Origin: Ramazzottius varieornatus
Taxonomy: Eukaryota; Animalia; Tardigrada
Length of the DNA: 64,000 bases
Assembly (NCBI GenBank): GCA_001949185.1
Contig: BDGG01000006.1
Location: 2,276,827-2,340,826, forward strand
Direction: 5' to 3'
Under the pieces are notes generated by a model, which was given only the letters and a program-made list of their open reading frames with translations, did no database searches and was not told where the DNA came from. Below, piece by piece: positions 1-64,000 of this stretch. The first letter of the stretch is position 1. Each line of letters begins with the position of its first letter. Position numbers and translations under genes: made by a program.

Positions 1-1237
1 GAGGATCATGTTGGAAACTTTTCATCTGGGCTGGGCTGAAAAACGACGGGGGATGGAACAGTTTTGAGCGGCAATCAAGTTAATTTGCCTCACATCATTA
101 ATCATCTTTGACTTTCGCCAAATCAAAATTTGGTGAATGGAACGTTATCGAAAAGATTTGAGAGCTGATTCCATCCATCAAACAAACGTTGTCAATGATT
201 TTCCGCCAGCTTGGTGATGCTTTGATGCCTCATATGGAATTTTTCTACGGCATCTTACTATCATATGTCATACTACTACATTTTTTGATGACCGGAACAG
301 GAGAGAATGCATTGAATAAGCAGCCCAAAAATACCTGGTTAATGTATGGGGCTTAATAGTCAATCATCGTGAAGGCTTCGCGTCCAGATCTTCCGGGTGC
401 TATTTTTCTTTCGCACAGAAGCTTCCGCCAAGTGTTTGTTTAGTGAGAGAAAATGGTTTTTGATGTGTCGCTACAAATGCATGTTTGCCACACTTTGGCG
501 CTATGGCGTACCACTTCCCAGCCGGTTTAGTAGCCGATCTGTCGCATCGAGAGCCCATTCTTGAAAAATTAAAAGAGCGGAATACAATCTCCTCCGCTTT
601 TCATGTCTCCGTTGATCCATCGATGAGCGGCAATAAACTGGCTGGTTACTTTTCTAATTTCCATCTAAAGCAAAGAGCTAATCGGTTGGTACATACAGTT
701 CTTTGGCGTGAAATTTGAAGATGGGTCCTCCATTAATACTTGATCAACGGTCGGTCTTTTAGTTTCTCAAATGAACCGTTGTGACGACTTCATTTTCGAC
801 CGCTTTTTTCCTCACGTTAATCTGTTTACTGACCAAGCAAATACCGCACGTTAAATGGCGAGTAATGGTCAGTGAAACACACCGCGTGTCAAGTTGCCGA
901 AGAGAATCATGTTTTAACTGGTCCAACCACACTTTTGACCGGCTTTCCTTCCGGTTGAAATCTTGACGAAACACAGAATCTCCATTCCAATACTCAGTAC
1001 ACATTGGGGCATTTATTCTGTTCAGTCATTTCCTCATTTTCGACCTGAAACGCCTTTCAGAAAACACATATCTTCCGCTACTCAGCAATCAACCGATCAT
1101 ACCCAGGCTAGAATAGTCTCCCGGCGTTCGCTTGATTGACTCCTCACGAACGGATTCGGGCAATAATTCGCGAGGGTTTATTCTACGATTGATTGGAGTA
1201 TACTTGATTGACGGGATCGCTCTCCCTTGTTTTACAG

Positions 1238-4200
1238 GCGTGCAACAGTTGTCGGCGCAGCACCTGCATCATCCCTACTTGACTTCGCCAATTGGTCCCG
1301 GTTTGTCATCCCATATGCACCACAGCCACCCGCATCATCGGCAGAGCATCTACGGTGTATCTAGTCATCAGGATTCGCACTATCTCGATGATCCGCATCA
1401 GCACTGTGCGGCGTCCTCCCCCACAACAACGGCCAATTCAGACAGATGTCTCCTGCCGACCTCCTCAAGTATGTTCTTGTTCTGTCTCACGTGCCGTGTC
1501 ACCCCCATTCCAGACCTTCTTGGCAGCTCTTCAGACTTCACTTAACCGTTGAAGAACGCTGCCGAATATTTCCACTTACAATACACACATTTCGAAGACC
1601 TTTCAAAACCATTCTTCAAAATTCTCGTTGAACTTCAAAATTTAGAGTCGGGATGTGTCTGTTATGCAACGCTCAGTAAATCACGAATGAATACTTTTTG
1701 CTTGTTTAGGCACGTGAATTTTTTTTACGGCGCGATAAAAGTTTTGTTGTAATAATACTGCACGTCTCAAAGATAATAATCGGTCTCTTGCATCACGCCA
1801 AAAAGATATCGCTTACCATGTAGCGACACTGTTGCTGCCGACGAAAAGCCCAAAGACCATGTATCGGATTTCTGACATGATGTTTACATTGGGTGTGCGT
1901 TTGTTGTAGGCGGTAATATCTGCAAATCGAGCCACAACAACAGCGTCATCTTGACGGACCCGCGCCATTTGTTCGGCACCTCCATGCATCAGCCAGCATC
2001 CCATCCGCACCACATTGATCGGCCTCTGAGTGAACACTACCTCAGCAACTCTATCCTACGGTACTGTAACTGTGCTCTATACTTAAATACCTCTTACCTA
2101 AGCCTTAAGCTTTACTTAAAAGTACCTCGAGTGGATGGTCAGAGTTTACTCTTGATATGAGAGAGCCAGTTTGATCTGCACTGTATCGAAGTATGTCCAG
2201 ATCCAGACCGAAATTATCATGCTGAAGTTTGCGTCTTCCAGGCAACCTCAATGCCCGTTACACCAGAACCAGAATGGCGGATTCCTACCTCAGCGGACCT
2301 TGACCAATCTGCGGTCGACTAGTACGAACAAATCTGTACAGAAAAAGAGAGGTCTTCGGAGCTGGCTGACATGGAGGAATTTCTCCATTGGACTGGGAAT
2401 ACTATGTTTAGCACTGGCCGCCGCTCTGGCATACTTCGCAGGTACAAGGATACCGTCGAACCGTTTGCGGTTGCTTTCTACGAGTAATAGTGGTTCTGTG
2501 TGATCTGACCAGCAAAACTTTGTAGTGGCGATTGGAAGTCAGCGTCAGGATGAGTCGATACGTTGCTCCCGTGCTCAAGAGGTTATTTCAAGCAGTATTT
2601 ATAATAATGGACCGGTATCTAAAGGTAAGTCGGTACTGCGCAAAAACATGTCGAAGTATCTGCTTCAAAATTTTCTGGTTTGTGGTCGTACATCTGTTTC
2701 TCTTCTATTTTTCTTTGCTGTTGTCCAGTACGGGTGAAGCGTGCACTGGATGAGAGGGAGAACTCATCCGCCTCAAACGGCACGAGTACAGAGAGTCCAC
2801 TAGTGAATCAGACTTTAGCACGAAAAGGTACTCCCACACGAGGAACTCGGCAGAGCGAGTTCGTGTTTCACGCGGACGACTACGGTGAAGATAACGTGAC
2901 AGAAGACGTGAAAATCGGCAAGAAGCAAGCCACAGCTCGGAAACGTGAGACGCGAGGATATGATTCGCTGACGATCGGACAGACGTTCTCGATCCTTCAG
3001 ACAGTGGTTTTGTCGTATTCTCCTGACGAATACGGACAACCTAGACCACATTTGACTCTTGGGAACTCTGGTAGAGTCTTTAGGCATGAGAAGGTTGGTC
3101 GGGGTACTTCACGCCCTGGACGGGATGTCAATGACAATGTAGTCTGGGACGAGGGCGATCAAGGTGTTGTAGATGAGTGTGAAAAATGTCTCCCTGTCGA
3201 CCCACATAACACCTTGGCTGAGTTTGCTCTAATAACTGACCAGAACGCAAAGTCCAAGGGCAGTTGAGTGACTTGAGTCTTCACTCTTTGCCGGTATGAT
3301 ATCACAGCGCGGGATATATGAGTCAATCAAGGCGAAAAATTATGGGCGCTGTGCTTTACGTGCGTTACCTTAGTAAGCCAGACGTTAGATCGTGTCATGT
3401 CATCGACGTCATTTGTGACACTTCTCTGCGCTTGCATGGTGGATCAATATTCCTTCCGCTTCTTCCACGTGTTCTATTCTGTCCTTCCTGTTTTAACATG
3501 GTAAAGACCAAGATGTAAGTGATTTCGTTGCAGGACCAAAGTATAATTACAAGAATTTATATCCTGACGAGGAGCAAAGTCAGGAGTTGCATCACGACAG
3601 TTCCTTCACCAGTGTGATTGTGCCAGCCCGTTCGTTCTGGCTTGGGCGGATCGTTCAGAAGCAGCCTGAAAACCTCAGTTTCAACCTCACCATCTCTCCT
3701 TCTGCCACCCTCGTCTTCTATGGAAGACGGAATCTCCCCCCGTCGCATGCGGAGTATGACTTTGTCCATCGGATTCGACGGACTGCGCGAACAGTGCGTG
3801 ATGCTACGGTACGTTGAATGGTTTCGCCAGAGTGATAGGTTTTGCTATTTTACGCTGATTGGTTTATCGGTCGATCTCGACTGCAGTAATGCAGTAATGT
3901 GGCTATGTCGACTGTCTGGGTCAAAACAGCTTTTGTTTGGCTGTATGCAAGTGTATGATGGCTTGTTGGTTCTTTTTACAGGACGCAAACATGGTTAAAA
4001 CCTTCCACGAAAATCTGGACATGGGCATTTGGTTCATCGCGCTGTTCAACGACCAGTCAAAGGATGAATCTGTGAGGATATCTATCGTTACTGAAGGTAG
4101 GAACGTATTACTCATGAAGATGTTCGCGTCGAATTTCAAGGTTGATTTTTCATAGGCGAAGCCTCGTGTTCGAGCGACTGCAACGGTCAAGGTGCGTGTA

Positions 4201-7200
4201 TTGACGGGAAATGCCAATGTATTACCGGATTTGGTGGTGATGATTGCTCTCAGGGTTAGTCGAACGATTACATGTTTATCTTGCTTGAAGAAATGCTAAT
4301 GGGGAATGTTTATCTCCTCGGCAGCTGTCTGTCCAGTGCTGTGTAGCGGACGCGGAAAGTACGCGCATGGTACGTGCCAGTGCTTCCCTGGCTGGAAAGG
4401 AAGCGACTGTGGTATCCCCGAGTTCCAATGCGACGATCCTACGTGCAGTGGTCGGGGTAGATGTACCAATGGAAAATGCTCATGTGATCCCGGTTTTTCT
4501 GGCAACAGCTGTGAGACAGGTGAGATAGTCCATTCATGACTATTGAGACAACCACCTGCATACTGGGTTATCCCGTAGGAGTACGCTGACGTGTTTGCAG
4601 GTTGTATCTCTATCTGAATTCTGTTTCCTTTTCTAGTTGAGTGTCCGAAAGAATGTTCCTCGCATGGTATCTGTGTGAAAGGCTCCTGTTTCTGTCAACC
4701 TGGCTGGCTCGGAGTGGTATGCGATGTCCCGGTGACTGATAGTCGCAGGCTGTGTTCGAACCATGGGAGTCTCAGTGCCGCCACACAGAAGTGCGTCTGT
4801 GATCCGAGGTGGAGTGGTGATGGCTGCAGTGTTGGTAAGTTATGTCACACACTTCCAAAAGATGAATTCGAATCACAAAGAGTACTTTCTGGTTGCAGAA
4901 ATCTGTACACCAATGTGTGGAACGAATGGGCACTGTAACAACAGCATGTGCGTCTGTGAAGCTGGTTGGACCGGACCAACATGCGAGAACCCAGAGTGTC
5001 CACCGTGCGGACCCAACGGAAAGTGTGTCAACGGAAGCTGTGTTTGTGCGAAAATGTGGAGTGGAAAACTCTGCACGAAAAGTAAGAATTGAGATTTTTG
5101 AATTTTCGGGACGTCGGCAAACGAATTTACCCAGATCGCTGTTTCAAGTAGCGCACGTGCTCATTACGTTTAGCTGCAAGTGTGCGTCACTTGGAAAATG
5201 ATGAGATTCAACTCTTTTGCTGAGCTTCCATTTGTCCGGAATAAATTTTTTATTTTGGTTTTATTGTAGACGATTGTCCGAACGACTGTAGCGGTCACGG
5301 TTCCTGCCTTGAAATTGGCAAGACCTCTTGGAAATGTGAATGCGAGGCTTTCTGGAAGGGCGATGGCTGTGAGACGCCGATGGAACGATGTGATGACAAG
5401 AAAGATAACGACGGAGGTTAGTCTTGAATCTACTTGAGTTTGCTGTTCGTGGGGATTGTGTTCGATGAATGACGTCTCATCGTAACGTGGTTTACTTGAC
5501 CACGACTTCCTTCCGCTTGAGGGTGAGAGGTCGTTGCGGCTAAAGTGTTTCTTTTCTTGGTAGACGGGCTGGTGGATTGCGATGATAACGACTGCTGCCA
5601 GGCGGATGTCTGTGCCGAGAATGTCAACTGCCTAGCCGCACCGGAACCGAAGGACGTGCTGCTGAGAGAACAAGCGCCATCCGACTCGGCTTCATTTTAC
5701 GACAGGGTCCGGTTTCTGATAAGAGATAATGGCGTACAGAACTTCGCCGACCGTGACGCCTTCGACCCAAAGTACGAGCATCCAGTCAATGAACAAAATA
5801 CGGAAAACCAAAAATGGTATCATGTATTGATTTCCGCCTTTTGCTGTTTCAGGCGTGTCTCGGTTCTTCGAGGAAAAGTCATCGATGTCGACGGCGTCGG
5901 CTTGGTGGGCGTTCGTGTCTCCGTCCAGACTGTTCCTACTGAAACACAAACAACTGGTTTTACGCTCAGTCGGAAGGACGGAATGTAAGATAGATCATGT
6001 TCAAAAATTATTGTTTTTACCAGTTCCGAGTGCGTCATTCTACTACATTATTTTTCGTTTTCTATTTCTAGGTTCGATCTGATGGTCAATGGTGGAGGAT
6101 CGCAAACTATCGTCTTCCAGAAGAGCGGATACCGACGGGCCACGACATCGCTCGCTGTCGGTTGGAACGAATTCAGCGTTGTGGAGGCCACTCGGATGCT
6201 TCGGGAAGGCGAGGCTCCACGGTCCCGCCTTCTGGACCTTCTCACACCAGGCGCTTCAACTGGATCATCCTGCGTTCTTCCAGGTCCACTTCCTCAGGTC
6301 GAGGTGTACCCCTTCTGGCAGCACTTCCCGTCGGGCGGACTAGGTTCTAGCTCAGTCGTTTACCAGGTAAAGCGATATGAGCCGTGTCAATAAAAAACCA
6401 GGTGTCTTGGCCATTATGTTCATGTCAAAGTACCCTGATTTCTACTATCCCGAAACATTTGGCGGAGATTCACGAGTGTTCAATCCGGTTTTGTTTTTAG
6501 GATGCGCAAGTGCTGCAAGAGTCCCTGAACATCTCGGGGTCCGCACTACAGTTGAACCACTTCAGCAGTCGAACTAGTGGCTTTGCTTCGCTGTTACTCA
6601 TCGTGCTGACGAAGAACGAGGACCTGAAGAACGTGACAAAGATCACAGTGAAGATCTCCAACGCCGGCCTCCAGGAAGAAACGTCGTATGACGCGGAAAA
6701 GGACTTGTCGCATGTCTACGCCTGGGATGGCTTCAACGCTTACAAACAGCTTGTTTACGGGTTCAGTAACGCCAAAGGTACTGTGACAAGTATTTCCGAA
6801 CATTTACAGTTGAATGTGTAGTTGAGTTTGTGTAGAAAATTGGCCCAACTTAGAATACGCTTTAGTGAGTATCGGATACGAAATGGTGAACTGCAAAGAT
6901 ACCTACTGGACCCACCAAATGGTGAAGATGAAGGGCGTGGACCTCCCTGTGTCAGGAATCGGAGGATGGGATCTCAGCATTCAACACCGCTACAACGCCG
7001 AAGGTAAGAATCCCATGAGAGGAAATTAGTAAAACAGCCAGTCAGAATTTCGACCATTAAGCTTTGGACAACGCCGAAGGTAAGAACGCCGAAGGTAAGA
7101 ATCCCATGAGAGGAAATTAGTAAAACAGCCAGTCAGAATTTCGACCATTAAGCTTTGGACAACGCCGAAGGTAAGAACGCCGAAGGTAAGAATCCCATGA

Positions 7201-10200
7201 GAGGAAATTAGTAAAACAGCCAGTCAGAATTTCGACCATTAAGCTTTGGACAAAAACAGTCAGTGCAAACTTTTATACCGGCAAGGCTAGCTTTTACTGG
7301 AAGACTGCAAGAGCATAGATCGCTCAGCTTAGATCGGTCAAAAGACACAGCAGAATGTAGGAACTGATACGGAGAAGCTGCCAAGCAGTGCGCACTCGAA
7401 ACAGTCTGGCGGATCACAGAGAGACCCAAATAACTTCAGGGATGAAACAGTCACTTCTTGGCGGCATTCTGGCGTTTCCTTCCACCGGCAGGGGGCGAGT
7501 CTTCTTTCTTGTCTTTCGTCGTCGCTTCGGGTTTCGCTCTCTTTGCTGGAGGCGTGTCGATGGCCGTCTTGCTAGCGCTGGCTTTCACCTGGACATTCGA
7601 TGAAGTCAGTGCGGGTTCTTTCTCGCCCGACTCCTTGTTGACCAGCGGGATGTCCTTGGTGAGGGACTCCTTTGCGTTCAGCTTGACGGTGGTGGAGGAG
7701 ATCTTGTCTACTAGTCTGTCAGTCAGGCTCTCGTACTCCTTCAGCTCGTTCTTGAAGCGCTCACCGGTGAGGGTGTTCAGCTTGTCTTCAATCTTCCTGC
7801 TGACGTCGCGAATCTTGTCCTTGCGCTCGTTCTCAATGATGGCCGCTTGCTCAGCCTCGTCGACGTTGGCCATGCGGGGGTGCTTGTGGTCCGACAGCTT
7901 GTCCATCCGTGTCACGCTCAAGACGCCGTCCTTCTTCCTCGCACGAACCTACCAACAACCTTGAATAAAGCATGAAAATCAGAGAAGGGACCACTAACTT
8001 GTACTATGGACTAGCTTAAGAGGCACAGTCGAGAAGTTGGCAAAATTAAGAGAAACAAGGCAAAGTGAGGAAGGGAGAAAATAGACGAATTAGATGAACT
8101 GTAGAATCTCCGTAGCAAAATGGCACACACTGATTTTCTGGGAGGAAATTCTCTTTGAATGCTTACTCACGGGAAGTTGAGCAGTAGAAATCAGCTTTGG
8201 TTGTAGGAAAAATAGCCATAAAATCTACATACTTCGATTTTTGCCATACAAGGCTTCGATTTGACCTGGGCTGTTTCCGTCGGTCCTGCCGTGGTCACAG
8301 TCCGGACGTTTCCGCACTGATACGTGTGGTCAGCATACCGGAGCGTTCTTCTCAGGGGATCTTCCTTGGGCAGATAATTCTTCTTGACGGTTTTGAACAC
8401 CGTGTTGGTTTCCCTCTGATACTTGTATAGCGCATTGACAAAATCCTCATAGCTTGAGAAATTGGCTCCTTTATGCAAAGGCTTCTTCACATTAGGATTG
8501 GTGGTAGCAACGTTTTTCACGGCGACTTTCTTCTTCTTGATGCCGCCATTCCGTTTGGGGCTCTTGCGAGGGACGCGAGGACTTCGTGGGACGGGCGTGA
8601 TCTTTTTAGCAGTCTTGGCGCCTTTGGAAATCTTCTTGTCGACTGGCTTACGCGTTCTCTCGGGCATGGTCATGCTATTCTGAGCCACCTGCAGGAAGGA
8701 CTTGGGAACGACGATTTGGGGCTTTTTGGCAAGACGACCGGCCGGCATATTCGGGCGTGCTCTAGTGATGAATCCTTTCTAGTACAAAAGGCAAATAAAT
8801 CATAAATCACGCGCGAAATTCAAGGATGGTGGTGGCGAAGGTGATTTTGCTACTGGTTTGAAGTAGTACAAAATTCAAACGAAAGGAAGAAAAACCCTGG
8901 TGTAACGTCTGCACTCTTTTCACGCTGATGAGACACTTTCGACATTGTGGGACAGGATGACCCGTACGGATTTTACCGTATAGTTGCTAAGAACCTGAGA
9001 ACATCTCAAAGAACCCGAGACGATTTTCTCCGACAGAAAATCCGAGCCAAAAAATTCTGGCGAAAGAACGAGGAAACTAAACAGATATATAGCAGTACTG
9101 AAACAAGAATTACGTCCTGTTCTGTAAAATGTGGGTGGTTTTAGTCATGTTCCATTACTGGATGCTCTTCAAATTCGTCTTTACTCGCACGGTCTTCATC
9201 ACGAGGTCGTTTCCACGTCGGTTCTTCTAAATGTGATCCTTGTAGTGAATACGGCTGTCCTTCATCGAGCTATAATGCCCTAAGCTTTGAACTAGCTCCT
9301 AACTTGAGGGGTGTCCTTGTTCAGCACGGGTGCCGGAGTGCGACCTCAGGTATCAGAGTGGCCCAGCAGAATAGTCTAAAGCCGAGTCCCTGTTCGGGAC
9401 CGAACGTGGAGCCGAACGTGGGCTGAACGTGGAACCATGCACGTCCGCCAAAACCGGAAGTTGAGGTAGTTGATCATTGACTTCCCCACGCTGACACACA
9501 GTAAAAAGCTTTCGTCAAAGCGTCCAGTACACACTCGCTGGCCCATTCTAAACTTCACTGACGTAATGTCCAAGTCAGCTTCGAATGTTGTTTGCCAGCG
9601 CGGGAGCATTTCCTGTCGAGGAAGACTCCTGCATAGTCTTGTGGGGTTCGCGTGGCCTTGGAGTGTGTAGAGCGTGATTGACCGAGAGACTGCAGGCTAA
9701 TTCTCGTCCGACAGTAAATTTGTCAGAATCGATAGCTTTAATTGGTTCTTTTAAGAGGATAACTTGGGAATGGTCATTTTATGCGTGAATTTCACCTGCT
9801 GGTGGAAAGTGAAGATGGTTGCTGGTTTGTCAGTCATTCTCAGCATCGATTGTTATTTTCAGGGGTGCTTCATCGCGGCGACGGCTCCAGCGTATATTTC
9901 AGCGAAGGTCTTCTGGAAGTCGCGCCAGCGGTGGGAAGCGGACAAATTCGACCAGTGGTCTGCAACGACGGATGTGCAGCTGGCCTTGCGAAAGACATCG
10001 ACCTCCTGGCACCCATCGCTCTGGCCACAGCACCCGACGGAAGTTTATACGTGGGCGACTTCAACCTCATCCGCAAAGTCAAGCCAGATGGAGCCTTACT
10101 GAACGTGCTGCAACTACAGTAAGACTCTTTTACTCGTCCCGCGCACTCTTTCCGAATTTTATCCGTTTCCTTTGTGTGTTCAGGTCGCCGGCCATGCTGC

Positions 10201-13200
10201 AAAAGTACTTCATGGCAGTCAACCCCACCAACGGCAAGCTATACATTTCTATCGCGCAGTCGCTGAAAGTTATCCGCGTCACAACGACCGACACAGCACC
10301 CACTGACTTGTCCAACAACTACGACGTAGTGGCCGGTAACGGACTACAGTGTTTCCCGAAGGATGGCCAATTCAAGTGCGGAGATGGCGTCGCAGCTACC
10401 ACTGCTTCTATGATGTTTCCCAAAGGTATAAATAAACACAAATCTGCACCCGAAAATAACAATGAAAACATTTTTCTGAGCCAAAAAAATTGAATCATAC
10501 TTTAAAAATCTGTTTGATTGCTGTAATTAAGCTTGCTGTCTTCTTGTCTCGATTTGTTGCTGCATGCACTTGAGAAAAACCGGTGGAACCGTTCTTGATG
10601 ACTCTGTTCTACAGGTGTTGCTTTCGACAAGGAGGGCAACCTCTACATCCTCGACGGCAGCGCGCTCCGCGTAGTCGATCCTTCCGGCATCATTCGCACT
10701 ATCATTCCACCCACAACCTACACCACCTGCTGGGCGCCCCTTCCCTGTCAAGAATCTCTGCACTTTTCCAGCCTGTCTCTAAAGTGGCCATCATCCATTG
10801 CAGTGAGCCCAGTCGACGACTCGGTTGTGATCATCGACGATGGCGCTCTCCTCAAACTGGACATCGCCCACCGCACCGGCCAAATCATCGCTGGTCACTC
10901 GGCCAAGTGCCCCAGCGAGAGTTCGCTGTCCTTCGAGCAGAATGCTGGCTTGGCGATCTCCAGCGACGGTGTAGTGTACTTCACCCAGACTAGTAAGGAT
11001 GAATGGTCGGTCAGTAGAGTCAAAAGAGGGAAGGTGGTCAAGATGCTCAGTTCGAACATACCAGTCAGTAAAAACTCGGAGAAGATGCAGCTACCGACCA
11101 GCTTGGCGGTTGGATCCAATGCTAGACTCTTCTTGGCCGATGTGAAGGCTGTCAAAGTCTTCTCGGTGGGACCCAACTTCCCCAAGCAGAATGCCAAGAT
11201 GGAGTACGTGGTGGAGGCACCTGAAAAAGGCGAACTGTACATCTTTGACAGGTAACGTCATATGTCATAACATGACGTAAGGCAATAAAAGGTTTTACCG
11301 CGCATATTGGGAGCTCGTCAATTGTTTCTCAAGTGCCGCACACGTTAGCAGCCGATAACGCCGAGAACGTGCGCCACTTGCTCGTCGAGATCGCTTTCCA
11401 AGTGCCGCGCACTCTCGGTCAATAACACTGAAAATGTGCGCCACTTGGAAGACGGTTTCAGGTGGCGCTCGCTCACAGCCAATAGCAGTGAAAATGTGCG
11501 CCCCTTCGGGAAAATAATCAGGTAGTGGTTTGCCGAGCTCCCATTTGAGTTGCGAAGTAAAATATTAAGTGTAATGGTATGTTTATCTTATATGGTATGT
11601 CTTTGTTATACAGGTACGGCCATCACATGGAAACAAGGGACATTCTGACCAACAACTTGAAGTTCAAGTTCGCTTACACAGTGGAGACAGCCTTCGGAAA
11701 GGTGCGAAGTATTACAGATGGCGAAGGAAAGACCTGCATGGTGGAACGGGACTACAAAGGCCAAGTGAAGAGCATTGACTGTGGAGGCGGCTGGAAGACG
11801 ACGTTCACCAACACCATGCGCGGGTGGCTGAAGGAAGTGACATACGGTGACGGTCTGCAAGTCACCATGGCATATGACGCGGAGAATGGACTACTGACAG
11901 GCCGAACGGACTCTAGAGGGAACGCCTTCTCGTACAAATATGACAGCTACGGCAGACTGTCACAGGTGGTTTACCCCAATGGGCAAAGGACTGAATGGTC
12001 TTCCGAAACCGCCAAAGTGGCCAAGAGGCTTCTCGAGTCGTCGTTGCACGTCCAGGAGTCTGACCACGGTAAAGTGTCGCTCTTCTCTCCACTGCAATAC
12101 ACCCTCTCGCTCGATTCCCGATCCAACGTACCCCACACCAACGGGACAGTGCCGGCTTCGTTACTGTTCCGTGGCGACAACGACACGTCGATCAAGATGG
12201 ATTTGGCCTACTCGATCCGAAGCGACCAGCCCTTCAGAGTGCGCCGCATGGTCTCCGTCAACGACAGCGCCCTCTACGGTGTGGACTTTACCCCAGCGAC
12301 CAACGAGGAAGTCCTGGTGGATCGCGAAGGGAACCCCATCTTTTCGACGAAGCTGAACGCGGCTGGAAAGATCGTGTCGACCAAACCGACAGTCGGGGAC
12401 TTCCTGCAGAGTAGCTTCGCCTATGACAACATGGGCAGAATGACAAAGTGGGAACAAGGTCAGCGCTGGATGACCATGACGTACAACGAACAAAGTCTTC
12501 CAGCGATGAAAAAGACCGCTAGTGGCCAAAGTTGGAAATTTGAGTATAACGAGAAACGAAAACTGGCGAAAATTACCAAAGGTTAGTGTCTAAGCCGATA
12601 TACTGAATATGGGACAGTAAAGTAGAAGCCAGGCGTGACGGTCACTAGCTTCTACGGCCGACCACCATGATTTCTATTCAAATTGACCATATTTGAATTT
12701 CAGGCTCTGGTGGTCAGATCTTGATCGATTACGACACATTCGGAGGTGTAAAGGCCATCAAGACACCCAAAGGTGCCACTTTGATGATGAAAGAGGATCC
12801 CATGGCGTTCTTCCGTCGGTATTCCATCCGAGAAGCGCAGTCGGAAGTTCCGTTCAGCCAAGACTACAATGACGACGGCCTCCTCATCGCTCAGACCTTT
12901 CCCAGCGGGATGAAGGCACTCAGCAACCGGTACGACACGCAGGGAAGACTGACGGATGTCTTCTTTGGTCGGAACACCATTGACTACAACTACGGAAGAC
13001 ATGGCAAGGTCGAGAAGATCGTCCAGCAAAACGACGAACTGAAAGCCACGACGGAAGTGAGCTACTTCTCGGGCATGTTGGTTGAAGGGAAGCATTCGAG
13101 CTATGAAGGCCCGGTGGAACTGGAGAGTGTTGGAGTCAAGTACGAATATGGTGACGGGTTCGTGCTGAGGAGGAGAAAGGTCCAGGTGGGTAACTCGGAC

Positions 13201-15831
13201 GTGTCGGTGACGGATATCCAGACGAACCCGGCCACCAGACAGCTTACCAAGTTCGGACCGTTTTCCATGTCGCAAAGCCAGGTCGGCACGCTGATCGTCT
13301 CAGACGACAATGCCATCTTCATGAAGCAGCTGAATAATATGGGAAAAACCCGCAATTCCGTTTTACGGTAAATATCAACTTGTATTTCCAAAATGCGGAA
13401 CTGGAATTCTGTCTGATGATTTTTCTTTTGCAGCCTTCAGCAAAGGATAGTAGCCAGTGTGGAAATGTCCTACAATGAAGATGGCGCCTTGGCCGAAACC
13501 AAGCTGCGGAAGGGAGAGAGTGAACCGCAGTTGAGCTTCTCGATGAAGTATGATGTGGAGGGACGGTTGGTGGAAGTGCTGAAAAATAAACAACCGTGGT
13601 GGAATAGCGAATATGACGCCAATGGGAACACTGTTAAAATGGGCGGCTCATCCATGAAGTAAGAATATTTTGCTCGTAACAGTGTGAGGGGGGGGAAAAA
13701 GCTGCATTGGGTATTTTTCTACAGGAATTTCACATATGGTAACAAGGACGAACTCATCGGTCTGCACATTGACACTTTTGAAGTGCAGATCGTCTCCGAT
13801 GAAGACGGGTTCGTCACCAAGAAAGGCGACTTGAACTTTGAGTACGATGGGAGAGGGCAGCTGGTCAGAATCACCAAGGACGGCTCGATGGAAAATGTCA
13901 GATACTTCTACGACGAGGAAGGCAGACTGATGGCCAGACAGGCCTCACCGAACGATATCGTCCAGTTCATCTACGGCGACCTCAAGGTAAAAAAAACCAC
14001 ATGAAATACATAAATTTTTTCACTTGCAGTTCGAATTTTACGGAGAACAGTTTCATAAACATCGGTTCTGAGAAAATTTGAATCCTTACAATAAGTCAAA
14101 GCTCGGCAAACAAACTGGACTAGATTGTTTTTACGCAGTGGCGCACGCTTTTAGCCAATAACACTGAAAACATGCGCCACTTCGGAAAGCGATCTGGTCG
14201 AGTTCGTTAGCCGAGCTCTCGCGTTTTGTATGATTATTTTGCTGAATTCACATGTTTAATTATTATTCATTATCGCTATTTTTCTTTTAGGAAACCACTC
14301 GCGTGACGCATCTGTACCAAAAGCGGACTCGCACACTGACACAGCTCTTCTACGACGGTCAAGGCCAGCTGATGGCCATGGCTCGCGATGGGAACCCTTA
14401 CTACATTCTCCAGTCTCCGCTGTCCGTGACCATCTTCAGCAACCAGGCCAAGGTGGTGAAGGAAGTCTTCTACTCGCCCTTTGATCACGTCGAGTCGGAC
14501 TCCAGTCCCGACTTCTATTACCCCTTCGATCACGATAGGAATGTGCGGGACGCTCAGTGGGGAAGTATGGTCTTTGTGGATCAACGTCGGCCTTATCTGC
14601 CCCAGCTTGGCCGATATCTCACACCGGATTTTGGCGATTTGAGGGAAATGAGCCTTGCTAAACTTAATCCATACGTCTTTCAAGCCAATGACCCGCTACT
14701 CACTCCCGAAGAAAAGCAACCCATTCTGAGTACGTTCTTGACCACAACCTCAAAAGCCTCTAAAAATAATCGAGAAAATGTCGACTGTGGAAAATAGTCG
14801 AATCTGAATGCTTTTCCGAATTTGAATGCTTCTGAATACGTTACGGTGAAGTTTAAATTTCCACCCGAGTATTTTACGAAGCTCATCCCTGTACGACGGG
14901 TGGAAAATGCGGAAATTCGACTCTTCAGCTTGTTATTTTTAGTCACGCAGTCTGCCAGTGTTTCGTACAGTGGGAGTTTGTCGTCAGCAGCAGCAGCAAC
15001 TGATTTCTGTTTCTTTGCGCAGATGTCGATGGCTGGATGGACGCCTTGGGTTTCTCCAGCAGCGTAACATTCTCCAACGGTCTAGCTTTCCGAGAGCTCC
15101 ATGACTTAAGCTGCGACACTCGCAGCCCATTACCACTGCTCAACCACACATGCACTCTTCACGACGCCATCACGCCTTTCACCTCGTACTCCATCAACAG
15201 CGCCACTTCATCCGCCCTCTTTGACGCATTGACCACTCCACTCCGCTTCAGTTCGTCCCTTCCCTTCTACGGAAAGAACATCCTCCTGACGCGGAACGAC
15301 GCTGACAACACCACAGTGGTCGTGACCACGGGCAGCGGTCCACGTGCCGTCAACGACGCCATGGAGAACCTACTGGGTGGCAGTTACATCCTGCCATGGA
15401 GAGTGACCAGCGAAGCGAAGGTGGGGTATTTGGTGGTGAAGAAGGGTGGTGTGGCCACGTTGGATCTTGATATATCGAAACTGAGGACCGCGCTGGCCGC
15501 AGTCAACTTCACGACCAAGAGGGAAGTCAACGATGTGTCCTTGCTGATCCAGTCCGAGGTCTTCAGTATGAACGTCACGTATTCGAGCGATGTGAAGAAG
15601 AGTACAGAAGCGCTGAAAGATGGGTTGATGAGGGAGGCAGTGAAGAAGGCCTGGGAAGATGAAAAAAGGAGAGTGGGGTCGAATGGGAAGAGTACGTGGA
15701 CGGAGAATGAAAAACTTGTGTTGAAGACGAAAGGGTCAGTGCCGGGCTACAGTGGGCGCTTCATAAAGGATGTGGAAGCGTATCCCGAACTGGCGAGCGA
15801 TCCGGCTAATGTCCTCTTTGTCAGAGCTTGA
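1238..15831 (+). CDS. Teneurin (Ten-m/Odz family), about 25 coding exons, 5' end probably upstream of the first exon seen
   Basis: Spliced by eye at GT-AG junctions: His-rich intracellular exons (1238-1468, 1910-2060), TM helix FSIGLGILCLALAAALAYFA (2242-2441), RVKR furin-like site, YGRRNLPPSHAEYDFV motif (3534-3808), 8 EGF repeats (4156-5416), CDDKKDNDG-DGLVDCDDNDCC Cys-rich region, GGWDLSIQHRYNAE|GVLHRGDG across the large intron 7004-9861, NHL repeats (APDGSLYVGDFNLIRKV), YD repeats (11614-14728), and a C-terminal Tox-GHH/TCAP-like WTENEK...YPELASDPANVLF ending at stop 15831. Confidence 0.96.
6992..7249. repeat. Tandem triplication (76+91+91 bp) spanning a teneurin exon/intron boundary
   Basis: Unit acaacgccgaaggtaagaatcccatgagaggaaattagtaaaacagccagtcagaatttcgaccattaagctttgg occurs three times; copies 2 and 3 carry an extra 15-bp aacgccgaaggtaag. 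Confidence 0.95.
7451..8748 (-). CDS. Nested two-exon gene: Lys-rich N-terminus, FAR1/ZSWIM3-N-like (WRKY/GCM1 fold) Zn domain, coiled coil
   Basis: Exon 8748-8233 (donor ATCGAA|gtatgt) joins exon 7948-7451 (tggtag|GTTCGT) in frame, giving GANFSSYEDFVNALYKYQRETNTVF...YQC...CMAKIE|VRARKKDGVLSVTRMDKLSDHKHP, the F-x-S-x-E...C...C-x-A...H-x-H pattern. It lies inside teneurin intron 7004-9861. Confidence 0.75.
11308..11543. mobile_element. Intronic MITE-like element with internal GTGGCGC..GCGCCAC hairpin units
   Basis: Inverted ends tgggagctcgtcaa / ttgccgagctccca; three internal units of about 60 bp (ccaataacactgaaaatgtgcgccactt-like); a shorter relative lies at about 14099-14219. Confidence 0.6.
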
Positions 15832-18519
15832 CAGATTTTGTCAGAGCTTGACAGAGAAGGTTCTTCTTGACAAACCAAAAATGGAAGAGGTTGCTTTGAG
15901 ATAGCTTCCTGCCTGTTAACTAGTCATTTCTCTTGCTGGATGCGAAGCGGAACTGTTTGTGTACATGATTTGTAGTTTTCTTGGACTGTCAGTTTTTCTT
16001 GTTGATGTTTTATCCTAAAGTGGCCATGACTTCACACTAGCTAAACCGAGATTTTATTGTTTTATCTTTTGCCTCATATTTACCTCATTATTTTATTCAT
16101 CAGAGTTATTTATCATTTTATTTCATTCTATGACATGAAGTGAAAATGAGAAACACGACATGGTTGCGGTGCAAAAATTCGCGATGAAACAGAAGCCTTT
16201 TGGGTCAACAGTACCCAGCTGGAGCCCACGTGATGTTTCTGCTCTGTAAATACGTCTGGGCACAATTCAGGGAGCGGCCATATCCTGCCGGTACAAGACA
16301 CCTCGCTTAGACCTGCCGTGCATTTTGCGGTTTCTTAACGTTCACCATGTTATGTGACTAGAATGCCAACGCAGTGAAATGTTCCGGGAAAGTGTCAGGA
16401 CATATAATATTCAGGTCGGGAAATTCCTGCTTGTGCCTGGGAGGCGGAATGTGCGAAAAGAGTACGCAAAGGAAAGACGTAGGGTCGCTGGGGGACTGAC
16501 ATGGTCCCATAGTTACGACTTTCCGCAGCCAGCATCTGCGTACCGGAAGCTGATGTAGAGCAGGCGCACCTCTTGACTAGTCAAGAAGAACTGTTACTGT
16601 AACCGCGAAACATTTCGGTTAAATAGGCACACCGGAAGCGCTGGTCGGGAATTTCCTCAGCATCTTAACGCACTTTGGGGTCGTCAGGGACAGCGTTGCT
16701 TACCCCCACGACCGGGAAAGTTCATCTCTAAAAGAACAAAATAAGGAACTTCACGGAAAGCCCTCAAAGAGCCCTGGAATCGAGCTCCCACGGTCTTTAC
16801 CATTTCAGCGCAAGCCGGACACAAGTTGCAAGCACAATGAGGATCCATACTTCGGCGAAGAAATAATCTCATCGTTTTTCTACAGAAATTTACATTGTTC
16901 AATCTGAAATGATCTATAAGCGAACCAAGGTTGGCCTTTCATTTCCTGCTAATTCCGAACGCAGACGAGACGACCTTTTTCAAGCTTATAGGAAGTGATG
17001 CGGGTGTGGTGTCAGCCCCTGGTTCCTCGTCTTTCATCTGCCCGTCTGCCACATTTCAATGAACATATGGCGCTTTATGGCTTCAAGACATGATGGCGAC
17101 TCATTAAGATTACCGGCATCAACAAACGAAGCGCAGTTATCGGCCAGCTTTACGGTCTCGCTGGGACTTGACTTCATCAGTCATCCCGGAAAAGCATGTA
17201 CCTTACTACATCGACGAGAGACCTAGCCAACAGCAGATTGGCGCCCTTCCCCGCTTATACGACCCAGTACTCAACAATCATAAAGCTGATAGCGGCAAAT
17301 GATGTTGCCCCTTTGACAGCAGCTTTACGCCCTTTTACGCACTGAAGGCTAGTTTGCTTCACTGATGTCTGCCCACGCACCATACGTACGCAGGGACCAT
17401 AAGGAGGCCAGGGGAAGATCCTGTTTCACGCTGGCTGATTCGGTCCGGCGGTGTGACGTCATGGATCTAACAGGCCACTGATTTTCATCAGCCATGCAAA
17501 CAGGAACGTTCGAACGTGCAGCTGGTATTTAACCGCTTGTTTTGAGGTTCGGCAGTCATTATTGTTCTTTGCTGTTGGAAAAGCAAAGACAACTCTTTTT
17601 CTGGAACGCTGATTCTGTTCACTTGGTACCGTTCCCACTTCCTCGAGTGAAGTTTTCCCCTTCCCACGATATTACTCACTGTACTTCCTAACAGCAGATT
17701 CTACCTCAACCCGCTTCTGCATAGAAATCCATCGTGCGTGACCTTCATCCGCCATTCGATCTCTTTCGTTCATTAGGTAAGCGTATGCATTGTTCCTGTT
17801 CTGTCAAACCATCGAAGAGTCAGCCTTTCTTGTAAGGATCTTCGGCTAATTCGTGGTTATTTTCGAACACACGCATGCGCATGTTCGAATAGTTCCGAAC
17901 TCACAGATTGACCAGACATGGGCTAACGGTATCACATCAGGATAACCGAAGGCATTATTTTGCGGCTCAAGACCAAATGCCGTTTCATGACCATTGCCCA
18001 AGGTATCCGCCAACCAAAGTGCCAGTTACGTATACGTTGGCACACGCGATCTCGGTTCGGTCATGATCAGCATGTGCGGTAATCGCGCACACTCGTCGGA
18101 GGGTTGGGCGCAAAATCCTCGCAGTTATTGAGGTGTCAGATAATCGGCGGGGGAAATCGGCATTTAGGCGTTGCATGTTTCTCGCCGTAACATCGCATAC
18201 GCTTTCCCGCCCGATCGAGGTTGCATGTCAATTACGGGTCTAACGAGTCGGGTTCGAGACCCTGTTTAACTCTTTGATGGCCTCATCAAGCTAGGTTCCC
18301 AACCTCGCCATTACCCGCGCAGTGCCGTATGGCTTCCTGTGTGGCCTTCACGCCATCCTTTGAGACCGGTTGATTGCCCCACCGGTAGCCTCTAACGTGT
18401 CACTTTGCCACCCAAGCCGTCAAAAACACACCACCGAACAAAATAACACCCTTGTTAGCATGCTGAACCATTCGCCCAAATGCCACGTTGCACTTTCTTG
18501 CAGGGTAACGGATAACACC

Positions 18520-19529
18520 ATGCAGTCCTTTGCCAAGACACTGTCTGGTGTTTGTTCCACGTCCACATTCCTGCTGGTCCTTCTACCGGCATTAGTATGC
18601 TGTAAAGCCATTCCAGTAAGTATTCACCCACGTCACTCGCCAATTACTGGCCACTTTGCACATTTCAGCCCGTTTCCTGTCCGAAAGCAAGTTTTCTTCC
18701 ATGACGTCTAATCAGAAAAGATTCTGCTTCCTTTGATATGTCAAAGTGGAGAACTTGTCAAATTAACCACACAATACTTGCTCAATTTTTTCCTTCCATC
18801 TTCATTACTTTTTACCCTCTCACGCAATCACACCCTTTCTTCCTCCACTCGATTGCCATGCTTCTCCCACTCAAGAATTCACAACATAACAGACATTCAA
18901 ATTTCATAAAAAAACTAATTTATAAAACCTTGATCAGACATGATTGCAGATAACCTCAGTAAAAAAAATAATCGAGTTTCCCAATTTTACAGGACGAAGT
19001 GGAAAAGTTCAGAGATGCCCGCAGCTTCGACTCCTTGGTCGGAGGCGGCCTAGGTCGCGACCTCAGCCATTCGTTGCGCAAACTTCCGCTCAGCCAGCGT
19101 TCGCGTATGGACACTTTAACTGGGTAGGCAAGTGTGTCCGAATTACGACTGTATCATTTCCGGCTGTTAACTTTTCAATAGCAGTTATATTTACTGTGTG
19201 AGCATCATCGATGCAGGTTTGGTCTGGGAAGAAGCTTTGACAATGACTACGTCATGTACGCCCTACCGCCCTGGATGGCGCGCCCCTACAGCGCCAACAG
19301 CGAGGTGGCCAAGCGCAACTTTGACCAGATTGATTCCTCAGGCGGTATGGGAGGCTTCTCCAAGCGCAACTTTGACCAGATGGATGCCGGTGGAATGGGT
19401 GGCTTCTCCAAGCGCAACTTTGACAAATTTGACCGACCAGGCTTTGGTGACTTCAACAAGCGAGATCTGGGAAAGCGAAACTTCGACATGATTGACAAAG
19501 CCGGTTTCGGAACATTCTCCCGCCGATAA
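18520..19529 (+). CDS. Orcokinin neuropeptide precursor (3 coding exons: 18520-18615, 18993-19123, 19217-19529)
   Basis: Signal peptide MQSFAKTLSGVCSTSTFLLVLLPALVCCKAIP; KR-flanked NFDQIDSSGGMGGFS, NFDQMDAGGMGGFS, NFDKFDRPGFGDFN and NFDMIDKAGFGTFS match the orcokinin NFDEIDRSGFGF consensus. Confidence 0.92.
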
Positions 19530-20290
19530 GACGCTTAATTTACTTTGTGCTTTTCCGTGTGCAACAGAAGTTTCAGCAAATGTAGCAAAACGCCACTTCA
19601 GCGCGTATGCGTGCGATGACTTTCAGTGGAAAGGGCGAATTAAATTCTGTACGCTTGTAGCATCGTAGAACGCGGATACGATAATGCTTTCTATTCTTTG
19701 CCCAGACCTTACACTTTAGCATTTTAGAGACTGCCTAGCTCCAGCTGTTCCATAATGTCCACTCTTTCAGATCATAAAGCGGTTGCGTCACATAGCAGAT
19801 GGCTGAGTACTACGGTATCTTCAAATTAGGCTCATTGCAGAAAAGCACGCATCACCTGGAAAGGCTCGAGCAATTTGATGCGTGGCTCACAAACAAGTAG
19901 CAAGCGGATGTCACAGTGACGTAATACTAATCAGGGCGACAGCATCGCGTCCGAATTGCACAGTGAGGTAGTTTTGAACTCGGTTAACAGAGCCAAAAAG
20001 AGACACCCAACGAGATTCCCGAATATAGGCTCAATCATGCAGTTCGTTCCCGGCGTTCGCCATGGGAACATGAGGACAATGGTGAAAGATTAGCGATATA
20101 TTGTAGGTATACTTCTCCTTAGCTGTCTTACATTCGAATGTGCGGGAATAGTGCTCTTTACACATTGAGCTTTGCTTCTCTTAGTTCGTACTCAATGCAC
20201 GTTTTTGGGTTTTACAAAATTGTGATGAAGTTACAAGTTCCGGAAGACTAAGAAGACTAGTCGTGGACCTGTTTCGTGGTACTACCTGCT

Positions 20291-21034
20291 ATGCTTGATA
20301 GAAAGCTCGTTGCATTGATTGTAATTATTCTCCTATGGAGGACTTCTGCCATATCAGGTAGGCCTAGGTGGACTTCCGAGTGCCGGCAAACCGTGCATCT
20401 GCCCAGTGCGCCACCTGATGGGCTGACTAAGTTAATTCGATATCCACCTCATTCGAAGTTTCGCAGTACAAACTAGTCGTTCTTCGACACTTTGAACTGT
20501 AGGACAACTTGTATATCTGTTGCAGCTTTAATATGCTACTTATGCGACACACAAGTTACCGGCGTGGATACGATCATACCCCAGACGAGTCAAGGTCAAC
20601 GGGACTGCGCCACCCATGATCAGGAAGTTCTTGAAAATTACGCTGTGGACTGTAGCGTCAGGTACCCGCAGACCAACTACACGACCTGCCAGACGTCCTT
20701 CTCGTTCGCTTCAGACGGTTACACAGGTGGGTATTTCTTACGTTTCCATATTCACATATCCTCACAGCTGCTCATCATTTCATGCCTTTCGTCAAGGGTA
20801 GTTAACCGTACACTGAGAAGTTGCCTGAGCAATGAAGAAAAGAACAAAACGAAGCTCTCTGGAAATGGCACATGCACCCATTACAAGTATCCGCCCGGGA
20901 TCGAGAACGTCTGTGCTTGCTCCAAGAACCGATGCAACCACCAGAACGGCATGCTGTCTGCGGCAATGGGACAAGACATTGGAGCCATCAACGGGGCACC
21001 ACCTCTCGATATGACCCTGTTGTTCGCCATTTAG
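20291..21034 (+). CDS. Ly6/uPAR three-finger (quiver/sleepless-like) secreted or GPI-type protein, possibly C-terminally truncated
   Basis: Signal-peptide exon 20291-20357; exon from 20526 begins ALICYLC; Cys spacing ends in the three-finger signature CACSKNRCN followed by a hydrophobic tail. Confidence 0.75.
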
Positions 21035-21059
21035 AATTACATTTTCATGTGGCTGTGTA

Positions 21060-23796
21060 GGCGGGGCACGTTATCCTCTAACTCCAATTTCCCCTAAACG
21101 CTGCTCCGAAGAACCTCGAACTAGAAGAACTCTTCCCCCTAAGGGCTTCGTACTCTAACAGCAACTTCTCCTAAAATATGTCCATATTCTCTAACGACTT
21201 TGGGCCCTAAGAACCACCGTCTCGAAGAGCTTCGGCTTCTAACGAGCCTTGAAAGGTTCGCCTTCAATGAACTATTTCCCCTAAACAAACAAACGGGGCG
21301 GTACTTCGCTTTTGTCGTCTCGTGTCGACACGGCGACTGTCGACGCTTGACATATGCAGGCAATTGACAGTACTTATTCAAAAGCCGGAACTTGCCCCCG
21401 TTGATCCATCGGTTGATCTGCAGTACATGCAGTTCGAAATCGCAGTACAAAGAGTGCAGTTCGAATCAAGCGCCAGGCAAGCGAAGTACCGCCCCTCCTT
21501 AGTGGAGAGCCGTTGCATCGGTCGAATCGACGCATGTAGCGCCAAACACACTTCAGGAATCTTTCGAACAGCTTTCCGTTTGTCTGTCTGATTGAATTCT
21601 GTTTCTCTTCAGAACATTGCAAAACGTTTTTAACGTTTTCTTTGCAACTTTGGAGATTGTTTTCAGTCTAGATTCAGCTTACTACGGAAGTGACGATCCC
21701 TACTATGGCAAACGAAAGCATCCACGATATCATGGTGGCACTGGAGGAGACTGGCCTTGTTTCTCTAGCAAGTAACAGTCCTACCGTGGTGACATTTATC
21801 AAGTCATCCAGAGGAGGGGATATTGCCATGTATGGAGGTCACACCTACACCAAGAACAGGAACTTGCCTTGCGAGCGGTCTTATTGGGACTGTAGAAAGA
21901 AAGACAATTATGGCTGCAAGGGAACGATTACACTGAATTCTCCTAATGATGTACTCTCAACTGCTGAGCACAACCACGTAGCCAACGTGAACGAAACCAA
22001 GGCGGAAGAAGTCAAAGCAAACTTACGTGAACGGGCAAAGAAAAGCTTGACGAAACCTCGCCGACTGCTCAGCGATCTTGTTGAGAATATCCCGATCAAA
22101 GTAGCCGGCCATCTCCCTTCCGCCCATAGCTTGACAAGAAAGGCGCGTTGGCAGCGACAGGTTCACATGCCAGCTCCCGAGAAGCCGGAAGATATCGATC
22201 TCAACACCTACCTGGAGAAGAGTGAGGTCGGATGGGATAGCGTGTTGTTTGACAGCGAGAGGGCTGATCCGCAACGCATCATTATTTTGAAAGGAGAAGT
22301 CTTCCAGGACCTGCGCTTGGCTAAGACTTGGATCATGGACGATACTTTCCAGATTGTTCCCAAGTTGTTTCATCAGCTCTACACGATTCACTTCGATCAT
22401 TCTTGCGGATTATTTCCTGTGCTGTTTACTTTGCTTCCCGACAAGAGCAGCGCCACCTACGAAAGACTGTTTCGCGCAATTCCCGGCGAACTGGAGGCCA
22501 TGCCGTTCCGACTCGACTTGGAGGAAGGACCAAAACCCAAAAGCATCGTTATCGACTCCGAACGAGCGGTTATCAATACGGCAGGCAAGATTTTCCCGCA
22601 CGCCCGTATTTTATTTCTGCGCGCTGCTTGAGTTTAGTATTAAAATGTTGACAATATTTGTATTTCGCTTCTCTATATGGGCAGTTCACAGGTTGCCACT
22701 TTCACTTTTCGCAAGCAGTCTGGCGAAAAGTTCAAGAGAACGGGCTCGTTGTTCAGTACCTGAATGACGATAAATGCAGTCGCTCGATTCGCATGGTTCT
22801 CGCTTTGGCTTTCGTTCCAAGAGAAAGCAGTAAGGATGCCTGGCAGACGCTGCTGCATTTAGAAAGCTTCAATGCTGCACCGGAATCTGGATTCGCGAAG
22901 GTCAGAAACGCAGTCCAGTGAAGTATGATTTAATTCACTTTCGTTCGACCGGAATAAGCCTAACATAAAATTATAACTCGTTTTTTTCCAGTTTGTGCAT
23001 TACTTCCGAGAGACTTGGGTGGGCTACACGGACGTGAACGGTGGTGAAGTTCCTGCAATGTACCCGCCGGACTACGTGTCTACGAGCATACGTGGAAGGC
23101 GTGTGGCGAACCTCAAACAATGCGGAAGCTTGGCATGGGTCGTTCGGGACGCAAGTCGACTGCGCTCACCCAGGAATCTACATGTTCCTCGACGAGCTCG
23201 CTAAGGAGCGCAAGTTCATCAAAGCGCGCGTGGAGGCTGTGCGTGTTGGCGGTTTCTTACCGCCGAAGGACAAGTATTATCAGAGGTATGCCCAGAAGCT
23301 GGCCGAAATTTGTGAGTCGTACGTCCATGCTCCACGCCTCACCGAAGATTGTCTAAAGTTGGTCGCTCGAAGCATCGAGATTAGAACGGCGGCAAAGAAA
23401 CGCAAAGCTGACACCGATGAGTAATTTTGATTTACACTAAGACCTGACTTGCTGTAATGAGTTTTTCGTCTTTTGTCTGTTGCCTTTGTTTTCAGGAAAA
23501 CATTATTTTTGGGCCCAGTAAATTTCGGAGATCTCTCACTAGTGGTGTCTCGCAAAAGCATCTGTAGTGGAAAGAATTCTTCGGGGAACGAGATCTTCGG
23601 GTTTGAGGCTGTTCGGGTCCGAAGTTGTTCGGGTTTGAAGTTGTTCCAGGCCGTGGTTTTTAGGGGAAAGTGTTCTTCGGAGCAGTCTCCGGTTTTTAGG
23701 GGAAAAGAGTTCTTCGCATCCGAGGCTGTTAGGTTCCCGAGTTAGGGGAAGAAGTATGTTAGAGGAAAACGTTATGAGAGTTCCAGGTACGGGGCC
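21060..23796 (+). mobile_element. Mutator-like (MULE) DNA transposon
   Basis: Perfect 9-bp TSD GGCTGTGTA at 21051-21059 and 23797-23805; GGC...GCC termini; imperfect TIRs with repeated ttcccctaa/ttagggga motifs; internal transposase. Confidence 0.93.
21706..23424 (+). pseudogene. FLYWCH + MULE DDE transposase, intron-containing, partly decayed
   Basis: YWDCRKKDNYGCKG...EHNH (FLYWCH-like); MDDTFQIVPKLFHQLYTIH, LLPDKS..TYERLF, IDSE, CHFHFSQAVWRK and RTSNNAEAWH motifs; intron 22901-22991; frameshift near 23070. Confidence 0.9.
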
Positions 23797-23986
23797 GGCT
23801 GTGTATAGTCTTCACGGATCTGGAGCGTCCATCGATTTTTTCAGGTCTCGGGATATTCGTGATCCACTTTCCCACGCCTTACTGATAAACAACGGTTCGA
23901 GTTATATTTTAGGAGGTAATTTATTGAAGTAAACAATGTATATTCCGTACACTGTAATCTGATACGAATGAAGCACAGAACTAAAT

Positions 23987-25019
23987 TTACGAAAGCGGCA
24001 GGTGATCCGTGAAAGTATCTGTGGTCGGGGCGTACGAACCTCGGCGCATCGTTGCACCTATGCTATCAATACAGCAGCGCGGCTGGGGTATTCCTGAATA
24101 ACAACAAGAAAGTTATGGTCACATGACCGTGATAGCCTGACAATCGATAAATAATGGATTACGTATATCTATGTTTACCTGATGCTTGAAATATGATAAG
24201 AAGGTATTCCACACGACGAAGGTGCAGCTAATGAACAGGATGCGGAACTTTGGGCTGACAAAGCGGAAGTTGATACACTGCATCGGCACCCATAATGCGC
24301 AGTCAGCCAGGAACACGGTAAGGAATTTGCTCCGATACTCCTCGCAGACCTCCTTCCACGATTTTCCTTCGAGCGTTCCCATACTCCAGAAGAAGGCGAA
24401 CTGGAACGGTGGCCCGGAAACTACAACAGGCCAACTTTGTTAAATACGCCAGCGAAAGGATATAGGGGTACTTTCCCGTGGTCATACTAAGTGTACCTAG
24501 CTGGTCGGTAGCTACTTTCTTGGCGATAGTGTGTCCATCTGTCTTTGGCCATCGTCGATCTAAGGCCCGGAACCAATGATGGGACAAAGGACCCATGACG
24601 AACATGCCAGTCGTCGCCATTCTCGCTGCATACAAAATACACAGGTTTCAGATTACAGTATGCTGTCTTTGGTAAAAGAGCGAGCAGATCGTCTGGACGC
24701 AAAGATGATGGAAAAGGTTCCTACACCTGTCCGTGGCCAGTCATAGCTCGACTTTTCCTTCTTGACACGGATCTCGATATTCTGCTGGATGGCATCGCCT
24801 ACCCCAAAGAGAGTTCCGGCGATACTAATGTTGGTAAGAAATCTGCAAACATAAAATACGACTGTAGTACTGCAACTCCGTATCCAGTTGGGGAGGAGAA
24901 TGTTCGTGCAGGCGACAGGAGTAAGTCTACATTACGTAAAATCTGGACTTACAAGTGACGCTCGAAGAGACTTTGGATTCCATTGCGCACACTGACGAGG
25001 GACATTTTCTGGGCTTCAT
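23987..25019 (-). CDS. Mpv17/PMP22 family membrane protein (MPV17L2-like); 5' exon(s) uncertain
   Basis: Exons encode TNISIAGTLFGVGDAIQQ..E, YDWPRT|ARM, GPLSHHWF..LDR, KKVATDQL and LWVPMQCINFRFV...VWNTFLSY, which are Mpv17 family motifs. Confidence 0.88.
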
Positions 25020-27137
25020 CGCGCCAGGATGGGAAAACGGCGGAAAGAAGCACGCGACTAGCAGGGCTTATTATAGACACGGGCTGCAACCCATCGAAGT
25101 TCCGTCGCGTGCAGTCAGCACATTTAAGACGGCTTGCTCAGTGTTAACTATCGCTCGTCAAAGTACCTCGATCGATAGCACAGCTCAGCTGACGGAAGAT
25201 AAACCTGTTTGAGACGCCTATCTTTGACGATATAATCAGAATGACCGACACAAGAACCCGTACGGTGACACAGGAAGGTGTGCGACAGAATGCTGTAATG
25301 CCGGATTAGCAGTACGAAACCCGTGTACTGGCTCAAGTTCTTATTTAATCTACCAGGTCCTACTTACTAAGAGCGGTCCCTGGGTTTTTCGAATAGCAAA
25401 ATGAACATGGAGAGAACGAGCTCGACACTCTTGACCTTGTGATAACATACCGTAATCTACTTTAAATGTTCCGGCGAAGCGTCACGTGCACGAACCATTC
25501 CCGAGACCTGGCGTTATGAGGTGAATACTGAACAGAGCGCATACCATTAGGGCCGGACTGATGCGCCCCTCTTGACGTCAAGGCTTAAGCTCGATTAATT
25601 TGACAGAGTCGACGCAGATTTTTTGCAGCCTCTGGAGGAGATTGTTCTTTCTCGTTGGAGGTGCTCTGATTTTCCGGCATGGCGATAATCCTTCAGTATC
25701 AGGTTAACTCTTCCTGTTGTGTGAAGGTTAGTCTCCAGTTCCACCTCCCGCAGTTTTGCAGCAGCGTTTCGTCCGATGTGCACTCATGAGCTGACTTGCA
25801 ACATTGGTGCTTTGAGTCGAATGAATAATTTCGCTTGGTGAATGGCGTGTGTTTTCATCACTACTGAGAGGTCTAGTCTCCGGCTAACGTTATGCCGGGC
25901 AGAAAGATTTCACAGCGGTCTAGACTTGAAAATGGCAACCAGACAGTAACCATAACTTTCCTTTGGTGCCGCTCACGATTCGAAATTTCTACGGTACTTC
26001 CGCTCTTTCGGAACATTCCTATTTTTGCTTTAGAACGTTCCACAGAGCCCTTTTATTGTGGCTGGCAAAAATGCGATCTGAGGGCGGTTCTCATTCGTCT
26101 AGAACCGGGAGGGTAAAGAAAGGCAAAACCTTGCGTTATTTAAAAGGTGCGCGACGTAAGCGGGTTATCCGATTCTCTAATGTTTTTGCCTTCCCGTTTT
26201 GTCTAAATGTCTCGCGAGGCTTTGCTAAGACACCTTGCAGTCTCGTGAGGGTTTCGCAGCAGTCTGGGAAGAATCAAATTCAACAAACTCTCCGAGCACG
26301 TTGTTGTCCACCTTCAGTTTCGGTTTTCCGTAGGGGTGAGTTCCGAGCAGAAATCTCCAGAGCGGAGAAGAATTACCCAACCTTCTATGATATGCAAATC
26401 ACCTGCTTCGTTCCGAAAAATGGACCATATCATCTTTCCCGTGTGGGATGCGTTGACGCCCCGAAAAAAATCGGACTCTTCAATGACCCAAAACTCTAGT
26501 TCTCCGCGATTCAGACAAAGCTATTCCTGCTATTCTACAAAGCTGAGGAGCTCGGTACAGTAGAATGCCAAACGATAGCCAAGAGTTGGCAAAGTGACAG
26601 AAAGAAGACTTGAGGACAAAAGAACAAGCTAGAGCGTAACCATAATTTTCTAAAGTTGACGTGTTACCAGGAGTAACAAGTCATATTTCCGTACCTGATA
26701 CACGTTCACGGATTCTACGTGTGACGTCAGCGTCCTGCACGGAGCTTGACAGTTGATCGAATGACCATTGGTCGAAACGGCAGGCATCCCGGTGGAACTC
26801 CATTCAACACAATGCAAGTGGCCCCATCTCCACTTGACAGTCATCAATTCCCTCTTTCTTAACTCGCAAAACCTGCTCTTTCATGTGCAGATAAGAGCGA
26901 ATAAAAATCGTTTTGCGAAATGATGAAATAGAGCAGTTCGTGTGCCACTTTTCACGTTGAACCGTCGAAGTTTTGGTTCCGAATTCCGGATATTCTTAAG
27001 GGAAATGACACCACCTTTCGCCACCGTAGTCTCCTAATACCACCTTTCAATTCCAAATCATCACCACCGTTTACTTCGTACGCCACTTTCCAACTAAGGG
27101 CTAACCTTTGAGTGTTTGACAACCGTGGTTGTGCTTA

Positions 27138-27462
27138 GAGTGGATTGGACCAAGCCTTGGTCGGACCAATTGGTCAACTTTTTGGCCAATATTGGCCAGC
27201 GAAAAGTTGGCATATGGTTAAAACAAGTTTCAGCAATCGTCTTTGGTCAAACTGTTGACCATTGGTTTGGCCAATGGTCAACGATTTTGACCAATTGGTC
27301 AAACTGTGACCAAAATGTTGATATTGATCAAGATATTGACCAAAAAATTGACCAAAGGTCATGAAATTGACCAAAGAGTTGACCATTGGCCAAGTTTTCA
27401 TTGACCAAATTTGGCCAAAAATTTGACCAACTGGCTCGACCAAAGCTTGGTCAAATCCACTC
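27138..27462. mobile_element. Foldback-type MITE built of TTGACCA/TGGTCAA repeats
   Basis: TIRs gagtggattggaccaagccttggtcg / cgaccaaagcttggtcaaatccactc, flanked by TA on both sides; interior is dense in TTGACC-like motifs in both orientations. Confidence 0.85.
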
Positions 27463-28651
27463 TAGTTGTGTCAGCTAATGTAAGCATACTCTCATACAGC
27501 CCGTTACAGCAAAGTTGTCCCCGCTGCTCGCGCACCTTTGTCTCAGGAATTCAAATCATTACTTTCGCACCATCTCAACTGATCTCATGAAACTTAGCTT
27601 TCCTTCTTACTGTTGAGGGTTAGTTTACGAGCCAGAGGTGCAAACTGGTTTGAGAGCTTCGTTTTGAAATTTGGTTCGAAAACGCTTTTCGATTTTCTGC
27701 TTATGTACGAAAAAGTACTCCTCGGTCGAAAGCTAGAATGTCAAGAGCGCTCCGATGTAAATTTTTTGTAGCGAAATGAATTGTCTCTCGTTTACAGAAA
27801 AAGTTGTTGAAAACAACGCAAAAATTTGTGAGACGTGAATTTTCGAATGAAAAACTGAAGATTCTCTCCGGTCACTTGGTGCGCATGTTTTAACCAAATT
27901 TCAAAAAACACGGGTGAACCTTTTTTTAAATCTGTCGATTCGTGTAATCTAAACGATTTTTCTTGTGCTCAGACAAGACCAGAGATTTCGAATAACAAGA
28001 ACAAACATGTTTCTACTGGTAAGTATGATGCGCGAGTGAAAACAGAATTTTCTACAAAACGGGGACAACTTTGCTGTAACGGGCTGTACATGCCTGGAGT
28101 AGTGGTGAGTTCGCGAGGATAAGCCTTTTTATTAAACTTTGCCACTATCCGGTCTGTGGCCTGCTCCGTGTGTCGAGAGCACACAGCCTTCTCCCCGTCC
28201 AAGGTGACGTCCGTTATTTTCGAATAACCTAATCAGAAAACGAGCGGATATCATTGCCACAAAATAACGCACGTGAAACAAAAAATTGTTTTGCAAGAGG
28301 TAAGAATACACTCCCAGCAGATCCCAAGTGCCTTCGTCCGTGAGCTCACTACCGATCTGCCTTCGGAAATCATGCCTGCAAGTTTTTCTTCAACATCCTG
28401 CTTCCGCTAACCGCACAAGCGTTTCGTAACGCGAACACGGTCCGTGCCACTTAATCAGCAAGAAACCACGCGTAGCGAGGGTAGCGGTTCTTGAGGCGAA
28501 GTGTGCGTTCACACAACTGGACGACCGTGCTCCGGTCTGGCCACAAAGAGTTCAACACTCAGTTTTCGGTCTCCACGCGCAAAGGCATCATTCGCGCTGT
28601 AACAGAGGAAAATCGTGACGATCTTCTACCGTATTTTTGGTACTTCTTACC

Positions 28652-29791
28652 ATGCGGAACTCTTCATACGACGAACTCAACGGCACCGGAGCTGGTTTTC
28701 CGCAGTTTACGGCACCTCAGCACGACTATTCCTTCGTTGGGAACTGCAATAAGGGGTCCGACGCAAGCTAGACATTCCGTTCAACATTCAACCTAATCAC
28801 CAAAATCCTAGCTCTGGTCACGAATGGTTTGCTGGTGTACCTCTTTGCCCGGTACCGATCCGTTCGAACCCCATTCAACGTGTACGCGGTCAACCTGTGT
28901 CTCTCGAACTTGGGTTACCTCAGCTTTCTCTATCCCACCAGCCTGTACAACGAATGGCGACCAACATCTTCACCGCCATCGAAAGCCTTTTGCGTGTTCC
29001 ACCGGTTCACCATTCATGGCTTCAGACCCGTCATCGTCCACACTCACCTCTTGGTTGCTCTTAATCGGTTGTGGGCTTTAGCGGCACCAGTATCCTACAG
29101 AAACTACCACCGATCGGATTCCCTTCTTCGACCATCTCTAATCTGCTTGTCCATCTGGCTGTATGTTGAACTCTTTATACTCCCTGGTATCGTCATCGAT
29201 GCTTTGAGCCCACCATCTCTGTACGAAACGGTGCACTGCTCGGCCAACTCGTGTGGACCCAACTGGTACCTCAACACCGGACTTTTCCTGATCTATGACG
29301 CCCCGCTGGTTCTCTTTCTGCTGATCTATCCGGTGATTTTCGCGATCATCTTCAGCACCTCTCGACTTCGACCTGGACATGTGTCATCAATTCAGCATCC
29401 GACTAACCAAACAGAGAATACTGCTACCCATGACGGAGATAATCATACGCTTCGGCCGACATCACACGGCGAGCATCCAGTACCAGTGACGGCTGTAACC
29501 ACCAACTCGAAGGCTTCGTGCTTTGGCCGTTTGGCGCACCAGAGCGGTCGGCAGTTCATGATGCTGACCTTATTAACCTTCAACGTGGTGATTTCGCTAT
29601 TTCCCGCCCAACTGTACTACACGCTAATTACTTTCGGTCTGAACCCATCAGGAATGTTCGCTGTGGTCGGAACTTTGTACGCGCTCGGATGCATTTTCGA
29701 CCCAATCTTGTTCTTCATCTCTGTCACAACGTTCAAGGAAGCTTTCAGGCAGATGTTCCGATTACACCAGCAACCTCGCAGATATTGCTAA
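28652..29791 (+). CDS. Intronless orphan class A GPCR with an in-frame TAG at 28769 (possible pseudogene)
   Basis: Seven hydrophobic segments; TNGLL (TM1), NLCLSNL (TM2), LNRLWA (DRY position), FPAQLY (TM6), DPILF (NPxxY position). ATG 28652 gives an N-glycosylated N-terminus in the same frame. Confidence 0.85.
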
Positions 29792-30175
29792 GTGTCTGTA
29801 GGAATTCATAGAGTTTCCCACGAATAATGTCGGCACCTACGTTCATCACGTGTTCATGTATCAACGTGTTGCTGGAGTTTCTTTCCTCTGGGCACATTCT
29901 AATATTGGCCTGCTGAACGGTGTGGTTAAAGTAGTCGCACCTGCCCTTGGTTATCAGTTTTCACGCCTAGTCAAGTTGAATGACTGCACTGGAAGTGACA
30001 CGGTTGGCGGTCTTGCACACCACAAGATTCAAGTCTGTGCCACTGGCACTGTAAGCGCAGTTCTCTGATCGCTCACAAGTTTACTCGTGATGAATGAACC
30101 GCCATTGGGTCTGGTAAATTCTCGTGATCTCGCTTCGTACACAGATGTTTTGCAGATTAAAATCAGGCACAATGA

Positions 30176-31153
30176 TCAGCAGGCATCTCGTCTGGTTTCA
30201 AAACGAGTGGTAGAACGACAGGCATGTCTGATACTGCCGGTTTCGTGTCGGACGCGGGATAGACCCACTGTCGTCCCAGAGCATCGAGCAGTACTCCGGG
30301 TCCCGACATCCTGAAGTTACGAAATACGGGTAGCATCAATTTGGGAATACGTTAAATTGTTTCGAGCCTCGTTGGACATATCAATAGGTTAAGGCATCAA
30401 GCCTTCCAGTTTACCAACACGCCACTCACCTGCCTTCCTGAAATCGTCCCACAAAGTAATATTCAGCGCATGAGTATTCCCCTTGGCCATGATAATTGCC
30501 GGAAAGCATCTCTCCCTTGTACTCGACGTGCTGATCAACCAAGTTCACGTAACACCGTGGTCCAGACAAGACATTCTTTTCCCATTGGCCCACCAAGACC
30601 GAGCCATCAGCCTTGGCGTATTTTCCATAACCGTTGCGCTCGGGACGTCCCTCCACACCATATGCAAACTGACCACCTGTGTACAATTGTCTCAAGCAGT
30701 TTGTCACCTTGCAAGGTGCCAAACTACTTGAGGCATAAAGGTTGTAGGTACCCATCATTATGCGCATGAAGTTAGTCTTTATAACCATATACAATATACA
30801 GCTCCTCGCTACCGTAATTTTTAGCTTGACATCACGTACTGAAGCTGTCGCCATTGTCGTACGTTACGTTGCAAGTTGGTGTAGGTGGCGGTAGGTTTGA
30901 TTCCGGTTTTATGGCTTCTGGAGGTGGAGTAGCAGCCTTGTGGCCTTTCTCTGCAACGAAGAAAGTGCTCACCTTATCGGGATCCGTGACGGTAATCCAT
31001 TAGCCCAAGGATAGCTTCATCATGTCACCATGGGAAAGTGGCCTTGTGCGGGAGCGACGACATCGGCATCACATCAGATTGGTACAAAGAATCGTGAACC
31101 ACATTTTTCCCATGTAACGTTCGCGTTGGTTCGTCAAACTTACTTTTGGGCAT
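30176..31153 (-). CDS. MORN repeat protein, MORN2-like
   Basis: ATGCCCAAAA|gtaag first exon; ERNGYGKYAKADGSVLVGQW, YKGEMLSGNYHGQGEY and FVGRFQEGR|MSGPGVLLDALGRQW MORN repeats; stop at 30176. Confidence 0.8.
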
Positions 31154-34100
31154 GATTTCTCAAAGGAATTTTCACATGGTTCACTGATCCGCATACTGTA
31201 AGTCTATTCTGTTGTTAGGAAGATGGAGCCTTCTTCACCAGCAGATAGTCACAGAAAGTACTTCGAATTCAGTGTTCAAGATGATGCCAGGCGATGCCTT
31301 TTATGTTACTGGGCCGGCGTCAAGGTCACCTTTTAAGGTTGATTCAGATCGCTTATACAGTATACGAGGATAACCAACGTTCGCAGGTTTATTCGCCCAA
31401 CGACCTTCAGTAGTTTCCCGAATTGCTCGAGCCGATTGGGTTCCGGTGCTGTCGGTGACAAAGGTGGGAAGCCGCCAAATGTTTTAGCTGTGAGTTGTGT
31501 GAGGCCGCCAAAATTCCTCAGCCCCGCTCACTCGATGACTGAAGTAAATATGGGGTCGATAGTTCGAAACAGCAGAATCACGAGTTACTTAACTGCTCTC
31601 AGTTTTCTCTGTCAACGCTACCAGTTCTAAGACTTACGGCTGGTGCGCTGCAGTACAGTACTACTGTGTACGCTTAGGGATGTCTCAGGAGACTAGACAG
31701 CGATAAGGAAGAGGAGATACCAGAACTCTTGAATTGCTCCGGGCGATGAGCTTGAATTTTTTCCATACGTAATGAGTCAGTCCTGAATGGAAATTTGTAA
31801 ACAAAGCCTCACATTTTGTTGTTAATGCCGAAATGAGGAGAACAAGCTGCAGCCTTTAACGCAGGCGACGGATGCCCAGCGGAGCAGGGTGATTTGTTTA
31901 TTTACGCAGGGTACTTCAAGCGGCAGAGATAGATGTCGGCCATTCATCAGTCATTCATGTAATGTAATCGTTCTGGAGAATATGAATATAGAGAGTTGGA
32001 TGTGTAATGGGTGTGCGTCGTGGCGTGGCGGAAATAAAGTCTAAGCGTTTAGTGGGCCATACTGGTAGCTCCACGATGGATGGCATCCAGCTGTTGCAGC
32101 GGAATAGCCCAGGGGCTCCTTTCACGCTTTGCCAGGCTAATAGATCTCCGTATAGCCGGCTCAATGGACGCAATCGATGGTGTCAGGCCGTCGCTCTTCA
32201 TCAGTGTACGCTTTTAGAAACACAAATTGTGGCACACGAAAGATGAGCTGGCTCACCAGCCAAAAACTTGGGCGTACGTGATTCTTGGCGTTGATCGCGA
32301 ATTAACCTCAAACCTTTGGACATTATAGTATAGACAGAAAAAGAGATGAGCTCTGTAATCCGAGAAGGAAAACTTGACCTGAGATTAAACAAACGACGTT
32401 GAGCAACTGCTTGTCGATCCGTCACCTCCTCCAGCTTGTTTTGATAGGTTGAATCTATTCGGGGCAAACTTTTCGAGAACTATTTTGGCTGAAGTCGTCA
32501 AAAGGGATACGGACAAAATACATTTCGCACTGATCGTTTTGGTTGTATCGGCAAAAAAACCGCTTAAGGACATCAGTTTGTTGGTTTTGATGATGAACAT
32601 CTGGCCAGTTATGGTCAGTTTTGGTCACCCATAGAAAACGGATGACCAGTGGTCGCTCTTTCTGCTGACCACTTGCCCCTATACCAGGGGAGAAATTCCT
32701 CTGCCGAGGGTCCGAACCAAAAACCTTTAGAAAGAGGCTGCGGTATGCCATTAGGAGCCAGTTATCTGCTTGCCGCTCGTTCGACATCAAAATGCAGCGT
32801 TCCCTAGTCGGCTTCCAACTGCGCAGCTGATCAAGGAATGTGCTTCCTTCTGAATTGATATTCGTTCTGGAAAACAACTTCTAGTTCCCCGTTCGGAAGC
32901 TACTTCATCGACTGTTTTGGCAGTTGAGGGAGCCAGCAAAATTTCGGCAGTGCGTGTTTTGATTTCATAGCAGACACTCCAGGCAAAAAGCGACCAGTAT
33001 TCAACGAGACCCAAAGTCCACCGATAACAGTCATTCACCCTTCACAAAAAACTTCGTAACTCAATCATGACTCATCCGATCAGCCTGAACTTTTGGCTCA
33101 AAAGAGCCCGGATGAGTGATACGGAAGACTGCATCCGTTAGTTGGACTAAAAGTACCCCAGATGGAAAAACTGATTCCTGAGTAGTTTTGTTCCCATACC
33201 AAACGATCACTTTGAGATAGTTTTTTTCTTCATATGGCCTGTGTATTCGACCATTAGTATTCATTAAGATCTAATCTACATGACACTGAATTTGATTAAT
33301 GTGCTACACTGTCCTGCCGAGAAATGTTCATCTTTTACTTTGCCACTGGGTGGGTAACACTTACTCATGCCAGTTCATTCTTTTGATAGAACAAGAAATT
33401 CCTGAGCTGGACGTCAACCATTAATAATAACTAAATCTAAATCTACAGAGGGTAGTGCATTTTAATTGGTCGTTGAAAAAATATCGCGCTCATCAAAGTC
33501 TACTACGATATTTATGCAAATTTATAACCTCGGCTCACTTACAGCCCGAAATACCCACTTAGAAATGACAGATCTCAGAAATAAATCAGGCGGCGCTGTC
33601 CATTAAATGTGGTAATTTGTTGTTGTGGGTACTTTGAGGCAGATTCGTCTCGGCAGGGAAAGCCGACCCTCTAGGGAGCTGTTGCGTTGCTGCGTCAACA
33701 CCAAGACATTCGGCTCCCAGGCTCTCATTGCACTTCACCGCGAAGACGAAGGTCTAGTTTGATGCTCACAACTCGTCTCCCATTTCAAAGTGGTTGGAGA
33801 AACTCGAACGATGCTGTTTTCCACGGTCGGAAGTTATCGGTGTCCTGTTTCACGAGAAGAAGGTCGAACAAGCCTTAATTTGATTTTAAAGATGTCGATC
33901 GTGACGTCACTGCGAAGTTCTCCGTTAGCGTCCACTCCTTGGTAGTATAAACGCTATTGGCATCTGATTCATCTTTTGATGCGCATCATTGCGTGTAGAA
34001 TTACTGTGTACAGATGTGAAGAAGAAGAAGAGAGCGCATAGAGGATTGACAAGGGAGTATTGGTTGTACACAGTGGCCGTCTTTGTGGATGGCCGTGTTG

Positions 34101-34808
34101 ATGAGGAGCTGTCAGAACGACGGAAGTCGCCTGTGGAGCTTGTTTCTCAGCGTCAATCTCATCCTCTGCCCAGCTTAACAGGCTGATTTTTTGTATCATA
34201 CAAGCCATGATGCCCGTTTATGTTGGTCTAAAGTACGGATTATTAGTGCCGCTATTCAACATGGCCACACTTGAATGCCAGATCGTCATGTCTTACTAGT
34301 GATGGATTTGTCACGCTCTTCTCTTTTCATCGGTTTCTTTTCGGGTTTTCTACAATCATACTGATGCTTCTTTTACCGCATTATCGTGAAATGGATATGT
34401 GAATCGAAACCACTCGTCTAATGTAGACGTGTGGACAACGGTTTTGATTGTAGAGATCTGTTTGCCCAACATCTAAAGAACCTGTAAGTGACCTTAATCC
34501 ACGTTCGAAGCCCTTCATCAGCGACCATAAGAACGTTAGTCCTTTCTATGCAAACTCTTCTGCCAGAAAATTTCGTAAAGGTTTCCATAATTTCGATGAT
34601 TCGGTTTGTTTCAGTTCGGTTATCGGCTTCGGTTTCTGATATCGGGTATGACAAAGGAGAGCCGCTAATTTCTGTAACTTGGCAGGTGTGAGTCCCCTTG
34701 CCCCAAACATTTGTTCTGTAGGTGAGTTGCCGTTTGGGCAAGCTGTCCTTCTTGACTGACTCATGATGGAGTCCACCAAGACTCGATAAACTCGTACACC
34801 CCACAAAG

Positions 34809-37800
34809 ATGGAACTATTTGACCCAAACGATAATCACACCCTCGTGCCAAACCCAGTTCCGCTGCCCCTCTGCGAAGGTTACGGCTCAGAGGACGGCAG
34901 TCCACAGGAATATCATTTGCCGTTGGGTTGGCAGTACGGTTACGGCTTGTTGTGCGCCATTATTTCCATCATGGGCGCAGTGGGAAACGGCATCGTCATC
35001 TGGATTTGCCTGTATTACCGACGCATGAGGACCATCACCAACTTTTTCATTGCCAATTTGGCGGCTGCCGACCTCCTCCTCAGTATCTGTAATGTCCCGC
35101 CGACCAGTTACTTCATCCTGACGCAGAACTGGCCCTTTGGCCAAGCCGCCTGCGCCTTTGTCAATTTCATCGCCACAACGCCCATCGTGGCTTCGGTGCT
35201 GACCATGATGTGCATCTCCATCGATCGGTAAGTTTCTTCAGCTCGTATTTCTACGACGGGCATGTCTCGAAACCCTAACAATATTGGGACGTGGCCAAAT
35301 GGACTGGATCAACTCGCCATTTCAAGTGGCGCGATGTTGGCTGTAGGTGTGCGCCACTTGAAAAAAACGATATTGTTCAACATGGTTTCAATATGTTGTA
35401 AACCAGTAATCCGCCGTAGACCAAGACAGGTTTCCTCAGGCCGACTGTACCGACAGCTTTTGGCGCTCAGACTGGAAGAGAGTCAATTTCTTTGTCCTTG
35501 GCACAGAAGCGGGGCGGGTTTTCCCGCGGCTATGGAATGGTATTGCAAGAAATGAAACTCCGCAGGGAGGTTCCAGTTGGGGCATGTAAGTTTGAACAGG
35601 AGACGGAGTAAATATAATCATAATCTATCGGCCAACCTCCACTGCATGTACAGAAACACCAAAAGTTGGACGAAAATGCGATTATACGTCAATCTGAGCT
35701 TTGCTTTTGAGAATATGTGTCAGAGCAAATACATGACCCAATGGAGCTTATTATGTGACATAACGTTAACTGGCCTGATCGCTGTCAGTCATTTTTTGCC
35801 AAATTCGAGTCCTCATCCAACATGTGTTACTTGTCCCCTTCCGAGGCTGTCATCAAAACCTCGTCAGCCAAAGTAAAAAAATGAGAGACGGTAATCTCGG
35901 AAGTAGTTGAACATTTGCAGATGATGACCCAACGACAAGTGAGGTCTCCAAACGATGCTGGCGATCAAGCGAAGTAGTTCGTGCGTAACCGAAGAACATC
36001 TCGCTGCCACACCCTTTCAAACTCGCGCACTGAAATTGTTCGCGCAGGCTATGGGATGCGTCTACAAGATGTGATTCTTGGTATTTGAGCGTGGAGAGAA
36101 CGATGGGACCATTCACGACTTCACTCGGGTCGCTCCTCACGTAGGCAGTTCATTGCGAACCTTTCTTGGTATTTGGGTTTGCAATGTGATGTACACTGTA
36201 GTGGGTAGCGAGAATAGTGCGGGTGCTTAAGCGCTGATACCCTCCATAGCATGTTGACGAGTTCTTTGAAATTACCATGGACAACAAAGCTTTCCTGTGG
36301 CGTAACATGTTTTCCTTCCATCACAAAGCTGAGTTGCGGAAGTCGAACGCTAAAGTGCTCCAATACAATTCGGTCTTTAGGTACATTGCCATCGTCCATC
36401 CGATGCGTCCGAGGATGAGCAAATACACCGCTTACGTCATAATTGTGGCCATTTGGCTAACCGGAGGCAGCGTCTCTTTTCCAGCCCTGGTCTATAGCGC
36501 TACGTTCGCTAATGGCAATACAACCATCTGCTCGCTCCAGTGGGACGCTCCTCAGTCGGAGAAAAAAGTGAATTCAGGTTCGTGCAGAAAGTTGCATTAT
36601 AGTATTCTGTTCTGCAAATACAACCGGAAACACGACAAATTTTCGGTGCGGTACCATCGTGTACACAGTATTGTATTATTGGCCAGAAGCTGATGGACAT
36701 ACCAGACTTTCGCAAAGGACGTCCCACCCTGCACCATATTTTTAGACATATTTGAAATATTTACTACCATTAATTACTTTGACAGAACGATTCATTACGA
36801 ATGGAAATATGTGACAGGTTATTCTATGCACACTAATTTTTTACAGAGTTCATCTATCAGTTTGCGTACATGTTCATTACGTACTTCGTTCCTGTGGTGG
36901 CGCTGACGTTCGCCTACGGAAGAGTGGCCAAGGAGCTGTGGGGAACCAAAAGCATCGGGGAGATATCGGTTGCTCAAATCGAAAGTATTAAGAGCAAGAA
37001 GAAGGTCATTATTTCTCACTCAATCATTGTAGTCATTTCCGGTAGTTTGGCAAGTTTGTGCTATGAATTGGTATATCGTTATTCCCCAACATTTACAGCT
37101 CGTTAAAGTCCTCATTTGGGTAATGACGACATGTGCCATATGCTGGGCACCCTTCCATATATGGTTCATCGTCACCAGCATCAACCGATGCGTACAGTTG
37201 TTGAAACACGCTTCTCACATTTTCACAAGGTAATTTTGGTATTGCAATATTCTTTTATGCTCCAGAATTTCAGCTCTGAATTTCCCTTGCTCCGAGATTT
37301 CTAGATCTAGTGTTTGAAAACTGATGGAAACGTGTGCAACTGAATTGAACAAGGTCTTTGTCTCAGATGGCGCACGTTTACACCGTTACTGGCTGGAAGG
37401 GTGCGCCACTGGAGCGCACGATCTAGTTCAAAAAACTTGTTCACGTCTCAACGAAGGCTTTCACCGGTTAGTGTGAAAGTATTGATCAAGAGAGTAGCCT
37501 AAAATAGAAATTAAGATAAATTATTGAGAATGAGCGTGAGAGACTTAGATTGATTCGTCATCGATTTTAACCATTCGATTGCTCATTCATCTATTTTTTC
37601 GCAGTTCCTACGTCTTAGCAATGTCCAATTCCGTCTATAATCCCATTATCTACGTCATCCTCAATCAACGCTTCCGTCAAGGTTTCAAACAAGTTTTTCA
37701 ATGGCTTCCATGGGTACACTTTGACCCGTCTGAAGCACTTGACCGTCCACAGCGAGGCACTGGCCAACATCACAACATTACACGGGACGCCTTCAGTTCG

Positions 37801-38058
37801 TGCCATGACATGAACACCATGCGCAATGGTGGCTCCAGCCACGCTCTAGCCAACAGCCACTCCACCTTGAACAATCATAACGGCACTCATCGTACAAGCG
37901 GAGCGTCCACATTTCAAAGTCCGACCAGCAGGAATACGCTGACTGTGGACGAATCTACCAGGAATAGGTTGTTGCCTAGTTTTGCTCTCCAAGATGCCGA
38001 TGGCTGCCGGTTAGGCAAAAAAGGCATGGCGAAATGCGACTCCATTTACTCATTTTGA
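34809..38058 (+). CDS. Tachykinin/natalisin-type neuropeptide GPCR (5 coding exons)
   Basis: GNGIVIWI...[26 protein letters not shown]|[27 protein letters not shown]|LVK, CWAPFH and [13 protein letters not shown]...NQRFRQGF; exons 34809-35227, 36381-ca.36570, 36848-37003, 37099-37228, ca.37604-38058. Confidence 0.9.
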
Positions 38059-38263
38059 AATCTCAGCATTAGATGTTTGACTGATCCCGAAAGTTATTTT
38101 TCTCCTCCAGAATCTAGGCTTGTATGAAATCCGAAAAACTGAACGTCTTGTGATGTTGAAGCTGGCACTTCGGAGAAGATTAAAAAAACGATTCAACGTT
38201 ACAGTACGCTTCCCAATGTCATTTACTCAATAAACACTGCGCACTCTGAATGACCAGGGAACT

Positions 38264-38301
38264 ATTACCACCGTGCAGACGGAAGTCTGCACGGTGGTAA
38301 T
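38264..38301. repeat. Perfect 17-bp stem hairpin with GGAA loop
   Basis: attaccaccgtgcagac-ggaa-gtctgcacggtggtaat, about 30 bp after an AATAAA downstream of the receptor gene. Confidence 0.9.
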
Positions 38302-39320
38302 TTGCTATGAAATTTCATGCTCAGACTGAATCTTTCCTGAATCAGGATGTAGTCTGAATCAGGATGTAGTCTACCGTGCTATGTAGTAGTTGTTCCAGTA
38401 CTGTTCCAATGTGACTTTCGGGATTTTAAATTTTTAATTGCAATTACGATTAATTGGAATACCCGGAACAGCAGCAATTCCAATTTTCGGACAGCAACTC
38501 ACTGTCAGCTAAATCAGAAATTACACTACAATGAAATTCAGCTCGCGACAGCAATTTAAATCATTTCAATTGCTGTGGCCCATTTTTGAGATTCGAATAT
38601 TCATATAATTGGTGTTAAGGCAGCTTGAGTCTCTCGTTCTATGCGCGTGGAATGCCCGTCAGATGTTCAGCACGACGCGCTGAATGATCAGGTACTATAG
38701 TGCCCCCTCGAACCTCGCGCGAACGTCGTCATATTCGCGAAACAGCCTTTGGACGGTTGGTAGGAAAAACTGTTGGGACCGGGGTTTAAATTCACGCGTA
38801 CGGTGATGTATCGCGCGTGGCTCACGAAGCAGTACAGTAAGCATCGTACCTTGCTCCGTTGTGCGACATGCACATACGCACAAATATTCTCCCAGTCAAG
38901 CACCAGAAACACGAAAAGATCCTGGAACTTAATGCACTCACATGCGTTTTACTGCGCTGTTGGCGCAAATCTAATAATCTGAATAATTATTTGGGTATTT
39001 AATTGTCAATTATAATTTCTTCTACTTTTCCGAATACCAACACAATTTTAGGTAATATTGAACTTGTCCAGCCGGGGATTTTCATTGTAATATTGGAATT
39101 CCATAACGGTCGTTTTTGGCCGTTTTCAATTATTAATGATCGGAACAACACTGGTTGTCCCGAGACATTCCCTACAAATGTCTGTCGTCGTTCTGTGATT
39201 TAACTTGCAATTTCCTGCAGCAAGTATTCAATAATCACGGACGCTCTATAGATCAAATAATTTAATGATTCTTGACTGACAAAAATAATACTTTCTGAAA
39301 AATCGAGCGGAAAGCTTCAT

Positions 39321-42300
39321 TCATGAATCAAGCTTCGCCTTTCGCTTCTCCCGCCCCAAAGGCCATCTGATGTTCTGAGAAAATTGTTCTTCATTCTGCA
39401 TAGAAGGACTCATAAATTGATTATCGTTCTGGAAATTAACCGGTCCCCTTCTGTCCACACGGTCTAAGCGATCCAGCCGGTCTCGCTGACGATTAGGTTG
39501 CTGGTTTCCATTGTTCTGGTTTTGTTGGTCTTGCTCAAAGTTACCGAAGGCATGTGTGCGTGAGCCACTGGGAAGCGCGCGATCCACCGGAAGATTAGGG
39601 CTGGGCGCTACATCGACAAATGCTACAGTTAGTACTACGATAGAGCGGTGGTGGCAAGAAAGTGGCGGTCCTTACTTATAGGGCTAATGGTGGTAGCAGC
39701 ATTTGGGTTAATTGTGACGACGCCCGGTACGATCTGGCCGTTGTTCAGGCCATTGTTGATTCCGGAGTATTGCGAACTGGAGGTTGCTCCATATTGCGCT
39801 GTCCCTGTTCCCGCTCCGAAGCCGAGGCCGTACTGCGGTACGGTCTGTAAACTGCAACACATTCGGTCAAGCGAACAACACCAACACTGGGCAGGGCCCG
39901 AGACAACGGCTTGAGACCAAAGTGATTCGGTCCACGGGATCTAGGAGCTACTGTACAGTGTTTATTTCAAGCCGATGCATTACCTTGTCCCGTAGCCAGA
40001 CTGCATTCCCACTCCTAAGCCTAAGCCCGGATACTGGCTCATACCCACACTGCCGAAGGGGCTCCCCAGCATCGACTGACCGTATAACCCGGCGCCACCT
40101 AGGCTCATGCCGCCGTACCCGCCGCCCTGCTGCAGGCCAACACCGTAGCTCCCAAGACCGCCTAGTTGGCTTCCATAACCGCCACCGAGAGCTGAAGAAG
40201 TATAGCTGAAACAGCATAAACTTGAAATATGCCGAGAAAACCAGTAAAGCCCGAACTCACCCGCCAACACCGCCGATGCCGCCGATTCCTGTGCCACCGT
40301 ATCCCCTGAAAAGAAAATATTTAATTTTTCTGTTCCTGATTATGAAAACATTCTACGGGAAAGTACCCCATTCCACCAATGCCACCAATGCCACCAATGC
40401 CACCAATTCCGGAAGTACCGTATCCGGACCCCATGCCCGTTCCGATACCAGCACCACCCCCGCCATAGCCACTACCGATGCCAGATGAACCGTAACCACC
40501 GACTCCACCACCTATGCCTATGCGGAAAAAGCTTCACGTATGGAACATTGATGGAACTAAAGGGGGGGGGGGGCATACCTCCAAGTCCACCACCGTATCC
40601 TCCAACACCAGCTCCGATACCACCACCGTACCCAGAGCCCACACCGCCTAGACCACCAGAACTGTAACCTGTGCCGATACCCGTACCGATGCCTCCTGTA
40701 CCGTAACCGAGGCTAGACCCAAAGCCTGTCTGTCCATAACCACCAGCCCCAATACCGCCAACACCACCCCCACCGTATGAGCCAAGTCCACCACCGATGC
40801 CTGTCTGTCCGTATCCTGCGCCGATGCCACCACCAACACCACCTCCGAACCCAGTCTGTCCGTAACCACCGACACCAGCACCGATGCCCGACTGACCATA
40901 CCCACCACCTCCTCCAATACCACCGATACCATTCTGTCCATAACCACCAAGTCCACCTCCCAATCCGGACATGCCATAACCGCCACCGAGACCTCCTAAT
41001 CCCGATTGTCCATATCCGCCGACGCCTAGTTGGCCAAGTCCGGACTGTCCGTAGCCCCCCAGGCCACCTCCGTAGCCACCACCACCACCACCGTAATGCA
41101 TAGCGCCTAGGCTTTGTGATCCATAGCCACCAAGTGCGCCGCCTCCGCCACCACCGTAACCACCCAGGCCTCCACCGACACCTTGCATCCCGTAGCCGCC
41201 CCCAAGGCCGCCACCTAGCCCACCTCCGTAGCCACTACCACCGCCCATGAGTCCTCCTCCATAACCACCTTGCATACCGTAACCGCCACCGCCGAAACCA
41301 CCACCACTGCCGCCGTAGCCACCTCCCCCACCTGAGTTTCCATAGCCACCGCCTCCGCCACTATTGCCGTAACCACCACCACCTCCGCCACTATTGCCGT
41401 AACCACCACCACCTCCGCCACCGTTACCGTTACCGTAACCACCACCACCTCCGCCTGTATTGCCATATCCTCCACCGCCACCGCTGTTCCCGTAGCCTCC
41501 ATTTCCACCTCCGTTACCGCCTCCGTAATTTCCCCCACCGTTGCTGTATCCACCTCCTCCGTTACTACCACCGCCGTAGCCTCCTCCTCCACTGTTTCCT
41601 CCATATCCACCACCGTTACCTCCGCCGTTGTTTCCGTAACCACCTCCACCGTTATTATTACCGCCGTAGCCACCACCACCCCCTCCACCTGAGTTTCCGT
41701 ACCCTCCCATGCTACTAAACCCACTGGAGCCCTGGTTGTAACCGCCACCGCCGCCACCACCACCGGATCCGTATCCGCTGTTTCCGTTGTTGTTGCTGCC
41801 TACCATTCCGTAGCTTCCAGAGTTACCTCCAGTATTCCCACCATAACTGCCTCCTCCGCCGTTATTTCCTCCATAGCCTGCGCTACCACCTGAGCCGCCA
41901 CCGTAACCTCCTTGGCTGTTACCGTAACCAGATGCTCCAGATCCACCAGAAGTGCCTCCATAACTGTTTGAGCCAGTGCCGTAACCTGCAGAATGTACCA
42001 CAGTTATGTCTCAACTTTGGGAAACTGGTCTTTCCATGAAATCATTTCTTGGCACTCACGCTGACCAGAAGCAGCTGGAGTTCCAGAATTGGTATTCTGG
42101 CTGGCAGACTGCGCAGATCCCGTACTGTACATCATGCCAATTTGCGAAGACCTGCGACAACGTAACTTGAAATCAGAAAGCCGTATAGAATGCTGCGACT
42201 AAGAGCACCGGTCAATTTGGTCATTGAATTTCACTCTGTGACGCTTACGCTGATGGTTGTGGAGCTCCGTTGCCCATGGCATACTGTCTGGGGCCGTTCT

Positions 42301-43400
42301 CGATCCTTTGTGGTCCCTCGTAGTTCCACGACGTCCGGCTCATCGTAGACTGGAACGTCCCGTTCCCGTTCGAGTGAGCTGGAATGGCTTCTCGTTTCTT
42401 TCGACCGCCTATCCTGCTCAATCCTCTTCCTGCCCCCCGCGATCCAAAACTGATTTGGTTGACACGAAACTGCGGTAAGTTCTCCGTTGTATCTTGTTCA
42501 ACCGCCGATGGTACCGTCACCGCTTCCACCGTCACAGGTTCAACCATCGGGAGCGCTGGACTGATAGTGCTGCTTCTGCGTGGGGCGTGAGTTCCATTCT
42601 GCACACTTGGGTCCTTCAGCACGCTGGACAGAGGAGTTTCGACGGCTGACACAATGACAACCCTGTCCAGCTGGGAAATGTTCTTTGGAGGAGCATGGGT
42701 GCCGTTTTGAGCAGAGAGAGGAAGAGCGTTCCATAGCGGAGACTCACTGGCAGATATCGTGCTGTTACTACTTTCCAAGCTGGTTGTGTTGCCTTCGAGG
42801 GTTCCGTTTTGGACAGCAGTGTATTCCGCGAGGGAAACATTGTTGCTAGTAGTGAAGTTGTCCACATGTTCGACCACGTATTCCACATTGTGCGAAGGCT
42901 CACTCGAAATTTCTTTTTGTCCTTTCGCCGACGTGTCGGCATTCGTTGTCAGCTGAACGTTGATGTCCGTACCTTCTGGAGCGCTTCCTGGAAGAACAGC
43001 ACAATTTGCACACGCTCCAATCAAGTAAAGGAAGCAGTTTCCGATACGACTGTGCTTAGAATTACTATACGGGAAATTTAACTGATGTCTTACCTGGGTT
43101 TGGACGAGGAGCTGGCGCAGCTTTGAGATCAAGGAGCTTTTCAGCAATGAGTGCATTCTTAAGCACTGCACCCGGGTTCGCGGCGCTAGTTCCCGTGCCA
43201 GCAGGGACTGCCAACCGTTGAGCAGTTCCGCCTGATGGGCTCGCTGCACTACCAGCAGCGCCTCCACAGGCTGTTCGGACTATTTGATTCCATAAAAAAT
43301 AATCATCTGCATCAGGAAATAATTCTGCGTCCAGAAAGGATATAAAAAATCCGGATAGAAGGAAGGGCGTTAGCCATAAATGCCATTTGAATCGTGTCAT
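39321..43400 (-). CDS. Large secreted Gly/Tyr-rich low-complexity protein (cuticle/eggshell-like), multi-exon
   Basis: Hydrophobic N-terminus MTRFKWHLWLTPFLLSGFFISFLDA; Ser/Thr/Asn-rich segment ending in RKKR; exon of more than 450 aa of GGY/GGN/GYGQ repeats (about 41986-40579); further short Gly-rich exons and a Gln/Asn/Arg-rich last exon. Linkage of all exons into one gene is inferred. Confidence 0.7.
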
Positions 43401-44358
43401 GGCAAAATCGGAGAAACAACGGAAACTAAGCAGTTTAAGCGTCGTAAGGTGCCACCACGCCAAGGATATGCTTGTTGACGCCGGACAGTTCAATCTAGAA
43501 TGAAGATGCCAAAAAGCAGGTTTGTAACAATGGCATCCTTAAATATACAACAGCGCAGTTATAAACAATTCAACGGCAACTGTCGAAAGATGAACACCAC
43601 GATAACAGTGTCCACTCTGAAGTCAACCACTGGTTAAACAAAGAGGTGGAGATGACTGTTTAAGTCAGAGCTCAGGTTGTCAGCTTGTGCTTGTGAGTCA
43701 ACGAGACTCCTTAAGAAACGAACGTTGGGGAAGGGAGAACAGAGGGAGTGCTGGTCGGGTACTCGAGAGAGTCAAATCGCCCACCAGAAATACGGTACAA
43801 CAACGGCCAGTTTTGATGGCCACAACACAGCAGTTGCTTGACGTTGTACAAGATAGTTTGGCTCAAACTCTTAGTCGGGAGCCGTTCTTCGAGCAAGACT
43901 AGATTCTTGGTAAAGACGGTAGTAAGAAACGAACGAGACGCTTCCTGTTGATAGTAAGGTATCACATTATCAAAGCTGTTTGGTGGTCAAGGATGTCTTT
44001 CCTGCTTGACATGAGGTAGGCTAACATTGACATAGCCATGCCGACACGTTATAGTCTGACTCTCAACTATTGATTAATTTTCACAAGTGTTGCGACAATA
44101 GCTGACATCGAACGCACTGCATCGTGGACGAGGTATCGCCTTGTAGATGAGTGCTGTAAACCACTGGCCGGGCCGTTCTTAGAGGTTAGTATGTATAGTA
44201 GGGATAAGATGGATTTGACGTCATGACTTCTTCGACCAATTAGAACAAAAATCTGGCTCTTCCTTTCCTTTCAACGCGGTCCGAAAATTTGGCCCAGAAC
44301 AACGTTAACCAGCGACGTTTGTACATGTTCCGTGTGAAGGATATTTCAGAGGTCAGTA

Positions 44359-44559
44359 CACGCACGACGGGAAGTTATGTGGCCAGTAAGAATTATGGGA
44401 CCAGGCGGAAAAGACGGCAAAATGGAAATTCAAACGTAGAAAAGTGTCCAAAAGTGCATTAATATGAATCCGTCGCGAGCGTACGTACTTCCGTACCGCC
44501 GTAGCGAAAAGGCCTGGTCCTATAATTTTTACTGGCCCCATAATTTCCCGTCGTGAGTG
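44359..44559. mobile_element. MITE with about 48-bp TIRs and TA target duplication
   Basis: cacgcacgacgggaagttatgtggccagtaagaattatgggaccaggc / gcctggtcctataatttttactggccccataatttcccgtcgtgagtg, flanked by TA. Confidence 0.8.
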
Positions 44560-47153
44560 TACAGTTTCGTGTTTTTCGTTCCGTTGATCACAACAGTCAT
44601 CTAGATTCTATGACGTCTTCCGAGTCGGCTGAGTCGGTCTGCTCTCTATGGCTAGTTCCCTAACACTCGACCGCGAAAACTGGCACAAACCCCTGCTGAA
44701 AAACAGAGTAGCTTCGGAACTGCCAAGTGGAGCGGCGGCATCGTGAAGACGAACATCCACGGTTTAAAGAGCGTACCAACGGATGCCCAAACTGCAGTCC
44801 ATGTCGATACTCGACTATACATCATCCGCAACATCATGGACGGCGAAATGGCGTTTGGGATGATTGCAATCAGGAGCGGTGACCAAGCGATCAGCGAGGT
44901 CGGTGCAATCCGGCTGACCACCAGCAAGTTGAAGAACGAGGTTCGAGTTCGAGTCAGATGCTGGATACGGTCAAACTTCTCTGATCTTAAATTTCCGAGG
45001 TAAGGAACATAATTCAGGCACAGCAATTTTTACAGTTCAGGCATATTTCTTGAGTTCCTGCTGCATTTAATCGCGTGCTTGTTTCTTTTCCAGCGGTAGA
45101 TCAATCTCTCTCCTCATGGTCCAAATATGTTTGGATACGATGAAATGTTGTAGGTCGAAAGAATCTGTTGTGAGGGAGAGACGGGTCTGCCCAATGCGAA
45201 AAAAACTAAAGTTGTATCAACAAGTGTACGATAAGAAATCAATCAAGCGTTGATAATAAAGCTTAAACTTTTCGCATCGCCCGAGTTATGTCCTGTACGT
45301 AGTTCCAGCCAATTATGGAGCGGCAGACGGTTTCACACTATCCATGACTCATCTGCCTTAACAACCAATAACTTAGCTGCTCTCGCTGAGAAATCACAGG
45401 GTAGCATAGATATGATACCGTCAACCGCTCAATAACTGACTGCAAAGCAGTGTTGTTCCGATAAAACGTATTTTGATGTATAATGCAGAATTCAATTTCG
45501 ATCTGGGCCGCTGTAACCATAGACTTAACATGGGCAACCGGATTTGAATTGGTTCTGCTGTCGTATCGAAACAACACTGCTGTAATAGAAAATAAGCAGA
45601 TTATTTGCGGTCAACTGTGGAGCGACTTCCTTCTCCTTCTCCGAGTTTCCTTCTCATATTTCCCCTCGTACGCACCCGATGTGAACGTTCGAGCTGTCCT
45701 TTCGAGCTAGTTTAACCGTATCCGGCATCGCTGCTTTCAGTGGTTCATCCACGTGAACGGGTACAAAAAAAGGAGGAGGACGACGGATAAGAAGTGAACC
45801 GTGAGAAAACTCTTCGATAATACTGGTAGGTTTTGGAAGGATAACTGAGTTTGACATGGTTTGATAGGCTCGGCAAATGAGTAATACAGATTGCCACTGG
45901 TTAGCATGAGGATTTGCACCAATATCTAAGCTGCAATGCAGAAACGCCAAAGTCAGCTTTTCTAATTCGATTGCCAAGTTGGTTCGGAACTTTTCTGTTC
46001 TCTCGCGATATTTCCGATGACGTAGGTGTGTTTACATCAAGTTGGGGATAAAAACTCAAACATGGAACTTTTTCGACCGTATTTGACTTGCTGCGGTATG
46101 CCTTCCCTACCGGAAGACATGGCAGCCAAGTTTTTCACGCAGTATGCCAGAACAACTAATCGAATCATGGCCCGGCCGAAGCAGCTCAAAAAATTGTACG
46201 GAAAGTGTGGAAGTATGAATGGTAAAGCAGCAATCTGACTTTTTCCCATCGAAATGTCAGGTTGTAGCAAGTTGGCGTGGACAGGGTGTATTATGCGCAT
46301 CAGAATCAAAAGCCGAATCGTTCCACAGATCAGCGGCAACCGCCCTTTTTGTGCTGGGTGAGTTCATAACACTTCAACCTTTACGACTCGCAGAAGACCA
46401 GTTCAGACTACCGTGTTCTGGATATTTTTAGGGTATGATTAACCTAAAGTTACTTCAGGGAGTTTATTCGGCTGGACCTCCAAAGAACGTCCGTTAACGA
46501 ATTAGGTCTGCAGACTCCGCCAAAGGTACGAAACGAAGATACGTGTGGGAAACGTGTTCGATCCTCACCAAGCTGAAAGTCAGGGTCGGTAAAAGAATAT
46601 ACCGGAAGAGACAGTCTATGTAACTGATCGTAAGAGCGCCAGAAGCCATACGGCGGCTCCCATCAGAGTGCTTTGTGTAGGTGCGAAGTGGATGAGACGG
46701 ACTGGTAAAGACGGAACTCCGGCTCCATTTGGGAAAATGACTAGTCAGGTTCCACTACACCTACGTCCCTCGGGCTCACCCAACCCGGCACCTGGCGCTC
46801 TTTGCTATCGGGAGATCCTATTAACGCACCTGACAGGAGAAATGCACGTCTAGATACGCGGGGCTGCCCCCGGGGTAGGACCCCTGGTGACCGTGTTGTT
46901 TGAGGGGAACTACCCTTGACCTTCCAACCTGACGAGCTGACCTTTCTTCAGTGACCTTTATCGGAATGTTACTCACGTAACTCACCGCCTAACGTCATCA
47001 CCTCGACCGGAAGTGATGACGTCATCGGCGCGCTCCGATAACGCAGTTATCATTTTCTTTGATTTATTGTGTGGGTCTTCTTTCTTTCTTCACGTTTTAT
47101 TTGTTGACCATTCTTTTCTTACAAGTACAAAGTCTAAGAAGAGGAGAAGAATG

Positions 47154-47501
47154 CTAAGACTCAGAAATGCCTTCGTCAATGTCCAGCTCCATGAGCAGGT
47201 CGTTTTCGTTCTTCTTCAGTTCTTCCCAGCAAAAGTAATCCTCAGCAGGAATCGGCAGCGTCTTCCCGTCCTTGGTCACCTTTTTTAGCAGACAACGATC
47301 CTTCAAGTCCTGGTACACCATTTTGGCGCACGAATTGATTGCGCACGTTTCGCAGCACGAAGGCAGTCCCTTGTATTCGTGTCCAAAGGCATGGCAGTAG
47401 GCCGTAAATTTTCCATACTGCACGCTTATCAGGAACTCTCGACGACATCCTTCATCCGCAGCGATGATCCGGATAACGTCCTCGCACGTGGGATAAACCA
47501 T
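47154..47501 (-). CDS. Small Cys-rich hypothetical protein, probably Polinton-borne
   Basis: Intronless 115-aa ATG ORF co-oriented with the protease; TATATAAA about 45 bp upstream and AATAAA downstream on the minus strand. Confidence 0.55.
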   Translation of the reverse strand: MVYPTCEDVIRIIAADEGCRREFLISVQYGKFTAYCHAFGHEYKGLPSCCETCAINSCAKMVYQDLKDRCLLKKVTKDGKTLPIPAEDYFCWEELKKNENDLLMELDIDEGISES

Positions 47502-47576
47502 GTTGGTAATGGAAAGGAAATAAAAATGAGATATATGGCTCGTTTATATACAGAAAATGCAGAACGGCATTAACAA

Positions 47577-48212
47577 CTACCTAAAGGATTCGGTACGTTT
47601 CGAGATTAACATCTTCGAATACCGCAATGAGGATTCCAGCCCCATGGTGTAATTCGTCTCAGAAGCATAGCATCCAAATATTCGTGCATTTTGGCTTTTT
47701 TCTATCGCAGTATATTTTTTTGTTGTACGATTTCTTAAAAAATCATCGTCTTGGATTTCTGTGTTCAAATCAAAAAAATGGTTGACGCATTGGCACACCA
47801 TGATATCATTGGCCTTTGTATATTCAGTAAACAAATGTATAGTATGCGAATATGTTTCATGACCAGCTCGTCGTAATAAAAAGATCAAATATTGTCCGCA
47901 GACCGTGCTCGATTCGGACTGTGACTGATGAGACTGAGAAATAATGCGGTTCTTTTTTGCCACTTTGGCCAAATGAGGAGAATAGGTTCCTAGTTCTTTT
48001 CCAAAAGAATCAAAGGTCTCATTGACACCCGCCTTACCCTGGTACAAGGCTACCCAATGGGAGCCCGGTTCGTCGCTCGCATCCGTATTAACAATGCATC
48101 CCGAAGACAGTTGAGCGAATTCGGGAACTTCATCGCTGCTGAAAACTCCTCGAAATATTCGTCTCGTACCAGGATGCGTTCTTAAGGCTCGATCAATCTC
48201 TTGGGTGTTCAT
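47577..48212 (-). CDS. Adenain-like (Polinton PRO) cysteine maturation protease
   Basis: MNT.EI...FRGVFSSDE.P, IVNTD...PGSHWVA, FDSFG and Q...STVCGQY place His/Asp/Gln/Cys catalytic residues in adenain order. Confidence 0.92.
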   Translation of the reverse strand: MNTQEIDRALRTHPGTRRIFRGVFSSDEVPEFAQLSSGCIVNTDASDEPGSHWVALYQGKAGVNETFDSFGKELGTYSPHLAKVAKKNRIISQSHQSQSESSTVCGQYLIFLLRRAGHETYSHTIHLFTEYTKANDIMVCQCVNHFFDLNTEIQDDDFLRNRTTKKYTAIEKSQNARIFGCYASETNYTMGLESSLRYSKMLISKRTESFR

Positions 48213-48910
48213 GATGCAATTTGGCGTTGTTCGTTAATCTACAGGACAAAATGTTACGAAAAGGTAAGGTTCGATGGGAAGAAAAACTTGTCTTACTTCA
48301 ATCAAGTTGTCGTAAACCAACATGGCCGCCATCATGATCACTTCCTTCAATGGCTCCGCAAAAGAAACTGATACTGAAAGTGTACCCTGCTTGATGAGGT
48401 TCATTGGTCCACGACCAGTGGATCCCGGGGTTAAATCAAAGCCAAAGATGGTGTTACCCTGTTCAAATCCATCTCGATCGAAATTACATTGACCGTTGGG
48501 TTCATAGCGCATGCCCAAAGTATTGAGCAGGCCATCGTAAGCTTCCAGGCTTTGATGCTTGGGAAAGTTCATATGATACGGTTTGGTTGGAAAGCTTTGT
48601 CCATCCACTTCAACACTGAGTTGCGTAATATTATAATGTTGAAAGTTGAAGGGTGGTTTTTTAATGCGTCCTTGATAATCCTCGCTGGCTACAAAGCCAA
48701 GGAAGACCACTTTGGGTGGAGCACCAATGTGTAAATTGGAAATTATGGTGCTTTGCAGCCCACGCACAATATCGGTGGTACGCATGGTTGTACGTTCGAT
48801 AGCATATTTGATTGCCTGCTTTTGGAGTTCTTCTGTGACTTGAATCAAGTAATCTGGAGCAGAGATGAACCGCCGAATAGCGATCTTGGAATTACGAATG
48901 ACAATGTAAA
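48209..48910 (-). CDS. Polinton major capsid protein (double jelly-roll, PY), 5'-truncated, with intron 48239-48296
   Basis: Y.I.R, NLHIGAPP...GFV, PFNFQH, VDG..FP..P...NF, EAY..L, GNTIFGFDLTP, GTLSVSVSFAEPL and YDNLIE|INEQRQI match the C-terminal half of Polinton MCPs as recalled. Confidence 0.88.
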
Positions 48911-49465
48911 AGCTCGGAGTAAAAGTGAATTTCACGGAAGTGAAACTAAAATGCATGGTCTATGATCGGTATTAAATTCAGTTTTATGCTTTGAAACAGA
49001 AACAACATGAGGAAGATGAAGTTCTATCTTCCTCTAACCATGATATCAAGTTTGGTTTGGATAAATCTAGGCTGTAGACGCTAGAAATAATAATTTAAAG
49101 AGCGGACGTCGGTTTGTCGTGGTTTTTAACTGGTTTCTTTACTTTTTGAGGCCGTAATCTTCTAAATGTGTTTAAAATTGAAGGTATTTTAAGAGTAAAT
49201 AGCTGTTAACGAGGGATTAAAATACCTTTATCAAAACTAAGACTAAACTCCGTGGGACTAAAACTTCATCTCGGAAGTGAAACGAAAATTCAAGGGAGTA
49301 AAACGCCTTCGAACGAGAGTAAAACTAAATTCGCCGCGAGTAAAACTGAGTCGTCTGAACTAAAACTGTATACTTTGAGACTGAATTATTTTACTCTGGA
49401 GTAAAACTAAACGCAACACTGTAAGACTGGAACAGTTCTCGGGTATCCGGAGGGAGTGAAAATTC
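48911..49465. repeat. Degenerate array of GAGTAAAACTAAA-type units (about 21-22 bp spacing) truncating the capsid gene
   Basis: ggagtaaaagtgaa, gaagtgaaactaaa, gactaaaact and gagtaaaactaaa variants recur at about 48916-48950 and 49230-49465. Confidence 0.6.
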
Positions 49466-49582
49466 AATCAAGGCGGTTGACCGGAAAATGATCGGCTCGA
49501 AGCCACTATTTTGTACCCGACAAATAAAATAATCCGATTTTGCAGCGAATATTGAAAACAAGGTGGAGCTCTGTGATCGCGT

Positions 49583-51872
49583 TTAGCCGCCTATTTTAAT
49601 TTCTTTGTCAGTGCCGTCGTCAATATTCGGCGGACCGTATCCCGGTTCGCTTTTTTCCTCGTCGACCGGCTTGTTCTTCGATGCATTCTGAGAAGTAGAC
49701 CCTTTCTTCGAATCTTTACTCTCCGTTAGGTCTCCGTGCGAGCTGGAGGACAACTTTGACGTTTCATACAAAAACCTCCGGAGCTTAGATACCGGCACGT
49801 AGCCGGGCTCCATGTTACTCTCATCATCCGTCATCGGCGGCTTTTTCCTTTGTGTTCCATCCAGCCTGTCTGGTGCAAAGACAGGAAATCTTTTATCAAA
49901 ATCACTTTGGGGCAAGCCGTCAACGCTCTCAGGTTGCTGTTGTTGCGGTGTCGGTAGTCTGCGTAAAGCTCCGCTAGGTGATGGTCGTCGGTTCGGCATT
50001 GGTCTTCTTCTGCGATTCGGATCAAACTGAGGTCTGTCTGGCCTTTGGTCCCTGCCGGGAGGGCGTTCTTCTACATCTCGGTCCGGTGCCTGAGGCGGTT
50101 CTCTTGGACGCTGGGACTTCTGGAATAATGGTTTTCTAACCAACGTATCGTCATTCCATGGCTGAACGCTTCTGTCAACTCCAGCATCGGCTTCTGCCGA
50201 TTCGGCGGATTGCAATGCTTTTTCAGGCCGCTCAACTGCTGGCGAAGGAGGTCGTTCTTCAGGTGGCGGGCCTTCTGAAATCTGTTGTATGGGACGTCGA
50301 ACCATGGGCCGTTGTGGTCGATTTTGAGGCGGAGGTCGCCTGTTTATTTCCGAAGGGATCTGTTGCTGTACTGAAGGTCTTCCTTCTTGCGGCGGAAACT
50401 GCGGCCGGTTTTGTAGAGCACGTTGTCGCGATACTTGTTGCTCTTTCCGGGGCTGTTCGCCACCCTCTATACCAGGCGGGCTTTCGTCTGTGGGAGGTGG
50501 CTGTCGCGGTCGCTGCGGGCGGTATTGTCGCATGGGAAAGTTTTGAGGTATCTCGCCGGCAAAAATGGGTCGACTCTGCGGAGGTGGTCCTCGCTGGCCT
50601 TCGTAATTGGGCGGGTATATTGGAGGTCCATCGCTTAACTGTTGGCGCGTTTCTTGGCCGTTAAACCCATTATCTGGGGGTAGTCTGTCTTGATCACCGT
50701 CAAAGACCGGTCGTCCGAAAAAGCGTGGACGGTACTGTGGTGGAACAGGTCCTTGTTCGAGTTGATCGGGTTGTTGCATAAACGGAGGCACCATAAATCG
50801 TCGCGGTCGTTGTCGTGGATCTTGTTGTTGAAATTCCGGTGGAAGCTCTTGCTGTCGCAGAACCAGATCTTGTTCACTTAGTCTAGAAAAAACTTGTCCT
50901 GAAGCTGCGTCGCGGTTGTCCGAAAAAGCGGAATCTGCAAGGAGAAACACGTTTACGAAATGACAAGATATCAAGATAATTCCATCGTGCCAGACAAAAG
51001 GACATTAATTTTGTAAGTAAATCCCGCCTGCGCGATCGAATTTTGCAGTCACAACTTCGGCGTATAGTAGTCAGAAAAAACAGCATTGATGGATGCGAAA
51101 CAAACAAACCTGATCCGTCTGAGCTCTTCTCCGCATTCGTATCACTTTGGCTTTGCTCCCTCGACCGTAACTTCTGCTTTGCAATGGCGGCGCGTCTTCT
51201 GTATTCTTGCTCTGCCGCAACTCGTCGCTGCTGCGCATCGACCAGCCGATAATCGAAAAACATCGGTCGGTCGTTTGTCCGAAACAACGGTTGCTGCTGC
51301 TCCGGACGTTGCGACTGCCTCGTTAAGATATACCCGCCATTGTGTGTCTCCAAAAAATCTTCGTTTCTTCTGGTCGAAGCAGCCGGTACTCTCTGCATAA
51401 AATTCCAGTCTTTGGTTGCGTCATATGCCGTGACCACAGCGGCATCTTGTCCGATCGAAGATGAGGCTAGATCTTGATTGTTTAGTTCGTCGAGCATCCA
51501 ATGTCTGGGTTCTCTTGATGGTCCATCAAGTGTTCGCGCTGTTCGCGAAGAGCGACCACCTTTGACAGCGCTAAACGAAGAAGATCCAATGTCCAGCTCA
51601 TTACTTTGTTTCGTGAAGGACGAAGCAGATTTCTTGAAGGTGATAACGGGAACCAAAGATGGTTCCGCTTTGATCAACCGGCGTCTTTCTGCAGGTGCGT
51701 AGAAATTTTCGAACTGCTGAGGATCAAAGTTACTTTGCGCTCCTTCCCAAGGAAATTGGCCCTTGACGAGATTTAGTACAGTGGCGAAGCCGAGTGCCAC
51801 GGGTAGAAACGATATCTGTAACGGAATAAAGACGTCAGAACGAATCAGGGACCAAAGCAATTGACTTACCAT
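49583..51872 (-). CDS. Secreted, intrinsically disordered Pro/Arg/Gln-rich protein of unknown function
   Basis: ATG|gtaag micro-exon at 51872-51870 joined to ISFLPVALGFATVLNLVKG (signal peptide); two long open exons (about 51815-51110 and 50935-49583) with low-complexity composition. Confidence 0.7.
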
Positions 51873-52842
51873 TTTTCTCCGCCGCAGCACATGAAAGCGA
51901 AATTCCGATCACATTGTAAATGAAAACGTAGAAGTTTCAGATTACGGTAGACCAACGCACTTGGTTTCATGTAGTAATTAAGTGGGGCAGTGAAACAGAA
52001 AATTGCCTCAGAGATACCTCGCTTGCGCGTCCGAGCACATCATGTAGGTTTTTCGATGCGCCTGGATGACACAAGAATAAGAGCACATCCGAGCCATGGA
52101 CGCGCTGTACAGTACGTACGTCTTGCCACTCATCTTTGACGATACTATTCAGCTGCTCGTCGGTTGGGCGGAAAATCACTAGTCAGAAGTCTACGCTTCG
52201 GCATCCACTCCCAGACCACAGTACTACTGAAAATGTACCTTGTAATGGGCCCGGGAGGCCGCTGGAGCCAGTTCGCCGCTTTCCGAATGAGAACGTTGTC
52301 TCTTTCAGTCAAAAATTTAGCGGGAAAAGGAAGACCATTTACGGCTGGAAAGCGCAAATTCAAACGAAGAAGCAAACTTTTGTAAAATTTTCGGATAATG
52401 AATTCGAGGAAGAGGGCGGGACTCACCTGGATTAGTGGTGACGTCACCGAGTATGTCACATGGATGACTCATCAGGATGCCCCATTAGCAGTACAGTATG
52501 ACAAGAAGGACAGCTGTTGCTCGTGCCTGGGCGGTGTACCCCTCAAATCCCAGCAGGCTCTCTTGGACGTTCAGCTACTCCTGCCACAAACTTCGGCTTT
52601 TTTTTCCAGCCGTGGTTCCCAAATCTTCCTTAAAACGTTAGGTTAACTTATCGGTGTTTGAAGAGCATTCTCCTCCCGGTACAAACCAGCCGTGGATCGT
52701 GGTGGCTGTGCAGGTAGGATGGCTTGCGCGAAATCAGCAATATCCGATGCTGCAGTCTAGTTTATCTTGAGACGTTCGCCGTTTATTATCCTTTAGATTA
52801 CTTCAAGTGTCTTCCTTTAAGGTATTGAGGTGGCTGTTAGAG

Positions 52843-55800
52843 ATGGATGACATCCTGAAGCTGAAGAAGGGCGACATTATTCCATGCTTTACCTGTCGTC
52901 TGTGCGATGGGGTGTTGATCGACGCCACCACCTTGCCAGAATGTCACCACGCATGTGCGTCTACGGTTGATTGATCAGGATAATTTTCGCGCTCGAATAA
53001 TATCAATACGTCTTGACGGAGAGTTTTATAATCTTATAGTATTATGTTTGCGGACTGAAATCATTTCTGGTGTTTTTCCAGTCTGTCGCTCATGCCTGGT
53101 ACACTACTGCACGCGAACCAACGTCGATGTCTTTACCTGTCCGGTGCTGGACTGTGGTGCTGAAATTCACACGTCAAGACCATTGGAGAAGATCAAGTAA
53201 GTTCGGTTTCTTCTGGCTGGCCGACACTTGATTTAGCTGCATTTCATTTCCGATCGAAGCTTACCAAGCAGGACAGGTTTATCGTTTATCAAAGACACTA
53301 AAATTCGGCGTCGTTGGGGTTACCACAATTGTAATTGACTTTCCGTAGTTTAGTCTAGTGCCAAACGCTTTTCGATTGCAGAAACGATACAACTTTGCAA
53401 ACCGTGGTTTATAAATTGTTTCCAGATGCCTATGAAGGTACGGCGGCGTTTTCAGTTTTTTTTTGCTGTCTGGTCTGCGTACCCGTCAGACTGTACCCCC
53501 TTCCCTTACAGACGAAATGCTAAAGCGCCGAGAGTTTTACCGATTGCACCCGCAGACAGGTAATGGACAGTTGCTTAAGAATTATCAATTGATAATTGTA
53601 GGGTGAATTTAATAGTATGGGCTACAGTGCTTTTTGCGCGCTCGCTGAGTCCTGACGTTGTTGTATTGTTTTTCAGTGTTCCCCGGCTACCTTCACATGC
53701 AGCGAGAGCTGACACGAGAAGAGCTCGGAATTATTCAGAATCCTAGCTGGCTGCCTCGACCGGTGCCCAAATCAGCCATCGTGACACTTCGATACCTATG
53801 CGTTGTCTCGTAAGGACAGTGATTTGGTTCCATCGTTTCGGTATGAAAGACCGCGTTTCACATGTGCGCAACTCACTTGTTTCAGTGATCGTGCACCGGC
53901 CCCGAAACGACTCCTGGAGAAAGATGTGCAGGTCAGTCGAGCCTATCGAAGATGACCGTACTGATTTTACCTTATGCTACAGCGGGTGGTGATATGGTCG
54001 ATTTACATGAGTTTTGAGCCGTTTTCGAAATCTGGTCGACAGTTCATCTGAGGTTCTACTTGTGACAGGTCAAGAAGCAGTCGGTACTGCGTTACTCCGT
54101 CGGGACGGACGCAACATTTGCTGACTTGAAGGAGACCGTCGGAGTCATGTTCCATCTGCCGCTAGAGTATCCCGTATGCACCCGTTAATCCTTGGGAATT
54201 ACTCGTACTAGTGCGCAGACAATTTTGATTTATTGTGTCAGGTGGTGGTCCTGCTCACAAACATCATTATGGAGGACACTTCATCTTTGAGCGACGTCAT
54301 TCGTTTCTTTCCCACAAAGCAGGTATGAATGCATAACCCTGCGTTGTGCTCAGTAATGAAAGTTTTACCGGTCGAAGTCTTTTACGAAATTCGTCAGCTG
54401 GCTGATTCCCTAACTGTGTCTTTTTGGTGTTCTGATCATTTGTTTTTTGTTCAATCCTTAGCCTGGTGCTCTGGCTTTTGACTTCGTTCTGACCGATATC
54501 ACGTCCTTTCCTGACCATGTCAGCATGGAAGCAGCCATCCTACGCACAATCCGCCGATTACCACCGGTCGGCGCGCCGATCTCAGTGACCTTTCCCTCTA
54601 CTTCAGCGTTCTCGTTTTCGGACAATGTCCCACTTTCCGCAAATCCACGCCGCTGGCGAAAGTCGAGAAAACGTGCCGGAACAAACACGTCCAACATCTC
54701 CACTATATCGAAAATGCCAAAGACCACCCTGCGCAATGAAACGCTGTACCCACCCATCCAACCTCCTTCGATCGTCAAACGAAAACGTGGCCGTCTGTTC
54801 AAGAGTTCTGCTGGTCTACAAAATGCCTCTTCATCTCGAGCCATCCTCAGTATGGCCGAAGAAGCTTATTTCGACCTGAACGGGCCGCCATCGTCGCCAG
54901 TGGCGTCGACCTCAAAGTCGCTCCAAGAAGAAAGTGACAGTGATGTAGCAATTGAGTTTCCCGTCAAGAGAAAACGTGGCCGACCCTCGACAAAGAAGCG
55001 TCCTCAAGCGTTGAAACCTGATTCGCAGCGTACGCGCCTCAACGGCATAAGCGTCAGCGATGTGCCGTTTGGCTTTCCTGCGAAGAAGACGCGTGGGCCT
55101 GATAGGAAGAAGCGAAAACCTCGTCTGCAAGTGCCAATGCAGGATGCTCAGCCTCTGGTCCTGAACGTCGACGAAGCGCAACCGTTTCCCATGGCAGCAT
55201 CCATTGCCGTATCGCAGGATGAACTTGTCCACAATGTCGAATCAGAGTACGCGGATATTTGCTCAAAATATGACCGACTCAAGTTGCAAATGCCGAAGCT
55301 CGAAGAACAGCCAGTCTCTACGGTCGAAGATGTTGTGTTGCCGGTAAAGGAATACTTCGCACAATATTTCGACGGTCCATCAAGGTCGAGCGTGAAGGAA
55401 ACTGACGACGACGACAACGACGGAGCGCTGGCCGACTTGATTCGAAAGAGTGCTGTGGAGATCGAAAGCCGTCTGGCCGCGAGCGACATGGATCTGAAGA
55501 TTGTGATCGGGAGTAGGAAACGCAACAAAAGGAAAGAAGTCAGAATGGGCGATTTGGGGAGTTCGTCAAGAGCGCAGGTGCACATGTCGGAGCGCATTCG
55601 TGCTCATCTGGACGAAATAATGGAAGGTCCAACTGAGAGTCTGTACATGGACCACGGCTATGTTGCCGAGCCCAAAGTCGAAAAGTCGGACGAAGCCCGC
55701 TCGTTCAGTGGTCCAAAAGGTGAGACCGATGCGCCATTTATCACATTTATCCATACGTTGCAGTCATGTTCGAAAACTTTTTTCCTAGTACTGATTAACT

Positions 55801-56109
55801 TATTCGTCTGTAGAGCTGGGGTATTCTTTAGCTGACTATTCTGGAAGTTTGGTCACTCAGCTCGTCACGTTGAGAGGTGATCTGGAAAGAATTTTCTGTG
55901 CAAGCAGCAAATCGGGCGGAAGACAGTCTGAAAGTACGGCTTCGGAGGGCAACGAGTTGCGTGGACAATCGGACTCTGATTCAGTGACAAGTCATGCTAG
56001 CAAAGCTTGGAGGGACCAGCAGGATGGAAAAAGCGAGAGGGGTGAAGTGTTTGAGGCACCAGCGAACAGTACTCGTTTCTTCTCGCCTTCGCTAGTCGGA
56101 TTAGCCTGA
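52843..56109 (+). CDS. Polycomb group RING finger protein (Psc/BMI1/PCGF-like) with long disordered C-terminus
   Basis: TCRLCDGVLIDATTLPECHHA|FCRSCLVHY...CP..C..EIH..RPL..IK|.DTTLQTVVYKLFP.AYE.EM.RREFY is the PCGF signature; RAWUL-like exons at about 53.7-54.3 kb; basic tail with KRKRGRPS; last exon 55813-56109. Confidence 0.9.
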
Positions 56110-57052
56110 AGTAGTGTTGGTTAATTTTGTACTGAACTCTTTGTTGTAATTTCTTTCGACTTTCCAGACTAGCTAGAGAACTACGTACAGGTTGTTTCGG
56201 AGCTTTACAGAGTTGAGACTTTGAATCTCTTATTGCAGTATTTTCGCTGTTTGTTTCTTTCGATGAACGATCGTTGAATTACCATATCACGTTTTTTAGA
56301 AAAATTTGCCGCAACTGTAAATTAAACAAACGTTCTTCGAATTAAGTTAGCTATCGACGGTATTTATTTCTAGCCGACATTCGGATTGTCGTGTACGTTG
56401 TTTGCTGGCAAATACATCATTCGAGCGAGACGGGTCACAGATTGCAGCAACTGGCGCTGGGAAGCTAGCCCAATCCAGTTTTCGCACCTGAGCTTATTCT
56501 GGCTTGAGTACTACGGCGTGAGTCTTCGGAAACTTGGTATACTGTAGGGTAACAACGCAACGTGACAGCTGAGGTTTTCCATTCTGGCAAAGTTCAGCTC
56601 ACCATACCGACGGTATTCTCGTACACACGAGCCACGTGATTTTTCAAAAAGCGTAAGGTATCTTACTACAATGTAACAGATGCATCCCTGCAGATGCAAA
56701 CTTTTGACTAGCAGTGGTCTTCACAAGACTACAGCTCCGGTGTACAACTTACGCTCCAAATAAACTAATCAAAAACTTCCCCTGCAGGAATGCATTCCTT
56801 ACACTGCAGTATGGTGACATAGGTTGCTCTGTAGGCCTGTTGATGAACCTGTAGACAATGTCGATTGCGCAGAGGCATGTACGAGTACTCGAAATTGACA
56901 AAATTCGCAGTAGTCACCATAATCAAGTTTCACGGCGTTAGGGCGCCCGGCTACAGCTGCTGATAAGATAATAACAATAGTATGTCGATGGCGCTGGAAT
57001 TCTGCGCAAAACTATCTACGAAACAAAATCGGACCTAGCTGTCTCGTCAAAG

Positions 57053-58261
57053 ATGGTTCTCATTACGGTTATCTACCGCATATTTAACCGAAGCCCTCAA
57101 GGCCGCACCTCTCAGCCGCTCGAGCAGGCTTGACGAATAAGTTTGGCTCACATATCGATATTCGGACTGGAGCGATGCAGCCGGACAACAACACGCCGGA
57201 GCAATTGCCGATCGACTTCACTCGGCCATCGAGGTTCATTATTGATTTCACCCAAGTCCGACCCAGACCAAAACCCAGCGCATCATCCTGCGTCAGACGT
57301 TTTATCGCGGAAAGCGGTTCGTGTTCAGGCTGACGCTGTATCCAGCTGTCGCCGGCCTTCCGTATCTGAGAATCCAAAGGATTATCTGAAAATCCGATCG
57401 CGACGCTTGAATCCACAAGATGTCTTGTACGAGGGGAGACACAATGCCTTTACTAGGAAGCCACCTGTTGCATTGCACGATGGGGTTACTAGGAAATGGT
57501 ATCCACCCGTTAGCCCTGTCGGGTATGGTTGCACTGCAGAGCGTCCCTCACAACGCATCACACCTTCTGCACGTCACTTCGGACGTAGCGGTGGTCCCGG
57601 AACCCTTCAAGCTACTACATCAGATCTTCTACCGCAACAAACTGTGCACGGAAAATCTGCAAAACACCATGGACCAAGAGAACCTTCGAGCCCCAAAGGG
57701 ATCCCAGCTAGGTCAGTTGTCCATGCACCGACTTCGAAGCTAAATTCCCGCGTCACAAAAAGCCTCTCAACGGCATTGCCTTCGAATTCCAGCAGTTTCA
57801 AAGAGACACCTACACGCAAACGAAGGGAAAACAAGCTGCAGTTAAATATTGCTAAAACTCTGCCACAGTCTGGTACGATAGTATCCGAGAAACCTGTGTT
57901 ACCCGTGGCCAAAACTTCAGCGGAGACCGCCGGAATCGAAAAAGAACGAAAAAGTTCACCCTCTTCCAGAGAGGAAAAGCTGGAACTGTGCAGGTCCCAT
58001 CTCAGTTATGGCTACCAGGATGGGCCATGTCCCAACTCACGTATTGTTTTCAACGTGGACCCAGTCCGTCAGCCCGCCTGTACCCTTCCACGGCTGCCGC
58101 TGCCAGCGACCAAATTCACCACAGGCCAGGTTCGCCTCTCCAGTTCCAGTTCCACTTCCACACACCGAAAAGACGTCTGGGGAACTACCGCTCGCAAGAT
58201 GGCTGGTGTGGCGGTTGCTGTCTGGCTGACTTATAGTTTCGTGACATACCGCTGTCGGTAA
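57053..58261 (+). CDS. Hypothetical basic Ser/Pro-rich protein with C-terminal hydrophobic segment; 5' end unresolved
   Basis: 372-codon open frame ending MAGVAVAVWLTYSFVTYRCR, AATAAA about 40 bp after the stop; the in-frame ATG at 57053 is separated from it by TGA at 57131. Confidence 0.4.
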
Positions 58262-58560
58262 CATCTTTCCCTTTCAAATATATTAATACTATGGCGGTGA
58301 AATAATAAATTAAAACCGAAGCTGGAAAACGCATGTCCAACTATTCATTCAAGACTGAACATTACGGCGGCCGTCGTCTTTTCATTACTGCTTGTTGTGA
58401 AGAAGTAATACAGTTTGGCATGAAGTTAAGGGGGATAGTCTAACGTGAGTGATTAATTTAAGCACATTTCGCGTAACTTGAACGAAATTTAGGCTTGCGT
58501 TGAGGGACTACCGAGTAATGAATCAGCCGATCTGCAACGTGCAGCAAGACAAAACAACCG

Positions 58561-58632
58561 ACCATGGCAGGGAATCGAACCCGCGTTTTCTGTGTCTAAG
58601 TTACAGCCTTATCAACCGAGACAGCTGGTATC
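58561..58632 (-). pseudogene. Degenerate tRNA-like sequence (tRNA pseudogene or SINE head)
   Basis: Minus strand has B-box GGGTTCGATTCCC, A-box-like TGTCTCGGTTGATAAGG and ACCA..TGGT ends; the anticodon arm does not fold canonically. Confidence 0.4.
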
Positions 58633-58986
58633 ATGACCAAGCAAATTTAATGGCAAGCTGGTCTCAGATGGACACGATGATAGCAGCTTCACAGTGATCC
58701 CAAATGAACTTTCGGACCCCCGGCCCAAACCCACTGGTGGACCCTCAACTTTAGGCACCCAGTTGCAAGGGTACAGCCCCTACTGACGGATCATGGCACA
58801 AACTTTTTGACTGGCGGCTTCCATGGTCCAAACAATTTTAACTCTTTTTAGCAGTCAGAATTCAGAAATTCCAATGTCTCACGGTTCTGATGGTCAGGGC
58901 GGGCTAATTAGCGGACCAAAACGCCTTAACGGTTCGGCTCGGCTCCTCACGCCGAGTTAAATTTAAAATATTTAATCGGCAAAGTA

Positions 58987-61609
58987 CAGGTTGATTCTGA
59001 TTGCTTCGACGGGTTTTGAACAGCTACAGAAAATTCCGCTATTGCTTCCGTGCTCTCGAATTACGTTCACCTGTAGCTCTAATTGTTAAAAACCTTCTTT
59101 AGAAATGTAATCCAGATCGTATGAGTGAGAAAAAACCAAGTACGAAAAACTTTGAAGGACCCGGAAATCAGGGGTCGTTTTCGAAATGATACATAGAGGG
59201 TTCAACAAGTTCTAAAGCTGATTCTACCACAAATTACGGATTCGCCCGAACTTCACAACTTTTCAGAATAAGCACCATCAACCTCTTTGCAACGTTTAGA
59301 TCAAGAAACCCCGTCGCCAAACATTTCCTGGTAGAAGTTTTTATCAAAAGAAGCAAGAGCATCGTCACTAGCGCTATCGAGCTCCTCTTCCGTCGAACAT
59401 TTTTTCCCTTTAACAGATCTTTTAGTTTGGGGAACGGCTAAAAATCGCAGGCAGATACCTTTGGAGAATGAGGGGGATGAACAATAATATCGAGCTCCTG
59501 CTCGGCCAAAAGTTCCGATATTGTAAGTGCGCTATGTCATTTCGCGTCGTCGTGGTGAAGCAGTTTCCCCCGAAACCCGCCTTTTGGACGTCCGTTTCTC
59601 AGGATCTCACACAGCGGTTTCAAACAGTTTTCGATGTAAGACGCAGCATTCGTCGACGGTTTACGAGGTAGCTTTGTTTTGAAAGTAACTCCGTTCCGAC
59701 CCAGGAAAAAGTTAGACATACGATTCTTGATGCTCTTCGGTGCCGTACAACCATGGGTGCGTCACTGTCTTTTTCGACCCATTCCTTATTGTATTCCTTC
59801 CGTTTCGGGTCGTAATAATAGATACAAGATTCATCGCTAGTCACCACATCGCGCTTGAGGATATGAAGCATCTGCTCACATCTACGTACTTTTTGCTGAC
59901 GTTGGTTCTCCGTCAGTCCATGAGGTACCCAGGGAGCACCAATTTCTTGCAAATTAAGATGACCGTGTAATTTGTGTTCAGCCGTTCCCACTGAAATATC
60001 CAGTTTCTGCGTTTCTGCGCTATATTCCTGACGGTGGTGTGACGATCTTCTTTCATCAGCTTGCGTGTCAAAGTAATCTTTTGTCGGTGCGCGCCGTAAC
60101 AGCAGCCCCAGTGCATCTTCCAGATCGAAAATCTTTCGATGAAGAGTTCTGTACCAGTACTCAGCAGTTGATTTCGATGAAGATTCATCCCCCAACACTT
60201 TACTCATCCTCTCGAAGCATTCCCGCGTCGTCAAGTTCCGCTTGAAATTACACAGTATGAAGCTTCGGTGAAACGGCTCATCCTAGTGCGCCATGTTAAC
60301 GGGGAAAGTGAAAAGTTCGTCAGGTGCTAAAATTGAAATTTACGATTCCTTGCGAGTTTGAAGTCTATTCACTCGGTCTTTTGGTAATGATCCGTAAACA
60401 GGTCAGCCCTTTTTTTGGATAGTGGCATAAGAATCTAGGCCAACTGGGGTAGTCACGCATTAAAACTTATTGAACCCCCTATGTATTTTGCCCAAGTCCG
60501 GGTTTGTGCGTCACTGTACGAAGCTTCCGAGAATATTCCGTGCATGCAATCTTGTTGGGACAGCATTTCACCACACGATAAGAAGAATGCCTTCTCATAT
60601 TTCTGTTTCTGACCATTAAACGACGTGGTAAGCAAAGAATTGAAACAGTTTCGGGAACCATTTGTGCTTGGTTCTTTGGCCATTTATTAAGAGTGTTCTA
60701 TCGGTTTTTATCAATTAACACAAACATTTTTGTGTCGCATAAAAATGATTTGCAGTAACTTGACAGTTTTACACGTCCATCAGAAATGTTTTTCTCACTG
60801 AGGCCAGTCTTCACCAGCAAAATACATAGGTGGTTTTCTGCCAATCACACGGATAAGCTAATCAATGTTTTGACGATAAGGCCTACGTAGGTCGCAAGAT
60901 CTAGAGATGCTCTACCGAACGAGCTGAGGTACGGTTGCAACGAGACAGAAACAGATGTACTACATACTGTAGTGCTCGCAGTTTATCGCGCACTCAACCA
61001 CGTGATTAGTCAGGTTTGCCCGGCAAGATCAGCTGTTGCCAGAAGGGTGTGAGTTGATTGACTTTATTGGGTCGTCAGTTATTTTGAAAAACGATCCGGT
61101 CCGAATTCCAGTTTCTTTCACTGGATCCGAAGGTAGAAAACATTGTCATGGCTAGGACCCGTATATTTATGCCGATGAGGATGCGGAGAAAGCTTTGAGG
61201 AACTATGAAGAGATCGGATTATCGAGGAGAAAGCATGCGAAGCTTACAGGAATTCCGGAATCAGCCATGCGCAGCTGGTGGTGGGTCGAATGATACCTGT
61301 TCCGTAAGCAGCTGATAAGCTTCACGGAACCTCATGTTTTTGCTTCACAAAGCAAAGATTCCGGGCAAGCGAGGACCGGAGAAAAGTGAGCAGATACCGG
61401 AAACGCTCCAGATGGAAATGAGCAATTTGAGTTGACTTTTCAGAATAACACTTGTCTTAACCGATGGCCAATCATTGATTGTTGATTAAGCAGTACAACG
61501 TCTAAAATCCCCGATCGGGCGTTATTTACTGTTCACGTGGTTGAGTGCGCGATAAACTGCGAGCACTACAGTAATTCCAAAAGCCGTCGAAGTAATCGGA
61601 ATCAACCTG
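58987..61609 (-). mobile_element. Decayed mariner element with nested insertions
   Basis: TIRs caggttgattctgattgcttcgacgggttttgaa / ttccaaaagccgtcgaagtaatcggaatcaacctg, with TA on the left; transposase relic at about 59250-60290 with WVPHGL, TSDES.IYY, LLHHDDA and HPPHSP...CDF, broken by frameshifts and stops. Confidence 0.9.
60967..61571 (+). mobile_element. pogo/Tigger-like non-autonomous element
   Basis: Perfect 39-bp TIRs ctgtagtgctcgcagtttatcgcgcactcaaccacgtga with TA TSD; internal HTH_psq-like relic YADEDAEKALRNYEEIGLSRRKHAKLTGIPESAMRSW (about 61168-61280). Confidence 0.85.
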
Positions 61610-61647
61610 AATTAACACCCTAAATACCAAGCTTTTTGTGTCGGCAG

Positions 61648-62134
61648 ATTACCAGCGTACTCACAGTGAGCACAGAACTTTAACTGAAGGAAATTTGAAG
61701 GCGTAACCCAGATTAACCAATAGACAACTTTCAGAATTCCGAAATTGTGAAGATTGGCAGGCCGTAAAGGAAAACGTGGGAAAAGTAGCCCTGGCCGTTT
61801 TGATTTTTTTCTGGACGCACCGATGACACCAAGTTTGTCCCAGGCCTAGTATCGGTAGAGGAAGCTCTCCTCAGTGTTTCATTTTTCTCTAAACAGATGG
61901 TAGCTATGTATCTCGAGCAAAGACAGGAAACCTAAAATACTCCCGAAACTGCCCGAAATCGTGAGGATGTTTTCCAGCCTGCGGAAGTTGTACTGACCAG
62001 TGGTCATCAGCTGCGCTTCGGTGATACGACCGCAGACCAGGCAATGAAAAAAAGTTTGGTTCAAACCAGGCAAAATGAAAATTATAGGGAGCGAAAAAGT
62101 GCCGTATTGTACTCACAGTGAGTACGGTGGTAAT
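61648..62134. mobile_element. MITE with attacca(g/c)cgtactcacagtgag termini
   Basis: Inverted ends attaccagcgtactcacagtgagcaca / tgtactcacagtgagtacggtggtaat. Confidence 0.75.
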
Positions 62135-62592
62135 CAGGGTGTTAACTTACACAAGTTCACTCATCTCAAACCATTGACAGGGAAATCCAGCAGGAGAATC
62201 ATCATGTAACATTGCTGCTCCTACTGTGTGCTTACCTCAATATCTTCCTGTTCAGCGAAGTTACAACACATTAACGAACCAACGTTTTAACGTTCATGAA
62301 ATCAAAGCTAACAATCCGCTCATACAGTACCGGTTGCTACGATCAAGTACCGTTCAAAAACAAAATGAGCGTGAATGGCCAACAAATTAAAATTATTCGG
62401 CCAGCCTCCTACTGGCCTCACGAAGCTACTGTTTCCTTCACCCCAGATAATTTTCCGGCCTGTCGAGGCTGAGGGTCTGGACTTTGGGACAGACGGGGCC
62501 TCGTCAGCCTCATGGGTCAACGCGCCCCGGCCTAAATTAGATGCTCCCATACAAGCCTTTCATCTGATTCACAAAGGGATTATGCCCGTCCT

Positions 62593-63083
62593 GACGTCCC
62601 GATAGTCAGACCGTCCCGGCAAAACAATAGAAGGGAATCTCTTCTATGATCTGAGCTGGATAACTAAATCCCTCTATGATCCTGAATGCACTACACGACT
62701 CTGAAATCAAAGTCCATTGACATCTCCAGTGTGCCGCGATGACGTAAAGTTCTTTGATTGCGAGTGGTGACTGAAAACATGCCAAACAGGTTGCTCAGCT
62801 GAACACGACAACCGAACAGCGTGCCAAAAACTTGGCCGAAGATGCGCGATAGCACACCATTCAATTTTTCGATAAGATAGATCGGCTGAGTTGGAATCTG
62901 TTCAATCAAGCTCCCAATCAAAGAGCCCACGTGACTGCAGTGGTTTAGGTCCGTCACTTCCGAGTGCTGAAATTTATTCCACGATCATCAGGGGATCATT
63001 AGGGGATTTAGCTTCCGAGCTCAGATCATAGAAGAGACTCTCTGCCTATCGTTTTGCCAGGACGGTTTGGCTATCGGGACGTC
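62593..63083. mobile_element. MITE with about 90-bp imperfect TIRs
   Basis: gacgtcccgatagtcagaccgtcccggcaaaac...ctcttctatgatctgagct...ctaaatccc is mirrored by gggatttag...agctcagatcatagaagag...gttttgccaggacggtttggctatcgggacgtc. Confidence 0.8.
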
Positions 63084-63101
63084 CCCTCGTGAACAGCTCT
63101 A

Positions 63102-64000
63102 CAGGGTGATCAAAATTCACTCGACGGATTTTGAGACTCTATAACTAATTCCGCACCAGTCCCCCTGCCTTCCTATTTCATCCTCGGACATCTCGAACAT
63201 TTGCAATTGTTTCTTTAAATTTTTGCCAATATCGCGCGTCACCCAAAAAATGCTTTGCAGAAAGCTTCAACAAGGCGGAAAATCGAGGTGCCGTTTCAGA
63301 CTTGTATACCTGCACATGGTTGAGCGTAACTTGCTGCCGAACGAGAACCTTTAAAAGTTTTCCGTCAACGCTATGTTGTTTAAAACTTCGTAGGCCACTG
63401 CATAAAATTTGGCCTCGGTGGGATATTCCACACTGGCGAGTTTTGCGGCAATCAACTGGGTGACCGGCACTGTCTGCAGTGAAAAGTTTTCATTTATTTT
63501 CAACCTTTTTGCATTTTATGCGAACTAAAGAGGATGAAATATATTTTAGTTCCGACCACGAGTAAGTATCCATGGAATAGTAGTGATCGGACTAGTCTCA
63601 TTTGTCGTGCGTCTCAGCAATAAATATTTGGTTTAAATTATGGGTTTCTAACGGAAAAATGGCACTTATTAAAAATTTTTTCTAGTGCAAGCGCAGGAGG
63701 CCTTGCTCGCAAGATGTATACGCGATCAAAAGCTTAGGGCTGCTCCATTGATAGAGGGAGTGCACAGCAAAAACAATTGAGATGCAGCGCAACTGCCAGA
63801 ATTCGTATGTCGGCTGAGTGATGTTTTCCGGGTAGTCTGTGTTAAGTTTTTTTTGTTTTTGGGATACACCTGATCTGCGCAAAACTTCCAGGAAACGATT
63901 CCTAGAAGCCTACTGTACTTGAGTATTGAATTTGAGGGCAGGATAATCAGTGCAGAATTTGTAGTCAGTATTCAAAATCCGTCGAGTCAACTGGAATCAC
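63102..64000. mobile_element. Mariner-type non-autonomous element running to the window edge
   Basis: TA-cagggtgatcaaaattcactcgacggattttga on the left and tcaaaatccgtcgagtcaactggaatcac on the right; ends resemble the TIR at 58987. Confidence 0.7.

Follow-up and report, generated by a model that had tools for sequence, protein, structure and literature searches.

The end of a Polinton capsid gene in a tardigrade genome raises the question of whether a core virion gene of such an element carries a spliceosomal intron, and whether removing that intron does more than complete the capsid. The gene lies in the 64-kb stretch of DNA analysed here (64,000 nt, the window), where a 58-nt segment interrupts the capsid reading frame shortly before a protease gene. 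The initial annotation proposed that splicing both completes the capsid and creates an ATGA overlap of capsid stop and protease start, which could couple protease translation to that of the capsid. The features at issue are these:

48297 to 48915, minus strand: remnant of the first capsid exon, the 3′ half of a double jelly-roll major capsid gene whose 5′ half is absent (homology to P0103).
48239 to 48296, minus strand: candidate phase-0 GT-AG intron of 58 nt, predicted from the sequence and from same-position inserts of 57 and 60 nt in P0103, P0048 and P0101.
48209 to 48238, minus strand: last capsid exon, 9 codons and TGA (sequence and comparison with homologues).
48234 to 48236, minus strand: stop codon met on intron retention (reading frame).
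48209 to 48212, minus strand: ATGA overlap of capsid stop and protease start (sequence; also in five of five intronless loci, L081 to L085).
47577 to 48212, minus strand: open reading frame (ORF) of an adenain-type cysteine protease, 211 aa (homology to P0057 and P0016).
47154 to 47501, minus strand: Cys-rich ORF of 115 aa, probably the next gene of the element by its position (no Pfam hit).
48918 to 48967, no strand given: host repeat with a 21-nt period at the start of the capsid homology (same repeat family at 49236-49346).

The two main ORFs are the capsid and adenain-like protease of a Polinton of the adintovirus type. The capsid ORF is 70% identical to P0002, whose structural model (pLDDT 93.5) is a double jelly-roll that matches the capsids of PBCV-1, faustovirus and Sputnik, with the PBCV-1 capsid 8h2i_bx as best match (Z 27.4, rmsd 2.8, 353 aligned). 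Sequence searches of Pfam and the PDB did not recognise the capsid family, and its nearest named relatives are Paramacrobiotus metropolitanus proteins labelled "uncharacterized protein F54H12.2-like" (53-64% identity). The protease carries its His, Asp and Cys motifs at the positions found in relatives. It has no Pfam hit at E 0.1, and P0016, 80% identical to it, matches Peptidase_C5 (E 5.4e-5). Five intronless loci from one metagenome scan, L081 to L085, together encode an integrase (rve) with a chromodomain, PolB, an ATPase-like gene, the capsid and the protease; PolB, the rve integrase and the ATPase occur in L081, L084 and L085, the ATPase match being weak (E 0.018). The order of double jelly-roll capsid followed by adenain protease is shared with animal Polintons/Mavericks (adintovirus-type, Eupolintoviridae). 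A further 80 protease loci were distant (24-45% identical over the catalytic region among the matches listed) and were left out.

Judged by its sequence, the copy in the window has decayed to a fragment and would be unable to make a whole capsid. The capsid ORF is 80% identical over 215 residues to residues 212-426 of P0103, and the homology begins near 48915, at about residue 215 of 453, beside the host repeat, which provides an ATG at 48956 that is not the capsid start. The protease is 79% identical to P0057 over 161 residues, but this homology ends at 47733, and the protein is one codon shorter than its relatives just past the catalytic-Cys motif and some 40-50 residues longer at its C-terminus (211 aa vs 163-171 aa). 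About 2 kb of the element is present. No tblastn hit to the other Polinton core genes (PolB, integrase, ATPase) was obtained in the 64-kb window, and no long inverted repeat was found in 45500-49600, where only one element end could lie.

Eight sequencing runs (X1 to X8) out of 24 listed were compared with the window at the level of assembled contigs, and they bear on the surroundings of the fragment as well as on the intron. A TATA-like box (47550) and AATAAA-type signals (47101 and 47068) accompany the 115-aa ORF. A paralogue about 85% identical to this ORF occurs in X3 and X5 at a depth of 12-20, and therefore another copy of the element is probably present in the same species. The G+C-rich non-coding stretch at 46881-47038, of which X6 has a second, diverged copy with 7 differences, is possibly the terminal repeat region of the element. 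The 21-nt-period repeat (48918-48967 and 49236-49346) recurs in X3 and X5, in another transcript contig with high coverage.

On the minus strand, the 58-nt segment opens with a GTAAGA donor at 48296 and closes with a TAG acceptor ending at 48239. Its pyrimidine content is 64%, and AG is absent between intron positions 10 and 58, so that the acceptor is the first AG past position 10; the borders, length and pyrimidine tract described in the initial annotation are thus all present. Beyond the acceptor come nine codons and the TGA at 48211-48209, and the read-through frame meets TAA at 48236-48234, 21 nt ahead of the protease ATG, as had been stated for the unspliced ORF. The branch-like TAAC that had been pointed out stands at 48256-48253, but with a G before it this is a weak four-letter match. 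The segment had also been called the size of host introns here, which does not agree with the five host introns measured in the window (94, 175, 269, 375 and 1153 nt), a small sample in which every intron exceeds 58 nt. The 175-nt intron comes from an RNA joint, and the other four were read by eye in a GPCR gene (34800-38058, plus strand; introns of 94-1153 nt) that is presumably tachykinin-receptor-like, also by eye. Mean intron lengths in two tardigrades are given as 158 and 255 nt in one study (PMC5531438).

A blastn search for further copies of the intron, which an introner would be expected to have, gave no second match across the 64-kb window. The contig of the DNA-like run X6 spans 47393-49133 and is identical to the window throughout, which argues that the intron sequence is not an assembly slip, although X6 may be the window's own source. 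Taken as a whole, the segment is likely an ordinary host-type (U2) intron, and it is very likely that the intron is real. Elsewhere in the window, 40472-41806 (minus strand) holds a 444-aa Gly/Tyr/Asn-rich ORF, and an ORF at 59620-60207 (minus strand) resembles, by eye, a mariner transposase fragment.

The peptide that follows the acceptor was compared with a capsid-end profile of 130 capsids, made up of 12 close sequences and 118 of 148 new representatives, with the 30 fragments, fusions and tail-broken rows left out. Scored separately over six residues, the post-AG peptide reaches +10.9 bits and the read-through tail (of the type VRQVFLPIEPY) -16.8 bits; against the 118 distant rows alone, the scores are +10.0 and -17.2. 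Of all 7,569 hexapeptides read directly behind an AG in the window, two score this high, the candidate site included, and the acceptor is the best of the 16 AGs located 30-300 nt behind the donor. The post-AG peptide includes the near-invariant Arg436, the exons on either side of the intron are co-linear with intronless homologues when the pieces are scored separately, and all 118 distant capsids run straight through the intron border. In the P0002 model, the last exon corresponds to the end of strand 418-432 plus strand 438-440 (mean pLDDT 96 at 431-440) and falls inside the range aligned to PBCV-1 Vp54. The claim that the spliced end fits that of Polinton capsids holds for the first seven residues, but the exon then stops four codons early (9 vs 13) and lacks the conserved Asp-aromatic end, the best-scoring pair in the profile. 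This shortfall, seen in a single copy, may reflect decay of the window copy or a family trait. The profile scores support the view that intron removal would complete the capsid end.

The same codon border is interrupted in related elements. From 76 close capsid records, 14 of which have no readable end, 62 ends could be read: 41 are uninterrupted, 17 break exactly at the border and 4 break nearby. All 17 continue with Val (GTN), and 13 of them with Val-Arg or Val-Ser, the coding of a GTRAG donor; with many near-copies among them, these records amount to about four independent groups in three clades. Such sister introns are seen at the level of protein read-through and protein ends. P0103, the sister of the window copy in the tree (81% identical, support 100/98), has a 19-residue insert at the border, running from Val-Arg to Leu-Gln, and P0048 and P0101 each have a 20-residue insert with the same ends; in all three a complete 13-residue last exon follows. 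The remaining 14 records end after 2-22 unrelated residues, through a stop or frame shift inside the insert. The borders and last exon are thus constant while the insert varies in length, frame and content, which is intron-like behaviour. The suggestion that the intron marks a Polinton lineage is supported, for a sub-lineage, by these 17 protein records.

It is highly improbable that the segment is not spliced at all, adding coding sequence in some sisters and inactivating the gene in others. Such a reading would accommodate the in-frame, stop-free inserts of three records, the decayed state of the window copy and the one unspliced RNA contig described below, but it does not sit well with the stops and frame shifts in 14 of the 17 site records, nor with borders that are GT and AG in the window and Val and Leu-Gln in the sisters. 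Furthermore, the insert falls just where the last jelly-roll strand (residues 418-432) ends, and multi-member clusters with intact proteases carry it.

As to its history, the groups that bear the intron fall in one clade (100/100) along with the apparently intronless P0002 and P0003, at a fork without resolution in trees that omit P0035. The AU test does not reject a single origin (p 0.437), which appears in 3% of bootstrap trees. The intronless P0002 and P0003 within the clade make several gains or losses possible, although P0002, P0003, the RefSeq Paramacrobiotus models and some ENA records may be spliced products. Outside the clade, the DNA-verified state is that of L081 to L085 only, all of them intronless. 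With 118 distant capsids uninterrupted, gain of the intron inside a sub-lineage would be the simplest reading. The context at the border codon is AA followed by GT in three of the five intronless loci (L081, L083 and L085), a partial proto-splice site. Searches of viral and genome contigs for DNA of the intron-bearing sisters yielded no true match; one further locus, L086, proved to be a chance match (best E 0.041).

Among the runs, X1 is identified as RNA by the splicing of a neighbouring host intron at a depth of 83. Junction reads over 48239-48296 had been named as a check on the intron, and no spliced joint occurs there in the contigs of the eight runs. The sole X1 contig over the site among those listed (48096-48314, depth 3.7) runs through the acceptor border without splicing and extends only 18 bases past the donor. 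Among the contigs listed, X2 to X5 and X7 have no piece over the intron and are neutral on splicing, and X8 covers 48263-49366 only. The X1 contig counts against efficient splicing of the window relic and says little on active elements; it may represent nascent read-through from a host gene or DNA carry-over. A similarly low depth is also seen on nearby intergenic DNA. An expressed host gene at 49137-51802 (minus strand) contains a Pro/Gln/Arg-rich ORF of 403 aa and, at 50935-51109, an intron of 175 nt. This gene shares the strand of the capsid remnant and ends about 220-250 nt upstream of it; low-depth X1 and X2 contigs downstream of the gene may be read-through RNA or DNA carry-over.

The overlap itself is present in the window as described: the TGA of the spliced frame (48211-48209) shares three bases with the protease ATG (48212-48210). 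However, the intron does not create it. The capsid TGA overlaps the protease ATG as ATGA in all five intronless loci, so that the overlap is conserved in relatives, and the idea that the intron is needed to couple translation of the protease is not supported. A second ATGA joins the integrase to the next gene in four of four loci (L081 3963-3966, L082 4259-4262, L084 4670-4673 and L085 2173-2176), and the remaining gene junctions in these clusters have a spacing of 1-4 nt. Since intronless relatives have the overlap, and have it at the integrase junction too, ATGA is an ancestral packing feature. On this comparison the overlap predates the intron, and splicing would merely return the capsid frame to its ancestral stop.

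The geometry of the window does fit a switch in which splicing turns on termination-reinitiation, with the spliced mRNA alone stopping at ATGA and the retained-intron mRNA stopping 21 nt earlier. AUGA overlaps drive reinitiation in caliciviruses and victoriviruses, in some cases without a UGGGA motif (PMC3542737). In caliciviruses, influenza B and victoriviruses, a capsid gene and a gene required at a lower level likewise share a stop and start within four bases (PMC3542737). Those, however, are RNA viruses with a mapped upstream signal, whereas the present case is a nuclear DNA element. A switch of this kind is nevertheless very unlikely here, given an overlap older than the intron and the absence of the calicivirus-type motif UGGGA from the zone 40-90 nt before the capsid stop in all five loci (one of them has it at 109 nt) and from the three window pieces. 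Moreover, the inserts of P0103, P0048 and P0101 are in frame and free of stops, and retention there would still lead to the normal stop, leaving nothing to switch. On intron retention in the window, capsid and protease share a frame with one TAA between them; this was set aside as incidental, the sister inserts being 57 and 60 nt long.

The final 150 nt of the capsid gene hold no slippery heptamer in the five loci or the window pieces, and a frameshift fusion of capsid and protease was ruled out for that reason. Hexon-Adenain ("Hexain") frameshift fusions have been proposed for adintoviruses, where tight hexon-adenain junctions with the protease in the -1 frame have been described and C-truncated hexons are also noted (PMC11071296); the present junction differs in having no heptamer. 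By analogy, unrecognised terminal introns could be a cause of those C-truncated hexons.

Four protein records point to two further candidate intron sites. The capsid breaks 2 nt upstream of the window intron site in P0106 and P0115 and 20 nt upstream of it in P0011 and P0051. These breaks run into Gly-Lys or Gly-stop, fit phase-1 GTAAGT donors and stand on separate branches of the tree. If all three sites are real, three separate intron gains took place within a 20-nt stretch some 40-60 nt ahead of the protease start, and such clustering would go beyond neutral expectation.

Adenovirus late genes use separate acceptors. An analogous arrangement, in which the intron was retained in evolution since its acceptor serves the protease and an upstream donor or leader is spliced to it to give a monocistronic protease mRNA, must be weighed here. 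The acceptor AG stands 26 nt before the protease ATG (38 nt in full-length sisters) with no ATG in between, the three candidate positions within 20 nt belong to three separate lineages, and the aligned capsid bodies are otherwise uninterrupted ORFs. Even so, this reading is unlikely: intronless relatives retain intact proteases, and the two extra sites consist of Gly-Lys or Gly-stop protein ends in four records. In addition, the searches favour near-full-length ORFs and under-sample deeper introns, so that the clustering at the 3′ end may be one of ascertainment. It is consequently doubtful that tardigrade-type Polintons made at least three intron gains within 20 nt, each with an acceptor that would give a separate protease mRNA, as a repeated evolution of adenovirus-like late splicing.

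The reading preferred here, at a probability of about 0.72, is that a U2 intron was gained in one Polinton sub-lineage in which ATGA was already present, and that the intron is a tolerated passenger. The ancestor of that sub-lineage would have gained it within the last 14 capsid codons. For an intact element to give its capsid the conserved last strand, removal of the intron by the host spliceosome would be required each time, and the spliced frame would then end at the ancestral ATGA. The intron would have no special role for the protease, which would be expressed as it is in the intronless sisters.

This differs from what has been described in other Polinton-like elements. Core genes of a nematode Maverick are described as intronless, with the introns in its cargo genes (10.1101/2022.07.12.499685), whereas here a core capsid gene has an intron common to a sub-lineage. 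For the eupolintoviral proviruses of dinoflagellates, spliceosomal introns derived from introners are on record, about 25% of them in coding regions (PMC12166617). Those are mostly recent, multi-copy transposon insertions made after integration in protists, while the intron discussed here occupies one position across animal elements that are about 65-80% identical in protein, with unlike inserts. A literature search covering mostly openly available papers, PMC8502044, PMC10748475, PMC12220804 and PMC11071296 among them, found neither Polintons of tardigrades nor any spliceosomal intron described for the capsid gene of an animal Polinton.

Retention of an intron in a core virion gene throughout a family of elements would imply that host transcription and splicing in the nucleus act on these Polintons, and that the intron was gained while the capsid was still under selection for function. 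It would also mean that ORF callers give false or truncated capsid C-termini, as in 17 of the 62 readable records, and that intact elements may be scored as broken.
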